From NCBI GenBank assembly GCA_051251855.1, contig JBPOGI010000002.1:704001-768000 (forward strand): a stretch of 64,000 nucleotides of DNA, in the 5' to 3' direction. Positions within the stretch are counted from its first letter, which is position 1, and each line of letters opens with the position of its first letter. Below the pieces are notes generated by a model. It did no database searches. It saw nothing but the letters and a program-made list of their open reading frames with translations, and was not told where the DNA came from. The position numbers and the translations under genes are program-made. Shown here in pieces: positions 1 through 64,000 of the stretch. This DNA is from Roseibacillus sp. GTDB taxonomy: Bacteria; Verrucomicrobiota; Verrucomicrobiia; Verrucomicrobiales; Akkermansiaceae.

Positions 1-441
1 GGCCGCGGTGACCGAGTCGGTGGGGATGCCGGCGAGGGCGAGACCACTCGTGAGCCAGCCCATGCGATCATTTTCTTCTCCCCCAAAGCCAGCGTCGAAG
101 ATGACGGTTTCCTTGTCGGTGCGCACGACGAGGATGTTGGCGTAGAGAGGGAGAGCCTCGTTGAGTTTACGGCCTTCTGATTGCACGAGCTTCTCCATCT
201 CGGGACGGTCTTCTTCGGGCCACATCAAGCCGATCCCTTTGCCGATGAAGAAAAAGGCATCGGAGATGGACCAGGCTTCGGCATCGCCGATCTGAAACTT
301 GTAAATGTGGGGTGCTCCGTGAATGAGCGGTGAGGTAGGAGTGGTGCCTTTGGTCTCCTCTTGTCCTGAGGAGAGAGCGGCGAGACCTAAGCTGGAACCG
401 AGAGAGGTGGTGAGAAATTGACGGCGATTGGCGCTGGGCAT
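1..441 (-). CDS. Tat-exported MBL-fold metallo-hydrolase, 3' part beyond window edge
   Basis: My translation from ATG at 441: MPSANRRQFLTTSLG...YKFQIGDAEAWSISDA...LYANILVVRTDKETVIFDAGFG...LALAGIPTDSVTAA; twin-Arg RRQFL signal; N-terminal pattern resembles methyl-parathion-hydrolase-like MBL proteins; open to base 1. Confidence 0.75.
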   Translation of the reverse strand, partial: MPSANRRQFLTTSLGSSLGLAALSSGQEETKGTTPTSPLIHGAPHIYKFQIGDAEAWSISDAFFFIGKGIGLMWPEEDRPEMEKLVQSEGRKLNEALPLYANILVVRTDKETVIFDAGFGGEENDRMGWLTSGLALAGIPTDSVTAA

Positions 442-544
442 CTTATCTCTACGAAACCGCGCAGCCTTATCTTCCGCAAGAAAATTGCGGAGGCGGGACA
501 GCTTGTAGGCTTGCCTCAGTTTCTCACTGGCTAGACTGAGCGGT

Positions 545-1303
545 ATGAAACTGATTTCTTGGAATGTGAATGGAGTTCGTGCCTGCCTGAAGAAGGGGTT
601 GGCTGATTTTTTGGCTGCAGAGAATCCGGATGTGCTTTGTTTGCAAGAGACGAAGGCGCGTGAGGAGCAGGTGGAGTTGCCGCTAGAGTTTGGAGGGTAT
701 CGTTCCTATTGGAATAGTGCCGAGAAGGCGGGTTACTCGGGGACTGCGATTTTCACGAAGACGGAGCCGATTTCGGTTACCCATGGATTGGGGATTGCGG
801 AGCATGATACCGAGGGGCGTGTTTTGACGGCGGAGTATGAAGGGTTTTACCTAGTGACGGTTTATACGCCGAACTCTAAAGACGGGCTGCTGCGGCTTCC
901 TTATCGGCAAGTGTGGGACGCGGCCTTTTTGGATTTTTGTAAGGAATTAGAGACGAGGAAGCCGGTGATTTTTTGTGGAGACTTGAATGTGGCTCATACT
1001 GAAATTGATTTGGCGCGTCCGAGTTCGAATCATAAGAGCGCGGGGTTTAGTGATGAAGAGAGGGCGGGGTTTGATGCCATGATCGAGGCGGGGTTTGTGG
1101 ATAGTTTTCGAGTGGAAAATCCGGGGGTGGAAGGGGCGTATTCTTGGTGGTCGTATCGGGGAGGGGCTCGTTCGCGGAATGTGGGCTGGCGTTTGGATTA
1201 CTTTAATGTGAGTGGCAAATTCGTTGAGAAGACGAAAGAGCCTGTTATCTACAATGAAGTGTTAGGTTCGGACCATTGTCCAGTGGGCTTGACGGTGGAG
1301 TAG
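545..1303 (+). CDS. xth: Exodeoxyribonuclease III (AP endonuclease)
   Basis: SWNVNG, LQETK, GDLNVAH, GWRLDY, SDHCP motifs. Confidence 0.95.
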
Positions 1304-1477
1304 ATGCGGTTGGTTGTCCTTTTGTTCAGGGGATTGTTATGCACTAAAGCGCACTTGGTTTTATTCAAAAATTGTGAGGAAAAAATTCGCAATTAGATTG
1401 AATAAAAGAGTGTTAAAAAAATTGCGACTCTTCGGAAAAACGTTCGTTAAATGGGGTGCTGATAAGGCAATAATACT

Positions 1478-1816
1478 ATGAACAAAAACAAAACTATTAT
1501 CGGAATCATCCTCTCTGGAATCCTCGCTGTAGGAGCTCAAGCTCGTCCCAATGACTCAAGAAAAAGTGACTCGCGTAATTCTCGGAGCCAAGCACCTTTG
1601 GTGCAGACGCAGAAGAAAGGGAAGGTGCAAAGCTACTCTCGAGGTCACTCAAAGGGCTACGGGCGAACTTATAATTCCCGCTCTGTAAGACCTGTTGCTC
1701 GGTTGCCTCGCAACTCCAAGCGCGTTTCGTTTCGTGGGGTGACCTTCTATGTTTCTAACGGGGTTTGCTACCAGCCCGCTCGCGGGGGATATGTTTCAGT
1801 GCGACGTCCTTGGTAG
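1478..1816 (+). CDS. Small basic secreted hypothetical protein (DUF6515-like C-terminus)
   Basis: Signal peptide ending AQA; Arg/Ser-rich; C-terminal LP...V.F.G..FY...GV.Y pattern; followed by terminator. Confidence 0.6.
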   Translation: MNKNKTIIGIILSGILAVGAQARPNDSRKSDSRNSRSQAPLVQTQKKGKVQSYSRGHSKGYGRTYNSRSVRPVARLPRNSKRVSFRGVTFYVSNGVCYQPARGGYVSVRRPW

Positions 1817-1847
1817 AAACGAGAAGTGAACCGTTTACCTGATTTCT

Positions 1848-1881
1848 AAGCCTGGTCTCTTTTGGGAGGCTGGGCTTTTTT
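1848..1881 (+). terminator. Intrinsic terminator
   Basis: AAGCCTGGTCTCT-TTTG-GGAGGCTGGGCTT stem (with G:U pairs) followed by a T tract. Confidence 0.7.
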
Positions 1882-1888
1882 CGGTAGG

Positions 1889-1988
1889 ACTGGGAGCGCT
1901 AGTCTTTGACCGGGTTCAACGAAAGAGGGCGACGAAACGGAGCGAAGAAACGGACCAGTGGGGCTGGTCAAAGACCGGCGCTCCTAGT
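1889..1988. repeat. REP-like inverted doublet
   Basis: ACTGGGAGCGCTAGTCTTTGACC (1889-1911) vs GGTCAAAGACCGGCGCTCCTAGT (1966-1988), 20/23 complementary; lies between convergent genes. Confidence 0.7.
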
Positions 1989-2009
1989 GACGCTCGCAGT
2001 GACGTTCGT

Positions 2010-3284
2010 TTAGGCGATGGTGTCGCTGCCGAAGTATTTCTGCAGGGGTTCGGGCACGGTGATGGTGCCGTCAGCATTTTGATATTGCTCGATGAGAGCG
2101 ACCATCAAACGGGGAAGGGCTGTTCCGGAACCATTGAGAGTGTGGCAGAAGTTGTTTTTCCCGTCGGCATCTTTATAGCGCAGCTTCATGCGGCGTGCTT
2201 GGTAGTCGCCAAAGTTTGAGCAGCTCGAGACTTCGAGATATTTTCCGTGGCCTGGAGCCCAAACCTCGATGTCGTAGGTTTGGCAGGCACTGAATCCGAC
2301 GTCGCCGGTGCAGAGTTCGATAACGCGGTAGTGAAGACCGAGAGATTGAAGAGCGCTTTCGGCATGGCCGGTCAGCTCTTCTAACACTGCGGCAGACTTT
2401 TCGGGATGAGCCAACTGCACGAGTTCGATTTTGTCGAACTGGTGCATACGGATGATGCCTTTGTTGTCGCGACCTGCAGAACCAGCTTCGCGGCGGAAGC
2501 AGGGGGTGTGGGCGGTCATTTTGACTGGGAGCTGGTCCTCGGCCAAAATGGTGTCGCGATAGAGGTTGGTGACGGGGACCTCGGCAGTGGGCGCGAGGAA
2601 GGTTTGACCGTCGTTGAGGCCATACATGTCGTCTTCGAATTTTGGCAACTGTCCGGTGCCGAACATGCACTCACGATTGATGAGGTGAGGGACGTTGACT
2701 TCCTCGTAACCGTTGGTCTCAGTTTGAAGGTCTAACAGATACTGAATGAGGGCCCGTTGAAGCTTGGCTCCTTGGCCACGATAGACCGCAAAACCGCTGC
2801 CGGCGATACGCACGGCGTCTTCAAAGGAAATGATTCCAAGTCCCTCTGCGAGTTCCACGTGATCCTTGGCATCTGCGATCTCCTTTTTCTCTCCCCATTC
2901 GCGGAGGACGGGATTGGCGTCTTCGTCTTCGCCGATGGGGCAGCCTTCATGAGGAAGGTTGGGAATGGAGAGGAGGAGGGCCATCTGATGTTCTTCGGCC
3001 TCGTTGGATTGCTCGTCGAGGACGCTGATTTTGTCGCCAATGATGCGGACTTGCTCTTTGATGGCTTCGGCTTCGTCGGCTTTGCCTTGACCCATGAGGG
3101 CTCCGATTTGCTTGGAAAGGGTTTTGCGCTCGGACTGGAAACCCTGCTTGTCGGTTTCGGCTTTGCGGCGGGTTTCGTCGTAGGCGAGAACCTTGTCCAC
3201 AAGGGTGTGTGGGTCGCCTCCACGGGTGCGGACGCGGTCTTTGACGAAGTCTGGTTGTTCGCGAAGGAGCTTGATGTCGAGCAT
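2010..3284 (-). CDS. serS: Serine--tRNA ligase
   Basis: MLDIKLLR start, PTAEVP, FRREAG, MHQFDK, EVSSCSN, TLNGSG motifs. Confidence 0.97.
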   Translation of the reverse strand: MLDIKLLREQPDFVKDRVRTRGGDPHTLVDKVLAYDETRRKAETDKQGFQSERKTLSKQIGALMGQGKADEAEAIKEQVRIIGDKISVLDEQSNEAEEHQMALLLSIPNLPHEGCPIGEDEDANPVLREWGEKKEIADAKDHVELAEGLGIISFEDAVRIAGSGFAVYRGQGAKLQRALIQYLLDLQTETNGYEEVNVPHLINRECMFGTGQLPKFEDDMYGLNDGQTFLAPTAEVPVTNLYRDTILAEDQLPVKMTAHTPCFRREAGSAGRDNKGIIRMHQFDKIELVQLAHPEKSAAVLEELTGHAESALQSLGLHYRVIELCTGDVGFSACQTYDIEVWAPGHGKYLEVSSCSNFGDYQARRMKLRYKDADGKNNFCHTLNGSGTALPRLMVALIEQYQNADGTITVPEPLQKYFGSDTIA

Positions 3285-3383
3285 TACGCGGCGGTTTAAA
3301 CATGAAATGGGGCCAGATTCACGAATTTGTTTGCCTTAAATAGGCGTTGTCGGGAACGAATTGGGCACTAACCTAAGCGGGGA

Positions 3384-4076
3384 ATGAACTGGCGTTGGTT
3401 TCAATACTTCTTTGCGATAGCAGCGGCGGTGGCTCCTTTGTTGGGGGTCTTCTTCTGGGGCTGGAATGCGCGTGAGGTGGTGTTAATCTATTGGTTCGAG
3501 AACTTGGTGATCGGCTTTTGGCAGTTGATGAAGATGGCGGCAGTGGGAGGCCTAAAGATGAAAATGGGAGGTCCCTTCGCGGCGCCGGGAGTCATCTTTA
3601 CGATGCTCTTTTTTGCGATGCACTACGGAGGTTTTTGCGCAGGGCACGGGGTGTTTGTGCTGGAGTTAACGGATGCAGGAGAAACCGGAGGAGCGATGGA
3701 GGTTCTCGATATGAAGAACTTGAAGGTGTTCTTGGGTCCTTTGGTGTTTTTGCAGATGCTCTACCTAGTGGCGCTGCAGGCTTGGGAGTCTCTTCCGGTG
3801 GCGAGCCTTTGGTCAGTGGCGTCGCTTTTTGCGATGCGGGGGCTGGGCTTTTTTCAGGACTTTATTTTCTCAGGTAAGTGGAAGGAGGCGCAGGTTCAGA
3901 AGCTGATGTTCGAGCCTTACAAGAATATCATTGCGCTCCATATTGCGATTGTCTTTGGGGCGGGGTTGGCAATGGCCTTCGAGGGGGCATGGCCGGTACT
4001 GGCGCTGATTGTAGTCGGGAAGCTGGTGATGGACTTTGTGAGCCTGCGGAAGCAGGAGGTGGAGTTGGGGAATTAA
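3384..4076 (+). CDS. Membrane protein (DUF6498-like)
   Basis: PLLGVFFWGW, YWFEN, FFAMHYGGF...HG.F, MFEPY...LH pattern; multiple hydrophobic helices. Confidence 0.7.
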   Translation: MNWRWFQYFFAIAAAVAPLLGVFFWGWNAREVVLIYWFENLVIGFWQLMKMAAVGGLKMKMGGPFAAPGVIFTMLFFAMHYGGFCAGHGVFVLELTDAGETGGAMEVLDMKNLKVFLGPLVFLQMLYLVALQAWESLPVASLWSVASLFAMRGLGFFQDFIFSGKWKEAQVQKLMFEPYKNIIALHIAIVFGAGLAMAFEGAWPVLALIVVGKLVMDFVSLRKQEVELGN

Positions 4077-5101
4077 GGAGCGTGTTCTCGCTGTCCGATT
4101 TGTTCGATAGCCCACTCGGCGTGTTCGGAGATGAGTTCGTCGGGGTCTTGGGTGGCTTGTCGAAGGGCGGGGAGGTCGTCGGTGGTGCCGGTGTTGCCAA
4201 GGGCGACGCAGACGTTGCGGAGGAAGCGGGGGCGTTTGGAGCGCTTGATGGGGGATTTGCTGAAGAGGCTGCGGAATTCGAGGTCGCTGAGAGCGAGGAA
4301 GTCGCGCAGGCTGTGGTCGAAAATGGTCTCTCGGGCGTGGAGCTGGGTTTCTTGAGAGACTTTTGCGAAGCGGTTCCAAGGGCAGATGGTGAGGCAGTCG
4401 TCGCAGCCGTAGATGCGGTCGCCCATCATGGGGCGGAGTTCGAGGGGGATGGGGCCTTTGTGCTCGATTGTGAGGTAGGAGATGCAGCGTCGCGCATCCA
4501 TGGAGTGGGGGGAAGTGATGGCTTGGGTAGGGCAGGCGTCGATGCAGGCGGTGCATTTGCCGCAGTGGTCGTTCTCGGGCTTGTCGATGGGGAGGGAGAG
4601 GGTGGTGAGGAGGTCGGCGAGGAAGAACCAGGTGCCGAGGCCCCGATGGATTTGGACGGTGGATTTTCCGTTCCAGCCGAGGCCTGCTTCGTTGGCGAAG
4701 TCGCGTTCGAGGACGGGGCCGGTGTCGGTGTAGTAGCGTTGGGTTCCACCGTGTTGTTCGAGGAAGGTGTTGAGTTCGCGGAGACGGGGAGTGATGATGT
4801 CGTGGTAATCGCGGTTCCAAGAGTAGGATGCGATGCGGTAGTTGGCGGGCGGGTGTGGCCCGGTGTGGTAGTTGAAGGCCATCACGACGACGGACTGACA
4901 GCCGGGGAGGACGATGCGCGGGTCGGAGCGGCGCTCGGGGTCGCGCTCCAGCCAAGTCATGTCGCCGTGCTTGCCGTCCTTGATCCAATCCTGGTAGGCA
5001 TCGGCGTGGGGGGCGCGAAGAGCGGGTGCGACTCGGAGGTCTGCGAAACCGAGTTCGCGGGACTTTTCGGTGAGAAGGGATTTGAGTTCGGCTGGGTCGA
5101 T
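4073..5101 (-). CDS. queG: tRNA epoxyqueuosine(34) reductase QueG; start probably non-canonical ATC at 5101
   Basis: DYH, DTGPVLER, AGLGW.GK, CGKCTACIDACPT, RCISYLTIE, IYGCDDC...CPWN; frame stays open 47 codons upstream of ATG 4960 and encodes ELGF...W...GKHGDM. Confidence 0.9.
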   Translation of the reverse strand: MDPAELKSLLTEKSRELGFADLRVAPALRAPHADAYQDWIKDGKHGDMTWLERDPERRSDPRIVLPGCQSVVVMAFNYHTGPHPPANYRIASYSWNRDYHDIITPRLRELNTFLEQHGGTQRYYTDTGPVLERDFANEAGLGWNGKSTVQIHRGLGTWFFLADLLTTLSLPIDKPENDHCGKCTACIDACPTQAITSPHSMDARRCISYLTIEHKGPIPLELRPMMGDRIYGCDDCLTICPWNRFAKVSQETQLHARETIFDHSLRDFLALSDLEFRSLFSKSPIKRSKRPRFLRNVCVALGNTGTTDDLPALRQATQDPDELISEHAEWAIEQIGQREHAP

Positions 5102-5203
5102 GAGGGGACTCTAACCTGAGAGGATGGGGGAGTGGAGAGCGAATTTTGGTCAGGTGCTGTGGGGTGACTTGTTTTTTACGGGAAGTGGAGGGAAGCTATC
5201 ACT

Positions 5204-6439
5204 GTGGGAAACGGCGAGCAGGTTTTTTTGAAACGAAATTGGAAGAGATTGCTTCTTGGCTATCTCGCAGCGCTTGGGGCTTCTCAACTCTACCTCGGGT
5301 TGCGGGGGGAGAATGATTCGGTGGAAAGTGAAACTTCGGTTGAGACTCCGGATGGAGTGCTAGCTTATCATGAGTGGGGTGAGCGGGAAGGGGTGCCGTT
5401 GATTCTTTCCCATGGCAGCCCCAGTGGGGGTGGGGGCGGTGACTTTGAGGAGTTCGCGATTGAGTTGGCAAAGGAGCGTTGGGTGATTGCGCCTGATCGG
5501 CTGGGCTTCGGTCGTTCGTCAAAGAGTGCCAAGGATCTTTCTTTTTTAGCGGATGCGTCTTCCACCTTTGTGCTCATGGATGAGCTTGGGATTGAGACGG
5601 CGGATGTGATGGGATGGTCGTATGGAGGCGGGGTGGTTTTGGAGATGGCGTCTCGGAGACCCGAGCGAGTGCGAAGTGTGGGTTTGTTGGGAGCGATTGG
5701 GATTCAGGAGGGTGAAGGCAGTGGCAGTTATTGGGTCGAGCATCTCAAGTATAAGGCTTTGTGGGGGGCGCTGGTTGCTTTGCCGGAAGTGATTCCGCAT
5801 TTTGGGTTGGCAGGACCGCGTTGGTTTCGGCGGTCGTTTGTGAAGGATTTTGCGGATGCGGACCAACGGCCTTTACGAGGGATTATGAAGTCTTTGAAGC
5901 AACCGGTGCTGATCGTTCATGGAAAGGACGATCCCTTAGTACCGGCTTGGGCTGCGGAGGAGCATCATGAGCTTCTTGGGCAGAGTCGGCTGGAAATTCT
6001 CGCGGGGTCTCATTTTTTCCCCGCGGGTGGAGAGGGAATGGAGTCTGCGGCGAAAGCCGTGGAAGGGTTCTTAGGGGAAGTGTCGGAAGAGAGGGTGGTT
6101 TCGGGGAGTCGTTACGAAACTAAGCGAAAGAATATGAAGGCGCTCTGGGAGGGAGGACCGGAAGTCCGGGGTTGGAAGCCTTGGTGGCTGGTGATGGGGT
6201 TGAGCGCGGCTTTGGCTTGGTGGCGACCGCGGTTGACTTTGTTTATCGTGGCCTTGGGTGGAGGGCTGCTGATGTGGGATGCGGTGATTGGGTTTGTGGC
6301 GGTTTTTGGGGCTTTAGGTGGGAGGAAGTTCTTCGGAAAGCCTCTTGAGAAGCCAAGGTCGCGATGGTTTCCGATGCACCTCTTTTTCGATTTGGTGGCA
6401 GGGAGTTTAATTGGGGGCATGTTGCTGGCGGCTTTGTGA
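5204..6439 (+). CDS. Alpha/beta hydrolase with C-terminal membrane segment
   Basis: HGSP oxyanion motif, GWSYGG nucleophile elbow, HGKDD.LVP, GSHF; hydrophobic C-terminus; exact start uncertain. Confidence 0.8.
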   Translation: MGNGEQVFLKRNWKRLLLGYLAALGASQLYLGLRGENDSVESETSVETPDGVLAYHEWGEREGVPLILSHGSPSGGGGGDFEEFAIELAKERWVIAPDRLGFGRSSKSAKDLSFLADASSTFVLMDELGIETADVMGWSYGGGVVLEMASRRPERVRSVGLLGAIGIQEGEGSGSYWVEHLKYKALWGALVALPEVIPHFGLAGPRWFRRSFVKDFADADQRPLRGIMKSLKQPVLIVHGKDDPLVPAWAAEEHHELLGQSRLEILAGSHFFPAGGEGMESAAKAVEGFLGEVSEERVVSGSRYETKRKNMKALWEGGPEVRGWKPWWLVMGLSAALAWWRPRLTLFIVALGGGLLMWDAVIGFVAVFGALGGRKFFGKPLEKPRSRWFPMHLFFDLVAGSLIGGMLLAAL

Positions 6440-6470
6440 AGCAGCCTTGAGGCGGGAGAGTCCCAATTAT

Positions 6471-7475
6471 TTATTGGCCCATGGCGGCGGTCCAGCCAAC
6501 GGCGGTGAGTCCGACGAAGACGAAGAGTCCAATCGCTAACCAGGCGATGAACTTGGGTTTCATGATGGTGGAGTAGAGAAAGAGGAGCTTGACGTCCATC
6601 ATGGGGCCAAAGACGAGGAAGGCGAGGCGGGCTGCGGTGCGCGCGGCGGCGGGTGGGGCTAAAGTCGCAGCGATGAAGGCATCAGAAGTGCTGCAGAGGC
6701 TGAGCAAGAAGGCGAGCGCCATGAAGGCGGCGGTTTGCCCGAGGGCGGAGCCTTCCATGGATTCGAGCCATTCGGCTCCGGGGGCGATGCCGACGTTGAA
6801 GAGGGCGGTGATGATGACGCCAATGGTGAAGTATACACCTACGTCGGTGAAATCCTTGAGGGCCGCGCGCATGGAGAGGACGACACGGTTCTGTCCCTCG
6901 CTGCCGTGGTGATGATCGTCGTGCTCGTGATGATGGTCATGGTCGCAGTCTTTGTGGTCGCAGTCGTGGTGAGGGTGTTCTTTCTCCTTCTTGGTGTCCG
7001 CGGGCAGTACTTTAGGCTTGAGGATTTTGTCCATGGGAATGCGGAGGACAATGAGACCGACAAGGATGGCGGCGAGGTAGCCGAGGAGGACGCGGGAGAA
7101 GGTGAAGAACTCGGCACGCTCGGACCAGGTCTCGAAGTCGGGGAAGGCATTCCAGGTCGAGAAGATGGTGATGGGGTTCACGATGGGCGCGGCCAGCATA
7201 TAGGCGAAGGCGCAGCTCACAGGGAGGCCTTTGGCGACGAGACGACGAATGACGGGGACGACGGCGCACTCGCAAACGGGGAGAATTAAGCCGAGGAGGC
7301 CGGAGACAAGAACGGCGGCTGTCTTGTTCTTAGGGAGCATCTTTTCCATCGCTCCGGCGGGGAGGTAGACCCCGAGAAAGCCCGAGAGAAGGGTCCCAAG
7401 CAGGATAAAGGGTGCTCCTTCAAAAAGGATGGATTTGAAGGCGATGGCGAAGTTGGCGAAGTCGTCAGGGGACAC
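6471..7475 (-). CDS. Putative metal permease (DUF318/ArsP_1, YcgR-like) with His-rich loop
   Basis: E..PF...G, PVCEC..VP, AAPIVNP, LSLCSTSDAF, GPMMDVK; loop EHPHHDCDHKDCDHDHHHEHDDHHHG. Confidence 0.85.
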   Translation of the reverse strand: MSPDDFANFAIAFKSILFEGAPFILLGTLLSGFLGVYLPAGAMEKMLPKNKTAAVLVSGLLGLILPVCECAVVPVIRRLVAKGLPVSCAFAYMLAAPIVNPITIFSTWNAFPDFETWSERAEFFTFSRVLLGYLAAILVGLIVLRIPMDKILKPKVLPADTKKEKEHPHHDCDHKDCDHDHHHEHDDHHHGSEGQNRVVLSMRAALKDFTDVGVYFTIGVIITALFNVGIAPGAEWLESMEGSALGQTAAFMALAFLLSLCSTSDAFIAATLAPPAAARTAARLAFLVFGPMMDVKLLFLYSTIMKPKFIAWLAIGLFVFVGLTAVGWTAAMGQ

Positions 7476-7763
7476 GCTGAGGAGGAAACCAGAAATGAGA
7501 GTAGAAATGCGAGCAATAACGAGTGTGAGTCTTATTGGCGCGGGGTTTTAGCCATCAGGGAGAGTAGAAAGTTTCCCAGTAAATCCTCAGGAGTTGTTTT
7601 TCATGTAATTATTTTGTTTTAAGTTGGTTGCGTTCTTTTTGTTGCCTTGTTTGGGCTTTTGGGAAAGCCCTTTCGGTGACCGATCTGTGTTCAATTCTCT
7701 GGAATAGTTGCGGCAACTGACTGATGTGGTAGGTTTTGACTGTTCTTAGATGAACAAACTACA

Positions 7764-8339
7764 ATGAAACTAAAATTCGTATTTACGATGATGGCTGCTA
7801 GCGGTCTCTTCGTTGCGCCTGTTTTTGCTGACCATCATGGTGAGAAAAAGGCTGCAACAGAGGCATCAGCAGAAGGTTCAGTAGCGGCCTACGTGGTCGC
7901 TGCTTCTGGCGGCGGGTGAGGCGCTGCAGGAAAGGTCAGTTCGGCCTTGAAAAGTCAGGAAGGTGTCAAAACCGTCATTCTCTCCGGTCTCCGTGCCACA
8001 GTCATCATGGATGACGGCGCAGCTCTAGATGAAGCGAAGGTGAAAGCCGCCATCAAAGGAAAGAAGATGGAGTTCGTTTCCATGGAGAAGACCCAGATTA
8101 CTCGCCCTGTAGCGGCCTATGAGCTCGTGGTGAGCGGCGCTACATGAGCAATCAAAAATGAAAAGGCCCGTGTGGCCTTGGAAAAATTGGACGGAGTTTC
8201 CGGTGCGTTTGTGAATAACAACATCGCGCTCCACTTCTCAGAGGAAACCGAACTTGATGAGAAGCTTGTTGCTTCTGCTATCAAGGAGTTTGGAATGAAG
8301 GTGAAGAGCACCAAGAAGCTCGAAGCATTGCCATTCTAG
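7764..8339 (+). CDS. Candidate exported selenoprotein with two HMA-like repeats and two in-frame TGA (Sec) codons at 7917-7919 and 8145-8147; 191 aa if both are read through
   Basis: MKLKFVFTMMAASGLFVAPVFA-DHHG...VAAYVVAASGGG*GAAGKVSSALKSQEGV...LDEAKVKAAIK...VAAYELVVSGAT*AIKNEKARVALEKLDGV...LDEKLVASAIK...LPF-TAG; one frame throughout; SECIS-like hairpin after each TGA; terminator after the TAG. Confidence 0.8.
7932..7948 (+). promoter_or_regulatory. SECIS-like hairpin 1
   Basis: AAGGUC-AGUUC-GGCCUU; loop begins 18 nt after UGA 7917-7919; G at loop position 2 followed by U. Confidence 0.7.
8163..8179 (+). promoter_or_regulatory. SECIS-like hairpin 2
   Basis: AAGGCC-CGUGU-GGCCUU; loop begins 21 nt after UGA 8145-8147; G at loop position 2 followed by U. 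Confidence 0.7.
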
Positions 8340-8361
8340 CAGTTTCGATTCGATTAATTTT

Positions 8362-8400
8362 GAGAGGCCTGTCGCATCGTGCGGCAGGCCTTTCTTTTTT
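8362..8400 (+). terminator. Intrinsic terminator of the TGA-containing gene
   Basis: GAGAGGCCTGTCGCA-TCG-TGCGGCAGGCCTTTC followed by TTTTTT, 22 nt after TAG 8339. Confidence 0.85.
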
Positions 8401-8443
8401 GGCTCTGTCAGGTTTGGGGAGTGAGAATACGGAGTTGATGTTG

Positions 8444-8531
8444 AGGAGCTTCGACTTCAGGCGTCGAGCGTTGAGGTAAAGCATCAGTTGGGGAACCGGA
8501 CTAGTTGTGGACGACTGAAGTCGACCCTCCT
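8444..8531. repeat. REP-like inverted doublet
   Basis: AGGAGCTTCGACTTCAGGCGTC (8444-8465) vs GACGACTGAAGTCGACCCTCCT (8510-8531), 19/22 complementary. Confidence 0.65.
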
Positions 8532-8553
8532 GTTGCCGCCGCCTCGGCTCCGC

Positions 8554-9921
8554 TTACTTGATGGGATGGGATGCCGCCTTGAGGTAGGATTTGGCCTTGG
8601 CGAGAGTTTTTTGGTGTTCCTCTTTTCCTGCGAGGTTGTTTTTTTCGAACGGGTCGGCCTCAAGATTGAAGAGTTCGAGGCTTCCTCCTTTGGCTTTTTT
8701 GTAGGCTTTCCATTTTCCGAAGCGAAGTGCTTGGGAATGAAGGGCTTGCTTTCCGCCGGTGGTGAACTCGATATAAAGATACTCGTGTTCTTCCTGTTCG
8801 CCGTCTTTGGTAAGGGTGGGGAGGAAGGAGAGGCCTGTGTTTTGCTCGGGGATGGGTTGAGCGAGGATCTGAGAGAAGGTGGGGAGGAGGTCGTGAAAGC
8901 CGCTGAGGTGATGGGTGCTGCTGCCTGCTTCAATTTTTCCGGGCCAGCGAGCGAGCATGGGGGACTTGATGCCGCCTTCATGCATGTCGCGTTTGTGGCC
9001 ACGAAGTCCGCCGGTGGAGTTGAAGAAATCGGGATCATGACCGCCTTCTTTGTGGGCGCCGTTGTCGCTAGCGAACATCACGAGGGTGTTGTCGTCGATG
9101 TCGAGCTCTTCGAGCAGGGTCATGATGGCTCCAACTTCATCGTCAAGGTGCTCCATCATGGCGGCGAATCCGGCGATGGGATTGATGACGTCGGGGGTTT
9201 CGTCGAATTCACCGGCTCCATAGCGGCCGATCTTGTTGTCGAATTGAGGGAAGACTCTACGCCACTTTTCATGTAGTTCTTTAGGTGCGTGCATGGCTGC
9301 ATGGGGGATGGCAGTGGGAATATAGCAGAAGAAGGGGGCATCGGATTTGGTGCTGTTAGAAATGAAATCGCGAGCGGCCTCCATGACGATGGGGTTAAGG
9401 TAGGTCTTGCTGTCGAGCGGGATTTCTTTGCCGTTGTGGACGTAGCTGGTGGGGTAGTAGGTGTGAGCGATGAGTTGGCTCTTCCAGCCACAGAATTCGT
9501 CGAAACCGTGGGTGTGAGGGCTTTGTTTTCCAGTCTTGTTAGTGACCCCTAGTCCCCATTTTCCAAAGGCTCCTGTGCGATAGCCGGCGGCCTTGAAGAC
9601 TTCGGGGAGGACCGTGAGTTCTTCGGGGAGGGCAGCTTGGTCTTCGCCGGGGACATTGCCGCGGAGGTAGAGCTGACCTGATTCGATACCCGTCATTAGG
9701 ACGGCGCGGGAGGGGGAGCAGACGGTGTTACCTGAGTAGTGGTTGGTGAACTTCATCCCCTCGGTGGCAAGTCTGTCGATGTGAGGCGTCTCGAATTTTT
9801 CCTGTCCATAGCAGGAGAGATCACCGTAGCCGAGGTCGTCGGCGAGGATGTAGATGATGTTTGGTTTCTCAGCCGAAAAGGCGAGGGTTGGGATAACGAG
9901 TGAGAGAAGAAGGAGCTTCAT
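8554..9921 (-). CDS. Arylsulfatase (formylglycine-dependent)
   Basis: Signal peptide; KPNIIYILADDLGYGD; CSPSR; GKWGLG; SDNG. Confidence 0.92.
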   Translation of the reverse strand: MKLLLLSLVIPTLAFSAEKPNIIYILADDLGYGDLSCYGQEKFETPHIDRLATEGMKFTNHYSGNTVCSPSRAVLMTGIESGQLYLRGNVPGEDQAALPEELTVLPEVFKAAGYRTGAFGKWGLGVTNKTGKQSPHTHGFDEFCGWKSQLIAHTYYPTSYVHNGKEIPLDSKTYLNPIVMEAARDFISNSTKSDAPFFCYIPTAIPHAAMHAPKELHEKWRRVFPQFDNKIGRYGAGEFDETPDVINPIAGFAAMMEHLDDEVGAIMTLLEELDIDDNTLVMFASDNGAHKEGGHDPDFFNSTGGLRGHKRDMHEGGIKSPMLARWPGKIEAGSSTHHLSGFHDLLPTFSQILAQPIPEQNTGLSFLPTLTKDGEQEEHEYLYIEFTTGGKQALHSQALRFGKWKAYKKAKGGSLELFNLEADPFEKNNLAGKEEHQKTLAKAKSYLKAASHPIK

Positions 9922-9993
9922 TGAGACTATAGAAACGAATGGAAGCGGTTCTGTCTATCGGTAGCTTGGCCTACTTTGTGTTATGAGGAGGTG

Positions 9994-11427
9994 CTATTTG
10001 CGCAATAGTTCGATGACGACCTCGGCGGTTTCAGGGTCGCGGAGGAGCCAATGGCCGCTGCGGACGATGGTTTGAGTGTCGGCTTGGTCCAGACTGGCTG
10101 AGGTATAGGGGACGACCCAGTCACCGAGGCCGCGCTGCCCTCCGGTGACGGTGGCGACAATATTGTGGAGCTCGACTCCTTGGCGGATAGGCATTTCGTT
10201 GAGGGCCTTGAGGGCACCAGAGTGAGGGTTGAGCTCAGAGACAGAGACTTCGTTGCCGGCTAGCAGGGCTGCTCCTTGTTGTGTGAGGAGGCCGGGTTCG
10301 GCGAAGGCGAGGTTTTGAGCGGTGCTGAGGGTGGTGCCAAGGACTCGCGCGGGGGCTTTCACGAGGGTTCGAGCGAGCCAAAGCAGAGGGCCTCCGGCGA
10401 GACGGGCCCCCTTGTGAGGAGTCGCTAGGAAGATGACCTTGGAGGGCTCGGCGAGGGGCTCGAAGAGGAGTTGTTCGCGAAGGCGTTTCTTTTGATAGGG
10501 CAGGAGTCGGATGTCGTCGAGGGGGCGGTTGAAATACTGGTTGTAGAGTTTTTCGGGTTGTTCGGAGAGAGAGAGTCGGCTGATGAGCCCGCCCATGGAG
10601 TGGGCGATGATGGTGGTTTCTTTGCGGAGGGGATGATGGATTCTTTTGGGATCGAGGGTCTTGGTGAGAGTGCGAAAGTCCTCGCGAAAATTAGCAGCGG
10701 CGAGAACCCAGGGGTCGCCAGTGGGGTAGAAGTAGTACCAAAACTGATAGCGGTCCCAGAGGTCGGGTTTGCTGGCGATGGTGGAAGCGAGGCGTTCAAA
10801 GTCGACGGGTGTGGACATCAAGCCGTGCACGAAGATGAGGGGAATCTTTTCTGGGTCGTATTCGGTAGCGAGATAGAAGCCTCTTCTGTCGGACCAACCC
10901 GTAGGGTCAATGAGGGCCAGAAAGCGGACGATGGGATTGTCCTCTTGCTTTTGAACGTAGTCGAAGGGAAGGCGATAGTTGCTGGCGAGAGGGAGTCCGT
11001 TGAGGCGGTCGTTTTCGCGAAAATCGAGGGCGGTGAGTTTGAGGCTACCGTCTTGTTCGGAGCGAGCGACGATGGTGGCGGGTTGGCTGGTGAACTGCCA
11101 AGCACGCGCAGTGATTTCTTTAAGTGGCTGGTCTGTGCCAGTATGAACCATAGCCAAGGTTCCCAAATGGTTGGGGTCTTTGTCGTCCTTGGAAAATTGT
11201 TCAGCAGGTGTGAGGTCGGCGATGGTTTGGAGTTCCTCGTGTTCGTCGACGAGACGAATGGGGCGTCCAGCCACGGTGGCGGGGTAGTTGTTGCCCGCCC
11301 AATGCTCGACGAGTTGGCGGGTGGTCTTTTGGGTGAGATAGCCGGTTTCGTGCGGGAGGCGTGGGGCCTTGGGGACGGAGGTGCACGCTCCGAGAAGGGC
11401 GGTAAGGAGAAGAAGGAGGATGCGCAC
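9994..11427 (-). CDS. Lipoprotein alpha/beta hydrolase (esterase/lipase-like)
   Basis: Lipobox LGAC; IFVHGL; AHSMGG; ATPH.G; GD.VVPY.S. Confidence 0.8.
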   Translation of the reverse strand: MRILLLLLTALLGACTSVPKAPRLPHETGYLTQKTTRQLVEHWAGNNYPATVAGRPIRLVDEHEELQTIADLTPAEQFSKDDKDPNHLGTLAMVHTGTDQPLKEITARAWQFTSQPATIVARSEQDGSLKLTALDFRENDRLNGLPLASNYRLPFDYVQKQEDNPIVRFLALIDPTGWSDRRGFYLATEYDPEKIPLIFVHGLMSTPVDFERLASTIASKPDLWDRYQFWYYFYPTGDPWVLAAANFREDFRTLTKTLDPKRIHHPLRKETTIIAHSMGGLISRLSLSEQPEKLYNQYFNRPLDDIRLLPYQKKRLREQLLFEPLAEPSKVIFLATPHKGARLAGGPLLWLARTLVKAPARVLGTTLSTAQNLAFAEPGLLTQQGAALLAGNEVSVSELNPHSGALKALNEMPIRQGVELHNIVATVTGGQRGLGDWVVPYTSASLDQADTQTIVRSGHWLLRDPETAEVVIELLRK

Positions 11428-11433
11428 AGGAAG

Positions 11434-11468
11434 AGAGTCCAGAATCCAGAGTCCAGAGTCCAGACTTC
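11434..11468. repeat. Heptamer tandem repeat (AGAGTCC) x5, degenerate
   Basis: AGAGTCC AGAATCC AGAGTCC AGAGTCC AGACTTC immediately upstream of the hydrolase start. Confidence 0.7.
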
Positions 11469-11716
11469 CCTGAGGCGAATCTCACCCAGAGAGTGTCTGA
11501 GAGATGGGAGGTTTGGTAGCGGGGGGGCTTGCGCTTTTTGCTAAGGGGGAAGGAGCGCTTCGGATAGGTGCGAGAACTTTGGAGTCCGCTGGCTCGCTTG
11601 GAACTTTCGTTGCGAGCTTACCCAGGGCGATGCCCTAGTCTGTTTTCTCTCATCCCTTTGGGGCTGACGATGCGAGGTGTCGATTTCCGCAGGAAGACCG
11701 ACGGGTTGCGTGATTT

Positions 11717-12760
11717 TTATAGAAAGACCTTCTGGCCATCATTCTGGGCGCTTTCGTAGATGGCGCGGATGACGGCGACAGATTTGCGGGCTTCGGCGGA
11801 GGAGGTGCTGGGTTCGCGGCCTTCGGCGATGGCTTGAACGACTTCTTCGAAGTTGCGTTGGTGTTGGTAGAAGTTGATGGCGGAGGGGTCGTTGGCTCCG
11901 AGTCCGGCTTCTTGCCCTTTCATGTGCTTGGAGAGGATTTCGGCGTCGATGGGCTCTTCCTTCATGAAGTCCCAGATTTCGAACGCTTCGTCGGCGAGGA
12001 ATACTGAGCCTTCGGTGCCGGCCAGTTGGACGCGGGCAGGGTGTCCGTCTTTAGACCAAGTGGCGGTTGAGGCTTCGATGACGCCGCGGGCACCGTTTTC
12101 GAATTCGATGAGAGCGACGCAGTGGTCTTCTACTTCGATGCGTTCATGGGCGAGAAGGGCGGTGTTTGCTTGCACGGACTTGATCGGGCCGACGAGGTGG
12201 AGGAGGGCGTCCACGGTGTGAATGGATTGGTTCATGAGGGCGCCACCACCATCGAGGGCCCAAGTGCCGCGCCAACCTGCGGAGTCGTAGTAGGCTTGGT
12301 CTCGAAACCATTTGATGTAGGCGGAGGCGGAGGTGAGGACTCCGAAGCGTCCGGCTTCGACGGCAGCCTTGAAGGCGTCCATTCCGGGATGAAAGCGACG
12401 GTTGAGGACGGCGGCGAGGGTTTTTCCGTTGGCGGCGGCGGCGGCGATGAGCTCGTCGCAGCGCTCGGTGGTGACTTCGAGAGGTTTCTCGACAATGGCA
12501 TGCTTGCCGGCGTTGAGGGCAGCGAGAGTGGGGTCGAGATGGGCTCCGCTAGGGGTGCCGACGGTGACGATTTCGAGTTCGGGGTCAGCGAGGAATTCCG
12601 CCAGGTCGGAGAAGCCCTTGGCACCATACTCTTCGGCGAGCTTGTCCGCTCGGTCCTGATGGAGGTCGAAGACTGAGTGGAGAGTGCCGCCGGTCATAGC
12701 GGTGATAGCTTTGGCGTGAAAGTGGCCGATCATGCCGGCGCCGATGATTCCGAATTTCAT
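11717..12760 (-). CDS. Gfo/Idh/MocA family oxidoreductase
   Basis: GIIGAGMIG, VEKP, WRGTWALDGGGALMNQSIH..D. Confidence 0.92.
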   Translation of the reverse strand: MKFGIIGAGMIGHFHAKAITAMTGGTLHSVFDLHQDRADKLAEEYGAKGFSDLAEFLADPELEIVTVGTPSGAHLDPTLAALNAGKHAIVEKPLEVTTERCDELIAAAAANGKTLAAVLNRRFHPGMDAFKAAVEAGRFGVLTSASAYIKWFRDQAYYDSAGWRGTWALDGGGALMNQSIHTVDALLHLVGPIKSVQANTALLAHERIEVEDHCVALIEFENGARGVIEASTATWSKDGHPARVQLAGTEGSVFLADEAFEIWDFMKEEPIDAEILSKHMKGQEAGLGANDPSAINFYQHQRNFEEVVQAIAEGREPSTSSAEARKSVAVIRAIYESAQNDGQKVFL

Positions 12761-12941
12761 GTTGAGAGTGTTAAAGCGGGTGAGAGGAGTTTTTGCAAGT
12801 CACTGGAATACGTCACTTAGAAAGGGTGATGATTCCGGAGGGGCTTGGTTCGCGGATTCTACGACCCAAGAGGGGCTGGACTTACGATTGATTGATGCTG
12901 AGAGCTTTTTTAAATCAGCGCCTTCGCTGAAACGGCGACCA

Positions 12942-14357
12942 TTAGGGGGCTTTGGCGGGTGGGATATGGTTTTCAGTGAGCAGCTTTTTCATCATTTCTA
13001 GAGCGGGTTGATACTCACTCTCCTCAGCAACGTTCTTCCATTCGTTGGGATCCTTTTCATGGTCATAGAGCTCCATGGAGCCATCGCCATACTCGATGTA
13101 GCGGTAGTGTTGATAACGAAGCGCCTTTCCGCCCTCCTTTCGGTAGGTGAGTGTTGGGTGATCCCAGTCAGCCTTTGGGTTTTCTAAGAGCGGTTTGAGG
13201 CTGCGCCCGACGACCTTGGTGTTGGCTGGGAGACTACAGAGGTCGACCAGAGTGGGGTAGATGTCGATCAGCCCTACCACTTTGTCGCATTGACCCCGGA
13301 ATTTTTCGCCCTGCATGCTGGGCGGGAGCTTGATAATGAGGGGGGAGAGCCCCGAGCGTTCCCAAAGGGTGTGTTTTTGGAAGGTGTTTTTCTCGCCCAT
13401 GTGATAACCATGATCGGACCAAAGAATGACGATGGTGTTTTCGGAGTAGGGGCTTTCTTTGAGAGCCTTGAGAACTTCCCCCACTTTACTGTCGGCGAAA
13501 GTGATACTGGCAAGATAGCTTTGCGCGATGTCTTTCCATCTGTTGTTCTCAAGGGCCCACTCTGTTCGGGGGTAGCCTTCGTTGATGGTTGCCAATGCAG
13601 CTTCTGGCACGTCATCGAGGTCTTCTTTTTGGTAGGGCGGTAGCTTGATGGCTTCGCGATCGTAGAGGTCAAAGTATTTTTGAGGGACATACCAAGGAAC
13701 ATGAGGGCGAAGAAATCCGACCATTAACATAAAAGGTTTATCGTGTTGTTCTTGTAAGCGTTCTACGGCCCAAGTTGCTGCTCGGCTGTCGCTCATACTT
13801 TCCTCGGGTTTTTCCCAGGGACCCCAATCGGTCAGAGTGTTCTGAGAGGGCCACTCGAGCTTGATTTTCTTCCCAGTTTTCTTGTCCCTGAGGTAGTCCC
13901 AGCTTCCGCGTCCACCGGAGAGGTCGAGATTCTCTTTAGGGAGGTGTTTGTGAAGAATTTTTCCGACCGCCATGGTCTTGTAGCCGCCCATTTTCTTCAA
14001 ATAGCCATGGAGGAGTTCTGACCCAAGAGACTGGGCAGTCTTCTCCACAAATTCATCCTCGGCCTGCAGTTTGGGGGAGTTGAGTTGGTGGTAATAGAGA
14101 CCGCTCATCAGACTGGCTCGAGAAGGGCCGCATACAGGATACTGGCAGTAGGCCTTGGAGAACCAAACGCCCTCGCTGGCCAATTGGTCCATGTGAGGCG
14201 TAATGGCCTGTGAGTTGCCAAAATAACCTGCCCAGTCGTTGAGGTCATCGACGGCAATGAACAAGACGTTTGGCCTTTTGGCCGCGTTCGTTTGGAAGGG
14301 AAGGCCTGCGAGTATCAGCAGAGTCAGGAGTCGAAAGTGGGATCTTAGAATTTTCAC
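12942..14357 (-). CDS. Sulfatase (iduronate/choline-sulfatase-like); start probably GTG 14357
   Basis: Signal peptide then RPNVLFIAVDDL, CGPSR, GKILH, PHVP, WSDHGYHMGEK. Confidence 0.88.
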   Translation of the reverse strand: MKILRSHFRLLTLLILAGLPFQTNAAKRPNVLFIAVDDLNDWAGYFGNSQAITPHMDQLASEGVWFSKAYCQYPVCGPSRASLMSGLYYHQLNSPKLQAEDEFVEKTAQSLGSELLHGYLKKMGGYKTMAVGKILHKHLPKENLDLSGGRGSWDYLRDKKTGKKIKLEWPSQNTLTDWGPWEKPEESMSDSRAATWAVERLQEQHDKPFMLMVGFLRPHVPWYVPQKYFDLYDREAIKLPPYQKEDLDDVPEAALATINEGYPRTEWALENNRWKDIAQSYLASITFADSKVGEVLKALKESPYSENTIVILWSDHGYHMGEKNTFQKHTLWERSGLSPLIIKLPPSMQGEKFRGQCDKVVGLIDIYPTLVDLCSLPANTKVVGRSLKPLLENPKADWDHPTLTYRKEGGKALRYQHYRYIEYGDGSMELYDHEKDPNEWKNVAEESEYQPALEMMKKLLTENHIPPAKAP

Positions 14358-14369
14358 TAGAGTATGGTG

Positions 14370-14423
14370 GCTGCTGGTTTTTCTCGCGCCATTCGGTCCG
14401 GCGATGATGATGGCGGTGGGCAT
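14370..14423 (-). pseudogene. Short remnant resembling the N-terminus of a zeta-toxin-like/COG4185 P-loop ATPase
   Basis: MPTAIIIAGPNGARKTSS resembles IIIAGPNGAGKT with a broken Walker A; in frame upstream of the sulfatase. Confidence 0.45.
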
Positions 14424-14529
14424 TGTGATCTCGAACTGCTGGTGGGGTGGCTTGCAAAGCCACGCTTCTAATCGCCGCATTTGAAGACCCCGCCTTGGCG
14501 AGGGATCCTTCGAAGCTAAGGTCTTGAAA

Positions 14530-16329
14530 TCAGTCGCCTGATTTTAAGACCTTGATGAAGGCGTCTTGGGGGATGTTGACTTTGCCGAAAGCTTTCATCT
14601 TGGCTTTGCCTTTTTTCTGCTTCTCTAACAGTTTTCGCTTTCGAGAGATATCTCCGCCGTAGCATTTGGCGGTCACGTTTTTGCGCATGGCGCTGATGGT
14701 CTCGCGGGCGATGATGTTGCCGCCGATCGCTGCTTGGATGGCGACGGTGAACATTTGGGTGGGGATGACTTCTTTGAGTTTGGCGGCAAGTTCGCGGCCG
14801 CGGGCTTGTGCCTTGTCACGGTGGACGATGGTGGAGAAGGCTTCCACGGGTTCGGCGGCGATGAGCATGTCCATCTTGACCATGTTAGCAGCGCGGTAGC
14901 CGGCGTGTTCGTAGTCCATGGAGCCGTAGCCGCGAGTCATGGATTTGAGTCGGTCGTTGAAGTCAACGAGGATGTCGGCAAGGGGGACGACGGCGGTGAG
15001 GAGGACGCGGAATTCGTCGATGGTCTCGGTGTTTTCGAGTTCGCCGCGCTTTTCCATGATGAGCTGCATGGCGTCGCCGATGTACTCCCCGGGGAGCATG
15101 ATGAAGATGCGCACCATAGGTTCGCGGATTTGTTCGATTTCTTGCTGCTCGGGGAGGAAGGAGGGGTTGTCGATGATGAGTTCTTCGCCGTCGGTCTTGG
15201 TGACTTCGTAGATGACGGAGGGGTAGGTGGAGATGACGTCCATGTCGAACTCGCGGCGGAGGCGTTCTTGGATAATCTCCATGTGGAGGAGGCCGAGGAA
15301 GCCGCAGCGGAAGCCGAAGCCAAGGGCGGTCGAGCTTTCGTTTTGGAAAGTGAAAGCAGCGTCGTTGATCTGGAGTTTGCCCATCGCGATTTGAAGGGCC
15401 TCGTAGTCGGAGGTGTCGATGGGGTAGATGCCGGAGAAGACCATGGGGCGAATCTCTTTGAAGCCGGGGAGAGGCTCGGGACAGGGGTTTGCCTTGAGGG
15501 TGATGGTATCGCCGATTTTGATTTCGGCGGTGGTCTTCATGTTGGCGATGAGATAGCCCACATCGCCAGCGACGAGGCAGTCGGTCTTTTTCATGCCGGG
15601 GATGAAGACGCCAGTTTCCTTCACCTCGTAGTGGTTCTCAGTGTGGAAGAGCTTGATGCGGTCGCCCTTTTTGACGGTGCCGGACATGACGCGCACGTAG
15701 GAGATGACGCCCCGATAGGCGTCGTAGAGGCTATCGAAGACAGAAGCGCGTAGGATGCCATCTTCGGAGTCAACGGGAGGAGGGACGAGCTCGATCACTG
15801 CTTCGAGGATATCCTGGATACCAAGGCCTTGTTTGGCGGAGGCGGGGATGGCGGTTTCGCCGGGGATGGCGAGGATGTCCTCGAGTTGCTGGCGACACTT
15901 ACCAACGTCAGCGGCGGGAAGGTCGATCTTGTTGAGGACGGGGACGATGGCAAGGTCTTGCTCTAGGGCGAGGTTGACGTTGGCCATGGTCTGCGCTTCC
16001 ACGCCTTGGGCAGCGTCGATAATAAGAATAGCGCCTTCGCAAGCGGCGAGGCTGCGAGAGACTTCGTAGGAAAAATCAACGTGTCCGGGGGTGTCGAGGA
16101 GGTTGAGTTTGTAGGTAATTCCGTCTTTGGCGGTGTAGGCCATGGTGACGGGGTGGGATTTGATGGTGATTCCTTTTTCGCGCTCCAAGTCCATGGCGTC
16201 GAGGAGTTGAGCCTTGGAGTCGCGCTCGGCAACGGTTTGGGTGAACTCCAGCAGTCGATCGGAAAGGGTGGTCTTTCCGTGATCGATGTGCGCGATGATG
16301 GAGAAGTTACGAGTGAGGCTGGTATCCAT
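14530..16329 (-). CDS. lepA: Elongation factor 4
   Basis: RNFSIIAHIDHGKTTLSDR, DTPGHVDFSYEVSRSL, GFRCGFLGLLH, KCYGGDISRKRKLLEKQK. Confidence 0.98.
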   Translation of the reverse strand: MDTSLTRNFSIIAHIDHGKTTLSDRLLEFTQTVAERDSKAQLLDAMDLEREKGITIKSHPVTMAYTAKDGITYKLNLLDTPGHVDFSYEVSRSLAACEGAILIIDAAQGVEAQTMANVNLALEQDLAIVPVLNKIDLPAADVGKCRQQLEDILAIPGETAIPASAKQGLGIQDILEAVIELVPPPVDSEDGILRASVFDSLYDAYRGVISYVRVMSGTVKKGDRIKLFHTENHYEVKETGVFIPGMKKTDCLVAGDVGYLIANMKTTAEIKIGDTITLKANPCPEPLPGFKEIRPMVFSGIYPIDTSDYEALQIAMGKLQINDAAFTFQNESSTALGFGFRCGFLGLLHMEIIQERLRREFDMDVISTYPSVIYEVTKTDGEELIIDNPSFLPEQQEIEQIREPMVRIFIMLPGEYIGDAMQLIMEKRGELENTETIDEFRVLLTAVVPLADILVDFNDRLKSMTRGYGSMDYEHAGYRAANMVKMDMLIAAEPVEAFSTIVHRDKAQARGRELAAKLKEVIPTQMFTVAIQAAIGGNIIARETISAMRKNVTAKCYGGDISRKRKLLEKQKKGKAKMKAFGKVNIPQDAFIKVLKSGD

Positions 16330-16414
16330 GAAAATTTCGCCTGGGTAGGCGGGAGGGGAGCCTCTTGAATCCTAGGGAAAGAGTCAAGACAGGGGTGACG
16401 AGAACAATCTGGTT

Positions 16415-17584
16415 TTAGATGGCCGCTGCTGGCTCCGATATTTGGTCGTAACCGGCTGATTTCGGCTGTGCCTGTAGCATGAGGCGGCAGTAGCGTTCTC
16501 CTTCAACTTCAAATTGCATAAGGGTGCCGCGGGCGGGTATCTCCGCGCCATCAGCATGGTTTACGGCGCAGTTAAAGGAAGCGTATCCACTCTCATTGAG
16601 GCGCGTAACAGCCTGGCGGAAGGCTCGAAGGCTTTCGTCTGTGAGAAGGTCGTCGATGGGGCGGCCGATGAGGCGAGTTGAGTAAACTCCGGTGAGTTTT
16701 TCGACGTGGGGATTCACCTCGGTGATACGACCAAATTGGTCATAGCGCACGAATCCGTCGGTCGCGTTCTTAATCGATTGCGCCATACTTTGCTCGTATG
16801 TGGTGCACTTCTTGACCTCTTCTTCGAGGTAGCTCAGGTCGCGCACGGTGGCGAGAATAAGGGATTGCTCTTGAAACCGAAAATCACTGAAGCAGATGGA
16901 GACGGGGATGGTTCTTCCTGCTCCCACGTTCATTCGACAGTCGAATCGGGTGCGGGACTGTTGCTTGAGTTTACGAAATGCCTGAAAGGCCAGAGAGCGT
17001 CCTTCTCGGGAGGTCAAGTTACTGACCCTAAGACCAATCAGGCTTTCGGCTGGTCTGCGGGTCATGGATACCATGGCGCGATTGGTATTAATGATCGCGC
17101 CGCTCTCATCTGAGACGACGATTCCATCTGGACATGCTTCGAAGAGCTTTTTGGTGTAGTCCTTGAGGCTCTGCATTCGAAGAATATCGCGGAGTCGGCG
17201 TTCCTGTTGAATGAGGAGCGAAGTGAAAATTCTGAGGTTGTCGGAGTTGAGTTCGTCGAAAGGGCGGTAGAGTTTGAGAGTCCTCGTGGTGCCGGAGATT
17301 GGAACTTGAATGGCTTCTGAGTCCTCTAACTCTAATTCGGGGTCTGGCTCGTTGCCGTTTTCAATATAGTTGAGGTGGGCGCAATTCAAAAACTGGGCTC
17401 CAAACTCGAGAATCGTGATGATGTTGATGGACGGATCTTCGCCAAGTTCCAAGAGTACCGAGCTCAGGTCTGGAGAGGTGATTGGCTGAGCTTGTCGACT
17501 GGGCTCCATCTCGTCTCTGGACTTGGAGGGGATTTGAGGGGATTTGTTTTCAACTGAAATTGGGGCGATTGTCATGAGTAGCAA
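16415..17584 (-). CDS. Tandem PAS-domain protein without evident output domain
   Basis: Two PAS-like segments (LFEACPDGIVVSDESGAIINTN; IKNATDGFVRYDQFGRITEVN). Confidence 0.7.
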   Translation of the reverse strand: MLLMTIAPISVENKSPQIPSKSRDEMEPSRQAQPITSPDLSSVLLELGEDPSINIITILEFGAQFLNCAHLNYIENGNEPDPELELEDSEAIQVPISGTTRTLKLYRPFDELNSDNLRIFTSLLIQQERRLRDILRMQSLKDYTKKLFEACPDGIVVSDESGAIINTNRAMVSMTRRPAESLIGLRVSNLTSREGRSLAFQAFRKLKQQSRTRFDCRMNVGAGRTIPVSICFSDFRFQEQSLILATVRDLSYLEEEVKKCTTYEQSMAQSIKNATDGFVRYDQFGRITEVNPHVEKLTGVYSTRLIGRPIDDLLTDESLRAFRQAVTRLNESGYASFNCAVNHADGAEIPARGTLMQFEVEGERYCRLMLQAQPKSAGYDQISEPAAAI

Positions 17585-17830
17585 GGGTGATGAACGCCCT
17601 TAGTCTTAGTTGAAGTTTAAGAAGTCTCAAGTTTATTTTTTACAAAATGCACGAATGATTTTTGTCATAAATGTCATAATTTGGATTTTTTAGGTGAATT
17701 CTCTATCGAAAGGTCATTTTCGCGAGTTTCACACGCCTCCCTCAGCTTTTTCTTTGGCGTTCCGTGCTGGAAGCGTATCTCATTCCTAGATTCGAAATGC
17801 CGGAGTGGTTCTCGACTCCTGGTTTTCTCG

Positions 17831-18853
17831 CTAGGAAGCTTTCTGGATTGGCTTGCTGCCTAAGGGTCCTTTTAGAGACCAGAGAATGAAGGCTGCTCCG
17901 ATCACGATGAAGAAGAGAGAGTAGAATTGGCCTTTGGTAAGAGCACCAATCATTGCGGAATCTGGAACTCGGAATTGCTCCACGAAAATTCGGCCGAGAG
18001 AGTAGAGTAGAAAGAAGAGTCCGGTGAGTAAGCCCGTGGGAAGTTTGGGGCAGCGAAACCGAAGGATTATGAGGAGGATGAAGAGGAGCAGTCCTTCTAG
18101 TAGTCCTTCGTAAACTTGAGAAGGGTGCCGATTGAGGAGGAAGGGTTCGACGGCAGCTTTGACGTCATCACTCGCTCTGATAGCGGCGGCGAGGGCTTGC
18201 TCTCCACCAATGTGGCTGCTGAAAGCTTGTTCGAGCGCTTGGCGGGGTTCGCCAGTAGAGGTTTCGATGGCGACACGCATGGCGTTGGGATAGTCGGCGG
18301 CTTCGGGGCATTTGTTGTTAAAAAGGGCGCCTGGAAATTTGACGAGCCACGGGAGATTACCTTTTGAGATGTGTCCAAAAAGCTCGCCGTTGATAAAATT
18401 GGCCATTCTGCCAAAGAAAACTCCCAAGGGGGCGACGCAGACGATGGCGTCGCCCAAAGCGGCCCAAGAGACTTTGGTGCGGCGGGCGTAGAACCAAGCA
18501 AAGATGGTTAATCCAAGGATGCCACCGTGGGAGGACATCCCACCGTCCCAGACTTTGATGATAGTGAGGGGATCGTCAGCGATTTGGCTGCGACCGTCGA
18601 CCGTGGGAAGCATGTAAAAAAGGACGTATCCAATGCGGCCTCCCAGGAAGACCCCGAGAAAGGCCCCATAAGCTACGAAGTCTGAGACTTTGTCTGGGGC
18701 GACAGGGAGAAGTTCTTTCTCGGCCATTTTTTTGAGAAGCCACCAAGCAGCGATGAATCCAGCGAGGTAGGCGAGGCCGTACCAGCGCACTTTGAGGGTC
18801 TCAGAGAGCGAAAAGAGGACGGGGTCGAGATCGTGGACGTAGGCGAGAAGCAC
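17831..18853 (-). CDS. lgt: Prolipoprotein diacylglyceryl transferase
   Basis: VRWYGL, GGRIGYVLFY, GGMSSHGG, GRMANFINGELFG, HPSQVYE. Confidence 0.95.
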   Translation of the reverse strand: MLLAYVHDLDPVLFSLSETLKVRWYGLAYLAGFIAAWWLLKKMAEKELLPVAPDKVSDFVAYGAFLGVFLGGRIGYVLFYMLPTVDGRSQIADDPLTIIKVWDGGMSSHGGILGLTIFAWFYARRTKVSWAALGDAIVCVAPLGVFFGRMANFINGELFGHISKGNLPWLVKFPGALFNNKCPEAADYPNAMRVAIETSTGEPRQALEQAFSSHIGGEQALAAAIRASDDVKAAVEPFLLNRHPSQVYEGLLEGLLLFILLIILRFRCPKLPTGLLTGLFFLLYSLGRIFVEQFRVPDSAMIGALTKGQFYSLFFIVIGAAFILWSLKGPLGSKPIQKAS

Positions 18854-18900
18854 GGGGGCTTTTTAAGGTCAAACAGGGGAAGGTCGAAATGAAAATCCGT

Positions 18901-19572
18901 CTATTGGTCCAAATAGCTTGCAAGTGACTCGCGGAGAGTGCCTCGGGCGCGAAAAAGCTGAGATTTAACTGCTGAGACGGTGAGGTCGAGGACTTCGGCG
19001 ATTTCCTCGTAGGGAAGGTTTTGGTAGCGACGAAGGACGACAGCGAGGCGTTGTTTTTCGGGGAGAGCCTCGATGGCTTGGTCGATAGCGCTCTGAAGTT
19101 CGGCATTGAGATGCTCGTTATCAGGCTGCTGGTTGGGATTGGTGGGGAGCTCGAGCTCGTATTCGTCCTTCCGTTGATCGAGTGAGGATTCTTTGCGTCG
19201 AGATTTACGTCGAGTCTCGTTGAAGACCAGATTGCGGGTGATGGTGTAGAGAAAGGTGGTGAATTTGGCGCTTGGTTGGTAGCGAGCGCGGGACTTCCAC
19301 AATCGCAGAAAGACTTGTTGTGCAATGTCTTCGGCCTCACTGGCGTTGCCGAGCATCTTGGCGACGGTGCCGACGACGGCGTTCTGATGGCGCTCAATGA
19401 GCTCACGAAAGACTTCGTGGTCGCCTGTGGCTTGAACCTGGAGCATCAGCTCCACGTCCCGCGCGTTTTCTTGTTCCGGGTCGGGGGGCATTTCACTCAT
19501 CTGCGCAACGGCTACCATCGATAGGTAGGAAAGAACCGCACGGCGAGACGGAAGTTGCGGGGAAATCGTCAA
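18901..19572 (-). CDS. ECF (RpoE-like) sigma-70 factor; true start probably somewhat downstream
   Basis: AEDIAQQVFLRLW, KFTTFLYTI.RN, LPEKQR, YEEIAEVL...VKSQLFRAR. Confidence 0.9.
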   Translation of the reverse strand: MTISPQLPSRRAVLSYLSMVAVAQMSEMPPDPEQENARDVELMLQVQATGDHEVFRELIERHQNAVVGTVAKMLGNASEAEDIAQQVFLRLWKSRARYQPSAKFTTFLYTITRNLVFNETRRKSRRKESSLDQRKDEYELELPTNPNQQPDNEHLNAELQSAIDQAIEALPEKQRLAVVLRRYQNLPYEEIAEVLDLTVSAVKSQLFRARGTLRESLASYLDQ

Positions 19573-19717
19573 ATAGTGGATTCTTGTTAATTTGGCACAG
19601 ACTTTGTTTTAACTTTTCCGTGACAGAGTTTTTCTTGCCGATTTTGAGAAAGAGGGGAACTTTGTTGTGTAGACATTGTGTTGGCATCGGGCTGAGTCTG
19701 TGCCCATTCTTTTTTTA

Positions 19718-20377
19718 GTGAAAAAAATCCCCAGTAGAGGCTTTAGCCTTGTCGAACTCCTCGTTGTGATGGGGATTATGGTGTTGTTCCTTGTCATGGG
19801 GGCTTCGCTCTTTCGTGGCGTGGGGAGGGGTGAGAGCCGAGAGGCTGTGCGGTCATTGATTCTCGCTGGTCTCAACAATGCGCAAACACGGGCAATTTCT
19901 TCGGGGGAATCGGTGGGGATGGTGATGATGCCCTATGAAGAAGGGCGCGTGGGACAGATGGGTCGATCTTTTACCATCTTTGAGGTGAAGAAAGATGATG
20001 TGACGGGAGACTTTGTGGCCGGCAAGCAATTGCGAAGGTGGGCCTTGCTACCGGGGCGCTTCGTTTTCTCGAAGGGGTTCACTGTTTCAGAGTCAGGGCA
20101 GAACGCCTACAATCAGCCCAATGTGGTCAACGTTTCGATTCGGGAAGGGAATGGGGGGAGCAAGCGGAGTGTAGATATGCCTGCGATTATTTTTGGCGGG
20201 ACGGGCAACGTGATCTGGCCCGCAGGAGAAGCGGAATTGGAATTGCACATGATGGAGGGCAAGATTCTTGACGGCGTGGTCACTGGATCCAGTGTTGGGG
20301 AAGATGAGTGGCAGAAGCGGGAAGTGATCGTTATCGGAAGGCAGACGGGAAGAGCCCGATATTTACAAACTCAGTGA
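19718..20377 (+). CDS. Prepilin-type protein (Verru_Chthon cassette D / FimT-like)
   Basis: GTG start; RGFSLVELLVVMGI class III signal; C-terminal I...TGR. Confidence 0.75.
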   Translation: MKKIPSRGFSLVELLVVMGIMVLFLVMGASLFRGVGRGESREAVRSLILAGLNNAQTRAISSGESVGMVMMPYEEGRVGQMGRSFTIFEVKKDDVTGDFVAGKQLRRWALLPGRFVFSKGFTVSESGQNAYNQPNVVNVSIREGNGGSKRSVDMPAIIFGGTGNVIWPAGEAELELHMMEGKILDGVVTGSSVGEDEWQKREVIVIGRQTGRARYLQTQ

Positions 20378-20949
20378 GACAAGGAATTCCAGAGGTCCGC
20401 GGGCATGGCTACACTCTTACCGAGGTGATTCTCGCGATGGCAGTGATGGCCGTTTCGGTGCCCTTGATTTTGGGGCTGGTGGTTGCAGGAGGGGAAGCGA
20501 GTCGACAGGCTGAGCGAGAGACGCGGGGAGTGATGACAGCAAGGACGGTTTTTGAAGAGATTCGAAGGGCGCAGAACGGGAACAGTGCCTTTATCGACGA
20601 GGTCGATTTACCGTGGGCTGAGAATACGGAGGAGTCGATGATGGACGGAACGGCTTCGGCTTCAGGCGACGAAGCTGACGAGTGGCTCATTTTTGAGCTG
20701 AATGTCGATGGTGATATTTTAAGGAAGTCCGATGATATGGAGTACGATGGTCGCTGGTCTGGGGAAGGGGTAGAGGTTGTGAGTCTGGCTGCGGTGCGAG
20801 GATACTTTCAGGAGGTGGAGGATGTTGAGTTGGCTGATGGGGAACCTCTGAATGTCTTTCTCGTCGAGGTTCGAGTAGAAACTCCAGCTCGCGCGGAGGC
20901 CAAGAATCGAACGCGCTTAACCTTTGTTAGAAGTGATTCCTTAAAATGA
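20374..20949 (+). CDS. Prepilin-type protein (Verru_Chthon cassette B-like)
   Basis: GTGA overlap with previous stop; HGYTLTEVILAMAV...ILGL. Confidence 0.75.
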   Translation: MRQGIPEVRGHGYTLTEVILAMAVMAVSVPLILGLVVAGGEASRQAERETRGVMTARTVFEEIRRAQNGNSAFIDEVDLPWAENTEESMMDGTASASGDEADEWLIFELNVDGDILRKSDDMEYDGRWSGEGVEVVSLAAVRGYFQEVEDVELADGEPLNVFLVEVRVETPARAEAKNRTRLTFVRSDSLK

Positions 20950-21722
20950 AATCGTCACTCACAATATCAAAAGCGAGAGCGGGCTTTTCGTTGATTGAGG
21001 TCCTTGTTGCGGCGGGAGTAGGCACTGCGATTATTCTCATGATGGCCATGGCAATGAGGGTGGGCACTGATGGTTTCAATGAGGCGACCCGTCGCATTGA
21101 TGCGTTGGTAGAGGCGAGGGCGGCATTAGGAGTGATGGCGGATGATGTCTCAACCATGGTTGGAACTGGGGAAGAAGAATTTGGGTGGTCCGAGAGTGAG
21201 GAGCGATTCCACGAAGTGTGGTTTTTAAGCGTGAAGCCGATTGAGGCTCAGGATCCTGAGAAGGCGGTAGGTGATGTTTGTTTTGTTCACTACTTTACGG
21301 CAGTCACTCCGGATGCTCCAGTTGAAGGTGCCGCCTCTTCACGTAAGCTCTACCGCCGCTTGCTGAGTAGTGGAGATGTCATTAACGATATCGCTGCAGG
21401 GAAGCTCCCTGAGCCAGATCCTGACCCTGATCGAGCGGAAGCAATTGCCTTTAACGTAACGAGGTTCGAGGCGCAGCCGCTTGCGAGGCCCGTCGAGGAA
21501 GGCCCCTTGATTGAGTGGGTGCAAGGAGGAGGTTTGCCGGTCTCGTTGGGTATCGATTTTCAGGTGGTTGATGGAGATACGGCCGCGCTGATGCGTAGCG
21601 AAGAGGACTGGAATCTCACCTCTCAATTAGCACAAACTCTCATTCTGACTGAGGGTGATGACGATGAATCTAACAAAGGACGCGACTTTCAACTAAACCT
21701 CGAAATAGGCCATGCAAACTAA
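20946..21722 (+). CDS. Prepilin-type protein (Verru_Chthon cassette C / PilW-like)
   Basis: AGFSLIEVLVAAGV; EARAAL..MADD. Confidence 0.75.
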   Translation: MKSSLTISKARAGFSLIEVLVAAGVGTAIILMMAMAMRVGTDGFNEATRRIDALVEARAALGVMADDVSTMVGTGEEEFGWSESEERFHEVWFLSVKPIEAQDPEKAVGDVCFVHYFTAVTPDAPVEGAASSRKLYRRLLSSGDVINDIAAGKLPEPDPDPDRAEAIAFNVTRFEAQPLARPVEEGPLIEWVQGGGLPVSLGIDFQVVDGDTAALMRSEEDWNLTSQLAQTLILTEGDDDESNKGRDFQLNLEIGHAN

Positions 21723-24700
21723 TATCCCCCAATTTTGCGCATTCAAAAGCAGACTTTCATCAGGCTTCGCTCTGCCGGCAGTGCTGATCATTTCCACAGG
21801 TGTTCTCATTTTGTTGGTGACTTTGATGACCATCGTGGAATTGGAACGCACGACGTCCAAAGCGCGTGTGGGTTCTTATCAGGCGGACTTGGCTGTCGAG
21901 TCAGGTTTCGAAGAGGCGAAGATGATTTTGGCTGGAGCTACTGCTTCTGACAGTTACGCCATCGGAGTGGTTCCTTTTGCCGCAGAGTTTGATGATAATG
22001 ATGACGGCACCATTTCCTCAGAGGAGGATGGTAACCTGAGTATTGCCAACGAAGAAAAGGGGCGTCCCTATCTTTATGCCATTCAAGGGGAGGTCGAAGG
22101 CGGTGGGGTGAATTTTCGAATGACGCCTCTCTTTGCCACCCACGAGGGGCCAGGAACGCAGGCTGTTAATAGGGACGGGGAGTTGACTCTGCCCACCGAA
22201 CCTGGGCTGTCGCTTCAGCAAAAGAGCAATCTGGATAATCGGGTCGCAGTGAGGGGGACGCCGCATATTCAAGCGCCGGTCACCGCTTGGAGGACGATTA
22301 GGGACGATGAGGACATTCCGATTGCTCGTTACTCTTATTGGGTGGAAGACATGCAAGGCTATCTCGATGCTGAACAGGTTGCTGGCAATAGGCGTAATAG
22401 CGGGGCGCATGGTCGAGCCAATGAGGTATGGACGCAGCAGGTTGATTTGTGGAATGAGGAAGTGAGTTCAATTGCTGAAAAGTACGTTGAAGATGGCGGA
22501 GCGGTGCCGTTGTGGCCTGCGCCAGGACTGAATCCAGCCTATGCGAAAGCAGTGACCGGAGAAGATGAAGCGGTTGCAGAAGAGAGCCTTTTGAGTGAAA
22601 TAGCGGTCTTTACTTTGGACCAAAGTAAACCTGGGGTGAAGGATGAGAGCGACCTTGACGATTCCATGAGGGAGCTGGCGCCCAAAGCTCCGACACCAGC
22701 CTCTTTGTTAGCTCTTTCTGGGGTGGAAGCTCCCTTGGAGCGGGTGCCGGAAGGGGTTGAGCGAGGCCGGCTGGAATTAAAGGGTGGAGGCGATCCTGAG
22801 CCTCGATGGATTGAAGAGAGTTTTGTCACTGGCAATCAATCGTGGGAGGAATTTGCGCTCATACCCTTTGCGCCCGGGTTGGATCCCGGTGTGATGGGTG
22901 AGCTACGGCTGAATTTGAACGAGAAACTCGAAGAGTTGGAGGGAGCTACCGCTGCCGCTGGTGGGACTGTCTCGCAAGGGGTGGTCGAGGAGATTGCGGA
23001 CCACATTGCGGAGGCTCTCCCAAGATTTTCTTCTCAAAGGCGAGGTGGATTTGGCGATTGGCAAGAGGGCGACGAGCAGGATGCTGCTTACCTGAAAACT
23101 TTTGCGGCGAGCCTCATCGATTACGCAGACACCGATAGTGTGCCGACGATGGATGAAGACGAATATCGAGGAGTCGACTCTCATCCTTTCATCACGGAGT
23201 ATCTTATCACACATCGGATTGATGGTTTTGAGAAAAGGAACGGAGCCAACTTTATTGTGATCGAGGTCGAGACTTTTGCGGAGCTTTGGAACATGAGCAA
23301 CTATCCCGTCACTGGGAACTTTGAGTTAGGTTATATCAATCCGTTTGTTTTTGAAGCGTTGGGGAATCCTGAGATTGATTTCATGACTCCGCTTGATGAG
23401 ACCGTTCCGAGTTCATCGCAGAGTTGGTCGAGTCATTTCCTTACAAAGGATGAGGAAAGCAACCGTTGGTATTCGACGCCGAAGGAAGTCACCATTCCGG
23501 CCAACGGATACACGCTGGTTTCTACCGGAATTATCAGTAACCACATTTTGGTGTCGCCAAGTGGAGACTTCTTGCCTCTTCCGATCGAGCTTTCGATTCT
23601 CGAGCGTGAGGAAGTCGCAAATTATCGCTTGAAGTGGGATGATGTCTTGTGTGATCGCAGTGGGGGCGGGCTCGAACTCACTACGATGACTCTAGATTTG
23701 TCGAGTCGGTCCCAAGTGACTAAGGCGGTCATTTGTGGGACGTGGGGAGAGTTTCGCAATTTCTACAGTGGGATGTATGACCCTCGTCAATCATGGTGGG
23801 CGGGGCTGGATAATGAAGAGGGAGTTGTTTCGGAGAATAGTTACCCTCAAAACTATAGTCCAGGTCGACGCACAGTGAGGTATGGTTCCATCGGGAGACA
23901 CGATGAAGATGCACTGCATGGCCGAGTCCTTGTGTCCCAGTGGCCTGATGGGGGGCATGATTCTTCCTTCGAGCTAGGGTCATTTCATAAGGCTGGGAGT
24001 GGGACAAGCGACCGAGCGCTTCGTCCAGATTCACCCGACCTCTATACAGAAGATATCGAAGCTGAACCTCTGAAGTCGCCTTTGTTCGTGTCAAATTTAG
24101 GCCGTTTTTTCAGCGAGTCAGAACTGGGCAATGTCTATGACCCCCACATGTGGCAGCACAAAAGCAAGCCCAGTAATACTCAAGAGATTTGGTATCAGGG
24201 GAGTGCGAGCGATAGCCGGAATAACAATGTTCCGGAGGTTGAGGTGGCATCGAAGCCGTCGACCGTGGTGGGAGGTGGCAACACGATGCGTATCGGGCGG
24301 CCTGAGCATGCTCGTTTCGATGAAATCGGGGTTCGTGCTTCTCATTTGTTAGACCTCTTTCATTGCGGGGAGCCCTACTCCATCACCTTGAGTGAGCAAA
24401 CGGGGGACAAGCGGCGTGTTCAGGGACAGGTGAATGTGAATACGGCATCACGTGAGGTCTTGCGAAGTCTAGTGGCAGGTATTTTGGCAACTGACCCTGA
24501 GATTTGTAAGCAACTCAACTCGTTCAATACGCGAGATACTTTCGCTCCACGGACCTCGGATCGATTTGAGAAGATTTCGGCAACTGACGCCATTTCTGGT
24601 AAGGGAGGTTTGACCGATGAAGGGGGTGCAATTGCGGATGCTATTATTGCCAGTCGACCTTTTGTCTCGCGTTCACAACTAGCAAGTTTGATCTATCCTT

Positions 24701-25032
24701 CGGGACTTGGGTTGGATTCCGATTTAGTGGGGAAGGCTGTCTTTGGAAACAAGCTCAACCACGACTCAGATGCCGATTTACAAATGAGTGATCGCGCTAT
24801 GGAGGAAGTTTTCTCCCGCGTTTATAACTCGACGACAGTAAGAAGCCGCAATTTTCGGATTCATGTGATTGGACAGGCTCTCGAGCAAACTCCTTCGGGG
24901 AATCTGCGAATCAAAGCGACGCGAAAGAAAAGCTATCGCGTCTTCGTGAATCCTGGTGAACAAAATTCTGAATTCGGTGACTTCGATCCTCAGCAAGTCA
25001 CGATAGAAACAAGCTATGAAACAAATCTATAA
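21712..25032 (+). CDS. Large PilX/GspK-like protein (Verru_Chthon cassette A-like)
   Basis: SGFALPAVLII (no Glu5), RYSYWVED, LIDYAD.D, G.VNVNTAS..VL, TTVRSRNFRI...GQ. Confidence 0.75.
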   Translation: MQTNIPQFCAFKSRLSSGFALPAVLIISTGVLILLVTLMTIVELERTTSKARVGSYQADLAVESGFEEAKMILAGATASDSYAIGVVPFAAEFDDNDDGTISSEEDGNLSIANEEKGRPYLYAIQGEVEGGGVNFRMTPLFATHEGPGTQAVNRDGELTLPTEPGLSLQQKSNLDNRVAVRGTPHIQAPVTAWRTIRDDEDIPIARYSYWVEDMQGYLDAEQVAGNRRNSGAHGRANEVWTQQVDLWNEEVSSIAEKYVEDGGAVPLWPAPGLNPAYAKAVTGEDEAVAEESLLSEIAVFTLDQSKPGVKDESDLDDSMRELAPKAPTPASLLALSGVEAPLERVPEGVERGRLELKGGGDPEPRWIEESFVTGNQSWEEFALIPFAPGLDPGVMGELRLNLNEKLEELEGATAAAGGTVSQGVVEEIADHIAEALPRFSSQRRGGFGDWQEGDEQDAAYLKTFAASLIDYADTDSVPTMDEDEYRGVDSHPFITEYLITHRIDGFEKRNGANFIVIEVETFAELWNMSNYPVTGNFELGYINPFVFEALGNPEIDFMTPLDETVPSSSQSWSSHFLTKDEESNRWYSTPKEVTIPANGYTLVSTGIISNHILVSPSGDFLPLPIELSILEREEVANYRLKWDDVLCDRSGGGLELTTMTLDLSSRSQVTKAVICGTWGEFRNFYSGMYDPRQSWWAGLDNEEGVVSENSYPQNYSPGRRTVRYGSIGRHDEDALHGRVLVSQWPDGGHDSSFELGSFHKAGSGTSDRALRPDSPDLYTEDIEAEPLKSPLFVSNLGRFFSESELGNVYDPHMWQHKSKPSNTQEIWYQGSASDSRNNNVPEVEVASKPSTVVGGGNTMRIGRPEHARFDEIGVRASHLLDLFHCGEPYSITLSEQTGDKRRVQGQVNVNTASREVLRSLVAGILATDPEICKQLNSFNTRDTFAPRTSDRFEKISATDAISGKGGLTDEGGAIADAIIASRPFVSRSQLASLIYPSGLGLDSDLVGKAVFGNKLNHDSDADLQMSDRAMEEVFSRVYNSTTVRSRNFRIHVIGQALEQTPSGNLRIKATRKKSYRVFVNPGEQNSEFGDFDPQQVTIETSYETNL

Positions 25033-25693
25033 ATTTCTCTGGATACTCTTTATTCCTTTGCTGCAGGCACAGGAGCCGCCTCCGAATATGGGCTTTTTGC
25101 GCTTCATGAATCTCGTGGATGCGGGCGAAGGCAAGACTAAGCTTCGGATCAATGGGAAGGACATCTGGGAACCAGGTTATAGGCTGGGGCAAAAGACGGG
25201 CGCTTTGCCCTACTCTAACGGAACCTTAGACGTGGTGGTCTCCAAAGAGGGCTGCATTACCGCAGAGCGTGAAGTTGAGGTCGAAAAGGGGAAGTCGCAG
25301 ACCATCGTGGCGTTTGCTGAAGAAGTGTTTGATGACGAGGGAGTCTCCTTAGGCTGGGGCGTTAAGTTGGCTAGGCTATCTCAGCATACTCCTGAGAAGG
25401 GGCTGGTGGTGACCTTCATTTCCTTCTGTAAGGAAGACGCCATCGATTTGGAAATCGATGAATCCCAGAGCGACAAGCAATTCACTCAGACTGTCTATAA
25501 GCGAAAGACCGCGAGGCTGAAGCTGGTCGACAGTGGAAGAGTGCGGGCCTCGGTAAAGTGCAATGGAGAGCACATCGGAAGCATCAAGGTAGATGATCAA
25601 GGAAACTATGTGGCCATGATCTACCAAGGCGACGACGGGAAACGAAAGATGAAGGTCTTCTTCGATCCGAATTTCATGATTTCAGGAAGTTAA
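25016..25693 (+). CDS. Secreted hypothetical protein, last gene of the pilin cassette
   Basis: Signal peptide ending LQA; overlaps previous stop; beta-rich. Confidence 0.7.
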   Translation: MKQIYKFLWILFIPLLQAQEPPPNMGFLRFMNLVDAGEGKTKLRINGKDIWEPGYRLGQKTGALPYSNGTLDVVVSKEGCITAEREVEVEKGKSQTIVAFAEEVFDDEGVSLGWGVKLARLSQHTPEKGLVVTFISFCKEDAIDLEIDESQSDKQFTQTVYKRKTARLKLVDSGRVRASVKCNGEHIGSIKVDDQGNYVAMIYQGDDGKRKMKVFFDPNFMISGS

Positions 25694-25694
25694 A

Positions 25695-27167
25695 ATGAGT
25701 AGATTCAATCGTCGACAGTTTTTGACAAGCTCTGCAGCCACCCTTGCATTGGCGGGAAAGGGGAGGGCGCAGGAAGCTTCGTCTGAGCTCGCTATTTTTC
25801 ACACGACGGATTTGCATGGGCATATTTTGCCAACAGCATCCTATGGCGGTGAGGATGACTTGGGGGGGCTGGCCCGATGCGCGAGTCAGATTCGAGCTTG
25901 GCGCAAGGAATCGCCCGAGAACCTTTTGCTCGATATTGGTGATGTCTATCAAGGCACGTTGGTGAGCTGGCAGACCCGTGGTAAGCTAATGATCGATCTC
26001 TTTAATAAGATGGGATACGACGCTTGGGTTTTGGGGAATCACGAATTTGATTGGGGTCCAGAGGTCGTTGAGGAGGCGTTGAATCGTTCTCACATGCCAG
26101 CCTTGGCTGCCAATGTGAAGCTGGACGGCAAGCTTGTCGGAGCGGATCGCGATGAGGGGCTTTTTCAGAAGTTAAAGCCTTGGATCATCAAAGAAGTGGG
26201 AGGAGAGAAGGTTGGGGTAGTCGGTTTGATTACTCCGGGTTTACCAGCTTGGTTACGAAAAGAGTTATTAGGGCCATTGGAGGCTGTGGACCCGGCGCCG
26301 GTGTTGAAGCGCTGTGTGGCGGAGTTGAAGGCAGAGGGGGCTACGAAGATTGTGGTCGCGGGTCACATGGGATTTCGGGAGAGAGGAGACGATTATGCCA
26401 ATCCGCTGGCACACACCTTGAAGGGCTCTGGCGTTCATGCTTATTTGGGTGCGCATTCACATCGTCGTAACGAACGGTGGTTGGTAGAGGGGGTTCCCTG
26501 TACGCAGGCGAGTTATCATGGGTTGGATTGCGGAAGAGTTCGCTTTATGGGGGACTTGGCTCGCATGGAGTTGAGTCGGATGGATAAGAGCGTCGAGTTG
26601 GACGCGATGGTAATGGAAGCTTCGGAGCCGTTTTTGGAGGAAGCTCAAGAGGAAAAAAAACGGAATGTCGGTGAGATTCCGGCTGAGATTCGAGGGAAAG
26701 ATGCGGTGAGGGACTTTCTTTGTGAGTCGTTCCTAGCGGCAGCTTCAAAAGTGGGTCAGGAAGTGGATGCCGTTTTTCATGGCACCTTTGGGGGGAGCGA
26801 GATTCCAGCAGGAGGTTTCTCTGTATCGGATGCGTGGAAGCTTTTGCCCTACGAAAATATGATGGTGGTGGGTGAGTTGACGAGTGAGGAGTTGGTGGCG
26901 ATTCTCAGAGAGGACAGCGCAGACCGTTATTCGGACCGAGTCCTGATGGGGCTGCAAGTGATTGAAGACGACGACGGAAAGCCGGTGGGGATTCAAGGGA
27001 CTCCGGAACGGAAGCGTTATCGGGTCCTGTTTAATAGTTATGACGCTCAGTCGGGAGGCCGCAAATTGAATGTTTTACGCGATTCGTTGGCGAAGCCGGC
27101 GGCCAAGTCGCAACTGCTTCCGTTAGGAACTCGTGAAGCATTGATTGATTACGTTGCGAATTTGTGA
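25695..27167 (+). CDS. Tat-exported bifunctional metallophosphatase/5'-nucleotidase
   Basis: RRQFL; HTTDLHG, D.GD, LGNHEFD, H.G, GAHSH; LLPYEN. Confidence 0.9.
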   Translation: MSRFNRRQFLTSSAATLALAGKGRAQEASSELAIFHTTDLHGHILPTASYGGEDDLGGLARCASQIRAWRKESPENLLLDIGDVYQGTLVSWQTRGKLMIDLFNKMGYDAWVLGNHEFDWGPEVVEEALNRSHMPALAANVKLDGKLVGADRDEGLFQKLKPWIIKEVGGEKVGVVGLITPGLPAWLRKELLGPLEAVDPAPVLKRCVAELKAEGATKIVVAGHMGFRERGDDYANPLAHTLKGSGVHAYLGAHSHRRNERWLVEGVPCTQASYHGLDCGRVRFMGDLARMELSRMDKSVELDAMVMEASEPFLEEAQEEKKRNVGEIPAEIRGKDAVRDFLCESFLAAASKVGQEVDAVFHGTFGGSEIPAGGFSVSDAWKLLPYENMMVVGELTSEELVAILREDSADRYSDRVLMGLQVIEDDDGKPVGIQGTPERKRYRVLFNSYDAQSGGRKLNVLRDSLAKPAAKSQLLPLGTREALIDYVANL

Positions 27168-27173
27168 GCTCAG

Positions 27174-27512
27174 ATGAAAGACGTGGAGTTCTATCTTTGC
27201 CCTGAATGCGGTGCTGACGTACCTGTGGGTTCAACCGAGTGTAAAGCTTGCGGGCCCCGCAAAGGAGCGCAAAAGATGAGGCGCAAGAAGCAGAAGACCG
27301 CGCGCAAGAAGCGGTCTTGGGAGCAGGATTCAAGCTATGACGGCTTGGGGCTCTCGGATGATGATTTTGACTACGAAGACTATGTCGAACGTGAGTTTGG
27401 CGGCAAGCCACACCGGCGCGTGGGAATCGCTTGGTATTGGTGGCTGACGGCTGTGGCCTTAGTGGCAGCAATGCTCTGGGCGACTATTGGCGGGCTTGGC
27501 TTTGGAGGGTAA
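27174..27512 (+). CDS. Zinc-ribbon membrane protein
   Basis: CPECG...CKACG; acidic DFDYEDY; C-terminal TM helix. Confidence 0.7.
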
Positions 27513-29778
27513 TTGTGACTGCGCAGTATTTGTAGTTGGGTTGGCGGGAGTGGGGGTCGAAAGAGGAGTGGGTGAGTTTGTTGATCTCCTTATAGTGCAT
27601 GGGGAGGAAGACTTGGCCGGGTTGTACGGTGGGGGCGAAGTAAGCTTGGGCTGTGATGTTGGCGCGGCGGCTCGTGATCGTGACCTGGCTGCGGTCTGGA
27701 ATGTTGAGCTTTGCTGCGTCGTCGGGGTGGATTTCTAGGTAGCACTCTTGGGGGTAGAGTTTGCGGAGGATCTTTGATTTGTTGGTCCGGGTTTGGGTGT
27801 GCCATTGGCTGCTGGTGCCACGTCCGGTGAGAAGGATAAAGGGGAAGTCGTCGCAGGTGGGCTCGGCGAGAGGGGAAGGCTTATCAAAGAGGAATTTGGC
27901 TTTGCTGTTTGGGTGGTAGAATTTTCCGTCGCCGAAGAGGCGGCGTTCGCTGGTTGAAGGGAGAGCGGGTTTGTAACCCGTTTCACTACCAGATCCCATT
28001 TGAGGGTTCGGTTGGGCGGCTTGCAAAGCCACGCTCCCGTGAGGAAAAGGCCATTGGATTCCACCGGCTTGTTCGATGTGGTCGTGGTCTCGGATGCCAG
28101 TGATGTCACAGGGCTGGCCTTTGCTGAGAGACTTCATTGCTTGGAAGGCATCGTTGGGGGTAGGCCATTTTTTGAGGAAGTCACAGCCACCCCAGCGGTC
28201 GGCTAGGGCATGGACGATGCGGAAGTCAGTGAGGGCCTGACCAGGCGCTTCTTTGACTTGGCGAATGGTGCCAAAGCGGCGCTCGGAGTTAATAAAGGTG
28301 CCGTCTTTTTCACCCCAACCTGCGACGGGTAGCACGAGGTCAGCCATCTGTGCTGTTTCGGTAGTTTTGTAAATATCCTGCACGACAAGGAAGTCGAGTT
28401 TTTCCCGGATTCGAGCAAAATTCTCTTGAGCGATCCAGGAGTGGTTGGGGTTGGTTGCGATGACCCAAAGTCCTTTGATTTCGCCGCGGTCGATGGCGTC
28501 GATGATTTGGTCGTAGGCGTAGCCAGTTTCCTGTTGGATACGTTCTTCTTCGATGCCAATAATGCTGGCAACTTTGGCGCGGTGTTTGGCGTTGCCGAAA
28601 TCGTGACCACCCAGAAGGTTGGTAGTGTTAGAGAAGAGGCGGGAGCCCATGGCGTTGCATTGACCAGTGATGGAGTTGGCTCCGGTGCCGGGCTTTCCAA
28701 TGTTGCCGGTCATGAGGCAAAGGTTGATGATGGCTTGGGCTGTGCGGACTCCTTCGTAGCTCTGATTGACGCCCATGGTCCACCACCAAGAGACGCGCTT
28801 GCCTGGCTCGGATACGAGGTGCGCGAGAGATTCGATTTCGGCGACTGTTTGACCACATTGGGGAGAGATTACTTCGGGGGAGTAGTCTTTGAGGAACTCC
28901 TGGAAGCCCTCAAATCCCTCGGTATTGGCGAGGGATTCGTGGTCGAGGCGATTGTCACGTACGATGCAGTGGGCGACTGCGTAGAGCAAGGCGAGGTCGG
29001 ACTTCGGGGTGAGTGGGACGTGGCGGGTAGCAACTTGAGCAGTCTCGGTACGGCGAGGGTCGATGACTACGATTTCGGGACTTCGCTGATTACTCATCAC
29101 TCGTTGCCACATGATGGGGTGGGCGATGGCAGGATTTGCTCCGACGAAGACGAGAACGTCGGATTCTTCGAAGTCGGCATAGGTGTAGGGTGGCGCGTCG
29201 AAGCCGAAGGATTGTTTGTAGGCCACGACAGCGGTGGCCATGCATTGACGTGTGTTGCCATCACCGTGCTTGGTCCCGATGCCGAACTTGGCGAAAGAGC
29301 CAAGAAGGAAAAAGTCTTCACAGGTGATTTGTCCGGTGGAGATAAAGGCCACGGAGTCTTTGCCGTGTTCTTCTTGGATGGACTTAAAGTTGTCGCAGAA
29401 GGAATCGAGAGCGGTGTTCCAGTCGGTGGGCTTTCCGTTTAACAGAGGGGTGTCGGCACGTTCGTCGGAGTCGAGGACGGCGAGGGCTTCCCAACCTTTG
29501 GGACAGGCCATGCCGAGGTTGACGGGGTAGTCGACGTTGGGGGTGAGGTTGACTGGCTTGCCGTCTTTGAGGGAAATGGTGAGGCGGCAACCGGTGGAGC
29601 AGTAGCCACAGATGGAGGTGGTGGTGGTGTCGGGAGTGGCTTCGGCGGGGACTTGGCCGAGGCCGAATTTGCCGGGTTGGCGAAGAAGCTCGGAGGTGAG
29701 GGGGCCGGTGCGAGAGTGGAGTTGGGTGTGCTGTTTCACGAGGTTGCCCAGGCTCTTTTGTTTGGTGGAGATGGTCAT
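27484..29778 (-). CDS. Assimilatory-type nitrate reductase, Mo-bisPGD catalytic subunit (NasA/NarB-like)
   Basis: CGYCSTGC...CPKG Fe-S motif, [36 protein letters not shown]...[17 protein letters not shown]; no export signal. Confidence 0.9.
27959..28038. repeat. REP-like doublet inserted in frame in the nitrate reductase
   Basis: GGGAGAGCGGGTTTGTAACCCG ... CGGCTTGCAAAGCCACGCTCCC, 17/22 complementary; right arm shares 18 identical nt with intergenic 14449-14466. Confidence 0.75.
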
Positions 29779-29879
29779 GGTTGGATTGACGAGCTTGGAT
29801 TCTTTCGACGCAGAGCCACGGAGGTCTCAGTGTGGTCGCAGAGATTTTTTTGAGAGATTGGGGAGGTGAGACAGTGCTG

Positions 29880-31412
29880 TTAGTGAATGAAACCGGGCAT
29901 TTTGAGAGGGCGGACGGCTTTGAAGTAGAGGGTGCGTTCGGCGAGGACGCTGACAAGAAGGAAGGAGAGCCCGATGGAGGGGGAGAGGAAGGTGAAGAGA
30001 GCAGCTAGAATCGCGGTCGTCACGCGAACTTGGGCGATAGGCTTAAGGACGGTGGTGATGATGGTGCGCTCTTGGTTGAAGTCAGGATGGCGAAGCTGAA
30101 AGTAATCGAGGGCGAGGGTGGAGAGGATAGCGAGGGAAAAGAGGGAGGCTAGTAGAGGGGTAGCGAGGGTCGCTACTCCAAGGCTAAAGAGGATGACGGT
30201 TCCAAAGAAACGCGGGAAGGTGATGCCGGACCTCCAGAGAACACGAGGAGTTGTTTGGTAAATTTTGACGCTGGTGAAGACGGCTGCCAGAGCTGTTAGG
30301 ATAGAGAGAGTTTGGAAAGGAGGGCTGTTGATGAGGCTTGGCAGGAAGCTCATGAAGGAGGGGAGTTCGAAGGGGAGGTGGTTGAGGAGAGGGGCTGTTA
30401 GGAAAGCACCAAGGATGGTGAAGGCAAGGAGCTCGCGGGAGAGCCAGCTGGTTTTGAGGCCAAGGAAGAAGCGCCAGGCTTTGAGGGGCTGTCCGAGGTG
30501 GAGGGTGGCGGCGATGAGACCAATGGAGAAGAGGGTGAGGGCGGTTATGCTGAGAACCAAGTGACTTGTAGATGCGGAGACGAGTTCTGTGTTCCCTATA
30601 AATATGCCCACGGCAGCCTGGGTAAAGGTGAGCATGAGAACGAGAGGCCAGTGGGCATGCTCTGGAGTGAGGTTTTCGTGGTCGGCGGCGTGGGCGGTGA
30701 GGGGGACTTCGCGGCCGGTGTATTTGGTGGTTGGCTGGGTGATAGAAGCGAGGGGAGCGCCGCTGAGCCAGCCGAGGTTGCGTTGGCCGAGTTTGGATTT
30801 TTCCTCGATGTTGACTTTGACAATCTTGATGGCCTCGGTGGGGCAGGCTTGCACGCAGGCGGGGGCCTCTCCCTCGGCGAGTCTGTCGTGGCACATGTCG
30901 CACTTGCGAACGATGCCTCTTTTTTTGGAGTATTTAGGGACATCGAAGGGGCACTTAAAGATGCAGTAAGAGCAACCGATGCATTGGTCGTCGAGATGGC
31001 GGACGATGCCGGTGTCTTCGGACTTTTCGTAGGCTTGCACGGGGCAGCCGTTGAGGCATTCGGGGTCGGCGCAGTGGTGGCAGGCGGTAGTGATGGTTTG
31101 TTGCCAGCCGGGTTCTTCTTCGCCGCCTAATAGGAGTCCGACGTCGCGCCAGGATTCGTCTTCGTCGAGTCCGTTTTGGCTATGACAAGCCGCGACGCAG
31201 GCTTTGCAGGAGGTGCATTTGTCGAGGGCGACTTCGAAGGCGTATTGTTCGCCTTTGCCGGGTTTGGAAAGGGGGATGAGGTTGCGGTAGTGACCAGCGA
31301 GGTCGGGTTCGCGGTCGTGTTGTTCGGAAAAGTCAGCGACTGGAGTGTAGAGCTTTTTCTGATCGGCGAGGAGGTCGTCGATGAGCGTCTTTTCTGGAGC
31401 GAGGGCAGGCAC
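29880..31412 (-). CDS. 4Fe-4S (DmsB-like) plus DmsC/YnfH-like membrane anchor fusion
   Basis: CTSCKACVAAC, CHHC..P.C...CP, CIGCSYCIFKCP, KCDMC...PACVQACP; then HWPLV..TFTQ, HLGQP...SWLSRE and many TM helices. Confidence 0.88.
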   Translation of the reverse strand: MPALAPEKTLIDDLLADQKKLYTPVADFSEQHDREPDLAGHYRNLIPLSKPGKGEQYAFEVALDKCTSCKACVAACHSQNGLDEDESWRDVGLLLGGEEEPGWQQTITTACHHCADPECLNGCPVQAYEKSEDTGIVRHLDDQCIGCSYCIFKCPFDVPKYSKKRGIVRKCDMCHDRLAEGEAPACVQACPTEAIKIVKVNIEEKSKLGQRNLGWLSGAPLASITQPTTKYTGREVPLTAHAADHENLTPEHAHWPLVLMLTFTQAAVGIFIGNTELVSASTSHLVLSITALTLFSIGLIAATLHLGQPLKAWRFFLGLKTSWLSRELLAFTILGAFLTAPLLNHLPFELPSFMSFLPSLINSPPFQTLSILTALAAVFTSVKIYQTTPRVLWRSGITFPRFFGTVILFSLGVATLATPLLASLFSLAILSTLALDYFQLRHPDFNQERTIITTVLKPIAQVRVTTAILAALFTFLSPSIGLSFLLVSVLAERTLYFKAVRPLKMPGFIH

Positions 31413-31465
31413 GGATAGTCTGTTTGAACCGCAAAGACGCTAAGGCGCAAAGGGTCGAAGTGTGT

Positions 31466-32038
31466 TTATGATGCGAGGGCTCCGGTGAGGTTGTTAACCC
31501 ATTCATCGAAGGGATCGTCGTAGTCGACATCGCTTTCGATGAGGGGGGCGAGGCGTTGGGCTCCGAGTTTTTCGAGGACGGTGTCGAACTCTTTGGCACA
31601 TTGGTTGAAGTCGGGATACTCGGAGTCGCCGAGGCCGAGGACGGAGAAGGTGGTGTTCTCGAACCTGGGAGCGCTGTCGGAGTGGAGGAGTTCGTGGAGT
31701 GCTTGGGCGTTGTCAGGTGGTTCGCCGTCGCCGTAGGTGGAGGTGATGACGAGGAGGTTCTCTGTTTGGGTGAGTTGATCTGCTTCGGCTTCGGCCATGT
31801 CGGTGATGGTGACTTGGTGACCGGCAGCGGTGAGAGTTTTGGAGGCCTTTTTGGCGAGGGTTTCGGAGTTTCCAGTCTGGGAGCCCCAGAGGATGGTAAG
31901 GGGTTTGCCTTGAGGGGTGGTGGTCTCGGTGGGCTGTGCTGGGGTGGCTGCGCCTTGTGCTTGCATGCGGACGGCGAGGTAGCCGTTGAGCCAACCGATT
32001 TGTTCGGGGCTGAATGGGGCGTTGGAAGGGATGAGCAT
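31466..32038 (-). CDS. Stand-alone flavodoxin (CysJ N-terminal-like)
   Basis: APFSPEQIGWLNG leader; WGSQTGNSE, TSTYGDGEPPDN, LGLGDSEY. Confidence 0.88.
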   Translation of the reverse strand: MLIPSNAPFSPEQIGWLNGYLAVRMQAQGAATPAQPTETTTPQGKPLTILWGSQTGNSETLAKKASKTLTAAGHQVTITDMAEAEADQLTQTENLLVITSTYGDGEPPDNAQALHELLHSDSAPRFENTTFSVLGLGDSEYPDFNQCAKEFDTVLEKLGAQRLAPLIESDVDYDDPFDEWVNNLTGALAS

Positions 32039-32105
32039 GATTGAAAGTGCGTTGTTCTTGTCGGAGTTGGAATGCGGAGCTGGTGCTCCGCGCTCCCTTT
32101 AGGCT

Positions 32106-33872
32106 TTAGGCGGCTTTGGAGTGCTGGGTGTCCATGAGGGACTTGAGGTCTTCGACTTCGTGGCGGCGAGTGAATTGAGCAAAGGTTTCGCGTTCGGTGC
32201 GGTGGGCGAGGTAAGTTTTCAGAAGGCTTTCGAGGAGGGAGGGGATTTCACTATAGGGAATGCCTTTGAAGGCTTCCTTGGCGACGTATTGGTCGTCGTC
32301 GACTCCGCCTCCGAGAACGATGTTGTAGCCGTCGACCTTTTCGCCACTCTCGAGTTTGACCTGCACACCCATCATACCGATGTCGCCGATATAGTGCTGA
32401 GCGCAGGAGTGATTGCAGCCGGTAAGGTGAATGTTGATGGGCTGGTCGAGTTCGACACGGGTTTCGAGATGTTTGGCAAGTTCGACGGAGTTTCCCTTGG
32501 TATTCGTTGCTGCAAATTTACAACCGGTGTTGCCGGTGCAGGCGATAAGTCCACCTGAGATGGAAGTTGCGGTATAGTGGCAACCGGCGGCGACGATGGC
32601 TTTCTTGGCGGCGTCGACTTGGTCATCGGGGACGTTGGGGATGATGAGGTTTTGCCAGACGGTGAGACGGATTTCGCCTGTTCCGTATTGGTCTGCAATG
32701 TCGCAGATTTGGTCGACGGTGTCGACAGGAGTGCGTCCCACTGGGATGACGACGCCGATGTAGTTACGGCCATCCCTTTGTTTATAGACTCCGAGGTGTC
32801 CATGTTTGACTTTGGGTCTTGGGACTTCGCAGGTTTCGAGGGGAAGGTGGCGCAGTGGGAAGGTGAGTTTTTTGCCGGTCTCTTCGAGGAGCTTGGGGAT
32901 GCCCCATTTGTCGACCAAGTATTTGAGGCGGGCCTTTTTACGGTTAGTGCGGTCGCCGTTCTCGATGAAGACGCGGAGGATGGCGGCGGCGACGGGGATG
33001 GTTTCTTCTTCGGTGAGCAGCACTCCCGAGTCGGTGGCAAACTGCTTGTGGCCGGTAATGCCGCAGAGTTGCATGCGGAAGTAGACCCCGGGAGCGAGTC
33101 CATCGGTTTCTTCGGTGAGGCGGACGGCGTAGAAGGCGATGTCGTTGGTGTCGGCGCAGACTGAAATGGCCCCACCGGAGTCGAAGGAGATATTGAACTT
33201 GCGGGGCATTCCGTAGAGGTCGCGGTTGTTGAGAATGGCGTGATGCATGCCCTTGGCGAGGGGCATGACGTCGAGGAGCTCGTCCTTGTCGAAGCCGGTG
33301 GTGGGGGTGGCGGTGACGTTGCGGACATTGTCGGCGCCAGCTCCCCGAGAGGTAAGCCCTAGGTCCACAAGTTTGTCTAAAGTGGCAGGAAGGTTGGGTG
33401 GCATCAGTTCGCGGACCTGAATGTTTCCCCGAGTGGTAATGTCGCAGTAGCCACCGCCCCAGTCGCGGGCGATTTCGGCGAGGCCGCGGAACTGATAGGT
33501 TGTGAGGATACAGCCAGGAATGCGGGCGCGTAACATGTAGGACTCTTGCGCGGGAGTGACATAGAACATGCCATAGAACTTGAAACGGAAAAGGTCACCG
33601 CCTTCGACGAACTTGTTCTCGCGAGCATGTTCGAGAATACTGTCGTAGCAATCGAGGCCGTTTTTCTCGTGTTTGATCCGCTCTTCTTTAGAGAGATCAT
33701 CGACAGGGGTGCCGTAGACGGTTTCTTCTTGAGGAACGGCGAGAGAGGGGTCGTTCGTGAACTGGCCGCTGGCGTTCTGACCGAGATAAGGAAGCCCCTC
33801 GGACTGCACTTGCTTGAGGCCTTCCATGAATCCGGAGAGGTAACCTGTTTGTTCGGCGGTGAATGCTTCCAT
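32106..33872 (-). CDS. nirA: Ferredoxin--nitrite reductase (siroheme, NirA family)
   Basis: [36 protein letters not shown]...[10 protein letters not shown] 33872 lies downstream of the sigma54-type promoter. Confidence 0.88.
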
Positions 33873-33888
33873 GGCTAGCATCCAGCTC

Positions 33889-33945
33889 AGCGCGAAGTGG
33901 GCCAAGTCTGGTAAACACACAAATTCGACAATGAATTTGATTCAT
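33889..33945 (-). promoter_or_regulatory. Sigma54-type promoter plus AT-N11-AT box upstream of nirA operon
   Basis: Minus strand TGGCCCACTTCGCGCT (33904-33889, GG-N10-GC); ATGAATTTGATTCAT at 33931-33945. Confidence 0.75.
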
Positions 33946-34316
33946 GTTAAAGATGCGCCGAGATTCGCTCGGCTCATTCTGGATGGGGTTAGCGAGTCTT
34001 GACTGAGATAGTTCCGTCGTCTCTATCAGTGAGGCTATGACGAGATGTTCCAGAGCTAGTGTCCCACGACATTAATTTTGTGACATTGGTTTTCTTTTTG
34101 ACCTTTGGGAAAAGCCTCCTTCCGTCGGACAGAAGAATGAGCTTGAGGCTTTTTTCCAATAACTGCGTTGTTCGTCAGTCATGAATCCCGATTCACTCCT
34201 TCCTCTCGCCTTGTTCTTGAAAAAAATCCTCTTCGCCAATACCACAAATTTAATCTCGTGAGTCACTAGGAGCTCCAAGGGCTTTCTTTGTCAAAGCCGC
34301 GCCTAATCGATGGTGG

Positions 34317-37300
34317 CTATTCTGTTTCTATCCTAATGCGGAAGAAAAGTTTTTGTTCTTCGGCGGTCGAGAAAGGTTGAGTGCTGCGCCAAGTGATGAA
34401 TTCGGTGCCATCGCCTTGATTCGCGGTCTCGGTCATGAGCACGTCGTCGTCCATTGAGGACCAGTTGACTAGGTCCGTAGAGACCTCAGAGAAAAGAAGG
34501 AGGTCACCGGCGTTGAGGTTTCTCTGAATGACAACAGCGGGGAAGTCTTGGAGAAGGCCGTCGACGAAGTAGTTCCCGAATCCGAAGGATTCCAAAAGGC
34601 AGTGGCCGCTGTTGGGGTCGTTGGGGTCGGTGCCGTTGGCATATTCGAAGTAGTCGGAAATACCGTCTCCATCAGTGTCGATGGTTTGGTCTCCGCTCAG
34701 ACTATTAGCGAGGAACCAGTCTTCCCAAGAGGTGCCGTCTGGTCCTCCGGGGTTGCCGTTGAAGGAGGGGTGAGCGCGCCAATTGGTGGGGATGCTGTGG
34801 TCCGGGTTGGAGGTTTCGATGTTGAGAACAAGGCTGTAGCCTTCGCCATCTGCCGCAGTGGGCCAGGGGATGACTTCGTCGTAGGTGAAGTCTTTGATAA
34901 CCGCGTCGGTGGAGTCGAGGAGGGTGATGCGCTCGCCAGAGTTGTTGAGATTCCCGGTGTATTCTCCCGCGATGAGGCCGGGAGCGACACTGGGATAGCG
35001 GTCGGTGAAGGCGGCTAAGTTGCTGACGACGACGACGCGCTCTCCGGGAGCAAGCTGGATGACGTTACTTTCGGTGAAGTCAAAGGTGATGCCGTCGGTG
35101 AATTTCGTGCCGGTGAGCTCGATGGGGTCGGTATCGGAGAGATTGAGCAGTTCGATGAATTCGTAGTCATCTTTATCAGTGGAAATGTCTGCAGCGGTGC
35201 CTACGGGATTGTAGTGGAGCTCAGAAATGACAAGGTTGGTAGCTGAGCCCGCGACACCAACAATGAACCCAAAGTCATTCAGAGCACTCCATGTGGAGGT
35301 GGAGGGGTTATAGACTCGCGATTTAACCCGTCCGCTCTGGGTAAGAGTGGCGGAGCCATTGGAAATATTGGCGTTCGAATTAACGGTGCCGCCGACGAGG
35401 CGAGGATCGGAACCGTCGGTGGTGTAGTAGACGATGCCCGAGCTGTTGGGGTTGGTGATCCCGAGGTTGAATCCAACGACTGCCGCGCCTCCGTTTTGCG
35501 AGTAAACGGGGGCGTCGATGAGGGGATAGAGAGGTTTAGAGCCATCATGATTGTAGGCTTGGAGTTGGGCGACCACGGTTGCGTTGCGTCCGATGCCGGT
35601 GGTTTGTTGGCTGATGCCCGCGTTTACAAAATTGAGGACGTCTTGGTAGGCATCGAGCCAGGTGTTGTGCGTGAAATTACCTCCCCAGCGGGCGAGTTCG
35701 GAGCAGATGGCTTCGGTGATGGTGTTGTAGCGGGAGTTGACGCGGTCGAGCGCGGCCGCATCGTCAAAGGCTCCTCCGTTGAAAAAGTGTTTGTGGACGC
35801 GGTCCGCGAAGGCAATGCGATATTCTTCATTCCAAGCGAGGTCCTCATGCATGTATTGGGGATTGCTTCGGTCAAAGCTGGAAGGGGGGCGGTCGGTGTA
35901 GATATCTCCCCAAGGTCCGACGCGGTTGTCGCTGTCGTCGATACGTCCACCGTTGCCGGCTCCCATGGAATGCTCTCCGTCGTGGACAAAGAAGCGAAAC
36001 CCATCCGTTCCATTGCTATCGCGCATTCCGAACCAGTTGTTGGAGGCACGAACAAAGGTGGAAAGTGCGGAGTCGTAGCTGCCAGTGTAGAAGATGGCGA
36101 GCATGTAGTCCGCAAGGTTGTCGACCTCCAGAAGGTCTGGATTGGTGGCGGGGTTGGGGTGAGGGGAGATGCCGTCGGAGTCGAGGCCTTGGATGGCGAA
36201 GTAGGCGGCGTTGTCGGTGGGACTGGCTCGCAGGGCACGGACCTTTTGCCAGAGGTCGAACCACGCGCCGTTGACGTCGCCATCGGTGGCTTCGGTGGTG
36301 TAACCGGCTGCGCTGGCTGCGGACTTGATGACGTCGTAGTCGTTTTCCTGGCCGCCGAGGTAGGTTTCTCCGTAGGCGGCTTCCGCGCGTTCTTGAGACA
36401 TAAAGAGGCCCCAATAGACGCCGTTGATGTAAAGTTGGTAATAGCGGCTGCGGGTGTAGGGCTGTTCCATGTCGCGCTGGGCGTCACGGCCGTGGATCTC
36501 GCGCAGGAAGGTGTTCTGACTGCTATTGTCTTTGGACCATGAGTAGTTCTGTGCGGTGCGGAGGTCGAGTCTTTCGAATTGAGAAGCCCCTTCGTCTTGG
36601 AACATGGGGTATTCGAGGTCTCCTTCGTAGTCGTTGGTGAAGTAGAAGCGGAAGGCGTGTTTGGGGTTTCCGCCAGAGCGGCTGGCTCCTCCGCGGATGC
36701 GGACTCCGCATGCGATTTGGAATTGGCCGGCTCCGAGTCCGCTTTCGTTAAGGAGTTCTACGGAGCAGGTGCGCTGCCAGCCGGCGCCGCGACTGGAGGC
36801 GTTGGAATTGATTCCGGTGGCAGAGGAGGAGAAGTCATCCTGCTCCATGACGAGTGAAATGGTGGGGATGTCGACGAGGCCGCTAATGATTTCTGGGTCG
36901 GTCACGCTGCCACCATCCATGCCGTATTCGTAGGATTGTCCGTTGACGTCGCTGGCAGGGAATCCGAGCGAGACGGCGTGGTTCAGATCCTGAAGAGGAA
37001 CGTCATTGGGGAAGATATAGGTGTGGGTGTCGACGTTGGTGGGTGCGAAGTCGGTGAGGAAGGCCGCCGCTCGAACGGCGGTGGTTTCCGAGATGAGGAA
37101 AGGGCTGGTGAAGACTTGGCCATGGTTGGCGGTCGGTTCTGAACCATCGGTGGTGTAGCGGATCTCTGCGGCTGGGTTTTCAGTCGAGATAGTGAGGAGG
37201 AAAGGAGTATAGAAAATTCCTCGATCGATATCAAAGCTGGTGTCGCCCAAGAAGCCTTGCACGCCGCCGAAATTAGAACCACCGGGGGTGGGCAAGGGCA

Positions 37301-39824
37301 TGTAGCCAATTTCTTGTTGCTCGCCCCAAGCGCCGTAGGAGGCATCTGTTTCTTGGGGTGGATAGGCTGGTTGGAACTCGTGGACCAGTTCATAGCCGCC
37401 GTTGCCATCGTCTTTATAAAGGCCGAGGTATTCACCGCCGCTGGAGAGCTTGAAATTGGTGTGAAACTCGTCGATGCCGAAGGTGGTGTTTTTGTCGGAG
37501 GCAAAGAGGACAAGGAAGCGACCATTTTCGAGCGAATACGAGGGGATCGCGTATTTATTGGGGGCAGAGATATCGTCTGTGAGATAGTAGCCGGCGAGGT
37601 CAATGGTTCCGCCACTTCCGTTGTAAAGCTCGATCCAATCCGATGAGTCGTCCTCGGCGTCATCAAGGGTCCTGTCGTTACTCGCCATGAATTCATTGAT
37701 GACGACATCGTCGGTAGGGATGGGGTTCTGAACTCCGGTGACTTCGAACTGGGTATTGATGCCGTTTCCGTCGAGAAAAAAGACCTCGGCGGCGTGACCA
37801 CCAGTAGCTTCGAAATGGACGTATTCAATGGGGTAAGAACCGACTGCAAGATTGATGCTGCCATTGCTGGTTATCGGGCCATGGGTGTCGTCGTCGACGA
37901 TGACATCTTGGCCATTGATACGCAGACGGCCCCCGTCGTCGTTGTTGATTCCAAAAGTGTATTCGCCGGGGGTGTTGACGATGAGGGTGGCGGTAGCTCG
38001 GAGGACAAAGTGGTCGAGGTTGGGGCCTAAGGGGGCGATGATATCACCGGAAAACTCGCCACTGTTTCCAGGGCCGTAGTTGATTTCATCCACGAAAGTG
38101 GTGGTAGCTTCGGCAAGGACATTATTGCCTGCCAGTAAGTCGTCAGCGGCCGCTAGTGTGTTGACCGTTCCGGAGGAGGTACGTTGGAGGACGGTCCACT
38201 TATCGGTGTCGATGCCGATAGCCGCCAGAATGGAGACAGATACGTTAGCGGTGGTCTGGCCGAAAGTGTTCGTGGCAGTGAGAGTATAGGTGGTCGAGGA
38301 GTTAGGAGTATCACTCGCGGTGCCAGAGGAGGCGTTGACTGATCCGATGTTGGGAGAAATTTCTACCGAGTCTGCGTCGCTTACCGACCAAGAAAAATCG
38401 ACCGTTTCGCCGAGAGCTGGAGTGCCATTATCGACAACGAACGAAGCGATGGTAGGCGGAGACCCGGTGGTGACTGTTGCGGAGGTAGAGGCCGAACCGG
38501 AAGGGTTTGTAGCAGTGATGGTGTAGGTGGTATCGAGAGAGATGTTTTCGACGAGGAGGGAGCCGTTGCCATTTTCATCAGTTTCCGCGAAGACGTTTCC
38601 AATGCCTGGAGAAATGCTGAGGGAGGAGCCTCCAGTGCTGGTCCAGGTGAGGGTACTTGAGCCTCCGATGGCAATACTCGCTGGAGAGGCGGAGAGGGTG
38701 ACGACGGGGGGGACGTCGACATAAACTGTTACGTCGGCGCTGGTGCTGTTAGGGCCGTCAGTGCCGGTGAGGGTGTAGGTGGTGGTGGCAGGAGGCGAGA
38801 CAGTAAAGGAGGTCTGACCTGTCACGTTCACCGGCGAAGGGCCGCCAGTGAGAGTGAGGGTGGTAAAGCCAGAGGCAGTCCACTCTAGGAGGCTATTCTG
38901 GCCGCCGGCAATGTAGTCAGGCGAGGCGGTGAAGGAATCAATCTGAAGCTGGGAGTTAACGAGACCACTTCCGGTATCGCTAAAGGCAAAAAAGTCAGCT
39001 CCTCCCCCAGGATTCGAGGCTGCATAGGTCCACGTGTCGGACCCAATTTGCAAATCTCCTCCTGCCGCGCCTAAATCGTGATGGTTTCGCAGTTGATTGA
39101 AGGTGCCGAGGTCGTAGAGAAAATTAGGATCGGTGGCGAGAGCGTAGAGAGAGGCCGCCTCTTCGTCGACGAAGGGCTCGTCGAAGATGCCGACATCATC
39201 GATGCCACCCTTCCATTCCCGGAGAGCGCTCACTTCAGGGTTGGCTCCGATGAGGAGGGAGAAGCGATTGTTGGCGTTCCCTTCATTGAGTCGAGGGGTG
39301 TTGGTATCGGTCTCAACGAGCACGCCATCTACATAGAGCCGGGCCTCTACGTCGTCATCTGTGACGCCGAGGATGTGGTGCCATTGGCCATCGTTGACGC
39401 TCCCTCCATCGAGGTCTCCATCCCCTCCGTAGTAAGCAATTTGGGAAGAGTTGCCGCTGCGTCGTGCGATGCGATACTCATCGCCATCACCCTTGGAGAG
39501 GACAGTTTGCCAGCCAGTGTCCCAAGCATCGACCTGAATCCAAACGGAAACGGTGAGGCTATCCAGCCTTCTTCTGGTGTCGCCGCTGTCATCGATGTCG
39601 AGATAGTTTGAGCCTGTAAGACGGAGGCCATCGCCAAACACTCCTGGAGAGTAGTTGGATGCACCTACCCAGGTAGCAGTATCGTCGTTGTTGCCTGCGG
39701 AGGCCGAGTCTGCCACGGAGGAACCATTGGTTGATTCCATTTGCCAGTAACCAACGAGGGCATCGGCGAGGCAAGAAGATGCCAAGGCAGGGAGAAGTGA
39801 GAGTAAGACTAGGGTTTTGTACAT
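34317..39824 (-). CDS. Large secreted multidomain protein: LamG, Ig-like repeats, PA14, lamin-tail, Fn3-associated, CotH kinase-like, second lamin-tail
   Basis: DGQWHH...LYVDG; repeated F.ASP..I..G.S.TL.W; DDGGRLRING; VINEFMASN...DWIELYN; IRYTTDGSEP; YINGVYWGL...ER; ISELHYNP; DTDGDG..D..EY..GTDP. Confidence 0.8.
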   Translation of the reverse strand: MYKTLVLLSLLPALASSCLADALVGYWQMESTNGSSVADSASAGNNDDTATWVGASNYSPGVFGDGLRLTGSNYLDIDDSGDTRRRLDSLTVSVWIQVDAWDTGWQTVLSKGDGDEYRIARRSGNSSQIAYYGGDGDLDGGSVNDGQWHHILGVTDDDVEARLYVDGVLVETDTNTPRLNEGNANNRFSLLIGANPEVSALREWKGGIDDVGIFDEPFVDEEAASLYALATDPNFLYDLGTFNQLRNHHDLGAAGGDLQIGSDTWTYAASNPGGGADFFAFSDTGSGLVNSQLQIDSFTASPDYIAGGQNSLLEWTASGFTTLTLTGGPSPVNVTGQTSFTVSPPATTTYTLTGTDGPNSTSADVTVYVDVPPVVTLSASPASIAIGGSSTLTWTSTGGSSLSISPGIGNVFAETDENGNGSLLVENISLDTTYTITATNPSGSASTSATVTTGSPPTIASFVVDNGTPALGETVDFSWSVSDADSVEISPNIGSVNASSGTASDTPNSSTTYTLTATNTFGQTTANVSVSILAAIGIDTDKWTVLQRTSSGTVNTLAAADDLLAGNNVLAEATTTFVDEINYGPGNSGEFSGDIIAPLGPNLDHFVLRATATLIVNTPGEYTFGINNDDGGRLRINGQDVIVDDDTHGPITSNGSINLAVGSYPIEYVHFEATGGHAAEVFFLDGNGINTQFEVTGVQNPIPTDDVVINEFMASNDRTLDDAEDDSSDWIELYNGSGGTIDLAGYYLTDDISAPNKYAIPSYSLENGRFLVLFASDKNTTFGIDEFHTNFKLSSGGEYLGLYKDDGNGGYELVHEFQPAYPPQETDASYGAWGEQQEIGYMPLPTPGGSNFGGVQGFLGDTSFDIDRGIFYTPFLLTISTENPAAEIRYTTDGSEPTANHGQVFTSPFLISETTAVRAAAFLTDFAPTNVDTHTYIFPNDVPLQDLNHAVSLGFPASDVNGQSYEYGMDGGSVTDPEIISGLVDIPTISLVMEQDDFSSSATGINSNASSRGAGWQRTCSVELLNESGLGAGQFQIACGVRIRGGASRSGGNPKHAFRFYFTNDYEGDLEYPMFQDEGASQFERLDLRTAQNYSWSKDNSSQNTFLREIHGRDAQRDMEQPYTRSRYYQLYINGVYWGLFMSQERAEAAYGETYLGGQENDYDVIKSAASAAGYTTEATDGDVNGAWFDLWQKVRALRASPTDNAAYFAIQGLDSDGISPHPNPATNPDLLEVDNLADYMLAIFYTGSYDSALSTFVRASNNWFGMRDSNGTDGFRFFVHDGEHSMGAGNGGRIDDSDNRVGPWGDIYTDRPPSSFDRSNPQYMHEDLAWNEEYRIAFADRVHKHFFNGGAFDDAAALDRVNSRYNTITEAICSELARWGGNFTHNTWLDAYQDVLNFVNAGISQQTTGIGRNATVVAQLQAYNHDGSKPLYPLIDAPVYSQNGGAAVVGFNLGITNPNSSGIVYYTTDGSDPRLVGGTVNSNANISNGSATLTQSGRVKSRVYNPSTSTWSALNDFGFIVGVAGSATNLVISELHYNPVGTAADISTDKDDYEFIELLNLSDTDPIELTGTKFTDGITFDFTESNVIQLAPGERVVVVSNLAAFTDRYPSVAPGLIAGEYTGNLNNSGERITLLDSTDAVIKDFTYDEVIPWPTAADGEGYSLVLNIETSNPDHSIPTNWRAHPSFNGNPGGPDGTSWEDWFLANSLSGDQTIDTDGDGISDYFEYANGTDPNDPNSGHCLLESFGFGNYFVDGLLQDFPAVVIQRNLNAGDLLLFSEVSTDLVNWSSMDDDVLMTETANQGDGTEFITWRSTQPFSTAEEQKLFFRIRIETE

Positions 39825-40067
39825 CTTGATTGGTTTTTTGGGGGCTGGGGGGCTTCCCTGCCAAAATCTTTACAACAAAGGTCGACCATGACCAGCGTAA
39901 GTCAACGTGGAAAAGGTGGTGGTTTTCTTTTGTAACGAACTCTCTCTGAGTGCGTCACATCATTGTCTTGTCCGAATGCGTCGGGATGAGATCCTTTGTG
40001 ATGAGATGCCATTGTTATTTCTAACGAGCTCCCTGCTCATTAGAATGAGCTTTGCAGGAATGATGGC

Positions 40068-41483
40068 TTAAAGTCCTCGGAGTTCTCTCGTGGCGTCGCC
40101 GATTTGCTTGGTGGGCGCGCCAACGCGTTTGAGCATGCCGTGGTAGAGGCTGGCGAGCGGGGTTCCGTCGCCAGCGTCGAGATGACGACCAGTCTTTAGT
40201 TGGCCATTGGCTCCTCCTCCGAGGATGATGGGAATGTCCTTGGTTGCGTGTTGGTTACCGTCGCGGATACCCGAGCCAAAGAGGACCATAGAGTTGTCGA
40301 GGAGGGTGGCGTTTCCTTCCGGAATGTCCTTCATGCGCTGGAGCATGTATGCGTATTGCTCGGTGTGCCAGGTGTTGATCTTTTGATACTGATCGAGTTG
40401 GCCCTTGTTGTTTTTATGATGAGAAATGGAGTGGTGAGAGCCATTGACGCCTTCGAGAAAGGAGAAGTTTTTCCCTGACACGGCGTTGCCAAACATGAAT
40501 GTCGAGACGCGCGTGGAGTCAGTCCAAAAGGCAAGGACCATGATGTCCATCATGAGGCGGACGTGTTCGGTGGGGTCGAAACGTTGGAGCGAGCCAAAGT
40601 CGCTTTTGCCCGAGCTGCCTCCTGCTTTATCGATGCGCTTGTTGAGAATTTCGAGTTGCTTGAGGGCCGCCGGGGTGAGGTTTTGACCAGCTCCGAGTTG
40701 GGAGGCTTCGTTTTCGATGCGACGTTCGACTTCGCGCAGGTTTTCGAGGTATTGATCCAGTTTATGGGTGTCTTCGTTTCCAAGGGAGCGCTTTAAGCTC
40801 TTGGCGTCTTCGAGGACGATATCGAGAATCGATTGGTCTTCGTTGCCGTTAGATGAGCGTCCTCCGGCTTTGTTTCGATTGCGGAAAATACGGTCGAAGG
40901 CCACGCGGGGATTGATTTCGCAGGGGAGGGGGACATCGGGCTTTTTCCAAGAAATGTGAGAGCCGTAGAGTCGGGTGAGATTGACGTTGCGGTCGATGCC
41001 TGAGCTGACGGGTTGAGTGCCGAGTTCCATCGAGGGAAGGCGTGTTTCGCGGCCGATGGCTTCGGCGGCGATTTGGTCAATAGAGATTCCGTTGGCACTG
41101 ACGTTCGAGCCCACGGTCTTTTCGATGGTGGTGCAGGTCAACCAGCTGGCGGTTTTGTAATAGTGACCGTCGCCCTTGTGAGAGGGTTTGTTTGTGAGGC
41201 CACTGATGACCGTGATGTCATTCTTGAGCGCTTCGAGAGGCGAAAGAATGGGAGAGAGCTCATAGCTAGTACCGGTTCCCTTGGGGGTCCACTTGTCGGG
41301 GCGAACGCCATTGGGCATGAAGAGACAAGCCATTCGGACAGGGTCACTGGTGGCTGCGCCGGGAGCCCCCAGAGCGCTCATGGGACGCATTGCTTCGAGG
41401 AAGGGGAGCGCTAAAGTGGCACCCATGCCTTTGAGGGTTTGTCGGCGTGAGAGTTGCCAGCGATTGGATTGGATGTTGGCCAT
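40068..41483 (-). CDS. DUF1552 family protein
   Basis: LSRRQTLKG.GA.LALPFLEAM, PNGV, ISIDQ, INPRVAFDR, TDSTRV.TFM, HH.ISHH, LLDNS. Confidence 0.88.
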   Translation of the reverse strand: MANIQSNRWQLSRRQTLKGMGATLALPFLEAMRPMSALGAPGAATSDPVRMACLFMPNGVRPDKWTPKGTGTSYELSPILSPLEALKNDITVISGLTNKPSHKGDGHYYKTASWLTCTTIEKTVGSNVSANGISIDQIAAEAIGRETRLPSMELGTQPVSSGIDRNVNLTRLYGSHISWKKPDVPLPCEINPRVAFDRIFRNRNKAGGRSSNGNEDQSILDIVLEDAKSLKRSLGNEDTHKLDQYLENLREVERRIENEASQLGAGQNLTPAALKQLEILNKRIDKAGGSSGKSDFGSLQRFDPTEHVRLMMDIMVLAFWTDSTRVSTFMFGNAVSGKNFSFLEGVNGSHHSISHHKNNKGQLDQYQKINTWHTEQYAYMLQRMKDIPEGNATLLDNSMVLFGSGIRDGNQHATKDIPIILGGGANGQLKTGRHLDAGDGTPLASLYHGMLKRVGAPTKQIGDATRELRGL

Positions 41484-41484
41484 G

Positions 41485-43347
41485 TTATTGGGTGCTTGAA
41501 CGATTGAGAAAGGGGCGAGATTGAACGACTTCGTGAATGAGGGTGTGCATACTGTAGTCCTCTTTTTCTAATTTGGCCACAATGCTCACGACCACGGCTT
41601 CATCGTAGTATTCGAGACCGCGTCCAGTAGCGTAGGAGAGCATCTTGCGGGTGATGTTTTGAGCGAATTTCTGTTTGCCTGAAATGAGGAGTTCTTTGAG
41701 TTCAGCGGGGGAGGAGAAGAGGAAGTCTCCTGGCATGAGGACGGCGCTAGAGTCGATCGGCTTTCCGTTGGCGTCCTTTTCTCTCCAGCGACCAATAGCG
41801 TCGAAGTTCTCAAGGCTGAATCCGAGGGGGTCGATGCGGGCGTGACAGTTGGCGCAGGCAGGTGCGCTACGGTGGATGTCGAGTTGTTCGCGAAAGGTCA
41901 GTCCGTCGGCCATGGTGTCGTCTGCGGGGAGTTCGCCTGCGTCAGGTGGTGGTGGTGGTGCGGGATCGCCGAGGAGAGCGTCGAGAATCCAGACGCCTCG
42001 CAAGACAGGACTGGTGCGCATGGGAAGAGAGGTAGAAGTGAGGACGCTGCCCATACCGATGACCCCGCCGCGTGACTTGTTGTGGAGAGTGACCTTTTGC
42101 AGTTCCTCGCCTTGGACGGATTCCTTGAGCCCATAGTGTTGAGCGAGAGCGGCATTGGCGAAGGTGTAGTCGCTATCGAGGATGTCGGTAATGGGACGGT
42201 CTTTTTGGATAATATGAGAGAAGAATTCGACGCTCTCGTAATACATCGCCTTGCGCAGGGACGGGCTGAAGCTTGGGAAGCGATCTTTGTCGGGGTCGAC
42301 TTCATCAATCATTTTGTCGAAACCAATCCATTGGCCCGCGAAGTGGCGAGGCAATGCGGTCGCCTTGGGGCTGGCGATCATGCGCAGGGTTTGTTCTTTG
42401 AGGATGGCGGGGTCACTCAGTTTTCCAGCGTCGGCAAGGCGGAAGAGTTCACGGTCCGGCATGGAGGACCAGAGGAAGTAGGAAAGGCGGGTGGCGATTT
42501 CGAAGTCGTTGAGCTTCCACTCTTCTTTGTCGGATTCGTTGTGCTCGGAGATGAAGAGGAATCTGGGGTTGATGAGCAGGGCGGTGAGGGGCGCGCGCAG
42601 GGAGTCCTCGTAGGACTTGCCTGCTTGCAAGCCACGCGTGAAGGCGTTCATCAGGGGCGCGATATCGTCGTCGCTCACACGGCGGCGGTAGGCGAGGGAG
42701 GCGTGGTAGCTGAGGACCGTTCTAGCTGATGCCGGAGCTTCCTTGGGTGTCTTCGGTTGTTCGAAGATGACGGTGCTTTTGAGCTTTGGGTTTTGATAAA
42801 CGGCGGCGACGACCTTTTTTGCGGCGGCGAGGTATTTTTCCAAGAGGGAAGGGCTGGAAAAGAGGGCGTCGGCGGTGTTGTCAAACCCTTCTCCTCCTGC
42901 ACCATCTGCAGGAAAGCCGCGGCTAGGATTGAAGTTCACTCCAAAGAGATCGCGAACGGTATAGTGATACTCGTTTCGGTTGAGGCGGCGCAAAGTGACG
43001 CGGCCGGCTTTTTGAGGGACGTCACCAGACTTGATGCGTGCGCTGATTTTTGAAAGGGCAGCGATGAGCTGTTGGCGTTCCTCGTCAGTGGGGAGGACGT
43101 CTTCATCCTCGGGAGGCATGTCCTTGTATTTGACTTGGTCGACGATGTTGTCGAGGAGGCCATGCTTCTTAAAGGCAGCATTGAGACTGTCGATGTCGTG
43201 CAGGGCGATGCCGCCTTTCTGCTTGGTTTCTCCATGGCAGGAGACGCAGTGCTTCTCGAAGAAGGGGCCGGTGGTCTCGGCGAAGTCATCCGCCCAGCCT
43301 GTGGTGAGGAGGGAGACTGAGAAGGCCAAGAATGAAAGCGTGCGCAT
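41485..43347 (-). CDS. DUF1592/DUF1588-type (PSD) heme-c protein
   Basis: CVSCH, LRRLNRNEY..TV.DL, GFDN, RLSYFLWSSMPD, TSPVLRGVW, CANCH..IDP.GF..ENFD..G. Confidence 0.88.
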   Translation of the reverse strand: MRTLSFLAFSVSLLTTGWADDFAETTGPFFEKHCVSCHGETKQKGGIALHDIDSLNAAFKKHGLLDNIVDQVKYKDMPPEDEDVLPTDEERQQLIAALSKISARIKSGDVPQKAGRVTLRRLNRNEYHYTVRDLFGVNFNPSRGFPADGAGGEGFDNTADALFSSPSLLEKYLAAAKKVVAAVYQNPKLKSTVIFEQPKTPKEAPASARTVLSYHASLAYRRRVSDDDIAPLMNAFTRGLQAGKSYEDSLRAPLTALLINPRFLFISEHNESDKEEWKLNDFEIATRLSYFLWSSMPDRELFRLADAGKLSDPAILKEQTLRMIASPKATALPRHFAGQWIGFDKMIDEVDPDKDRFPSFSPSLRKAMYYESVEFFSHIIQKDRPITDILDSDYTFANAALAQHYGLKESVQGEELQKVTLHNKSRGGVIGMGSVLTSTSLPMRTSPVLRGVWILDALLGDPAPPPPPDAGELPADDTMADGLTFREQLDIHRSAPACANCHARIDPLGFSLENFDAIGRWREKDANGKPIDSSAVLMPGDFLFSSPAELKELLISGKQKFAQNITRKMLSYATGRGLEYYDEAVVVSIVAKLEKEDYSMHTLIHEVVQSRPFLNRSSTQ

Positions 43348-43422
43348 CAAACACAGATACAAGGCCTTGATGCGGTCTATTTCATCAAAAATCGCCTCGT
43401 TCTTTGGTAGCGCTGGCCTTTT

Positions 43423-44337
43423 CTAGGCGACGGAGAGTTTTTGCTCGAGGTCGGTGAGTTCGGCTTTGTCCATGTAACCCATGAGGTTGTCTCGGTTGTG
43501 GACACGAGTATCGCTTTTGATGTGGGAGCGTTGTTCGAGGAAGGCGAGGAGATGCTCGCGGTATTCGAAGAATTTGGGGTCGTTGAAGATGGCTTCACGA
43601 TCGCGAGGACGAGGGAAGTCGATTTCCATGATTTCGCCAACGCCGGCTTTAGGGCCGTTCGACATCATGACGCAGCGGTCAGCCATGAAGACGGCTTCAT
43701 CGACATCGTGAGTCACGATCATGGCGGTGAGGTTTTCCTTGGCGAGAATGTCGATGATGACGTCTTGCAGTTCCATGCGGGTGAGAGAGTCGAGGCGACC
43801 AAAGGGTTCGTCTAGTAGCAGGACCTTGGGTTGGAGAGCGATGGCGCGGGCGATGCCGACGCGCTGTTGCATGCCGCCGGAAAGTTCCTTGGGATACTTT
43901 TTCATGGCATCTCCGAGGCCGACGACTGAAAGGGAGTGTTCGACGATTTGTCTTTGTTCAGCTTTGCTGGCGTGGGGATAGACGCTTTTCACGCCTAACA
44001 TCACGTTGCCGAATGCACTGAGCCAAGGCATGAGGCAGGGGGCTTGAAAGACGACGGAGCGGTCGGGGCCAGGGCCGTCAATCTCGCGGTCGCCGACGAT
44101 GATACCGCCGTCGGAAATCTCGTTGAGGCCTGCCAACATGGTGAGCACGGTGGATTTTCCGCAACCGGAGTGTCCGATGAGGGAGATGAATTCGCCTTGC
44201 CGGATGTTGAGGTTGAAATCCTCGACGACACGGAAGTCGTCCCCGTAAGGGTTGGGGTAAGCTTTGACGAGATTCGAGATCTCGACGAATTTCGGGTTCA
44301 GCTTTTCGGGCATTGGTTCGTAAAGTTCTAGACTCAT
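43423..44337 (-). CDS. Nitrate ABC transporter ATP-binding protein (NrtC/D-like)
   Basis: [35 protein letters not shown]. Confidence 0.9.
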
Positions 44338-45239
44338 GCTGCGGAGCGGGGTGTGCCGGGTTGAGCGGCTTTGTTCTTGAGGCGAGGAGTTCCCGAGATG
44401 GGTGTGAAATCTTTGGGCCGGACGTCGGGCATGGGAGTGACCTGACTGGTGGCGAGCTCTTTGGACTCCTTGTTCAGCTGCATCATAAAGGAGGTGATCT
44501 CCGACTTGAGGCGCATGTATTCGGGATGGTCATTGAGAGTTTGGCGATCGCGAGGGCGTTCCATGTTGACGACGAACTCTTTGGCGAGGGTGGCCTCGGG
44601 TCCCATGGTGAGCGGGATGATGCGATCAGCCATGAGGACGGCTTCGTCGACATCGTTGGTGATCATGACCACGGTGCGGCGGTCGGTTTCCCAGATGTTG
44701 AGGATTTGGTCCTGCAGTTCGGAGCGGGTGAGGGCGTCGAGGGCGGAGAGAGGCTCGTCTAGTAGGAGCACTTCAGGGTCGAGGGAAAGAGTGCGGGCGA
44801 GGGAGGCGCGCTGGCGCATACCGCCCGAAAGCTCGTGTGGATTGCGCTCACCGGCATGGCCCAGTTTGACCATTTCCACATAGTGGGCGATTTTTTCGTT
44901 GAGCTCGGCTTTGGAAAGCTTGGGGAAAGCGGTTTTGACGGCGAGCTTGATGTTGTTGTTCACCGTTAGCCAAGGAAGGAGGGAGTAGTTCTGGAACATG
45001 AGGCCCAAGTCGGGGCCGGGTTCGGTGACGAGTTTACCGTTCTTGCGAACTTCGCCGGTGGTGGGAGGCTGGAGGCCAGCGAGGAGGGACATTAAGGTGG
45101 ACTTGCCTGCTCCGGAGAATCCGATGATGGCGACGAATTCGTTCTCCTCCACAGCCAGATTGATGTCTTTGAGGACGACTGTTTGGTTGGTTGTGGGGCC
45201 GAAGGCGACCGATACGTCGTTGAGCTCAAGGTAAGCCAT
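44334..45239 (-). CDS. Nitrate ABC transporter ATP-binding protein (NrtC/D-like)
   Basis: [50 protein letters not shown]. Confidence 0.9.
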
Positions 45240-45249
45240 GGTTCACCTC

Positions 45250-45307
45250 AGCTCATTGTGGGCCAGAAAGAAGGAGTGGTCGCGATTCTGCTATGAATAC
45301 AATTCAT
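45250..45307 (-). promoter_or_regulatory. Sigma54-type promoter plus AT-N11-AT box
   Basis: Minus strand TGGCCCACAATGAGCT (45265-45250); ATGAATACAATTCAT at 45293-45307. Confidence 0.75.
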
Positions 45308-45484
45308 GGATAGGGCTTGTATTCTTGCTGGGGGTTCATTTTGGTTGAAGGGGCGGGGTTGCAGGAGCTCGACGCGGAGTCATTGAGGCTGCGGAGTGGA
45401 AGCAGAAAATTTTCTGTTTTGAGTTTTGGTGAGACGGACCGGTGGGGCGGACTAAAGTTCCGTGGTCCGTTTGGGCCGGGTGCG

Positions 45485-45513
45485 AAAAAAAGCTCCGAGT
45501 GGGCTCGGAGCTT
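45485..45513 (-). terminator. Intrinsic terminator after globin gene
   Basis: AAGCTCCGAG-TGGG-CTCGGAGCTT with A tract on + strand (U tract on - strand). Confidence 0.8.
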
Positions 45514-45537
45514 CTTGAAGGGTGAATGAGATACTTG

Positions 45538-46059
45538 TTAGGCCGCTTCGCCGTATGATGCTTCTTTCATCACGGTGGCCAGAGTGGTATAGGTGATGGT
45601 CCAAGCTTCTTTGGTATCGGGAGTGAACTCGTCGCCGAGTCCTTTTTCGAGAGTGTCGAGGAGGGCTGCTCCTACCGTCTCGTAATGCTCTGCTTTGACG
45701 CCGTAGCCAACATGGCGTTTACCAAGGCTTTGGACAGCTGGGACAAGCTCGCCGAGGGTGTCGAGCCCCTTGACGGCAGCCCCGATCATTTGCATGAGCT
45801 TCTTGCCCTGTTCCTCCATGTTCGAGTCGGCAAACATCGGTTTTAAAGAGGGGTCGAGTTCGAAGAGTTTTCCGTAGAAGAGCTCTGCTGCGGTATCGGA
45901 GATAGGCTTCACTTTCTCCCAGGATTCCTGGACGAGATTTTTCTGATGAAGGGTCAAAGGGCCTTCGGGTTCGGTTTCTTCTGGCATTGGTTTGGTTGGT
46001 TCTGGTTTTGGGGGCTCAGTCGTGGAGCCGCCGAAGATTTTCTTAAAAAAGGAGATCAT
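45538..46059 (-). CDS. Single-domain globin (flavohemoglobin-type globin domain)
   Basis: LVQESW, FY.KLFELDP.LKPMF, Q..KLM, LG.RH..YGV..EHY..VG.ALL, AW...Y. Confidence 0.9.
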   Translation of the reverse strand: MISFFKKIFGGSTTEPPKPEPTKPMPEETEPEGPLTLHQKNLVQESWEKVKPISDTAAELFYGKLFELDPSLKPMFADSNMEEQGKKLMQMIGAAVKGLDTLGELVPAVQSLGKRHVGYGVKAEHYETVGAALLDTLEKGLGDEFTPDTKEAWTITYTTLATVMKEASYGEAA

Positions 46060-46125
46060 GATATGGAGAGAAGGAGCCCGCCATTGGGGGCTGGAGGGCT
46101 CCGTTGGTTAATTGTTTCGAGGAGG

Positions 46126-46518
46126 CTACTTTGGAGTTGCCAACATATAGTTGACGGCATTGGTCACTTCTTCGTCGGTGAGACTGGGGGTGCCTCCGCG
46201 AGCAGGCATCTCGCCATCGGGTCCTTGAAAGCCGTTGATGGCGTGATCAAGGAGAACGGCGAGTCCCTTCTCGGACCGAGTTTCCCATTCTTCCGCTTTC
46301 GCAAGGGAAGGGGCTCCTTCCTCTCCTTCGTCGTGGCATCCCGAGCATTCGATCTGGTAGATCGCTCGTCCGGCAAGGAGGTCAGGATCGGAGGGGATCC
46401 AATCCCACGGGTGCTCGGGCTTGATTTCCTTTTCAGTTTCAGCTGCTTCCTCTGGCGAGGATTTACAGGAGGAAAGGAAGGCGAGGCTGAAGCAGGAGAG
46501 GAGAAGAAATGGCTTCAT
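46126..46518 (-). CDS. Cytochrome c5-like lipoprotein
   Basis: Lipobox LSSC; CSGCH; GAP; HAING; MPARGG. Confidence 0.88.
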   Translation of the reverse strand: MKPFLLLSCFSLAFLSSCKSSPEEAAETEKEIKPEHPWDWIPSDPDLLAGRAIYQIECSGCHDEGEEGAPSLAKAEEWETRSEKGLAVLLDHAINGFQGPDGEMPARGGTPSLTDEEVTNAVNYMLATPK

Positions 46519-46542
46519 TATCCAAAGTATCCAGGTGAATTG

Positions 46543-47178
46543 TTAAGAGGTGGGGATACGGATGACGATACCTCCCATGACGTCGTTCTTCTTAAACTCT
46601 GGGTAGTCTGGTTGGCGGTTTTCGTGGTTGTTGTGGCATTCCCAACAAGCAGGAGCGACGGCTTTGTCGGGATAGATTCCAACAAAGTATTCTTGTCCGC
46701 CAATCTCTTCGAGTGCAGTCCACTTCTTTCCGTAATAATCGCTGGCAGGGTCGGATACCTCAGCGAGACCTTTCTCTACGGCAGGAGTTTTCTTCTTGGC
46801 GTTCTCCATGTTGAGGGGCCAAGTCGACTGAAGAGAGTAGGAGAAGTCAAAGGGCTTGCCTTCGACGGAGTCTACTTCTTCTGCGCCTTCGCGGAACATT
46901 TGAGCAGGGAGGAGGAGGGCTTTTTCTTCGGCCCATTCTTCGTGTGCTTTGATGACCTTCTCATCTCTCACGAGACGGTTGACGATCTTGGTCGCGTAGA
47001 CTTTGCGGTCTGACTTGAGCACGATATAGAGCGCTTCGGCGACGGCTTCGGCATCGTAGCCTCCATCGGAGCCGCTGCTGGCTTCTGAGTCTCCGGACTT
47101 ACAGGAAGCAAGTGCGAAGGCGAGGGTGGTGGTGCCGGCGATCCATGTGGGGCCGATCCATCTTTTATTCATTTTCAT
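46543..47178 (-). CDS. DUF3365/Tll0287-like mono-heme c lipoprotein
   Basis: ATG 47178; lipobox LASC; R.VY...IV, LPAQMF, YPD.AV..ACWECHN.H, DVMGGIVI.IP. Confidence 0.82.
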   Translation of the reverse strand: MKMNKRWIGPTWIAGTTTLAFALASCKSGDSEASSGSDGGYDAEAVAEALYIVLKSDRKVYATKIVNRLVRDEKVIKAHEEWAEEKALLLPAQMFREGAEEVDSVEGKPFDFSYSLQSTWPLNMENAKKKTPAVEKGLAEVSDPASDYYGKKWTALEEIGGQEYFVGIYPDKAVAPACWECHNNHENRQPDYPEFKKNDVMGGIVIRIPTS

Positions 47179-48634
47179 TTGGTAGTTTGGTTTGTTCTTC
47201 TTCGGGTGGGGTCGGGGTGGAACCGGCCTGTTCTTCTGAGGGAGATTCGAGGAATTTCTTGAGAGCGATAATCTCTTCGTTACCGCGCTCAATAGCGGCA
47301 TCGACGGTCCAGCTGATGCCGGGGTGCTCAATGGTGGGATGGCTGGCGAAGTTGCTCTTGATGAGCTTTTGGTCGGCGAGCGCGTTCATGGAGAATTGGA
47401 GTCCGTGGCAGTCCATGCAGACATTGCGCAACATCTTCTCGTTGGGAGTGAGGTTGGCGTTCTGGTTGTGATTGACGACGACTTGGCCCTCGCGCTCCTC
47501 GCGTGGCATGTGGCAGGTGGCGCAAGAGACTCCGGTGTTCTCTTCACCGGTGCCGGCGAGTTCGGCGAGCCAGAGTCGTGAGTGACCAGAGTTCAAGTAG
47601 TTCTTACTATGGTCGTCGTCGTGGCATTGAAGGCAGGCTTGTTGGGAGGCGAATTGACGGTCGTAGTTGTGGGGCTGATGGCAAGAGGAGCAAGAGAGGT
47701 CGCGATGTGCCGAGGAGGATTTCATAGGGCGTCGAGCTTGCTCGGGGGTCATCCCGGAGAGGCTTTGAGCGAGTCTCATGCCGTGCTTGCCTTTGAGGAA
47801 GTCGGTGACTTCGGGCTCGTGGCAGCTTTGGCAGGAGGAGTGGTCGGGGGATGGGACCCACGCACCGGTGGTGGGATGGTCGTGGCAGTCTGAGCAGTTT
47901 ACTCCTGCGTTGGCGTGGGCGGTGTGTTCCCAGCTGTCGTTAATGGATTGGTTGGTGAGTTGGGGGGCGGGAGCATCGGCGGTGGCGATAGTGAGGGGTT
48001 CACGCTTCTTATTTCCTTCGTCGAGCCACTTTTGCAGGGCATCGGCTTCGAGGAGGGTGCTTTCTGGAAGGAAGTCAGCTTCACCATAGTGCTTGAGGAG
48101 GAAGCTGGGGGCTAAGGCAACGTTGTCGTGGTAGTTGTGGCAGCCAGAGTCGGCGCAGGAATTGAAGGGGAGGAAGCGATGTGAATCGAGGTTGTCGAGG
48201 GTGACTTGATGGCAGTGGGCGCAGTAGTCAGGGGGGAGAGTTACGCCCATTTCGTGGGTGATTTTTTCGTTGTGCTCGGCGTGGCAGGCGACGCAGCTCA
48301 TGGCGTCCACGTGCTCAAGGTAGATGTGGTTGTCGGGGTTCTTAAACTTGCGGGTGGGGTGGGAGTCGCTGAAAGCGGTGAGGTCCTCGCCGTGGCAGTT
48401 GATACAGGCTGAGCTGGGGACGCCGGAGGAGGTGAAAATATTCTCGCTTTCTTCGTCTGTGTGGCAGGCGGCGCAGGCAAGCTCGATTTGGTAATGGCCG
48501 TGAGTGGTCTTGCCTGGGAGGAGGACGGTTTTGTCTTCGGCCCTGAGAAGGATGTGGCTCAACCACGCAGAAAGGCCCACTGTGACGATGAGCCAGAGTA
48601 GGATGCTTTTTCGTTTTTGAATCCAATGAGCCAC
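47165..48634 (-). CDS. Multiheme cytochrome c (10 CxxCH plus 1 CX4CH)
   Basis: N-terminal TM anchor; CAACH, CINCH, CVACH, CAHCH, CADSGCH, CSDCH, CQSCH, CSSCH, CLQCH, CATCH, CMDCH. Confidence 0.9.
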   Translation of the reverse strand: MAHWIQKRKSILLWLIVTVGLSAWLSHILLRAEDKTVLLPGKTTHGHYQIELACAACHTDEESENIFTSSGVPSSACINCHGEDLTAFSDSHPTRKFKNPDNHIYLEHVDAMSCVACHAEHNEKITHEMGVTLPPDYCAHCHQVTLDNLDSHRFLPFNSCADSGCHNYHDNVALAPSFLLKHYGEADFLPESTLLEADALQKWLDEGNKKREPLTIATADAPAPQLTNQSINDSWEHTAHANAGVNCSDCHDHPTTGAWVPSPDHSSCQSCHEPEVTDFLKGKHGMRLAQSLSGMTPEQARRPMKSSSAHRDLSCSSCHQPHNYDRQFASQQACLQCHDDDHSKNYLNSGHSRLWLAELAGTGEENTGVSCATCHMPREEREGQVVVNHNQNANLTPNEKMLRNVCMDCHGLQFSMNALADQKLIKSNFASHPTIEHPGISWTVDAAIERGNEEIIALKKFLESPSEEQAGSTPTPPEEEQTKLPNENE

Positions 48635-48642
48635 GAAGTTTT

Positions 48643-50655
48643 TTAGTAAAGGTAGACCGAGAGAATGTGGAAGGTGAGGAGCACGGGGAGGGGCCAGAAG
48701 AGAATGAGGTGCGCGTAGGTGAGGGCGGGGCGGAAGCGTCTGGCGGTGAGGGCAGCCTTGGAATTACCGGCGCTTTCGATGGCTGCGACGACTCCAGCAA
48801 GGGCTCCTAGTAGATTGAGAGCTACGAAAGTGAACATGAGCCAGAAGTTTAGGTTGTGACCGAAGCGGAATCCGGTGTGAACGAACAATGCCAAGAGGGC
48901 AATGATGCCGAAGGCGGTATGAAAGACCCTCCAGTAGGCGAAGTGGCCAAAGCGAAACCACTTGATGCGCTTGCGAAGTGAGAGGAGAAGCCCAATCAGG
49001 AAGATGCCCATGAGGGTGTATCCGGTAATCTGCTTGATGACGCCGTCGCGCCAAAATTGGTCGACTTGATACCACCATGATGCGACTGAGTCGGCCATCG
49101 CTGGTGGGGGAGCAAAGATAGTGATGAGGACGGCAAGGAGAGCAAGAATGGAGAGGGCGAGAAGGGCGCGTGCTCCCTTGGGTTTCGAAACGACGGGGGC
49201 TCCGCAAAGTTCATCTAGGAGAGGTTCGCAGGAACCGCAAACGGTGGACGCGCTGGTCTGGGCGGCGAGAAGTTTGGGGTCGTTCTTGCACTTAGCGAGG
49301 CAGGCGACGAGCTGCCCCTTGTTGACTCCCATGCAGTTGCAAACGATGCGCTCGTCGGGCCATTGGGCGACCGGTGTTTCGCCGCCACCTGGTTGGAGGA
49401 CACCTTCGGCGGCGAAGTAGTCTTCTTCCTTCTTCTTGATGAATTGTCCCTCGGCATAGAGAGATTGGATTTTTCCACCTTCAGGCCAGTCGCCTACTCC
49501 AAGGCCGCCTTTGAGTTCTCCCTTGGGTCCTAAGATGAGCATGCGGTAGAGATCGTCGGTGGAGAACTCGACGCGTCGGCCTTCTTCGAGGGGGTCGCCA
49601 ATGGTGATGACGTCTACCCCGAGCATTTTAAGTCGAGTGGAAAGGTCAGGAGTGGGGAAGGGGGCGATCTTTTGCCCTTCGAGGCGCGCGATGAGGTGGC
49701 GGGCCATGGCGTAGCCCGGAGCGGCGAGGCCATAGATGTTTCCATCGAGGAGGGCGCATTCACCGATGGCGAAGATATTGTCTTCGCTGGTCTCGAAGTG
49801 GTCGTTGACGACGATGCCTCCGCGGAGACCTGTCTCTAATCCGGAGTTTTTGGCAAGCTCGCTATTGGGGGTGATACCGGCGGAGATGACGACGAGGTCG
49901 CAGTCGAGGGGATCGCCTTTGTCGAAGACGAGCCTGAGTTGTTCGCCGGTGTCCTCGATGGTGGTAGAGCCTTTGCCTAGGTAGAGTCCGATGCCTTGCT
50001 CTGTAATGGATTTTTGAAGGAGAGTGGATGCGGTTTCGTTGAGTTGGCGGGGCATCAAGAACGAGGCTCGCTCGACGACGTCTGCTTTGAGTCCCAGTTT
50101 TTGAATGGCTTGAGCGGCTTCGAGACCGAGGAGTCCACCCCCGACGACTGCGGCTTTGGATTTACCCTTGGAGGCTGAAATAATGGACTTGAGGTCGACT
50201 ATATTGCGGTAGAGGAAAACGTTGGGATGGTCACCGCCGGGAATGGGAGGGACGAAGGGGCGTGAGCCGGTGGCGAAGACGAGGATGTCGTAGTTGTGCT
50301 TGGTTTCATCCGAAAGGGTGACGCACTTGAGCTTGGGGTCGACTGCGACGACTTCGGTGCTAGTGAGGAGGGTAATTCCTTTTTCCTGATACCACTCTTC
50401 GCTGTTGAAGATGAGCTGGCTGGCATCCTTGTGGTCAACGTAGGTTGAGAGGTTGATGCGGTCGTAGGCGGGGAGAGGTTCTTTGCCGACGACGGTAATC
50501 TCCAGGTTAGGGAAAATCTTCGATTGGGTGAAATACTCACAGAGCTTTCCTCCGACCATGCCGTTGCCAATCACCAAGAGGCGAGAACCTTTGGGCAACG
50601 CCTGGCGGCGGCTTGCCTTCTTGTTCTTGGATTGACCTTGAAAGGCGGACTTCAC
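48643..50655 (-). CDS. NirB-like FAD/NADH oxidoreductase plus BFD-like [2Fe-2S] fused to a 5-TM putative di-heme b domain
   Basis: VIGNGMVG, AYDRI.LS, ATGS.PFVPP, GGGLLGLEAA, T.LK..G; VCNC...CGSC; two H-x13-H helices; no siroheme domain. Confidence 0.85.
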   Translation of the reverse strand: MKSAFQGQSKNKKASRRQALPKGSRLLVIGNGMVGGKLCEYFTQSKIFPNLEITVVGKEPLPAYDRINLSTYVDHKDASQLIFNSEEWYQEKGITLLTSTEVVAVDPKLKCVTLSDETKHNYDILVFATGSRPFVPPIPGGDHPNVFLYRNIVDLKSIISASKGKSKAAVVGGGLLGLEAAQAIQKLGLKADVVERASFLMPRQLNETASTLLQKSITEQGIGLYLGKGSTTIEDTGEQLRLVFDKGDPLDCDLVVISAGITPNSELAKNSGLETGLRGGIVVNDHFETSEDNIFAIGECALLDGNIYGLAAPGYAMARHLIARLEGQKIAPFPTPDLSTRLKMLGVDVITIGDPLEEGRRVEFSTDDLYRMLILGPKGELKGGLGVGDWPEGGKIQSLYAEGQFIKKKEEDYFAAEGVLQPGGGETPVAQWPDERIVCNCMGVNKGQLVACLAKCKNDPKLLAAQTSASTVCGSCEPLLDELCGAPVVSKPKGARALLALSILALLAVLITIFAPPPAMADSVASWWYQVDQFWRDGVIKQITGYTLMGIFLIGLLLSLRKRIKWFRFGHFAYWRVFHTAFGIIALLALFVHTGFRFGHNLNFWLMFTFVALNLLGALAGVVAAIESAGNSKAALTARRFRPALTYAHLILFWPLPVLLTFHILSVYLY

Positions 50656-50666
50656 TCTTTGAGTTG

Positions 50667-50794
50667 AGCATTCGGGTAACCAATAGTTTGGAGCTTGCTT
50701 CGATTCTTTAGGAAAGTGGGACCCCGAAAGAATGAGTTTTGTTAATGCTCTATTTCGCTCCTGAAAATCGCGGAAATGGATGATTGGATTTCAT
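50667..50794 (-). promoter_or_regulatory. Sigma54-type promoter plus two AT-N11-AT boxes
   Basis: Minus strand TGGTTACCCGAATGCT (50682-50667); ATGAGTTTTGTTAAT at 50732-50746 and ATGATTGGATTTCAT at 50780-50794. Confidence 0.65.
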
Positions 50795-50989
50795 GAGAGG
50801 TGGCCTTGGTTGATCGTCACTTTGATGGGCACTATCTCCGACTGCGCTCCCCTCGGTGATGATGGCTCGAGGGAGCGAGTGTCTCTTATACGCGAGTGTG
50901 AATTTGGTCGTCTCGACTGGATGAGTAGGGCTTCTATCCAATTGGACTCAGACTCACTGACTAGAGGGCTGTGCTACTTGTTAAGTGAC

Positions 50990-51019
50990 AAAAAAACTCC
51001 GACGAATGAATCGTCGGAG
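50990..51019 (-). terminator. Intrinsic terminator after permease gene
   Basis: CTCCGACGA-ATGAA-TCGTCGGAG with preceding A7 on + strand. Confidence 0.8.
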
Positions 51020-51051
51020 CTTTGAGAAGAGAAAAAACTTGAGACCTACGT

Positions 51052-52686
51052 CTAGGCGGTGGCGGAACCGTCATCGAAGGAGACGAGGCGTTGGAGTATA
51101 ATCATCAAGCGGTCGAGGAAGAATCCAATGACTCCTACCACGAAGCAGGCGAGGATGATGTTGGCAAAGGATTGTGAGGAGCCATTTTGATATTCGTCCC
51201 AGACATACTTGCCGAGTCCGTCGGATGAGGAAAGGGCTTCAGCGGCGATGAGGACCATCCAGCCCACTCCGAGTGAGATGCGCAGGCCGGCGAAGACAAG
51301 CGGAAGGGAGGAGGGAATGACGATTTTGAAAAGGCGGGACCAGAAGCCGAGCTTGAGAACCTTGGCGACATTGAGGTGGTCTTTATCGATGGCAGAAACG
51401 CCGAGCGCGGTGTTGACCAACGCAGGCCAGAGGGCGCACATAGCAACGGTGCAGGCCGAGAAGATCATGGCGGGGTTGGTTTGCAGAAAAGACAAGGGGT
51501 TGAGGGAGTCGTTCATGAAAACGAAGAGGGGATGGCTCGCTGGATCGGGGAGGAAAAAGGCGCCGACGATGATTTGGAAAATAAGGAGCCAAACGACCGG
51601 TGATACTGGGCGGAAGATTGAAATGAGAGGCGTCATGGAAGCCATGAAGATACGATTGAGTCCGCACATGATACCGAGAGGAATGGCTACGACAGCGGCA
51701 ATGAGGAACCCTACGAAGACGGTGGCGATAGAGCGCTTAGTCTGCCAAAAAATGGTAGCGGTGCGAGGGTAGGTTTGTTCGCTCGTGCTGGCAGCGCGTT
51801 CGCTGTTTTTGACGACAGACTTCGCTTCTTTGAGGGCTTCTTTTCCAGTAGCAGCGGCGGCGAGTTGCTGGGTGTCTTCTTTGGCCTTGGCGATGAGGGT
51901 TGCTTCTTTGACGCTGCGGTTTCCAGTAGTGAGAATGTCGATGAGCTTCTTGTAGTGCTGCACTTCGTCGGCTACCTTGTTCGTTGCGAGTTGAGATGAT
52001 TTGACCTCTTCAGGAGGGTTGTCTCGAATGAGGTCGAGCTCGTCTTTAAGCAGGGTTTCTGCATTTTTTTCCTTCTCTTCGAAGGCGGTGCTTTCTTTCA
52101 CGAGAGCGATGAGTTTTTCAGGGGATGCTTCCTTCAGCGCGACCTTTTCTGCGAGGGTTTCTAAGGCGAGGTCTCGAGCGTCTTCGGCGGCATTATTCTT
52201 CGCCTTGATGGCATCATAGCGAGCTTGCACGGGGGCGAGCTTGGCGTTCATTTCTTCCTTGGAGGAGGCTGCGATTTCGACTGCCTTTTTTTGGAGCTTG
52301 GCTTGCTCGGCTTCGAGGGTGATGAGTTCTTTCTTGGCGCGTTCGATTTCTTCCAACCGTGGCTTGCCAGTGAGGCCGAAGGCGTTCTCCTTCTCGTTCT
52401 CGCGCTCATTAAAACGTCGGGCGTCGTTGAACGCGGTGCTGACGGCAGCTGGACCGGGGACTTCGCCGGACTTGGTCTTCAGTTTAGTGATGACGGTGGC
52501 CCAGATGAAGATGAGAATGGAAACAAAGACGATAGGAACGACCATGTATTGGGCGATGTCTTTGACTTGTTTCTGAGGCTCCTCGCCAAAGAGGAGTCTA
52601 ACGGGCGGGTCGAGAACCTTAAAGCCGCTGACATCGATGACCTTGAGAATTCCGTATTTGATTTTGTCCTTGGGTGAGTCTGACAT
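51052..52686 (-). CDS. Nitrate ABC transporter permease (NrtB-like) with long helical insertion
   Basis: S..TV..GF, RPVSPVVW, LWP...NTA.GV, GLRISLGVGWMVLIAAE, GLGK.VWDE.QNG. Confidence 0.88.
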   Translation of the reverse strand: MSDSPKDKIKYGILKVIDVSGFKVLDPPVRLLFGEEPQKQVKDIAQYMVVPIVFVSILIFIWATVITKLKTKSGEVPGPAAVSTAFNDARRFNERENEKENAFGLTGKPRLEEIERAKKELITLEAEQAKLQKKAVEIAASSKEEMNAKLAPVQARYDAIKAKNNAAEDARDLALETLAEKVALKEASPEKLIALVKESTAFEEKEKNAETLLKDELDLIRDNPPEEVKSSQLATNKVADEVQHYKKLIDILTTGNRSVKEATLIAKAKEDTQQLAAAATGKEALKEAKSVVKNSERAASTSEQTYPRTATIFWQTKRSIATVFVGFLIAAVVAIPLGIMCGLNRIFMASMTPLISIFRPVSPVVWLLIFQIIVGAFFLPDPASHPLFVFMNDSLNPLSFLQTNPAMIFSACTVAMCALWPALVNTALGVSAIDKDHLNVAKVLKLGFWSRLFKIVIPSSLPLVFAGLRISLGVGWMVLIAAEALSSSDGLGKYVWDEYQNGSSQSFANIILACFVVGVIGFFLDRLMIILQRLVSFDDGSATA

Positions 52687-52713
52687 AGCGAAGCTGTGAG
52701 CTGGCCGAACTCT

Positions 52714-52792
52714 TGCAGCCCTCGGGCCAAGTGGCGGAGTTGGGCTGAGAATTTTGAGAAGAGATGAACTCGACTCCATGAATTTGATTCAT
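52714..52792 (-). promoter_or_regulatory. Sigma54-type promoter plus AT-N11-AT box
   Basis: Minus strand TGGCCCGAGGGCTGCA (52729-52714); ATGAATTTGATTCAT at 52778-52792. Confidence 0.75.
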
Positions 52793-52805
52793 GAATTTTT
52801 CCGTT

Positions 52806-53693
52806 TTACGGTTTTTGAATGATAATACGGAAGCCGATGTTGTAGCTACGGCTTTCGGGGCCAGAGCTGTAGCGGTAGGCTGACCGGCAGCTATTGGCGG
52901 TTCGGTTCCAAGTTCCCCCGCGAATATTTCTACCGTCACCTGTTTCGGGGCCTTGGGGATCGTTCCCGCCGCTGGCTTTCTCGGAATACCAGTCGGCACA
53001 CCATTCGTAGAGGTTGCCGTGCATGTCGTAGAGTCCCCATGCGTTGGGTTCGAAGCTTTTTACCTCGGTCGTTTTTTCGCGGTACTCGCCTTCTTCAGTG
53101 AGACCGTAGGGCTTCTTGCCATAGAAGTTTGCTTGTTCAGCGCTGAGGGTGTTACCGAATGAGAAGACGGTGCGCGTGCCTGCGCGGCAGGCGTATTCCC
53201 ATTGGGCTTCGGTGGGGAGGGTGTAGGCGAGTTCCTTTGGAAGAACTCCGGACTCGTGTTCAGTTTGGGTAAGGATCTTGGCAAAGGAGATGGCGTCTGA
53301 CCAGTTGACGAAGCTCATGGGTTGATTGGGTCCTATTGCTGAAGCTTCTGCGACCAAGTTAGCTCCGCGCCCGATAGGGCCTTCTTTGATGTCGATTTGC
53401 TGTTGGATGGTCTTTCCCATGACGGCGAGCCATTGTCCTTGCGTAATCTCGGATTCAGACATGAGGAAGTTCTGCGAAATTTTCACGGAGACTTCGTCTT
53501 CGTCGTTGCCACGGCCTTTTTCCGTTTCGGGGCTGCCCATTACAAATTCGCCGGCAGTGATGGGGAGCATTTTGAGGCCGATGCTGTTGTTGTAGGGTTC
53601 GGTGAGAAGTCTTTCGTCAGCAAGAGAAGTATGGGTGCCGAGAGCGAGGGTTACCACGGCGAGAAAGGGGAGGGGCCAGAGTTTTTGCTGCAT
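52806..53693 (-). CDS. FGE-sulfatase (SUMF1-like) domain protein
   Basis: F.MGS, EITQGQW, LPTEAQWEYACRAG, PNAWGLYDMHGN..EWC.DWY, RGG.W, GFR. Confidence 0.9.
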   Translation of the reverse strand: MQQKLWPLPFLAVVTLALGTHTSLADERLLTEPYNNSIGLKMLPITAGEFVMGSPETEKGRGNDEDEVSVKISQNFLMSESEITQGQWLAVMGKTIQQQIDIKEGPIGRGANLVAEASAIGPNQPMSFVNWSDAISFAKILTQTEHESGVLPKELAYTLPTEAQWEYACRAGTRTVFSFGNTLSAEQANFYGKKPYGLTEEGEYREKTTEVKSFEPNAWGLYDMHGNLYEWCADWYSEKASGGNDPQGPETGDGRNIRGGTWNRTANSCRSAYRYSSGPESRSYNIGFRIIIQKP

Positions 53694-53778
53694 TATGGGA
53701 GGATGAGAGCAGAAAGAGAACCAAGGAGCACGAAGGCAGCTTTTGATTCACGAGTGGAATTACTTTAAACTATGAAAC

Positions 53779-53812
53779 AAAAAGACCGTCTGGAGATGAA
53801 CTCCAGACGGTC
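53779..53812 (-). terminator. Intrinsic terminator after nrtA-like gene
   Basis: GACCGTCTGGAG-ATGAA-CTCCAGACGGTC with preceding A5 on + strand. Confidence 0.8.
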
Positions 53813-53837
53813 AAATAACCAGGATAAGTTGTTTCGA

Positions 53838-55199
<1,362 letters not shown>

Positions 55200-55206
55200 T
55201 GTTTGG

Positions 55207-56283
55207 TTAGTTTTCTTTGACTCCTGGAACGGAGGTTGAGAGTTGTTCTTGGGCTTGCTCGAAGAGGTCCATGCGGAAGATGAAGTCGTTGGGGAGCTGT
55301 TGCCCTTTTCTAAGAAGTCCCGAGAGGCGGACTCCTTCGCGCAGCCACGAAGCTGTCTTGCTAGTGGGAGCGTTGACTTCCTTGTCGTGAAAGATGTGAA
55401 AGTCGGGAAAGGACTTTTCGGGGTTTCCACTGGTGGCAGGAAGGCGACCCAAGAGGCTGAAGGGGAGGGAATCTTGGATAAGGTTCATTCCGGGTTCGGC
55501 TGAGAGGTAAGTGAGAACTTCGTTGTGATTGCTTGGATTCTGGCAATACTGGCAGGCTTCCAAGAGGGCGCTAGTGAGGGATCGGAGCTCGTTAGGATGG
55601 CTTTCAGCAAAGCTGAGAGTGGCAGCGAGTACTTTCTCGGGGTGGCCGTTAGAGAGTTCTATCGAGTTGGAAACGCACCAGCCGATTCCTTGCATCATGG
55701 CCACCGAGTTCCAAGGTTCGCCCACACAGCAGCCGTCAATATGACCGTGGGAAAGACTACGAATCATGATTTCTGGTGGAAGAGAAATGATTTCGACGAA
55801 GGGGTGTTTTGCAATTCCATTTCGCTTGAGCCACAGGAGAAGGAGCGAGTGATGTGAAGAGCAGGGATGCACGGAGGCGAGGGTGAGGGGGGACTCCTTG
55901 CTGTAGTTTTCTTCGATGAAAGCTAGGAATTCTCCAGGCTTATCGAACATGTCACGGGGAATCTTATTAGAGAGGGTAAGGCCGTTACCGTTGGCGCTAA
56001 GCACGAGGGGAACGACCATTTCTTTGGGGATTGTGCCGACGCCGTGATGGATGGCGAGGGCGAGAGGTCCGAGGCATTGGGCTGCGTCGAGCTCGGCGTG
56101 AACGAGTTTTTCGCGAACGGTGGCCCAGCCTGGCTCTTGGGAGGTGACAACGTTGACACCATGCTTTGCAAAGAGTCCCTTCTCTCGAGCAACGATGATC
56201 GGAGCGCAGTCAATGAGGGGGATATACCCCAATCGGATTGGCTGGTTAGTGATTGTGAGAAGGTTGGAATCAGGTGAAACCAT
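55207..56283 (-). CDS. Signal-less NrtA/CmpA-like protein (NasS-like cytoplasmic nitrate sensor)
   Basis: [16 protein letters not shown]...[28 protein letters not shown]; no signal peptide. Confidence 0.75.
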
Positions 56284-56294
56284 GCCGTTCTCTC

Positions 56295-56374
56295 AGCCGG
56301 AGTCGTGCCAAATGGCAAAAATGGCATATTTGGTGCTATGGGAAAGTATCTCAACAATGATGAACCCCATTCAT
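56295..56374 (-). promoter_or_regulatory. Sigma54-type promoter plus AT-N11-AT box overlapping the LysR start codon
   Basis: Minus strand TGGCACGACTCCGGCT (56310-56295); ATGAACCCCATTCAT at 56360-56374. Confidence 0.75.
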
Positions 56375-57332
56375 GTACCGTGAATTACCAGACCTGCGCC
56401 AAGTAAGAGCCTTTGTGGCGCTTGCAGATACCCAGTCCTTTACGCGGGCGGCTGAGACTTTATTTTTGACGCAGTCGGCGGTAAGCCATTCGATTCGCAG
56501 TCTTGAGCAGCAACTGGAGGTTCAGTTGGTGGAACGTTCGGGCAAGAAAATTGCTCTCACGCAGGACGGAGTTGTTTTTCTTCGACGTTGTCGTTCAGTG
56601 ATTAGCGAGTTGGAGCAAGCCACCCAAGAAATGGAGGCGCTTAAGCGTTGGGGCCAAGGCAGAATTCGATTAGGGGCGACCCACACGCTTTGCCAGTATC
56701 TCTTGCCGACAGTGCTGCGGGAGTTTCGCGATTGTTTTCCACGTTGTGAAGTTCACATCGAGTCGGGCGACACGGCGGAACTCATGCAAAAGCTTGAGGA
56801 TGCTCAGCTCGATTTGGTTTTGGGGTTAGGTGGTCGCACACCCAACTGGGCCGCTTTTCTCCCCGTGTTCGATGATGAGCTGGTTTTCGTGGTGTCCGCG
56901 CAGCACCCTTGGGCGAACAAAGTAGAGATTCCTTTGGAGGAAATTGGCAGCGAGTCTTTTCTAATTTATGCGAAGAAGAGTGAGACCTATCGGCTCATTC
57001 GCAATCACTTCGAGGGTCTTGGCGTCAAGCTAAGGACCACGCTCAACCTAGGTGCGATGGAGGCCATTAAAGAAATGGCACGTATTGGAATTGGGGTTGG
57101 GATCGTTTCGCCTTGGGTGGCTCGAAAGGAATTGGAGCGAGGTCAACTCGTGCAGGTTCCCATTCGAAAGGAGCCTCTCACCAGGGAGTGGGGGGTCTTT
57201 TGTCACGAGAGTAAGAAGCTTTCATTGGTCGAAGATACTTTCGTGGGAATCTGTGAGGTGACGGCTCGGACCTTCAATGCTTCACCAACGGCCCCAACTG
57301 AAAAAGCCGTCGACCTTGCGGCGACGGCTTAG
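56373..57332 (+). CDS. LysR-type transcriptional regulator
   Basis: SFTRAAETLFLTQSAVSHSIRSLEQQL...LVER; G.IRLGA; EAIKEM...G.G. Confidence 0.95.
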   Translation: MYRELPDLRQVRAFVALADTQSFTRAAETLFLTQSAVSHSIRSLEQQLEVQLVERSGKKIALTQDGVVFLRRCRSVISELEQATQEMEALKRWGQGRIRLGATHTLCQYLLPTVLREFRDCFPRCEVHIESGDTAELMQKLEDAQLDLVLGLGGRTPNWAAFLPVFDDELVFVVSAQHPWANKVEIPLEEIGSESFLIYAKKSETYRLIRNHFEGLGVKLRTTLNLGAMEAIKEMARIGIGVGIVSPWVARKELERGQLVQVPIRKEPLTREWGVFCHESKKLSLVEDTFVGICEVTARTFNASPTAPTEKAVDLAATA

Positions 57333-57355
57333 AGTCAGTTGTTAGAGGAGGTTTC

Positions 57356-58642
57356 TTAGAACTTGTAAGAGAGGTCGACAGTGACTTGCTTGATATCAGC
57401 ATAGGCGCTGCTCTCGTCTCCGAAGAAGTAGGCCGCTTTGATGAGACCTGACAGGTTGTCAGTGAATTTCTTCGCCAAGATGAGGTCTGCTTCGTAGCCG
57501 TATGTTGCGCTGAAGCTGTCATCGGCAAAGTAGTGAAGGAAGCCTTTGAGAGTGACGCCTCCAGGAAGCCCGGGCTGCACGAGGCCTAGATATACATCTG
57601 AAAGACCTTCGTAAGTTCCTCCAGGTCCATTGCGAAGTCCAATGCGGTCGAGGATGAACGCATCCGCAAATCCGTTGTAGGCGTGAACGGTCGCGAAGGG
57701 GGTTTTGAAGTCGTCTTCAAGATACTCAAGTCCGGCAATGAGGGAGGTTTTACCCACTTTATGGGTATATTTTACGTGCCCGTAGAAGGCTTCGTAATCA
57801 CCTCCAACTGTGCTGGTCCCGTCTTGAAAAGCTATTTCTCCATAGAGCCCACCGATTGTTGCGAAGGCACCGTAGGTGTTGCTCTCGCCGACGTTGGTGT
57901 TGTTGTCGACGTCAATGAGATATGCGTATCCACCGACGGTTCCAAAGTCAGCGTTGTAGGTGCCGTCAATGAAGTGGAAGTCACCCTCGAAATCATGGAG
58001 AGGAGGTCCGGGCAGAGCGTCATTGGCATCATTTCCGAAGATACGTTGCACGCGATTGGAGTAGGCATATGAGAGCGAGAAGTCGTCGTTCTTGTAGGCG
58101 ATTTGGGCTGCGTCGAAGGTCTGTTCGTTCTGACGCCAGCCGACGTTACCAATGAAAGCGGCGCTGTTGCGAATGATGCGTTGGCGTCCTACTTTGGCGA
58201 GAAAGCCATCTTGCTTGTATTGAACCCACGCACGGTTGAGTTCTGCGTTCTGAGGGTCGCCGATGGGGGTGTTACCTGATACGTAAGGGTAAGTTGACCG
58301 ACTGAATGGATTGCCGCTAGGAAGAGGGTTACTGGAGTAATCAGCCACTCCTGCGCCGGTGAACTCTCCTTCGGCGAAGGCGCTGAATCCGCCGAAGTCG
58401 CCGAGAAGGAGGCCAACTCGTGCCCTAGCGGTGAGAGCGTTTGAGGGGTCGAGGCCGTCAACTTCGCGGAACTCATACCGAGTATTGAGATTGACGCTTG
58501 GGGTAAGCCATTTGAAGGCATCCGGTTCGGAAGCTACGACAGGCTGCTCAGGAATATCGACGAAAGTCTCGCCTGCAAAAGCTGGAGAAGAGAGGCTAAG
58601 CGCAAGAGTGCAGCGACAAATATATGGATGGATAGTTTTCAT
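57356..58642 (-). CDS. Outer-membrane porin (alginate export family-like)
   Basis: Signal peptide; RYE, GRQRI...FIGNVGWRQNEQTFDA, F.TP.AT.H.YNG.AD.F; C-terminal YKF. Confidence 0.85.
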   Translation of the reverse strand: MKTIHPYICRCTLALSLSSPAFAGETFVDIPEQPVVASEPDAFKWLTPSVNLNTRYEFREVDGLDPSNALTARARVGLLLGDFGGFSAFAEGEFTGAGVADYSSNPLPSGNPFSRSTYPYVSGNTPIGDPQNAELNRAWVQYKQDGFLAKVGRQRIIRNSAAFIGNVGWRQNEQTFDAAQIAYKNDDFSLSYAYSNRVQRIFGNDANDALPGPPLHDFEGDFHFIDGTYNADFGTVGGYAYLIDVDNNTNVGESNTYGAFATIGGLYGEIAFQDGTSTVGGDYEAFYGHVKYTHKVGKTSLIAGLEYLEDDFKTPFATVHAYNGFADAFILDRIGLRNGPGGTYEGLSDVYLGLVQPGLPGGVTLKGFLHYFADDSFSATYGYEADLILAKKFTDNLSGLIKAAYFFGDESSAYADIKQVTVDLSYKF

Positions 58643-58662
58643 ATGATGGTCCGAGAACAGGA

Positions 58663-58742
58663 AGCGTTTGCGGTGCCATCGAGGTGAAGAAGAGTGTTGG
58701 TGACGGGTAAAGTGTTTCCATCGACTCATGATTTTGATTCAT
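58663..58742 (-). promoter_or_regulatory. Sigma54-type promoter plus AT-N11-AT box
   Basis: Minus strand TGGCACCGCAAACGCT (58678-58663); ATGATTTTGATTCAT at 58728-58742. Confidence 0.75.
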
Positions 58743-58803
58743 GAGCTGACAACTAGCTCTTGGATTCGGGGGCTGACGAGGTGTCAGGGGTACGAATTTT
58801 GCC

Positions 58804-60276
58804 CTAGTTGAGACGGAGCGCGAAGTAGGAGGTGCGTCCGTCAGCGTAGATGTAGAGGAGGTTGTTGCCCTTGTCGATGAGGAGCCCTTTGGCTTGGGCG
58901 AGAGAGTCAATAGATTGGCGGTTGATCTCTAATACAACTTGTCCTGGCTGGAGATGGCGAGCGAACGGGGAGTCGGGTGCGGTCTCGGTAATGAGGAGTC
59001 CCGAGACTTCGCGAGGGATGTCGTACGTTTTGCGGTGCTCATTATTGAGAGTGGTGGCGGTGACTCCTTCGACGAAGGCGTTGCCTGCGATGAGGTCACC
59101 AGCAGGATCGGCGACTTTGACCTCGAAGGTCATTTCTTTGGTCTCGCGCAGGGCGATGATGCTCACGGAGTCTCCAGGGGAGGTGGTGGATACTTCGAGG
59201 CGGAGGTCATTGGGGTCGTCGACGCGGCGGTCGTTGACTTGGATGATAATGTCTCCGTGACTGAGGCCTGCTTCTTTAGCGGGATATCCATCGACGACCT
59301 CCTCAATGAGAACACCCTTGGTTCCCAATACACCCATAGCTTCGGCGACTTGTGGGTCGAGGGGGCTCATGCGAATACCGATGAGGCCGCGTTTCACTTC
59401 GCCAGTCTCGGTGAGTTGGGTGGCTGTTTGGATGGCAAGGTCTGAGGGGATGGCAAACCCAAGGCCGATGGAGCCGCCGGAGGTGGACTTGATGGCGGAG
59501 TTGATTCCAATAAGGCGGCCTTCGATATCAACGAGGGCGCCACCGGAGTTGCCTTGGTTGATGGCAGCGTCAGTTTGGATAAAGTCCTCGTAGCCGTCGT
59601 TGCCATAGATGCCGATGGAGCGTTCGGTGGCGGAAATGATACCGGAGGTGACGGTCAGGCCGACGCCGAGGGGGTTGCCGATTGCGAAGACAATGTCGCC
59701 GACCATGATTTCGTCGCTGTCGGCGACTTTGATGAAAGGGAGGTCGGTGGCGTCGACTTTGATGACGGCGATGTCGGTCTTGGGGTCGCGGCCGATGAGC
59801 TTGGCTTCGAGTTCGGTGTCGTCGCTGAGGCGGACGAGGATCTCGTCAGCGTCTCCTCCGCGTCGGTCTTGTACAACGTGGTTGTTGGTGAGAATATAGC
59901 CATCCGCGCTGATGATGACGCCTGAGCCAACTCCTTGGGGGACTTTTTGCTCTTGGAGAGGCTCTTGTCCTTGAGAGGAAGGAGGCCGAATACCGAAGAG
60001 TTGGCGTAGGATTTCGTCTTGTCGGGAGCCGGAGCGACGAGCGTACTGCACGACCTCGGAGGTGTGAACTGAGACGACAGACTGACGGGCATCCGCGAGC
60101 ATGGGGGCGTAGCTGGTAGGCTGGGCGCCGCCGGTGCGTTCGATGGGGCGGCTGTCGGTTTCGATGGCGAGAGGGGCGGACGGGGGGGCTTCCTTTTCTT
60201 GAGCGACCAGATAGCCAGTGATGGCAGCGAGCGCGGTAGCGGCAAAGGGGAGGAGAATACGAACAGGTTTCTTCAT
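58804..60276 (-). CDS. DegP/HtrA (Do) serine protease with two PDZ domains
   Basis: GSGVII...ILTNNHVV, D..TDIAV, IQTDAAINQGNSGG. Confidence 0.93.
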   Translation of the reverse strand: MKKPVRILLPFAATALAAITGYLVAQEKEAPPSAPLAIETDSRPIERTGGAQPTSYAPMLADARQSVVSVHTSEVVQYARRSGSRQDEILRQLFGIRPPSSQGQEPLQEQKVPQGVGSGVIISADGYILTNNHVVQDRRGGDADEILVRLSDDTELEAKLIGRDPKTDIAVIKVDATDLPFIKVADSDEIMVGDIVFAIGNPLGVGLTVTSGIISATERSIGIYGNDGYEDFIQTDAAINQGNSGGALVDIEGRLIGINSAIKSTSGGSIGLGFAIPSDLAIQTATQLTETGEVKRGLIGIRMSPLDPQVAEAMGVLGTKGVLIEEVVDGYPAKEAGLSHGDIIIQVNDRRVDDPNDLRLEVSTTSPGDSVSIIALRETKEMTFEVKVADPAGDLIAGNAFVEGVTATTLNNEHRKTYDIPREVSGLLITETAPDSPFARHLQPGQVVLEINRQSIDSLAQAKGLLIDKGNNLLYIYADGRTSYFALRLN

Positions 60277-60525
60277 GATGTTATGTTGAGAGAATCGTTG
60301 AATGGGACGAAATTTGTTTGGGAAAAAATCACTTAATTTGAAGAGCGGTCAAATGGATTTTGTTACTTGCAAAGAGTTGGTTTTGAGGGGGTGGAGGGGT
60401 TGTCTGACATGGGAGAGGGGATGCCGTGGTTCTGGTTGGACGGGGCTGGAGGCCAGGCAGGATGCCTGGGATGACCTTCGCAGCCCAGAGGGCAGCGCCA
60501 CGGGTGGAGGGCTGCGGGGCGTGGG

Positions 60526-62550
60526 CTACTGGGCGGCTTGCCAGTAAGCGAGTTCTTCGCGGAGGGTTGCTTGGGAGGCGAGAGCTTCGTCGAGGGCCTT
60601 TTTGGGCTCGTCGAGTTTCTTTGCGAGGGGAGGGAGCTTTTGTTCGAGGCTCTTGAGGGATTCACGGCCGGCTTTGATGAGTCCGCGAATCTCGCCGCTT
60701 TGTTGGCGGAGGCTCTTGAGGCTTCCTGCGAGTTTATTGCGTTCTTCGTTTAGTTTCTTTGATTTGTTGACGAGCTCGCTTTCTTTCTTGGCCGATTCTT
60801 GTTGGTGCTTGGCGGCCTCTTGAAGTGGTTGGGTGAGCTCAGCGAGATCCTTTTTTTCGGCTTTCATTTTCTCGAGTTGGGTTGTGACCCTTTTTTGCTC
60901 TTCGATGGCTTTTTGTTTCGCTGCTCTTGCCTTGTCGAGGGCTGGTTTGTCTGTGGCAATTTGAGCCGCGAGATTTTTCACCTTCGAGTCGAACTCTTTG
61001 ATTTTTTTGTCGAGGTTTTTGACAGTGTCTTCGTTTTTTCTGAGCGCTTTGCGGGTGCCGTCGATGCTGCTGGCTATGGAGTCGCGTTCTTTGGCTACGG
61101 CTTGGAAGGTGGACTGAGCTTTGGTGACTTGTTGAGTTTGTTCCGCGACCTTTTTAGTGAGGTAGGCGAGACGATTTTTGAGGGTGGGTGGGTTGGATTC
61201 TAGAGTGGCGATGGGGGCTTTGTTACTGGAAACGTCGTAGGCGAGAACTTCGCCATTGTAGTCAGCCATGAATAGATGTTTACCGTCTTGCGAGAGGGCG
61301 GTGGCGGTGATGACTTCAGGGAGGTTCTTGAAGGAGGCTTTTTCGTTGAAGTCGGGTTTGAAGATTTTGACGGTGCGGTCGCGCCCGGCGGTGACGAGGT
61401 GGCCGTCTCGGTGGTAGTGGAGGGCAGTGACGCCTTGGTTGTGCGCTTTGATTTTCTTGGCGGGGGAGCCTTTTTTCATGTCCCAGATGATGAGTTGGCC
61501 GTCTTCGCTGGTGCTGGCGAGGAGTTTGGAGTCGGAGCGGAAAGCGAGGGCGGTGACTCCGCCTTGATGGTCGCGGAGGGCGTGGATTTCGTTGCCGTTG
61601 AGGTCCCAGACGTGGATGCCTCCATTACGGTCGCCACTGGCGAAGAACTTGCCATTGGGTGAAGCGGCGAGGGCGGTGATCCAGTCGGTGTGCTTCTTGA
61701 TAGATTGGGTTTGGGCGTTCTCGCGGGTGTTCCAAATTTTGAGAAGGCGCAGGGGACCGCCGAGGGCGACGGTGGCAAGGTCGGGAGTGATGGCGGTGGC
61801 GAGGACGGAGTCGAACTCGCGGCCAGCGGTGAAGAGCTCTTTGCCGGTGGTGATGTCCCAAGCGATGGCTTGTCCTGATTTGCCGGCGATGCCTCCACCA
61901 GCGAGGAGGTATTTCCCGGAGGGATGGAAGGTGAGGGTCTCGGGTTGGCCTTTGGGGAAGGGAAGACTGCCGAGAAAGCGGAAGGTTTCGCTGTGGTAGA
62001 GGAGGATTTGTTTTTGGCCGGTGAGGGCGATGAGGGGTGCCCAAGGGGAGGCGGTCATCGCTTTGACGAGACCAGCGCGGGGAGCGACGAAGGAGGGGTC
62101 GAGAGAGAGGGCGGCCGGCATGGGGGGAGGGCCTTCGGGCTTGCCGGCGGTGGTGTCGATGGCGAGATCGAATTTAGGCTTGGCGGCTTTTTTGGCGGAG
62201 GAGTCTTTGGTTTCTAACATGCCGCCGTCGATCCAAGCGCGGATGAGTCCGGAGGCTTTGCGGTCAATCTTATCGCCTTCGGGGGGCATGACTGGTTCTT
62301 CGGTTCCGGTGGTGACGGTGTAGAGCTTGGAGCTGCCACCGTCGCCGGGGACGGCGACTTTGCCGCCGGAGCCGCCGATCATGAGGGCGGGGTAGGAAGA
62401 GAGGTCGAGATCTCCTTTCTTTTTGTCAGGGTTGTGGCAATTGAGACAGGATTGCTCGAAGATGGGGAAGATATGATCGTCGTAGGTAATCTTCTCCTGG
62501 CCTTGAAGCGGGAAGCTTAAGAGGAGTGGGAGGAGGAGAAGGAATTTCAT
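60526..62550 (-). CDS. Planctomycete-type cytochrome c plus WD40 repeats plus C-terminal coiled coil
   Basis: CLNCH...MPP...WI..G; repeated H...V.ALA.S.DG..LAS...DG....WD; Lys/Glu-rich helical tail. Confidence 0.85.
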   Translation of the reverse strand: MKFLLLLPLLLSFPLQGQEKITYDDHIFPIFEQSCLNCHNPDKKKGDLDLSSYPALMIGGSGGKVAVPGDGGSSKLYTVTTGTEEPVMPPEGDKIDRKASGLIRAWIDGGMLETKDSSAKKAAKPKFDLAIDTTAGKPEGPPPMPAALSLDPSFVAPRAGLVKAMTASPWAPLIALTGQKQILLYHSETFRFLGSLPFPKGQPETLTFHPSGKYLLAGGGIAGKSGQAIAWDITTGKELFTAGREFDSVLATAITPDLATVALGGPLRLLKIWNTRENAQTQSIKKHTDWITALAASPNGKFFASGDRNGGIHVWDLNGNEIHALRDHQGGVTALAFRSDSKLLASTSEDGQLIIWDMKKGSPAKKIKAHNQGVTALHYHRDGHLVTAGRDRTVKIFKPDFNEKASFKNLPEVITATALSQDGKHLFMADYNGEVLAYDVSSNKAPIATLESNPPTLKNRLAYLTKKVAEQTQQVTKAQSTFQAVAKERDSIASSIDGTRKALRKNEDTVKNLDKKIKEFDSKVKNLAAQIATDKPALDKARAAKQKAIEEQKRVTTQLEKMKAEKKDLAELTQPLQEAAKHQQESAKKESELVNKSKKLNEERNKLAGSLKSLRQQSGEIRGLIKAGRESLKSLEQKLPPLAKKLDEPKKALDEALASQATLREELAYWQAAQ

Positions 62551-62653
62551 GGGATGGGATTACGCGATATTAGTTACTCGTTTTTAGGGGGAGGTGATTT
62601 GGTTGTTAGGGGAATGTGGGATTTTGATTGGTGGAGGTGGTGAGGTTGAGTCA

Positions 62654-62682
62654 AAAGCGGTGCGCAGCACCGCACTCCAAAG
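62654..62682. repeat. REP-like palindrome
   Basis: AAAGCGGTGC-GCA-GCACCGCACTCCAAAG; palindrome followed by CTCC as in the other REP-like elements here. Confidence 0.6.
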
Positions 62683-62685
62683 GAC

Positions 62686-63999
62686 CTAGTGGTTGAAGAT
62701 GAATTCTTTGGAGTTGAGGAGGGCCCAGAAGAGGTCGTGGTAGAATTCTGTTTTGGCTTCGTCGGTGGCTTCTTTGCGGGTGCTGAGGAGGTGTTGGAGC
62801 TCGGCGGAGTTGGGTTCGCGGGTGAAGGTGCGCAAGTAGAGGGCAGAGATGATTTTTGTGGGGTCGTTGCCGTGTTCTTCTTTGAGAGTTTTGATGAGCT
62901 TGCCACGAATGATGCGCTCGTGGGTGGAGTCGCCGTTGAGCATGTGAAGGGCTTGCGAGAGGTTGGGTTCCATAACGACTTCACAAGAGCAAACGGTGGC
63001 ACGGGTGGCGCGACCGAAGGTGGTGAGAAAGTCGTTGGTGGTGCCTCCATCCGCGATTTGCACGGCGCGGGAACCGACGGGGAGTCCGCGGAATTTGTTG
63101 GGGGTGTTGGTGACTTGGGCGATGACGTCGAGGAGGACTTCGGCACGCATACGACGCACGCGGGACTTGGAGAAGTTGGTTTCGTCGAGGGTGTTGGTCT
63201 CGTTGGCGTGAGTGGAGAGCTGGTAGGTGCGCGAATTGCAGATGTCGCGCACCAGCTTCTTGATGTCGAAGTTGTAAGCGGTGAGCTTTTCGCCCAAGGC
63301 GGCAAAGAGTTCAGGATTGGAGGGAGGGTTGGAGATACGGGCGTCGTCTACGGGGTCGACGATGCCGACTCCAAAGAAGTGATCCCAGACGATGTTAGAG
63401 ATGTTGCTGGCGAACCAGGGGTTGTCCTTGGAGGTGAGCCATTCGGCGACGGCTTCGCGGCGGGAGGCGTCAGTTTTTTCGAGAGTTGCCCCTCCGAGGA
63501 AGGTGGGGGGAGCGTTTTTATTAGTGACGGGGTTTTTGATTTCGCCGTTGGCATCGTAAACAATTTGCTCGTGGGGGTCTTCGGCACGCTTGCGTTTGAC
63601 CTGGGAGAAGAAACTGGCGAATCCGTAGTAGTCGTCCATGGTCCAGCGGTCGAAGGGATGGTTGTGGCATTGGGCGCATTGGATGCGGGTGCCTAGGAAG
63701 ACTTGGGCCACGTTCTCGGTGACTTTCTTGATGTCGGCTTCGAGCTTGTAGTAGTTGGTCTGCGGTTGGGTAAGGGTGCCACCGGGAGTGGCGAGTTGCT
63801 CGCGCACGATTTGGTCGAAGGGAGTGCCGGAGGCGATTTTTTCGCGGAGCCATTCATACCAGAGGGTGGCGGCCTTGTAGGTGATTTGATTGGAGTTGTT
63901 GCCGGTGGAGCGAATCTGGAGGAGTTCGGCCCACTTCATGACCCAGATTTCGGTGAACTCCTTGCGTTCGATGAGTTGGTCGATGAGTTGGGAACGTTT
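62686..63999 (-). CDS. DUF1549/DUF1553 domain protein, 5' part beyond window edge
   Basis: Frame open to the edge (KRSQLIDQLIERKEF..IW..KW); FLG.RIQCAQCHNHPFDRW, NPPSNPEL, LSQALHMLNG, WALLNSKEFIFNH. Confidence 0.9.
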   Translation of the reverse strand, partial: KRSQLIDQLIERKEFTEIWVMKWAELLQIRSTGNNSNQITYKAATLWYEWLREKIASGTPFDQIVREQLATPGGTLTQPQTNYYKLEADIKKVTENVAQVFLGTRIQCAQCHNHPFDRWTMDDYYGFASFFSQVKRKRAEDPHEQIVYDANGEIKNPVTNKNAPPTFLGGATLEKTDASRREAVAEWLTSKDNPWFASNISNIVWDHFFGVGIVDPVDDARISNPPSNPELFAALGEKLTAYNFDIKKLVRDICNSRTYQLSTHANETNTLDETNFSKSRVRRMRAEVLLDVIAQVTNTPNKFRGLPVGSRAVQIADGGTTNDFLTTFGRATRATVCSCEVVMEPNLSQALHMLNGDSTHERIIRGKLIKTLKEEHGNDPTKIISALYLRTFTREPNSAELQHLLSTRKEATDEAKTEFYHDLFWALLNSKEFIFNH

Positions 64000-64000
64000 G

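Follow-up and report, generated by a model that had tools for sequence, protein, structure and literature searches.

The window, which comprises the whole stretch of 64,000 nucleotides of Roseibacillus sp. DNA that was analysed, holds a selenoprotein gene that standard gene calling leaves in pieces. A single frame on the plus strand runs from the ATG to the TAG with the TGA codons 52 and 128 as its only interruptions, and these are spaced 76 codons apart (Table 1). The standard ORF list shows three pieces in its place (7764-7919, 51 residues; 7947-8147, 66 residues; 8172-8339, 55 residues). The two halves of the read-through protein aligned to each other over 74 residues at 30% identity (E 1e-4); both TGA codons fall in one column, and the number of Cys residues in the whole protein was 0. 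At 23 nt 3' of the TAG a terminator-like hairpin begins (8362-8394), which is followed by a T run. The initial annotation had claimed a frame of 191 codons with two TGA breaks, two aligned repeats with the TGAs at the same repeat position, a Cys-free protein that also lacks the second Cys of CxxC, and a terminator behind the final TAG. All four claims were borne out by the sequence check, the self-alignment, the read-through translation together with the homologue alignment, and the 15-pair hairpin with its T run.

Table 1. Features of the selenoprotein locus and its divergent neighbour in the window.
Feature	Position	Strand	Remarks
PF03773 permease, divergent	6471..7475	-	Pfam ArsP_1, 174.5 bits; C-E-C motif, His-rich loop
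Promoter-like boxes (candidate)	7708..7735	+	kept in four species of the genus (upstream alignment)
Selenoprotein CDS	7764..8339	+	191 codons + TAG; Sec at codons 52 and 128
Signal peptide, residues 1-22 (predicted)	7764..7829	+	by eye; predicted cleavage after VFA, mature N-terminus DHH
HMA-fold domain 1, residues 38-113 (predicted)	7875..8102	+	AlphaFold2; Sec52 in the beta1-alpha1 loop, motif SGGGU
UGA codon 52, read as selenocysteine	7917..7919	+	TGA in 18/18 genome and 16/16 metagenome loci
SECIS hairpin 1	7932..7948	+	6-bp stem 7932-7937/7943-7948; loop 7938-7942, A-G-U-U-C
HMA-fold domain 2, residues 114-191 (predicted)	8103..8336	+	AlphaFold2; Sec128 in the beta1-alpha1 loop, motif SGATU
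UGA codon 128, read as selenocysteine	8145..8147	+	TGA in 18/18 genome and 16/16 metagenome loci
SECIS hairpin 2	8163..8179	+	6-bp stem 8163-8168/8174-8179; loop 8169-8173, C-G-U-G-U
TAG stop codon	8337..8339	+	sequence check
Intrinsic-terminator-like hairpin and T run	8362..8404	+	15 pairs, 9 G-C; terminator scan

Upstream of the gene a -35-like hexamer (7708-7713) is separated by a spacer of 16 nt from an extended -10-like TGnTAGGTT (7727-7735). When the upstream sequences of the window and of loci L024, L026 and L027 were aligned, an invariant block GTTGCGG appeared, followed by TG.TAG, and these conserved boxes are taken as a candidate promoter. The sole promoter match of a consensus scan overlapped the ATG and was rejected. 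No operator-like inverted repeat was detected upstream of the selenoprotein gene. Within the window, Rfam at gathering scores yielded 0 matches and ARAGORN 0 tRNAs.

The N-terminus was judged by eye. It consists of MKLK, a hydrophobic run and the sequence VFA/DHH, and the homologues have the same layout of n-region, h-region and AxA, with a lipobox-like ...SC instead in L036, P0009 and P0010. Residues 1-36 were modelled by AlphaFold2 at a pLDDT below 50. Such an N-terminal signal peptide, or the lipobox in some orthologues, would deliver the protein to the periplasm.

For residues 41-190 the AlphaFold2 model reached a pLDDT of about 90 or more and displayed two beta-alpha-beta-beta-alpha-beta units, as was expected from the proposal of two ferredoxin-like HMA folds. 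Domain 1 (pLDDT about 90) is composed of E39-48, H54-63, E68-74, E77-82, H90-99 and E103-113, and domain 2 of E117-124, H129-140, E145-150, E153-158, H166-174 and E179-185. The best Foldseek matches were the tandem HMA domains of Bacillus subtilis CopA (2rml, 1p6t; probability 1.00) and single domains such as those of CopZ (6ff2; TM 0.79, rmsd 2.0, 67 columns) and Atx1. A profile of the family aligned to the CopA HMA domains of B. subtilis at E 3.9e-9, and in this alignment the second Sec coincides with the first Cys of GMTCAAC; in canonical HMA proteins Cys is aligned to both Sec columns. The claim that each TGA sits at the first metal-binding Cys was thereby supported, for the second TGA against solved HMA domains and for both against canonical HMA proteins. 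The Pfam HMA model (PF00403) scored 17.2 bits on the window protein against a threshold of 24.8 bits (residues 55-100, E 0.0067), and 13 of the 18 family members matched it at E <=1 (best E 1.2e-7). The motif MxCxxC is not kept: Sec stands at the first Cys, neither Cys nor Sec at the second, and G, A or T takes the place of Met. According to the predicted structure, the product is a pair of tandem ferredoxin-like HMA folds with Sec at the first Cys of MxCxxC in each.

Homologues were found in 17 of 60 related genomes, at identities from 82% down to 32%, and all 17 contain two in-frame TGAs. Together with the window these make up 18 genome loci; a further 16 loci, 13 of them distinct by sequence, were obtained from metagenomes. 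At both alignment columns all 34 loci carry TGA, never TAA or TAG. They represent several families of the order, and the conservation of both TGAs reaches down to about 30% identity. The cultured Roseibacillus persicicus KCTC 12988 carries an orthologue of 81% identity (L041). Cys is rare at the two positions. It occupies both, one per domain, in P0017 (29% identity, E 2e-13) and the second in P0015. The median dN/dS was 0.21 before, 0.19 between and 0.13 after the TGAs (21 within-genus pairs). A relative is represented by a 401-nt contig of 91% identity, on which both TGAs are unchanged and 26 of the 37 differences are at third codon positions. The initial annotation had named as checks a search for homologues with TGA or Cys at codons 52 and 128, the possible loss of the TGAs in close relatives, and sequencing error. 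The TGAs are kept in the 17 genome homologues and 16 metagenome loci and in all close relatives, and an independent DNA sample was letter-identical where it covers the gene, including the first TGA; the matching contigs cover the gene in part, and no run spans the whole gene at 99% identity. A metatranscriptome contig (X19) covers 7771-7985, which is not proof of transcription, and for contig X18 an RNA origin is a guess only.

The distribution of the family is patchy, with finds in part of the order and in marine-type metagenomes only. In an even sample of the phylum the family was present in 0 of 400 other genomes at E <=1e-5. A weak match in the genome itself (L022) is a fasciclin protein, whose likeness is limited to the signal peptide and the N-terminal linker, and was discarded. 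As judged from these alignments, the family is conserved in marine Verrucomicrobia.

Hairpin 1 begins 12 nt after the first UGA, with 18 nt between UGA and loop, and hairpin 2 begins 15 nt after the second UGA, with 21 nt between UGA and loop. In the alignment of hairpin 1, 91.3% of the cells were paired and 12 cells had changes on both sides; its paired percentage and covariation score were reached by 0 of 500 shuffles. For hairpin 2, 96.6% of the cells were paired, 5 of 7 pairs were changed on both sides, and all five measures were reached by 0 of 500 shuffles. When the partner strand was slid by one column, pairing fell to 47-64% in both hairpins. Throughout the family the hairpins have a stem of 6-7 bp with compensatory changes and an N-G-U/G-N-N loop, in which the G is invariant (36/36). 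In 60 distinct UGA contexts, the distance from UGA to loop start is 18-19 nt for all 30 first UGAs and 21-22 nt for 29 of the 30 second UGAs. Compensation in the stems has, in several lineages, forced amino-acid changes in helix alpha1. The initial annotation had not noted these hairpins.

The bacterial SECIS model, as given in an excerpt of PMC13188914, combines a loop of 3-9 nt, a G in the first two loop positions, a spacing of 16-37 nt and a minimum free energy of <=-7.5 kcal/mol. Loop, G and spacing agree with this model in 59 of the 60 contexts, and the energy is reached by 37 of the 60 bare hairpins (window: hairpin 1, -5.6 kcal/mol; hairpin 2, -7.6 kcal/mol). The 60-nt stretches 3' of the UGAs fold no better than shuffles (z -0.38 for both), so the case for SECIS elements rests on position and covariation and not on stability. 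In selD of the same genome, too, a hairpin follows a UGA; its loop is G-G-U-C-U. The terminator scan detected hairpin 2 as well, on the minus strand. On the comparative data, both UGAs have a SECIS hairpin of their own within the coding sequence, located where helix alpha1 of the respective domain is encoded. Tandem duplication of a single Sec domain that already contained a SECIS is the probable origin of the two domains and their SECIS elements.

The search of the genome for selA, selB, selC and selD, which had been named as a check as well, returned all four above curated cut-offs (SelA 455.6 bits; SelB 331.1 bits; SelD 375.9 bits, with 1 TGA, Sec-type; tRNA-Sec 63.9 bits). Among the relatives, selA was found in 17 of 17 with the gene, and the gene in 0 of 31 without a selA match, a pattern whose weight is overstated by the non-independence of related genomes. 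The assignment of UGA to Sec is strongly supported by the conservation of the TGAs, dN/dS, covarying SECIS hairpins, the Sec machinery, the co-occurrence with selA, the use of TGA as an ordinary stop in this genome and the Cys homologue, and the comparative data likewise speak strongly for an mRNA that would be read through both UGAs as selenocysteine. The locus is a real, monocistronic selenoprotein gene, and we consider it very likely that it encodes an exported HMA-fold protein with two Sec residues. Insertion of Sec is inefficient in Escherichia coli, and two UGAs in one short message should entail a cost in yield.

The gene is flanked by a divergent permease (Table 1), which scored 90.4 bits with NF033936 (cut-off 300) and 52 bits with NF040736 (cut-off 325). 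These nearest NCBIfam models, the SO_0444 Cu/Zn efflux transporter and SaoE, are resembled weakly. The permease adjoins the selenoprotein gene only in the window, L024, L026, L027 and L042. Among the genome and metagenome loci examined, no neighbourhood or operon was conserved beyond the genus, and merA, merT or merR were not found beside the gene in any locus examined. Convergent sulfatase genes lie downstream in the window, L026, L027, L028 and L033, one sulfatase gene lies upstream in L053, and a gene with an FGE-sulfatase domain was found 3' of the selenoprotein gene in L035. No inference was drawn from this association and it was discounted, because sulfatases are abundant in these genomes. 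Genes for DAO/methylase and RidA/DUF4190 proteins recur in L032, L045, L048 and L050, a pattern suggestive of plain synteny. Redox genes are neighbours at two loci: L037 has an AhpC/TSA gene beside it, and L040 one for a pyridine-nucleotide disulfide oxidoreductase.

Proteins of the HMA fold are known to handle metals. Selenolates in the periplasm would bind a soft metal ion, most likely Cu(I), with Hg(II), Ag(I) and Cd(II) as possible alternatives. The metal would be held either one per domain with ligands from outside or shared between the two Sec residues, and the protein would buffer the metal in the periplasm or act as its chaperone, in this genus perhaps for the adjoining His-rich efflux-type permease. 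As no neighbourhood extends beyond the genus and no operator repeat was found, the metal role rests on the analogy of fold and on one genus-only neighbour. Metal binding is slightly favoured as the role of the protein on this analogy. The explanation taken as a whole, a double-Sec exported gene of HMA fold with a product that would bind soft metal in the periplasm, is held with good confidence. A narrower version is doubtful: an undescribed family of exported, Cys-free bis-selenolate proteins with one shared site between the domains, which would be either a linear Se-metal-Se centre holding Cu(I) or Hg(II) or a diselenide that can be switched. If true, it would mean a natural all-selenium metal site that remains functional under the oxidising conditions of the periplasm in aerobic marine bacteria; its source would be a single short message whose two internal SECIS elements had been duplicated along with the domain.

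The same double-Sec exported protein might instead use its Sec residues for redox or selenium chemistry, through a reversible diselenide between the domains or a selenenylsulfide with a substrate; it could then act as an oxidoreductase of the periplasm, scavenge peroxide or hypohalite, or carry selenium or sulfur. The mature protein is devoid of Cys, and hence the Sec-Sec pair is the only internal redox couple that it could form. The two-Cys metal site and the conserved Met of its motif are missing, the redox genes at the two loci named above point in the same direction, and most known bacterial selenoproteins are redox proteins, as far as the excerpt of PMC13188914 goes. Against this reading stand the HMA fold found by Foldseek, which goes with metal handling, the lack of a conserved redox partner adjoining the gene, and the only recurring neighbour within the genus, which is a permease resembling metal transporters. 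Diselenides, moreover, have a very low potential and would be hard to recycle in an oxidising periplasm. On balance a redox role in place of metal binding is regarded as unlikely.

A second alternative retains the reading through both UGAs and has them decoded as Trp or Cys, by a changed code or by SECIS-independent read-through. Reassignment of UGA to Trp is reported for some Verrucomicrobiota (PMC13462651, in excerpt), and 16 full-length homologues in the databases have W entered at both Sec positions; these W residues are assumed to be TGA as read by the gene callers. In the genome studied here, however, TGA terminates 364 of 1595 open frames of at least 400 codons, and the family's own gene ends in TGA at 9 loci (4/18 genome and 5/16 metagenome loci). 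The Sec machinery is complete, the gene is confined to relatives with selA, the covarying hairpins keep a fixed distance from both UGAs, and homologues have Cys, not Trp, at the aligned sites. In the searched protein collections the family exists as fragments or W/W forms, none of which is named. Of 94 short fragments, 56 end exactly one residue before the second Sec site, which shows that at this point standard callers encountered a stop codon. Decoding as Trp or Cys is thus given very little credence. Least tenable, and hardly conceivable, is the view of the locus as a pseudogene in decay, a misassembly or a set of three unrelated short ORFs with truncated or no products: it would suit the three short pieces of the ORF list, but is already contradicted by the comparative data, with TGA at all 34 loci from several families and from metagenomes, purifying selection on all three segments, an identical independent DNA sample over the first TGA, and a confidently predicted fold of two complete domains that each span one TGA.

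The preferred reading, a double-Sec exported HMA-fold protein, has consequences for annotation as well as for selenoprotein biology. The standard procedure misses or fragments the gene, and a family model would repair the annotation of Roseibacillus and related marine Verrucomicrobia. HMA sites normally contain two Cys; here a single Sec per domain, with no partner thiol, would be exported to the periplasm. What does a lone selenolate do at the site of a copper chaperone, and do two domains share one metal? How efficiently do bacteria decode two UGAs that are 76 codons apart? Since the duplication is probable, the locus offers a clean natural example of a SECIS element duplicated along with its protein domain.

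The family is absent from NCBIfam 20.0 and from the 2026 table of 119 selenoprotein families. Its best NCBIfam match, weak and obtained with 17 of 18 members, is NF041115 (UxxU_metal_bind), likewise a small HMA-type selenoprotein with two Sec residues. NF041115 describes one domain (74 positions) whose single UxxU motif contains both Sec, whereas here each domain has one Sec without a partner and the motif is U-x-x-(A/K/T); its cut-off is 95 bits, and the score here was 22.8 bits, or 12.9 bits when the genome was searched. Another weak NF041115 match beside selA (L061) led to nothing clear. MbdU (NF045648) and NF045683 resemble the present protein in having Sec at a presumed soft-metal site, some with two Sec, according to the excerpt of PMC13188914. 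MbdU is a family of 468 positions with CU motifs, and both families, unlike the one described here, keep Cys next to or near Sec. None of the 18 members matched MbdU at E <=1, and the genome held no match to it either; NF045683 matched 3 of 18 members weakly (best E 0.0099). The selenoprotein listed as 'MerP' in the GOS study is unrelated, being a short read with a UC motif. Motifs specific to the family were absent from all four GOS supplements, where the GGGUG matches were SelD only.

The closest relatives in structure are CopZ, Atx1, MerP and the N-terminal domains of CopA (2rml, 1p6t), which have the same beta-alpha-beta-beta-alpha-beta fold and the reactive residue in the beta1-alpha1 loop. 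The tandem arrangement of two domains is shared with the N-terminus of B. subtilis CopA, which gave the best structural and profile matches, and export with MerP, as far as the signal peptide was read by eye; the MerP model TIGR02052 scored 13.6 bits against a cut-off of 92.55. In contrast to canonical HMA proteins, one Sec replaces the first Cys and the place of the second is taken by A, K, T or others, and in contrast to those with MxCxxC, the Met is absent and the loop is rich in Gly (GGGU, GATU, GTGU). Unlike HMA domains that are linked to ATPases or to mer and cop operons, those described here form a free-standing secreted protein.

The initial annotation had proposed that both UGA codons of the gene encode Sec. 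This reading was supported by the conservation of both TGAs, coding constraint, two covarying hairpins at SECIS distance and the presence of the Sec machinery, and the gene is a real selenoprotein gene. A sequence check returned the reading frame of 191 codons as described, broken solely by TGA at codons 52 and 128, and the standard-code ORF list contained it in pieces only (51, 66 and 55 residues). The read-through protein was free of cysteine, and its halves aligned as two repeats (30% identity over 74 residues) with both TGA codons in one column. The N-terminus was judged by eye to be signal peptide-like (MKLK, then a hydrophobic stretch, then VFA/DHH), and the terminator noted 3' of the gene was found as a hairpin followed by a T run. 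The gene is solitary, being flanked by a promoter-like conserved block on one side and the terminator on the other.

Coordinates of the selenoprotein gene and its surroundings (window positions)
Feature	Position	Strand	Details
PF03773 permease gene	6471-7475	-	divergent, upstream of selenoprotein gene
Selenoprotein gene	7764-8339	+	ATG at 7764, TAG at 8337-8339
TGA, codon 52	7917-7919	+	
SECIS hairpin 1	stem 7932-7937 with 7943-7948	+	loop A-G-U-U-C
TGA, codon 128	8145-8147	+	
SECIS hairpin 2	stem 8163-8168 with 8174-8179	+	loop C-G-U-G-U
C-terminal codons	8328-8336	+	conserved Pro/Leu-aromatic end
Terminator-like hairpin and T run	8362-8404	+	15 pairs
Sulfatase gene	8554-9921	-	convergent, downstream
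Sulfatase gene	12942-14480	-	convergent, downstream

The read-through protein was used as query against 60 related genomes. Homologues were detected in 17 of these, including 7 of the 8 of the same genus, and all 17 contained exactly two in-frame TGAs over an identity range from 82% down to 32%. In the alignment of the 18 genome sequences, TGA was present in both Sec columns throughout, and these are two of just six invariant columns. Scanning of metagenome contigs yielded 16 confirmed loci (13 distinct), all with TGA at both sites. In another 400 genomes, sampled evenly from the phylum, no family member was found. Median dN/dS among seven genomes of the genus was 0.21, 0.19 and 0.13 for the segments preceding, separating and following the two UGAs, respectively, at 0.58-0.70 synonymous differences per site; therefore, all three segments are under protein-level selection in one frame. 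In independent public samples, a DNA contig that matched the window letter for letter covered the first TGA, and a 401-nt contig of a relative (91% identical) spanned both TGAs, which were unchanged; 26 of its 37 differences were located at third codon positions.

A family profile was searched against 1.84 billion representative proteins, resulting in 407 hits at E ≤0.001, 52 at ≤1e-10 and 14 at ≤1e-30. Among the best 150 of the 407 hits, the full-length family members carried W at both Sec positions in 16 rows, with one additional misaligned W; these residues presumably reflect TGA codons that gene callers translated as Trp. Among the matches listed, 94 were short: 56 terminated at the residue immediately preceding the second Sec, 23 represented the C-terminal piece and two ended before the first Sec. 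Such end points are the mark left by standard gene callers, for which TGA terminates the frame. A Cys homologue was also recovered, the full-length protein P0017 (29% identity, E 2e-13), which has one Cys per domain at the two Sec positions and no CxxC in either domain. The database protein P0015 starts just past the first Sec site and carries Cys at the second, and more distant hits were canonical GMTCxxC proteins with their first Cys in both Sec columns. When 5.8 billion proteins were searched by a word-based method, only four relatives of similar length were returned, and all four lacked a name and a Pfam domain. Two HMA-like database proteins contained W inside the metal motif, P0022 with three repeats GMT-W-G-x-x-C and P0116 with G-G-W-G and V-S-W-Q-S-S-C; they may represent further uncatalogued Sec-containing HMA families of the U-x-x-x-C type.

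The minimal E. coli SECIS is a 17-nt stem-loop 11 nt 3' of the UGA, and the arrangement found here is close to it. Across the 18 genomes, 91.3% of the cells of the first helix and 96.6% of those of the second were paired, with changes on both sides in three and five of seven pairs, respectively. Neither the paired percentage nor the covariation score of either helix was reached in 500 column shuffles, and sliding the 3' partner by one column lowered pairing to 47-64%. The loop G was invariant in all 36 jointly aligned elements and was followed by U in at least 90%. When metagenome loci were counted as well, giving 60 distinct UGA contexts, the loop started 18-19 nt after the first UGA (30/30) and 21-22 nt after the second (29/30). 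Loop size, loop G and spacing agreed with the bacterial SECIS model as given in section 5 of a review (PMC13188914), i.e. a loop of 3-9 nt with G within the first two positions, usually followed by G/U, a distance of 16-37 nt from UGA to loop and an energy limit of -7.5 kcal/mol. This limit was reached by only 37 of the 60 bare hairpins (window: -5.6 kcal/mol for the first, -7.6 kcal/mol for the second), the 60-nt stretches after the UGAs folded no better than shuffles (z -0.38) and Rfam gave no match in the window; therefore, the case for SECIS elements is made by fixed position, conserved loop and covariation. Some stem changes were non-synonymous on both sides, such as a Lys-to-Val codon paired with a Leu-to-Met codon at the related locus L029, so that RNA pairing constrains the protein sequence.

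Structure prediction with AlphaFold2 from the 18-row alignment (mean pLDDT 81.6; residues 1-36 below 50; blocks within 41-190 at 88-97) produced the two HMA folds anticipated in the initial annotation, each a beta-alpha-beta-beta-alpha-beta unit. The top Foldseek matches in the PDB were the tandem HMA domains of B. subtilis CopA (2rml, 1p6t; probability 1.00), followed by ATP7B domains and by single HMA proteins such as CopZ (6ff2; TM 0.79, rmsd 2.0) and Atx1. The two-domain matches had a large rmsd, so the relative domain orientation differs from that of CopA or is uncertain. The family profile matched the CopA HMA domains at E 3.9e-9, and in this alignment Sec128 occupied the column of the first GMTCAAC Cys and the column of the second held a non-Cys residue, as had been predicted. 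Pfam HMA remained below threshold for the window protein (17.2 versus 24.8 bits) and matched 13 of 18 members at E ≤1 (best E 1.2e-7). We therefore place the protein in the HMA fold class, as a divergent member with a rebuilt metal motif.

Orthologue C-termini were all Pro/Leu-aromatic (LPF, LPY, KPF or LLF), in a part of lower model confidence; a partner or protease could use this end as a docking tag. The predicted mature N-terminus was D-x-H in 7 of 18 orthologues read by eye, which would fit the Cu(II)/Ni(II) 'ATCUN' pattern. The orthologue at locus L036 (1360-1980) and the database proteins P0009 and P0010 contained a lipobox-like ...(A/T)(I/S)SC in place of the AxA signal-peptidase site, and would be membrane-anchored lipoproteins with the lipidated Cys as their only Cys. 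One subclade (loci L053-L055, L057, L059, L035) had an extra Cys in the motif L-E-G-C-(S/A)-D-A-Y-V, which follows helix alpha1 of domain 2; other members had G-V/I there.

The divergent PF03773 permease carried the motif P-V-C-E-C-A (C-E-C); His, Asp and Cys are abundant in a long loop of some 30 residues that looks cytoplasmic. The NCBIfam models closest to the permease describe the SO_0444 Cu/Zn efflux transporter, at 90.4 bits against a cut-off of 300, and SaoE, at 52 against 325, a weak relation with both scores far under threshold. According to a preprint by Haft, some members of these families are selenoproteins with USC at the aligned motif. The permease recurred in the window, at L024, L026 and L027 of the same genus and at L042 only; at the other genome and metagenome loci examined, neighbours varied and suggested no pathway. 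Sulfatase genes were convergent and downstream at five genome loci, and at L035 (118-1347) an FGE-sulfatase-domain/ankyrin protein was encoded after the gene in the same orientation. Aerobic formylglycine-generating enzymes use copper. The proximity may be chance, since sulfatases are very common in these genomes. An exported fasciclin-domain protein encoded elsewhere in the window's own genome (L022:1495-2034; G000 contig C1, about 817.2 kb) closely resembled the selenoprotein both in its signal peptide and at the start of the mature chain (AFA/DHH-KE-KK followed by an acidic linker rich in Ala), and a fasciclin gene also adjoined the orthologue at L031.

In the proposed mechanism, SelB and Sec-tRNA would bind each hairpin as the ribosome arrives at the UGA. 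The protein would be exported via its signal peptide, with lipid anchoring in the lipobox orthologues, and once it is in the periplasm, its selenolates would serve as ligands of a soft metal. Cu(I) is favoured because of the usual clients of the HMA fold and the efflux-type neighbour, and Hg(II) and Ag(I) are alternatives. The two Sec may share one ion or form a diselenide. Within the Sec reading, the main rival is that the Sec residues serve a redox or selenium-handling role rather than metal binding.

The genome search for sel genes gave selA (455.6 bits), selB (331.1), selD (375.9) and tRNA-Sec (63.9), all above curated cut-offs. Among the 60 relatives, selA was present in 17/17 with the gene and 12/43 without it, and none of the 31 relatives without a selA match had the gene; as the genomes are related, this co-occurrence is supportive but has no weight as a statistical test. 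In the own genome TGA functions as a normal stop and closes 364 of the 1595 open frames that are 400 codons or longer, and it terminated the family's own gene at 4 of 18 genome and 5 of 16 metagenome loci. A UGA-to-Trp code is therefore excluded. At these nine loci (L030, L035, L036, L039, L049, L054, L056, L057, L059), the third UGA is a true stop a few codons past the conserved C-terminus, and the combination with two Sec UGAs in one gene constitutes an internal control for SECIS-dependent decoding. The own selD (L010; G000 contig C7, 93151) contained one in-frame TGA and is itself a selenoprotein gene (...SSCAGU...); the stem-loop after its UGA is longer and has the apical loop G-G-U-C-U, the same loop type as in the two hairpins described here.

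A May 2026 review tabulates 119 prokaryotic selenoprotein families in section 7 (PMC13188914), and none of these is a secreted protein of two tandem HMA domains that each carry a single Sec. The nearest entries were the UxxU metal-binding protein (NF041115), a cation ATPase with UxxC, MerT-type proteins and MbdU. NF041115 was also the best match in NCBIfam 20.0 (22.8 bits versus a cut-off of 95), and MbdU gave no match in that search. The family was not found in the supplements of the GOS selenoproteome, nor was a description found in the published full text searched on selenoproteins with HMA, heavy-metal-associated, MerP, CopZ or Verrucomicrobia. As far as searched, it is an uncatalogued selenoprotein family. 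In contrast to canonical HMA domains with GMTCxxC, its Gly-rich metal loops (SGGGU and SGATU/GTGU/GVGU) each carry one Sec and no second thiol.

Follow-up and report, generated by a model that had tools for sequence, protein, structure and literature searches.

Two candidate SECIS hairpins behind in-frame UGA codons in a Verrucomicrobiales gene for a predicted double selenoprotein

Two in-frame UGA codons and the hairpins that follow them

The question raised by this locus is whether two in-frame UGA codons of a single Roseibacillus gene, each trailed by a small hairpin, are decoded as selenocysteine (Sec) with the help of those hairpins, or whether the hairpins merely reflect the encoded protein and the codons are stops or ordinary sense codons. 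A sequence-only reading of the 64,000-nucleotide stretch of DNA analysed here (the window) had proposed that both hairpins are compact, lineage-specific SECIS elements. We consider it highly likely that they are bacterial SECIS elements for two Sec codons and that the product is an exported protein with two HMA domains. The core of the earlier proposal is supported by the observed sequence features, the decoding machinery of the genome, conservation in 38/38 homologs, covariation, consensus folding with RNAalifold, the occurrence of the same motif behind other Sec codons and the comparison with a Cys-containing homolog.

A single reading frame, translated with TGA as Sec, leads from an ATG at 7764 to a TAG at 8337-8339 and contains both TGAs (Table 1). 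Genetic code table 11 instead splits the locus into three ORFs of 51, 66 and 55 aa. Judged from the sequence, the product is very probably a two-selenocysteine protein, which standard annotation would break into three fragments; in databases, proteins of this family are stored as fragments or with W at both Sec sites.

Each hairpin comprises 17 nt, with a 6-bp stem and a 5-nt NGUNN loop, and lies within the same frame, 12 nt (site 1) or 15 nt (site 2) behind its UGA. Loop size is one difference from the E. coli fdhF SECIS, since the E. coli loop is larger than 5 nt. Counted from the U of UGA, hairpin 1 occupies nucleotides 16-32 with its loop G and U at 23 and 24, whereas the loop G and U of hairpin 2 fall 3 nt farther away, at 26 and 27. 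The sequences and coordinates given earlier for both hairpins match the window DNA exactly. Also correct were the descriptions of stems that are identical except at pair five (U:G in hairpin 1, C:G in hairpin 2), of GU as the second and third loop nucleotides in both hairpins, of UGA-to-loop spacings of 18 and 21 nt, and of the encoded peptides KVSSAL (site 1) and KARVAL (site 2). An accompanying caveat, that part of the similarity could come from a domain duplication, holds as well: the hairpins occupy homologous positions of paralogous domains (30% identity, E 1e-4), so that the duplication explains part of their likeness.

Table 1. Features of the locus, in window coordinates.
Feature	Position	Strand	Details
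CDS, 191 codons plus TAG stop	7764..8339	+	translation with TGA=U
In-frame UGA, Sec52 (U52), predicted	7917..7919	+	TGA at the aligned position in 38/38 distinct homologs
SECIS hairpin 1, candidate	7932..7948	+	stem 7932-7937 (AAGGTC in DNA) with 7943-7948 (GGCCTT); loop 7938-7942, AGUUC (AGTTC in DNA)
In-frame UGA, Sec128 (U128), predicted	8145..8147	+	TGA at the aligned position in 38/38 distinct homologs
SECIS hairpin 2, candidate	8163..8179	+	stem 8163-8168 (AAGGCC in DNA) with 8174-8179 (GGCCTT); loop 8169-8173, CGUGU (CGTGT in DNA)
Terminator-like hairpin, 15 pairs, then a T run	8362..8394	+	consensus scan, pattern match only

Folding with RNAfold, a check suggested earlier, returned both hairpins in minimum free energy or centroid structures. 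Their isolated energies are weak (-5.6 kcal/mol for hairpin 1 and -7.6 kcal/mol for hairpin 2), and the 60-nt contexts reach -13.4 and -13.1 kcal/mol. Stretches of 60 nt and 86 nt are not stabler than dinucleotide shuffles (z = -0.38, -0.38, +0.16 and +0.36), and with values so near zero the thermodynamics of a single sequence are uninformative either way. An Rfam scan of window positions 7000-9000 at E <= 10 returned no SECIS family and four chance-level matches only. A strict version of the motif (TGA, 9-24 nt, a 6-bp stem with at most two G:U pairs, and an NGTNN loop) follows 461 of 175,662 genomic TGA trinucleotides (0.26%), compared with 420 of 198,334 random positions (0.21%). Given this low chance rate, two matches out of two in one gene are unlikely to be accidental. 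We regard conservation in relatives as the decisive evidence for the hairpins.

Conservation and covariation among homologs

Our homolog set holds 38 distinct sequences, after six duplicates were dropped. Both TGAs and both hairpins are kept in all of them, at protein identities down to 26%, and the register from UGA to loop is gapless throughout at each site (18 nt and 21 nt, respectively). For 34 of the 38, the search relied on the peptide pattern [NH][DE]K[AV]RVALE. Since this pattern and hairpin 2 overlap, ascertainment contributes to the amino-acid conservation seen at site 2; site 1 and the synonymous positions are free of this bias. Loci from named genomes, searched with an alignment of the seven closest sequences, carry both TGAs in 34/34 cases, and an order-level survey of 201 genomes gave 10 family matches, all ten with two TGAs.

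Covariation across homologs had been proposed as a check, and the 38 sequences provide both compensatory and synonymous examples. At site 1, pairing holds in 91.7% of the 228 alignment cells and 26 cells show a change in both partners, whereas slid registers are 23-54% paired. The unpaired cells include the second pair from the bottom in 11/38 sequences and the bottom pair in 6/38, so that the conserved core at this site amounts to 4 bp. At site 2, every one of 228 cells is paired, with 20 cells changed on both sides, and slid registers reach 17-67%. The whole-structure shuffle test comprised five measures per site. None of 500 shuffles matched the observed paired percentage, the count of double-change cells or the covariation score at site 1, and the same was true at site 2. 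The other two measures were not above shuffles: the number of pairs with a change on both sides (156/500 at site 1 and 331/500 at site 2) and the number of further pair types (206/500 and 500/500).

The covarying pairs of site 2 are third codon positions at which the changes are synonymous. One joins a Lys codon (AAG/AAA) to an Ala codon (GCC/GCU) and is G-C in 24 sequences and A-U in 14; the other joins an Ala codon (GCC/GCU) to a Val codon (GUG/GUA) and is CG in 32 and UA in six. Neither shows a mismatch. Traced on a tree from which the hairpin peptides had been left out, the two pairs switched at least seven and at least four times, respectively. Independent pairs on supported branches changed in the same direction in 5/5 and 2/2 instances, in sign tests that are individually underpowered (p 0.06 and above).

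Consensus folding of the interval from -9 to +48 by RNAalifold yields exactly these 17-nt hairpins and no other structure at both sites, with consensus energies of -7.69 and -7.75 kcal/mol. A G occupies loop position 2 in 38/38 sequences at both sites, and is followed by U in 38/38 at site 1 and in 36/38 at site 2, where the other two have G. The loop codon of site 1 is AGU for Ser in 22 sequences, CGU for Arg in 13 and GGU for Gly in three, and is thus always NGU despite the change of residue. At site 2 the codon is CGU in 34 sequences, CGG in two, and GGU and AGU in one each.

Homologs that use Cys instead of Sec offer a comparison of another kind, since hairpins equally conserved behind Cys codons had been named as the observation that would speak against SECIS function. 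There are no Cys forms among the 38 homologs. A profile search recovered the proteins P0020, in which both sites carry Cys, and P0018, which has Cys at site 2 in an ORF that begins past site 1. The metagenome collection yielded no DNA for P0018, DNA of the P0020 cluster was reached through its member P0156, and a phylum-wide search with P0020 gave two weak matches only among 400 other genomes. In L117, a homolog with Cys at both positions, both codons are TGC. The homologous register of site 2 forms only 3/6 pairs, and G is missing from the first two positions of both downstream loops. The GU-loop hairpins are therefore absent from this Cys/Cys DNA, an outcome that favours SECIS function, in a control that consists of one sequence, GC-rich and divergent.

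Decoding of the UGA codons

The genome holds a complete set of Sec genes. ARAGORN finds a tRNA-Sec with anticodon TCA, which is the only tRNA with that anticodon. SelB scores 331 bits against a cut-off of 242 and covers model positions 2-578 of 581, SelA scores 456 bits, and SelD scores 376 bits and itself carries one in-frame TGA, behind which a GGUCU loop lies farther downstream. TGA also serves as an ordinary stop, closing 364 of the 1,595 frames that span 400 or more codons from stop to stop. The suggestion that the motif could seed a search for other selenoproteins proved productive. Scanned with the strict motif, the genome showed 57 TGA sites flanked on each side by an open frame, and eight of the 55 outside this gene fall within Pfam domains that belong to known or plausible selenoproteins: FdhA, Prx, two thioredoxin-like WUPPC proteins, Rdx/SelW and three FG-GAP/UnbV_ASPIC proteins. 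A motif of 17 nt thus sufficed to reach 10 Sec codons in this genome, among 57 open-frame matches.

As to the kind of element, the sequence-only reading was right about compactness, and its description as lineage-specific does not stand. The bSECISearch model of Zhang and Gladyshev, in the summary given in PMC13188914, calls for a stem-loop within the coding region just 3' of an in-frame UGA, with a loop of 3-9 nt that has G at position 1 or 2, usually with G or U next to it, a stem of 4-16 bp and a UGA-to-loop distance of 16-37 nt. Both hairpins fit this general bacterial consensus in position, in their 5-nt loops, in their 6-bp stems (with the 4-bp conserved core at site 1), in the GU at the opening of the loop and in their spacings, and the host genome has tRNA-Sec, SelA, SelB and SelD. 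They depart from the model as summarised there in having no conserved lower stem, the RNAalifold structure being the 17-nt hairpin only, and hairpin 1 alone is weaker than the energy line of -7.5 kcal/mol, although the span to which that value applies in the model may differ. The minimal SECIS of E. coli fdhF, as outlined in PMC8659212, is a 17-nt upper stem-loop at nucleotides 15-31 with a bulged U17 and with G23 and U24 in the loop. Site 1 shares this geometry, with its 17-nt hairpin and G23/U24, which also argues against lineage specificity, and site 2 resembles it one codon farther out. Unlike the E. coli element in that outline, neither hairpin has a bulged U in its 5' arm, both stems being continuous.

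On the SECIS interpretation, SelB carrying GTP and Sec-tRNA(Sec) would bind the 17-nt hairpin as the ribosome nears the UGA, presumably by contacting the exposed G and U of the pentaloop, and would then hand the tRNA to the A site so that UGA is read as selenocysteine and not as a stop. Translation through both codons would yield an exported protein of 191 residues. It would be built of two HMA-type metal-binding domains, and in each of them Sec would stand where the usual CxxC motif has its first Cys. The domain and its SECIS would have been duplicated together, with hairpin 2 as an evolutionary copy whose spacing differs by one codon. The conserved features and the modelled fold lead us to infer that SelB binds, that Sec is indeed inserted, and that the protein is exported and binds metal.

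It is appropriate to ask whether the hairpins could instead be a by-product of protein constraint and domain duplication, with an RNA structure that has no function. The helix peptide K-[A/V]-x-x-A-L would then be encoded by codons (AAG GCC ... GCC UUG) that are self-complementary by chance. Such an origin accords with the homologous positions of the hairpins in paralogous domains, with the conserved residues encoded by the stem codons, with folding energies of single sequences that are no better than those of shuffles, and with the presence of GC-rich hairpins downstream of the L117 Cys codons too. We nevertheless judge it very unlikely, as the third-position covariation at site 2 is invisible to the protein and yet leaves both pairs intact in 38/38 sequences through repeated switches (at least seven and at least four on the tree). 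Protein constraint also does not account for a site-1 loop that stays NGU across Ser, Arg and Gly, with 22/22 Ser residues encoded by AGU out of six available codons and 13/13 Arg residues by CGU. Furthermore, the same type of hairpin follows UGA in eight unrelated genes, and the GU loops are lost in the Cys/Cys homolog.

The remaining alternatives concern the codons. Were the TGAs real stops, the locus would be a decayed gene or three small ORFs, with hairpins that are unrelated or attenuator-like, and hairpin 2 could be a minus-strand terminator. The table 11 ORFs have this form, many database entries are fragments that end at or start after the TGA positions, and hairpin 2 is among the terminator-like minus-strand entries of the consensus scan. 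We rejected that terminator because its T-run, plus-strand AAAAATGAA, is not conserved in homologs. The sole strong terminator lies after the TAG: the terminator-like hairpin of Table 1 begins 23 nt past this codon, downstream of both UGAs, and is likely to mark the transcript end. One frame with both TGAs persists in 38 distinct species-level sequences down to 26% identity, the AF2 model shows an HMA fold running across each TGA at high confidence, and in alignments with solved HMA domains the TGA positions fall on the metal-binding Cys, all of which makes true stops extremely unlikely. Reading of UGA as tryptophan or another standard residue is an explanation to which we give hardly any credence. 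W does stand at both positions in 16 full-length database relatives (4/4 and 12/23 sequences), and some gene callers assume W for metagenomic relatives. However, the genome uses TGA to close 364/1,595 long frames, its only TCA-anticodon tRNA is tRNA-Sec, the Sec machinery is complete, UGA occupies the position of a metal-ligand Cys, and a Cys/Cys homolog exists.

The predicted protein and its family

Accepting both UGAs as Sec codons, the AF2 model (pLDDT 83.8) contains two domains, residues 39-113 and 117-185, each a beta-alpha-beta-beta-alpha-beta ferredoxin-like unit that is HMA-like and holds one Sec. A hydrophobic N-terminal leader can be recognized by eye, and the protein is, by modelled fold and predicted secretion, a secreted tandem HMA-fold protein with Sec at the first Cys of CxxC. 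Foldseek places the tandem HMA domains of Bacillus subtilis CopA first (PDB 1p6t and 2rml, E 1.4e-5, matching in fold and tandem layout), and also matches ATP7B, CopZ and Atx1; the likeness to CopZ (6ff2) reaches a TM of 0.79 over one domain. In a family-profile match to CopA 1p6t (E 1.4e-6), Sec falls on the leading Cys of GMTCxxC. Unlike CopA, the protein is free-standing with an N-terminal leader and is not part of a P-type ATPase. Unlike the HMA domains of CopA and CopZ, it has Sec for the first Cys and lacks the second. The two-Cys motif GMxCxxC is therefore absent, with no Cys or Sec at +3, and the motifs read U-x-x-A in domain 1 and U-x-x-K in domain 2. Against Pfam HMA (PF00403), the window protein scores 17.2 bits, under the gathering threshold of 24.8, whereas E-values of 0.01 or lower are reached by 16 of the 38 relatives, the best being 1.2e-7.

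Among catalogued selenoproteins, the closest in kind is NF041115 (UxxU metal-binding (seleno)protein), likewise a small HMA-like domain with Sec at a metal-ligand position; this likeness extends to other HMA-type selenoproteins, namely the MerT/CopZ fusion NF045683 and MbdU (NF045648). Weak matches to NF041115 come from 33/38 family members (best E 1.7e-7), but at 22.8 bits the window protein stays below the cut-off of 95, and it has no UxxU motif. MbdU gave no match to the window protein at E <= 1 or to the 38 members at E <= 0.01, and its CU motif is absent, the residue before each Sec being G or T. Unlike NF041115 and MbdU, the window protein has two tandem domains with one Sec each and no second Cys or Sec. 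The family was not found in a 2026 inventory of 119 selenoprotein families (PMC13188914, Table 1) and does not rise above cut-off in NCBIfam release 20.

The gene neighbourhood reveals no functional partner, as judged from 43 relatives' loci and 34 compared regions. Upstream, on the minus strand at 6471-7475, a divergent gene encodes an ArsP_1-type permease; among the 43 relatives' loci, it is adjacent only in the two closest relatives (L025 and L027). Flanking ORFs that we take, from their sequences by eye, to be FAD-oxidoreductase-like occur in 16/34 compared regions, and presumed CTP-synthase-like and RidA-like ORFs in 12 each.

Related metagenomic proteins exist with three such domains (GMT-U-G..C, P0027). 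This suggests that a Sec-HMA module may have multiplied more than once.

The RNA element itself is an ordinary, textbook-type bacterial SECIS, although it offers an unusually clean example through the perfect third-position covariation within a coding helix at site 2. The gain for annotation is a real two-Sec selenoprotein gene that table 11 cuts in three. Beyond this, we may be dealing with an unlisted family of HMA domains that each have a lone Sec ligand. We can imagine, while granting it slightly less than an even chance, that these proteins form an uncatalogued and essentially Sec-only family of exported tandem-HMA double selenoproteins in marine Verrucomicrobiales, with one selenolate per domain and no partner thiol, that arose by duplication of a Sec-HMA domain along with its 17-nt SECIS. 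If true, a soft metal or metalloid would be held jointly by the two domains, or by two molecules, or these would form a diselenide, and the locus would offer a clear natural example in which a recoding signal inside a coding region was copied along with the domain it serves. Such a family could inform on metal binding by selenolate-only sites outside the cytoplasm.

Paired hairpins downstream of two in-frame UGA codons

Each of the two in-frame TGA codons of the gene under study is followed by a 17-nt hairpin, and the sequence-only reading had interpreted both hairpins as SECIS elements. Its description of their sequences, coordinates and UGA-to-loop distances (18 nt at site 1 and 21 nt at site 2) proved exact, and both hairpins are formed by RNAfold. 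In isolation they are weak (-5.6 kcal/mol for hairpin 1 and -7.6 kcal/mol for hairpin 2), and the surrounding 60-86 nt fold no more stably than their shuffles (z between -0.38 and +0.36). The minus strand of hairpin 2, together with adjoining A-rich codons, scores as terminator-like; this is probably a coincidence, as the T-run is not kept in homologs.

Features of the window, with two further loci of its genome (G000; C6 and C7 are contigs)
Feature	Coordinates	Strand	Remarks
ArsP_1-type predicted permease	6471-7475	-	divergent neighbour; PF03773, E 3.6e-51
Two-TGA reading frame	7764-8339	+	191 codons; stop TAG 8337-8339
In-frame TGA, site 1	7917-7919	+	
Hairpin 1	7932-7948	+	AAGGUC-AGUUC-GGCCUU
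In-frame TGA, site 2	8145-8147	+	
Hairpin 2	8163-8179	+	AAGGCC-CGUGU-GGCCUU
Terminator-like hairpin	8362-8394		15 pairs and T-run, 3' of the TAG stop
SelD gene (L010)	G000:C7:93121-94050	+	one in-frame TGA, context C-A-G-U-A-S-K
FG-GAP/UnbV_ASPIC genes (L079-L081)	G000:C6:415249-426857		window's contig, about 285 kb upstream

Among 201 genomes of the order, a six-frame search located the gene in 10, the window's genome counted, with two in-frame TGAs in all ten; two extra matches, both weak at E about 5e-4, fall outside the family. Scanning one genome per species added 34 loci, every one with TGA at both positions and all but two otherwise-labelled bins from Verrucomicrobiales-type records (Roseibacillus, Oceaniferula, Rubritalea, Akkermansiaceae). 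Once six duplicates were dropped, 38 distinct sequences remained, with protein identities to the window copy from 83% down to 26% and no Cys homologs among them.

The alignments around both UGAs are free of gaps. Counting each of the six stem pairs in each sequence as one cell (228 in total), 91.7% of cells are paired at site 1 and 100% at site 2. Because the search peptide of the species scan ([NH][DE]K[AV]RVALE) overlaps hairpin 2, the 34 loci from that scan owe their amino-acid conservation at site 2 partly to ascertainment; the 10 sequences found with the whole protein agree with the larger set (98.3% of 60 cells paired at site 1, 100% at site 2). Both sides of a pair have changed in 26 cells at site 1 and 20 at site 2, and at each site 0 of 500 shuffles matched the observed paired percentage, double-change cells or covariation score. 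Two other counts, of pairs showing any double change and of further pair types, do not exceed the shuffles. When the partner is slid by 1-3 columns, pairing falls to 23-54% (site 1) and 17-67% (site 2). The bottom two pairs of hairpin 1 are often open (in 6/38 and 11/38 sequences), which leaves it a conserved core of 4 bp.

The strongest point is the third-position covariation at site 2, which is not selectable via the protein. The pair between Lys AAG/AAA and Ala GCC/GCU is G-C in 24 sequences and A-U in 14, and that between Ala GCC/GCU and Val GUG/GUA is C-G in 32 and U-A in six, with no mismatches in either. The covariation check proposed from the sequence yields compensatory synonymous changes. 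On a tree built without the hairpin peptides, these pairs changed state at least seven and at least four times, respectively, and independent pairs on supported branches agree in direction (5/5 and 2/2), each test alone being underpowered.

The loops are similarly constrained. At site 1, loop positions 2-3 are GU in 38/38 sequences while the encoded residue varies (AGU-Ser 22, CGU-Arg 13, GGU-Gly 3), and Ser is written AGU in 22/22 cases though six Ser codons are possible. The site-2 loop codon is CGU in 34 sequences, CGG in two, GGU in one and AGU in one. Unprompted, RNAalifold predicted precisely these two 6-bp hairpins, and no other structure, from -9 to +48, which bears out the view of the element as compact.

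Sec decoding and a probable SECIS of standard bacterial type

Given that tRNA-Sec (one gene, anticodon TCA), SelB (above its curated cut-off, the match spanning nearly the whole model), SelA and SelD are all encoded in the genome, the organism is able to read UGA as Sec. General reassignment of TGA is absent: TGA is the stop of 364 of the 1,595 stop-to-stop frames with 400 codons or more. SelD is, as predicted from its in-frame TGA, itself a selenoprotein. Its hairpin, with a 4-bp stem and a GGUCU loop starting 32 nt after UGA, lies farther away than those of the other Sec genes identified and was not picked up by the strict scan rule (TGA, 9-24 nt, 6-bp stem, NGTNN loop, at least 25 open codons on each side).

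The strict motif occurs 3' of 461 of 175,662 genomic TGA trinucleotides (0.26%), versus 0.21% of random positions, and the strict scan returned 57 TGA sites versus 29 TAA and 24 TAG. Pfam assigned no domain to 47 of the other 55 read-through frames and a domain spanning the TGA to eight: formate dehydrogenase alpha (loop GGUCU, 18-nt spacing as at site 1), two thioredoxin-like proteins (WUPPC), one AhpC/TSA peroxiredoxin, one Rdx/SelW-type protein (CSKU) and three FG-GAP/UnbV_ASPIC proteins. The suggestion that the motif could seed a search for selenoproteins therefore works, and the scan also marks the hairpin as the general Sec signal of this genome.

Three adjoining large FG-GAP/UnbV_ASPIC genes (L079-L081), two of them also with TPR and AhpC/TSA-like regions, each have a single TGA in frame, within a conserved D-L-U-S-V-Y-W-R stretch, and after it a hairpin of 6 bp whose loop is NGUNN. 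L079 and L080 matched no NCBIfam selenoprotein model at E <= 1e-5, and such a family is absent from Table 1 of PMC13188914; these genes may represent another unlisted selenoprotein family.

The bacterial SECIS model, as set out in PMC13188914, has a loop of 3-9 nt, an upper stem of 4-16 bp, a G at loop position 1 or 2 with G or U mostly next to it on the 3' side, a UGA-to-loop distance of 16-37 nt and an MFE no higher than -7.5 kcal/mol. In structure both hairpins agree with this model throughout, but in isolation their energies are borderline. The E. coli element, as described in PMC8659212, is a 17-nt stem-loop (nucleotides 15-31) in which U17 is bulged and the loop contains G23 and U24; hairpin 1 is likewise 17 nt (nucleotides 16-32, with G23 and U24) and hairpin 2 repeats this geometry one codon later, although both lack the bulged U. 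By this comparison the predicted SECIS looks, and would work, like a standard bacterial one, and the proposal that it is lineage-specific is not supported. With conservation, covariation, Sec machinery and the genome scan all in support, we are highly confident that both hairpins are SECIS elements.

A probable tandem HMA-like selenoprotein family

When the 38 sequences are combined into a profile, it hits the B. subtilis CopA tandem HMA domains (1p6t, E 1.4e-6) and places Sec over the first Cys of GMTCxxC. The AF2 model (pLDDT 83.8) has two beta-alpha-beta-beta-alpha-beta units, and Sec sits where the first helix of each begins; its best Foldseek matches are the tandem HMA domains of CopA and ATP7B, and CopZ for a single domain. 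In contrast to the CxxC of HMA domains, the second Cys is missing from both domains, and the Pfam HMA score of the protein encoded in the window is under the gathering threshold. On visual inspection, roughly the first 22 residues resemble an export leader. The two domains are paralogous (30% identity) and their hairpin peptides align with a one-residue gap, so the second SECIS most likely arose together with the domain duplication, in line with the caution of the sequence-only reading.

Searching 1.84 billion representatives with the profile gave 311 proteins at E <= 0.001, many of them fragments that stop at, or start just past, the two Sec positions. Of 23 relatives retrieved, 12 are complete and carry W at each site, meaning that the gene caller took TGA as Trp. 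Public collections hold the family mostly as TGA-bounded fragments or full-length Trp/Trp entries, the latter coming from gene callers that apply TGA=Trp to short contigs. One database protein (P0020) has Cys at both sites; another (P0018), whose DNA was searched for and not found, has Cys at site 2 and an ORF that begins after site 1. The DNA of the P0020 cluster (locus L117) has TGC at both sites and, in the register corresponding to hairpin 2, forms only 3/6 pairs; a G is missing from loop positions 1 and 2 of both its downstream hairpins. This comparison with Cys homologs, put forward as a possible refutation, is supportive and not conclusive because it concerns a single, divergent sequence.

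The permease beside the gene is a PF03773 member, and the SO_0444 transporters belong to this Pfam family as well. Only L025 and L027, which are the closest relatives, keep the two genes side by side. SO_0444 is listed in PMC13188914 as a selenoprotein Cu/Zn efflux transporter family.

The nearest NCBIfam model, NF041115 (UxxU metal-binding selenoprotein), gives the window's protein 22.8 bits where the cut-off is 95 and is matched weakly by 33/38 family members. A tandem-HMA family with one Sec per domain is absent from all 119 families in Table 1 of PMC13188914, a text search led only to that review, and nothing on such a protein appeared among the titles and abstract starts of the literature listed; its uncatalogued status, judged from NCBIfam and this literature, is provisional.

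Two metagenomic proteins, P0027 (260 aa, three HMA-like domains) and P0135 (183 aa, two), have in every domain a W at the place expected for the motif's first metal-binding Cys, and a Cys follows 3-4 residues past the W in all three P0027 domains and the second P0135 domain. These W positions are most likely TGA codons, and the Sec-HMA module seems to have multiplied in several architectures. The RNA element is of an already known kind, and the gene adds a new member, and probably a new family, to the two-Sec selenoproteins of HMA type.
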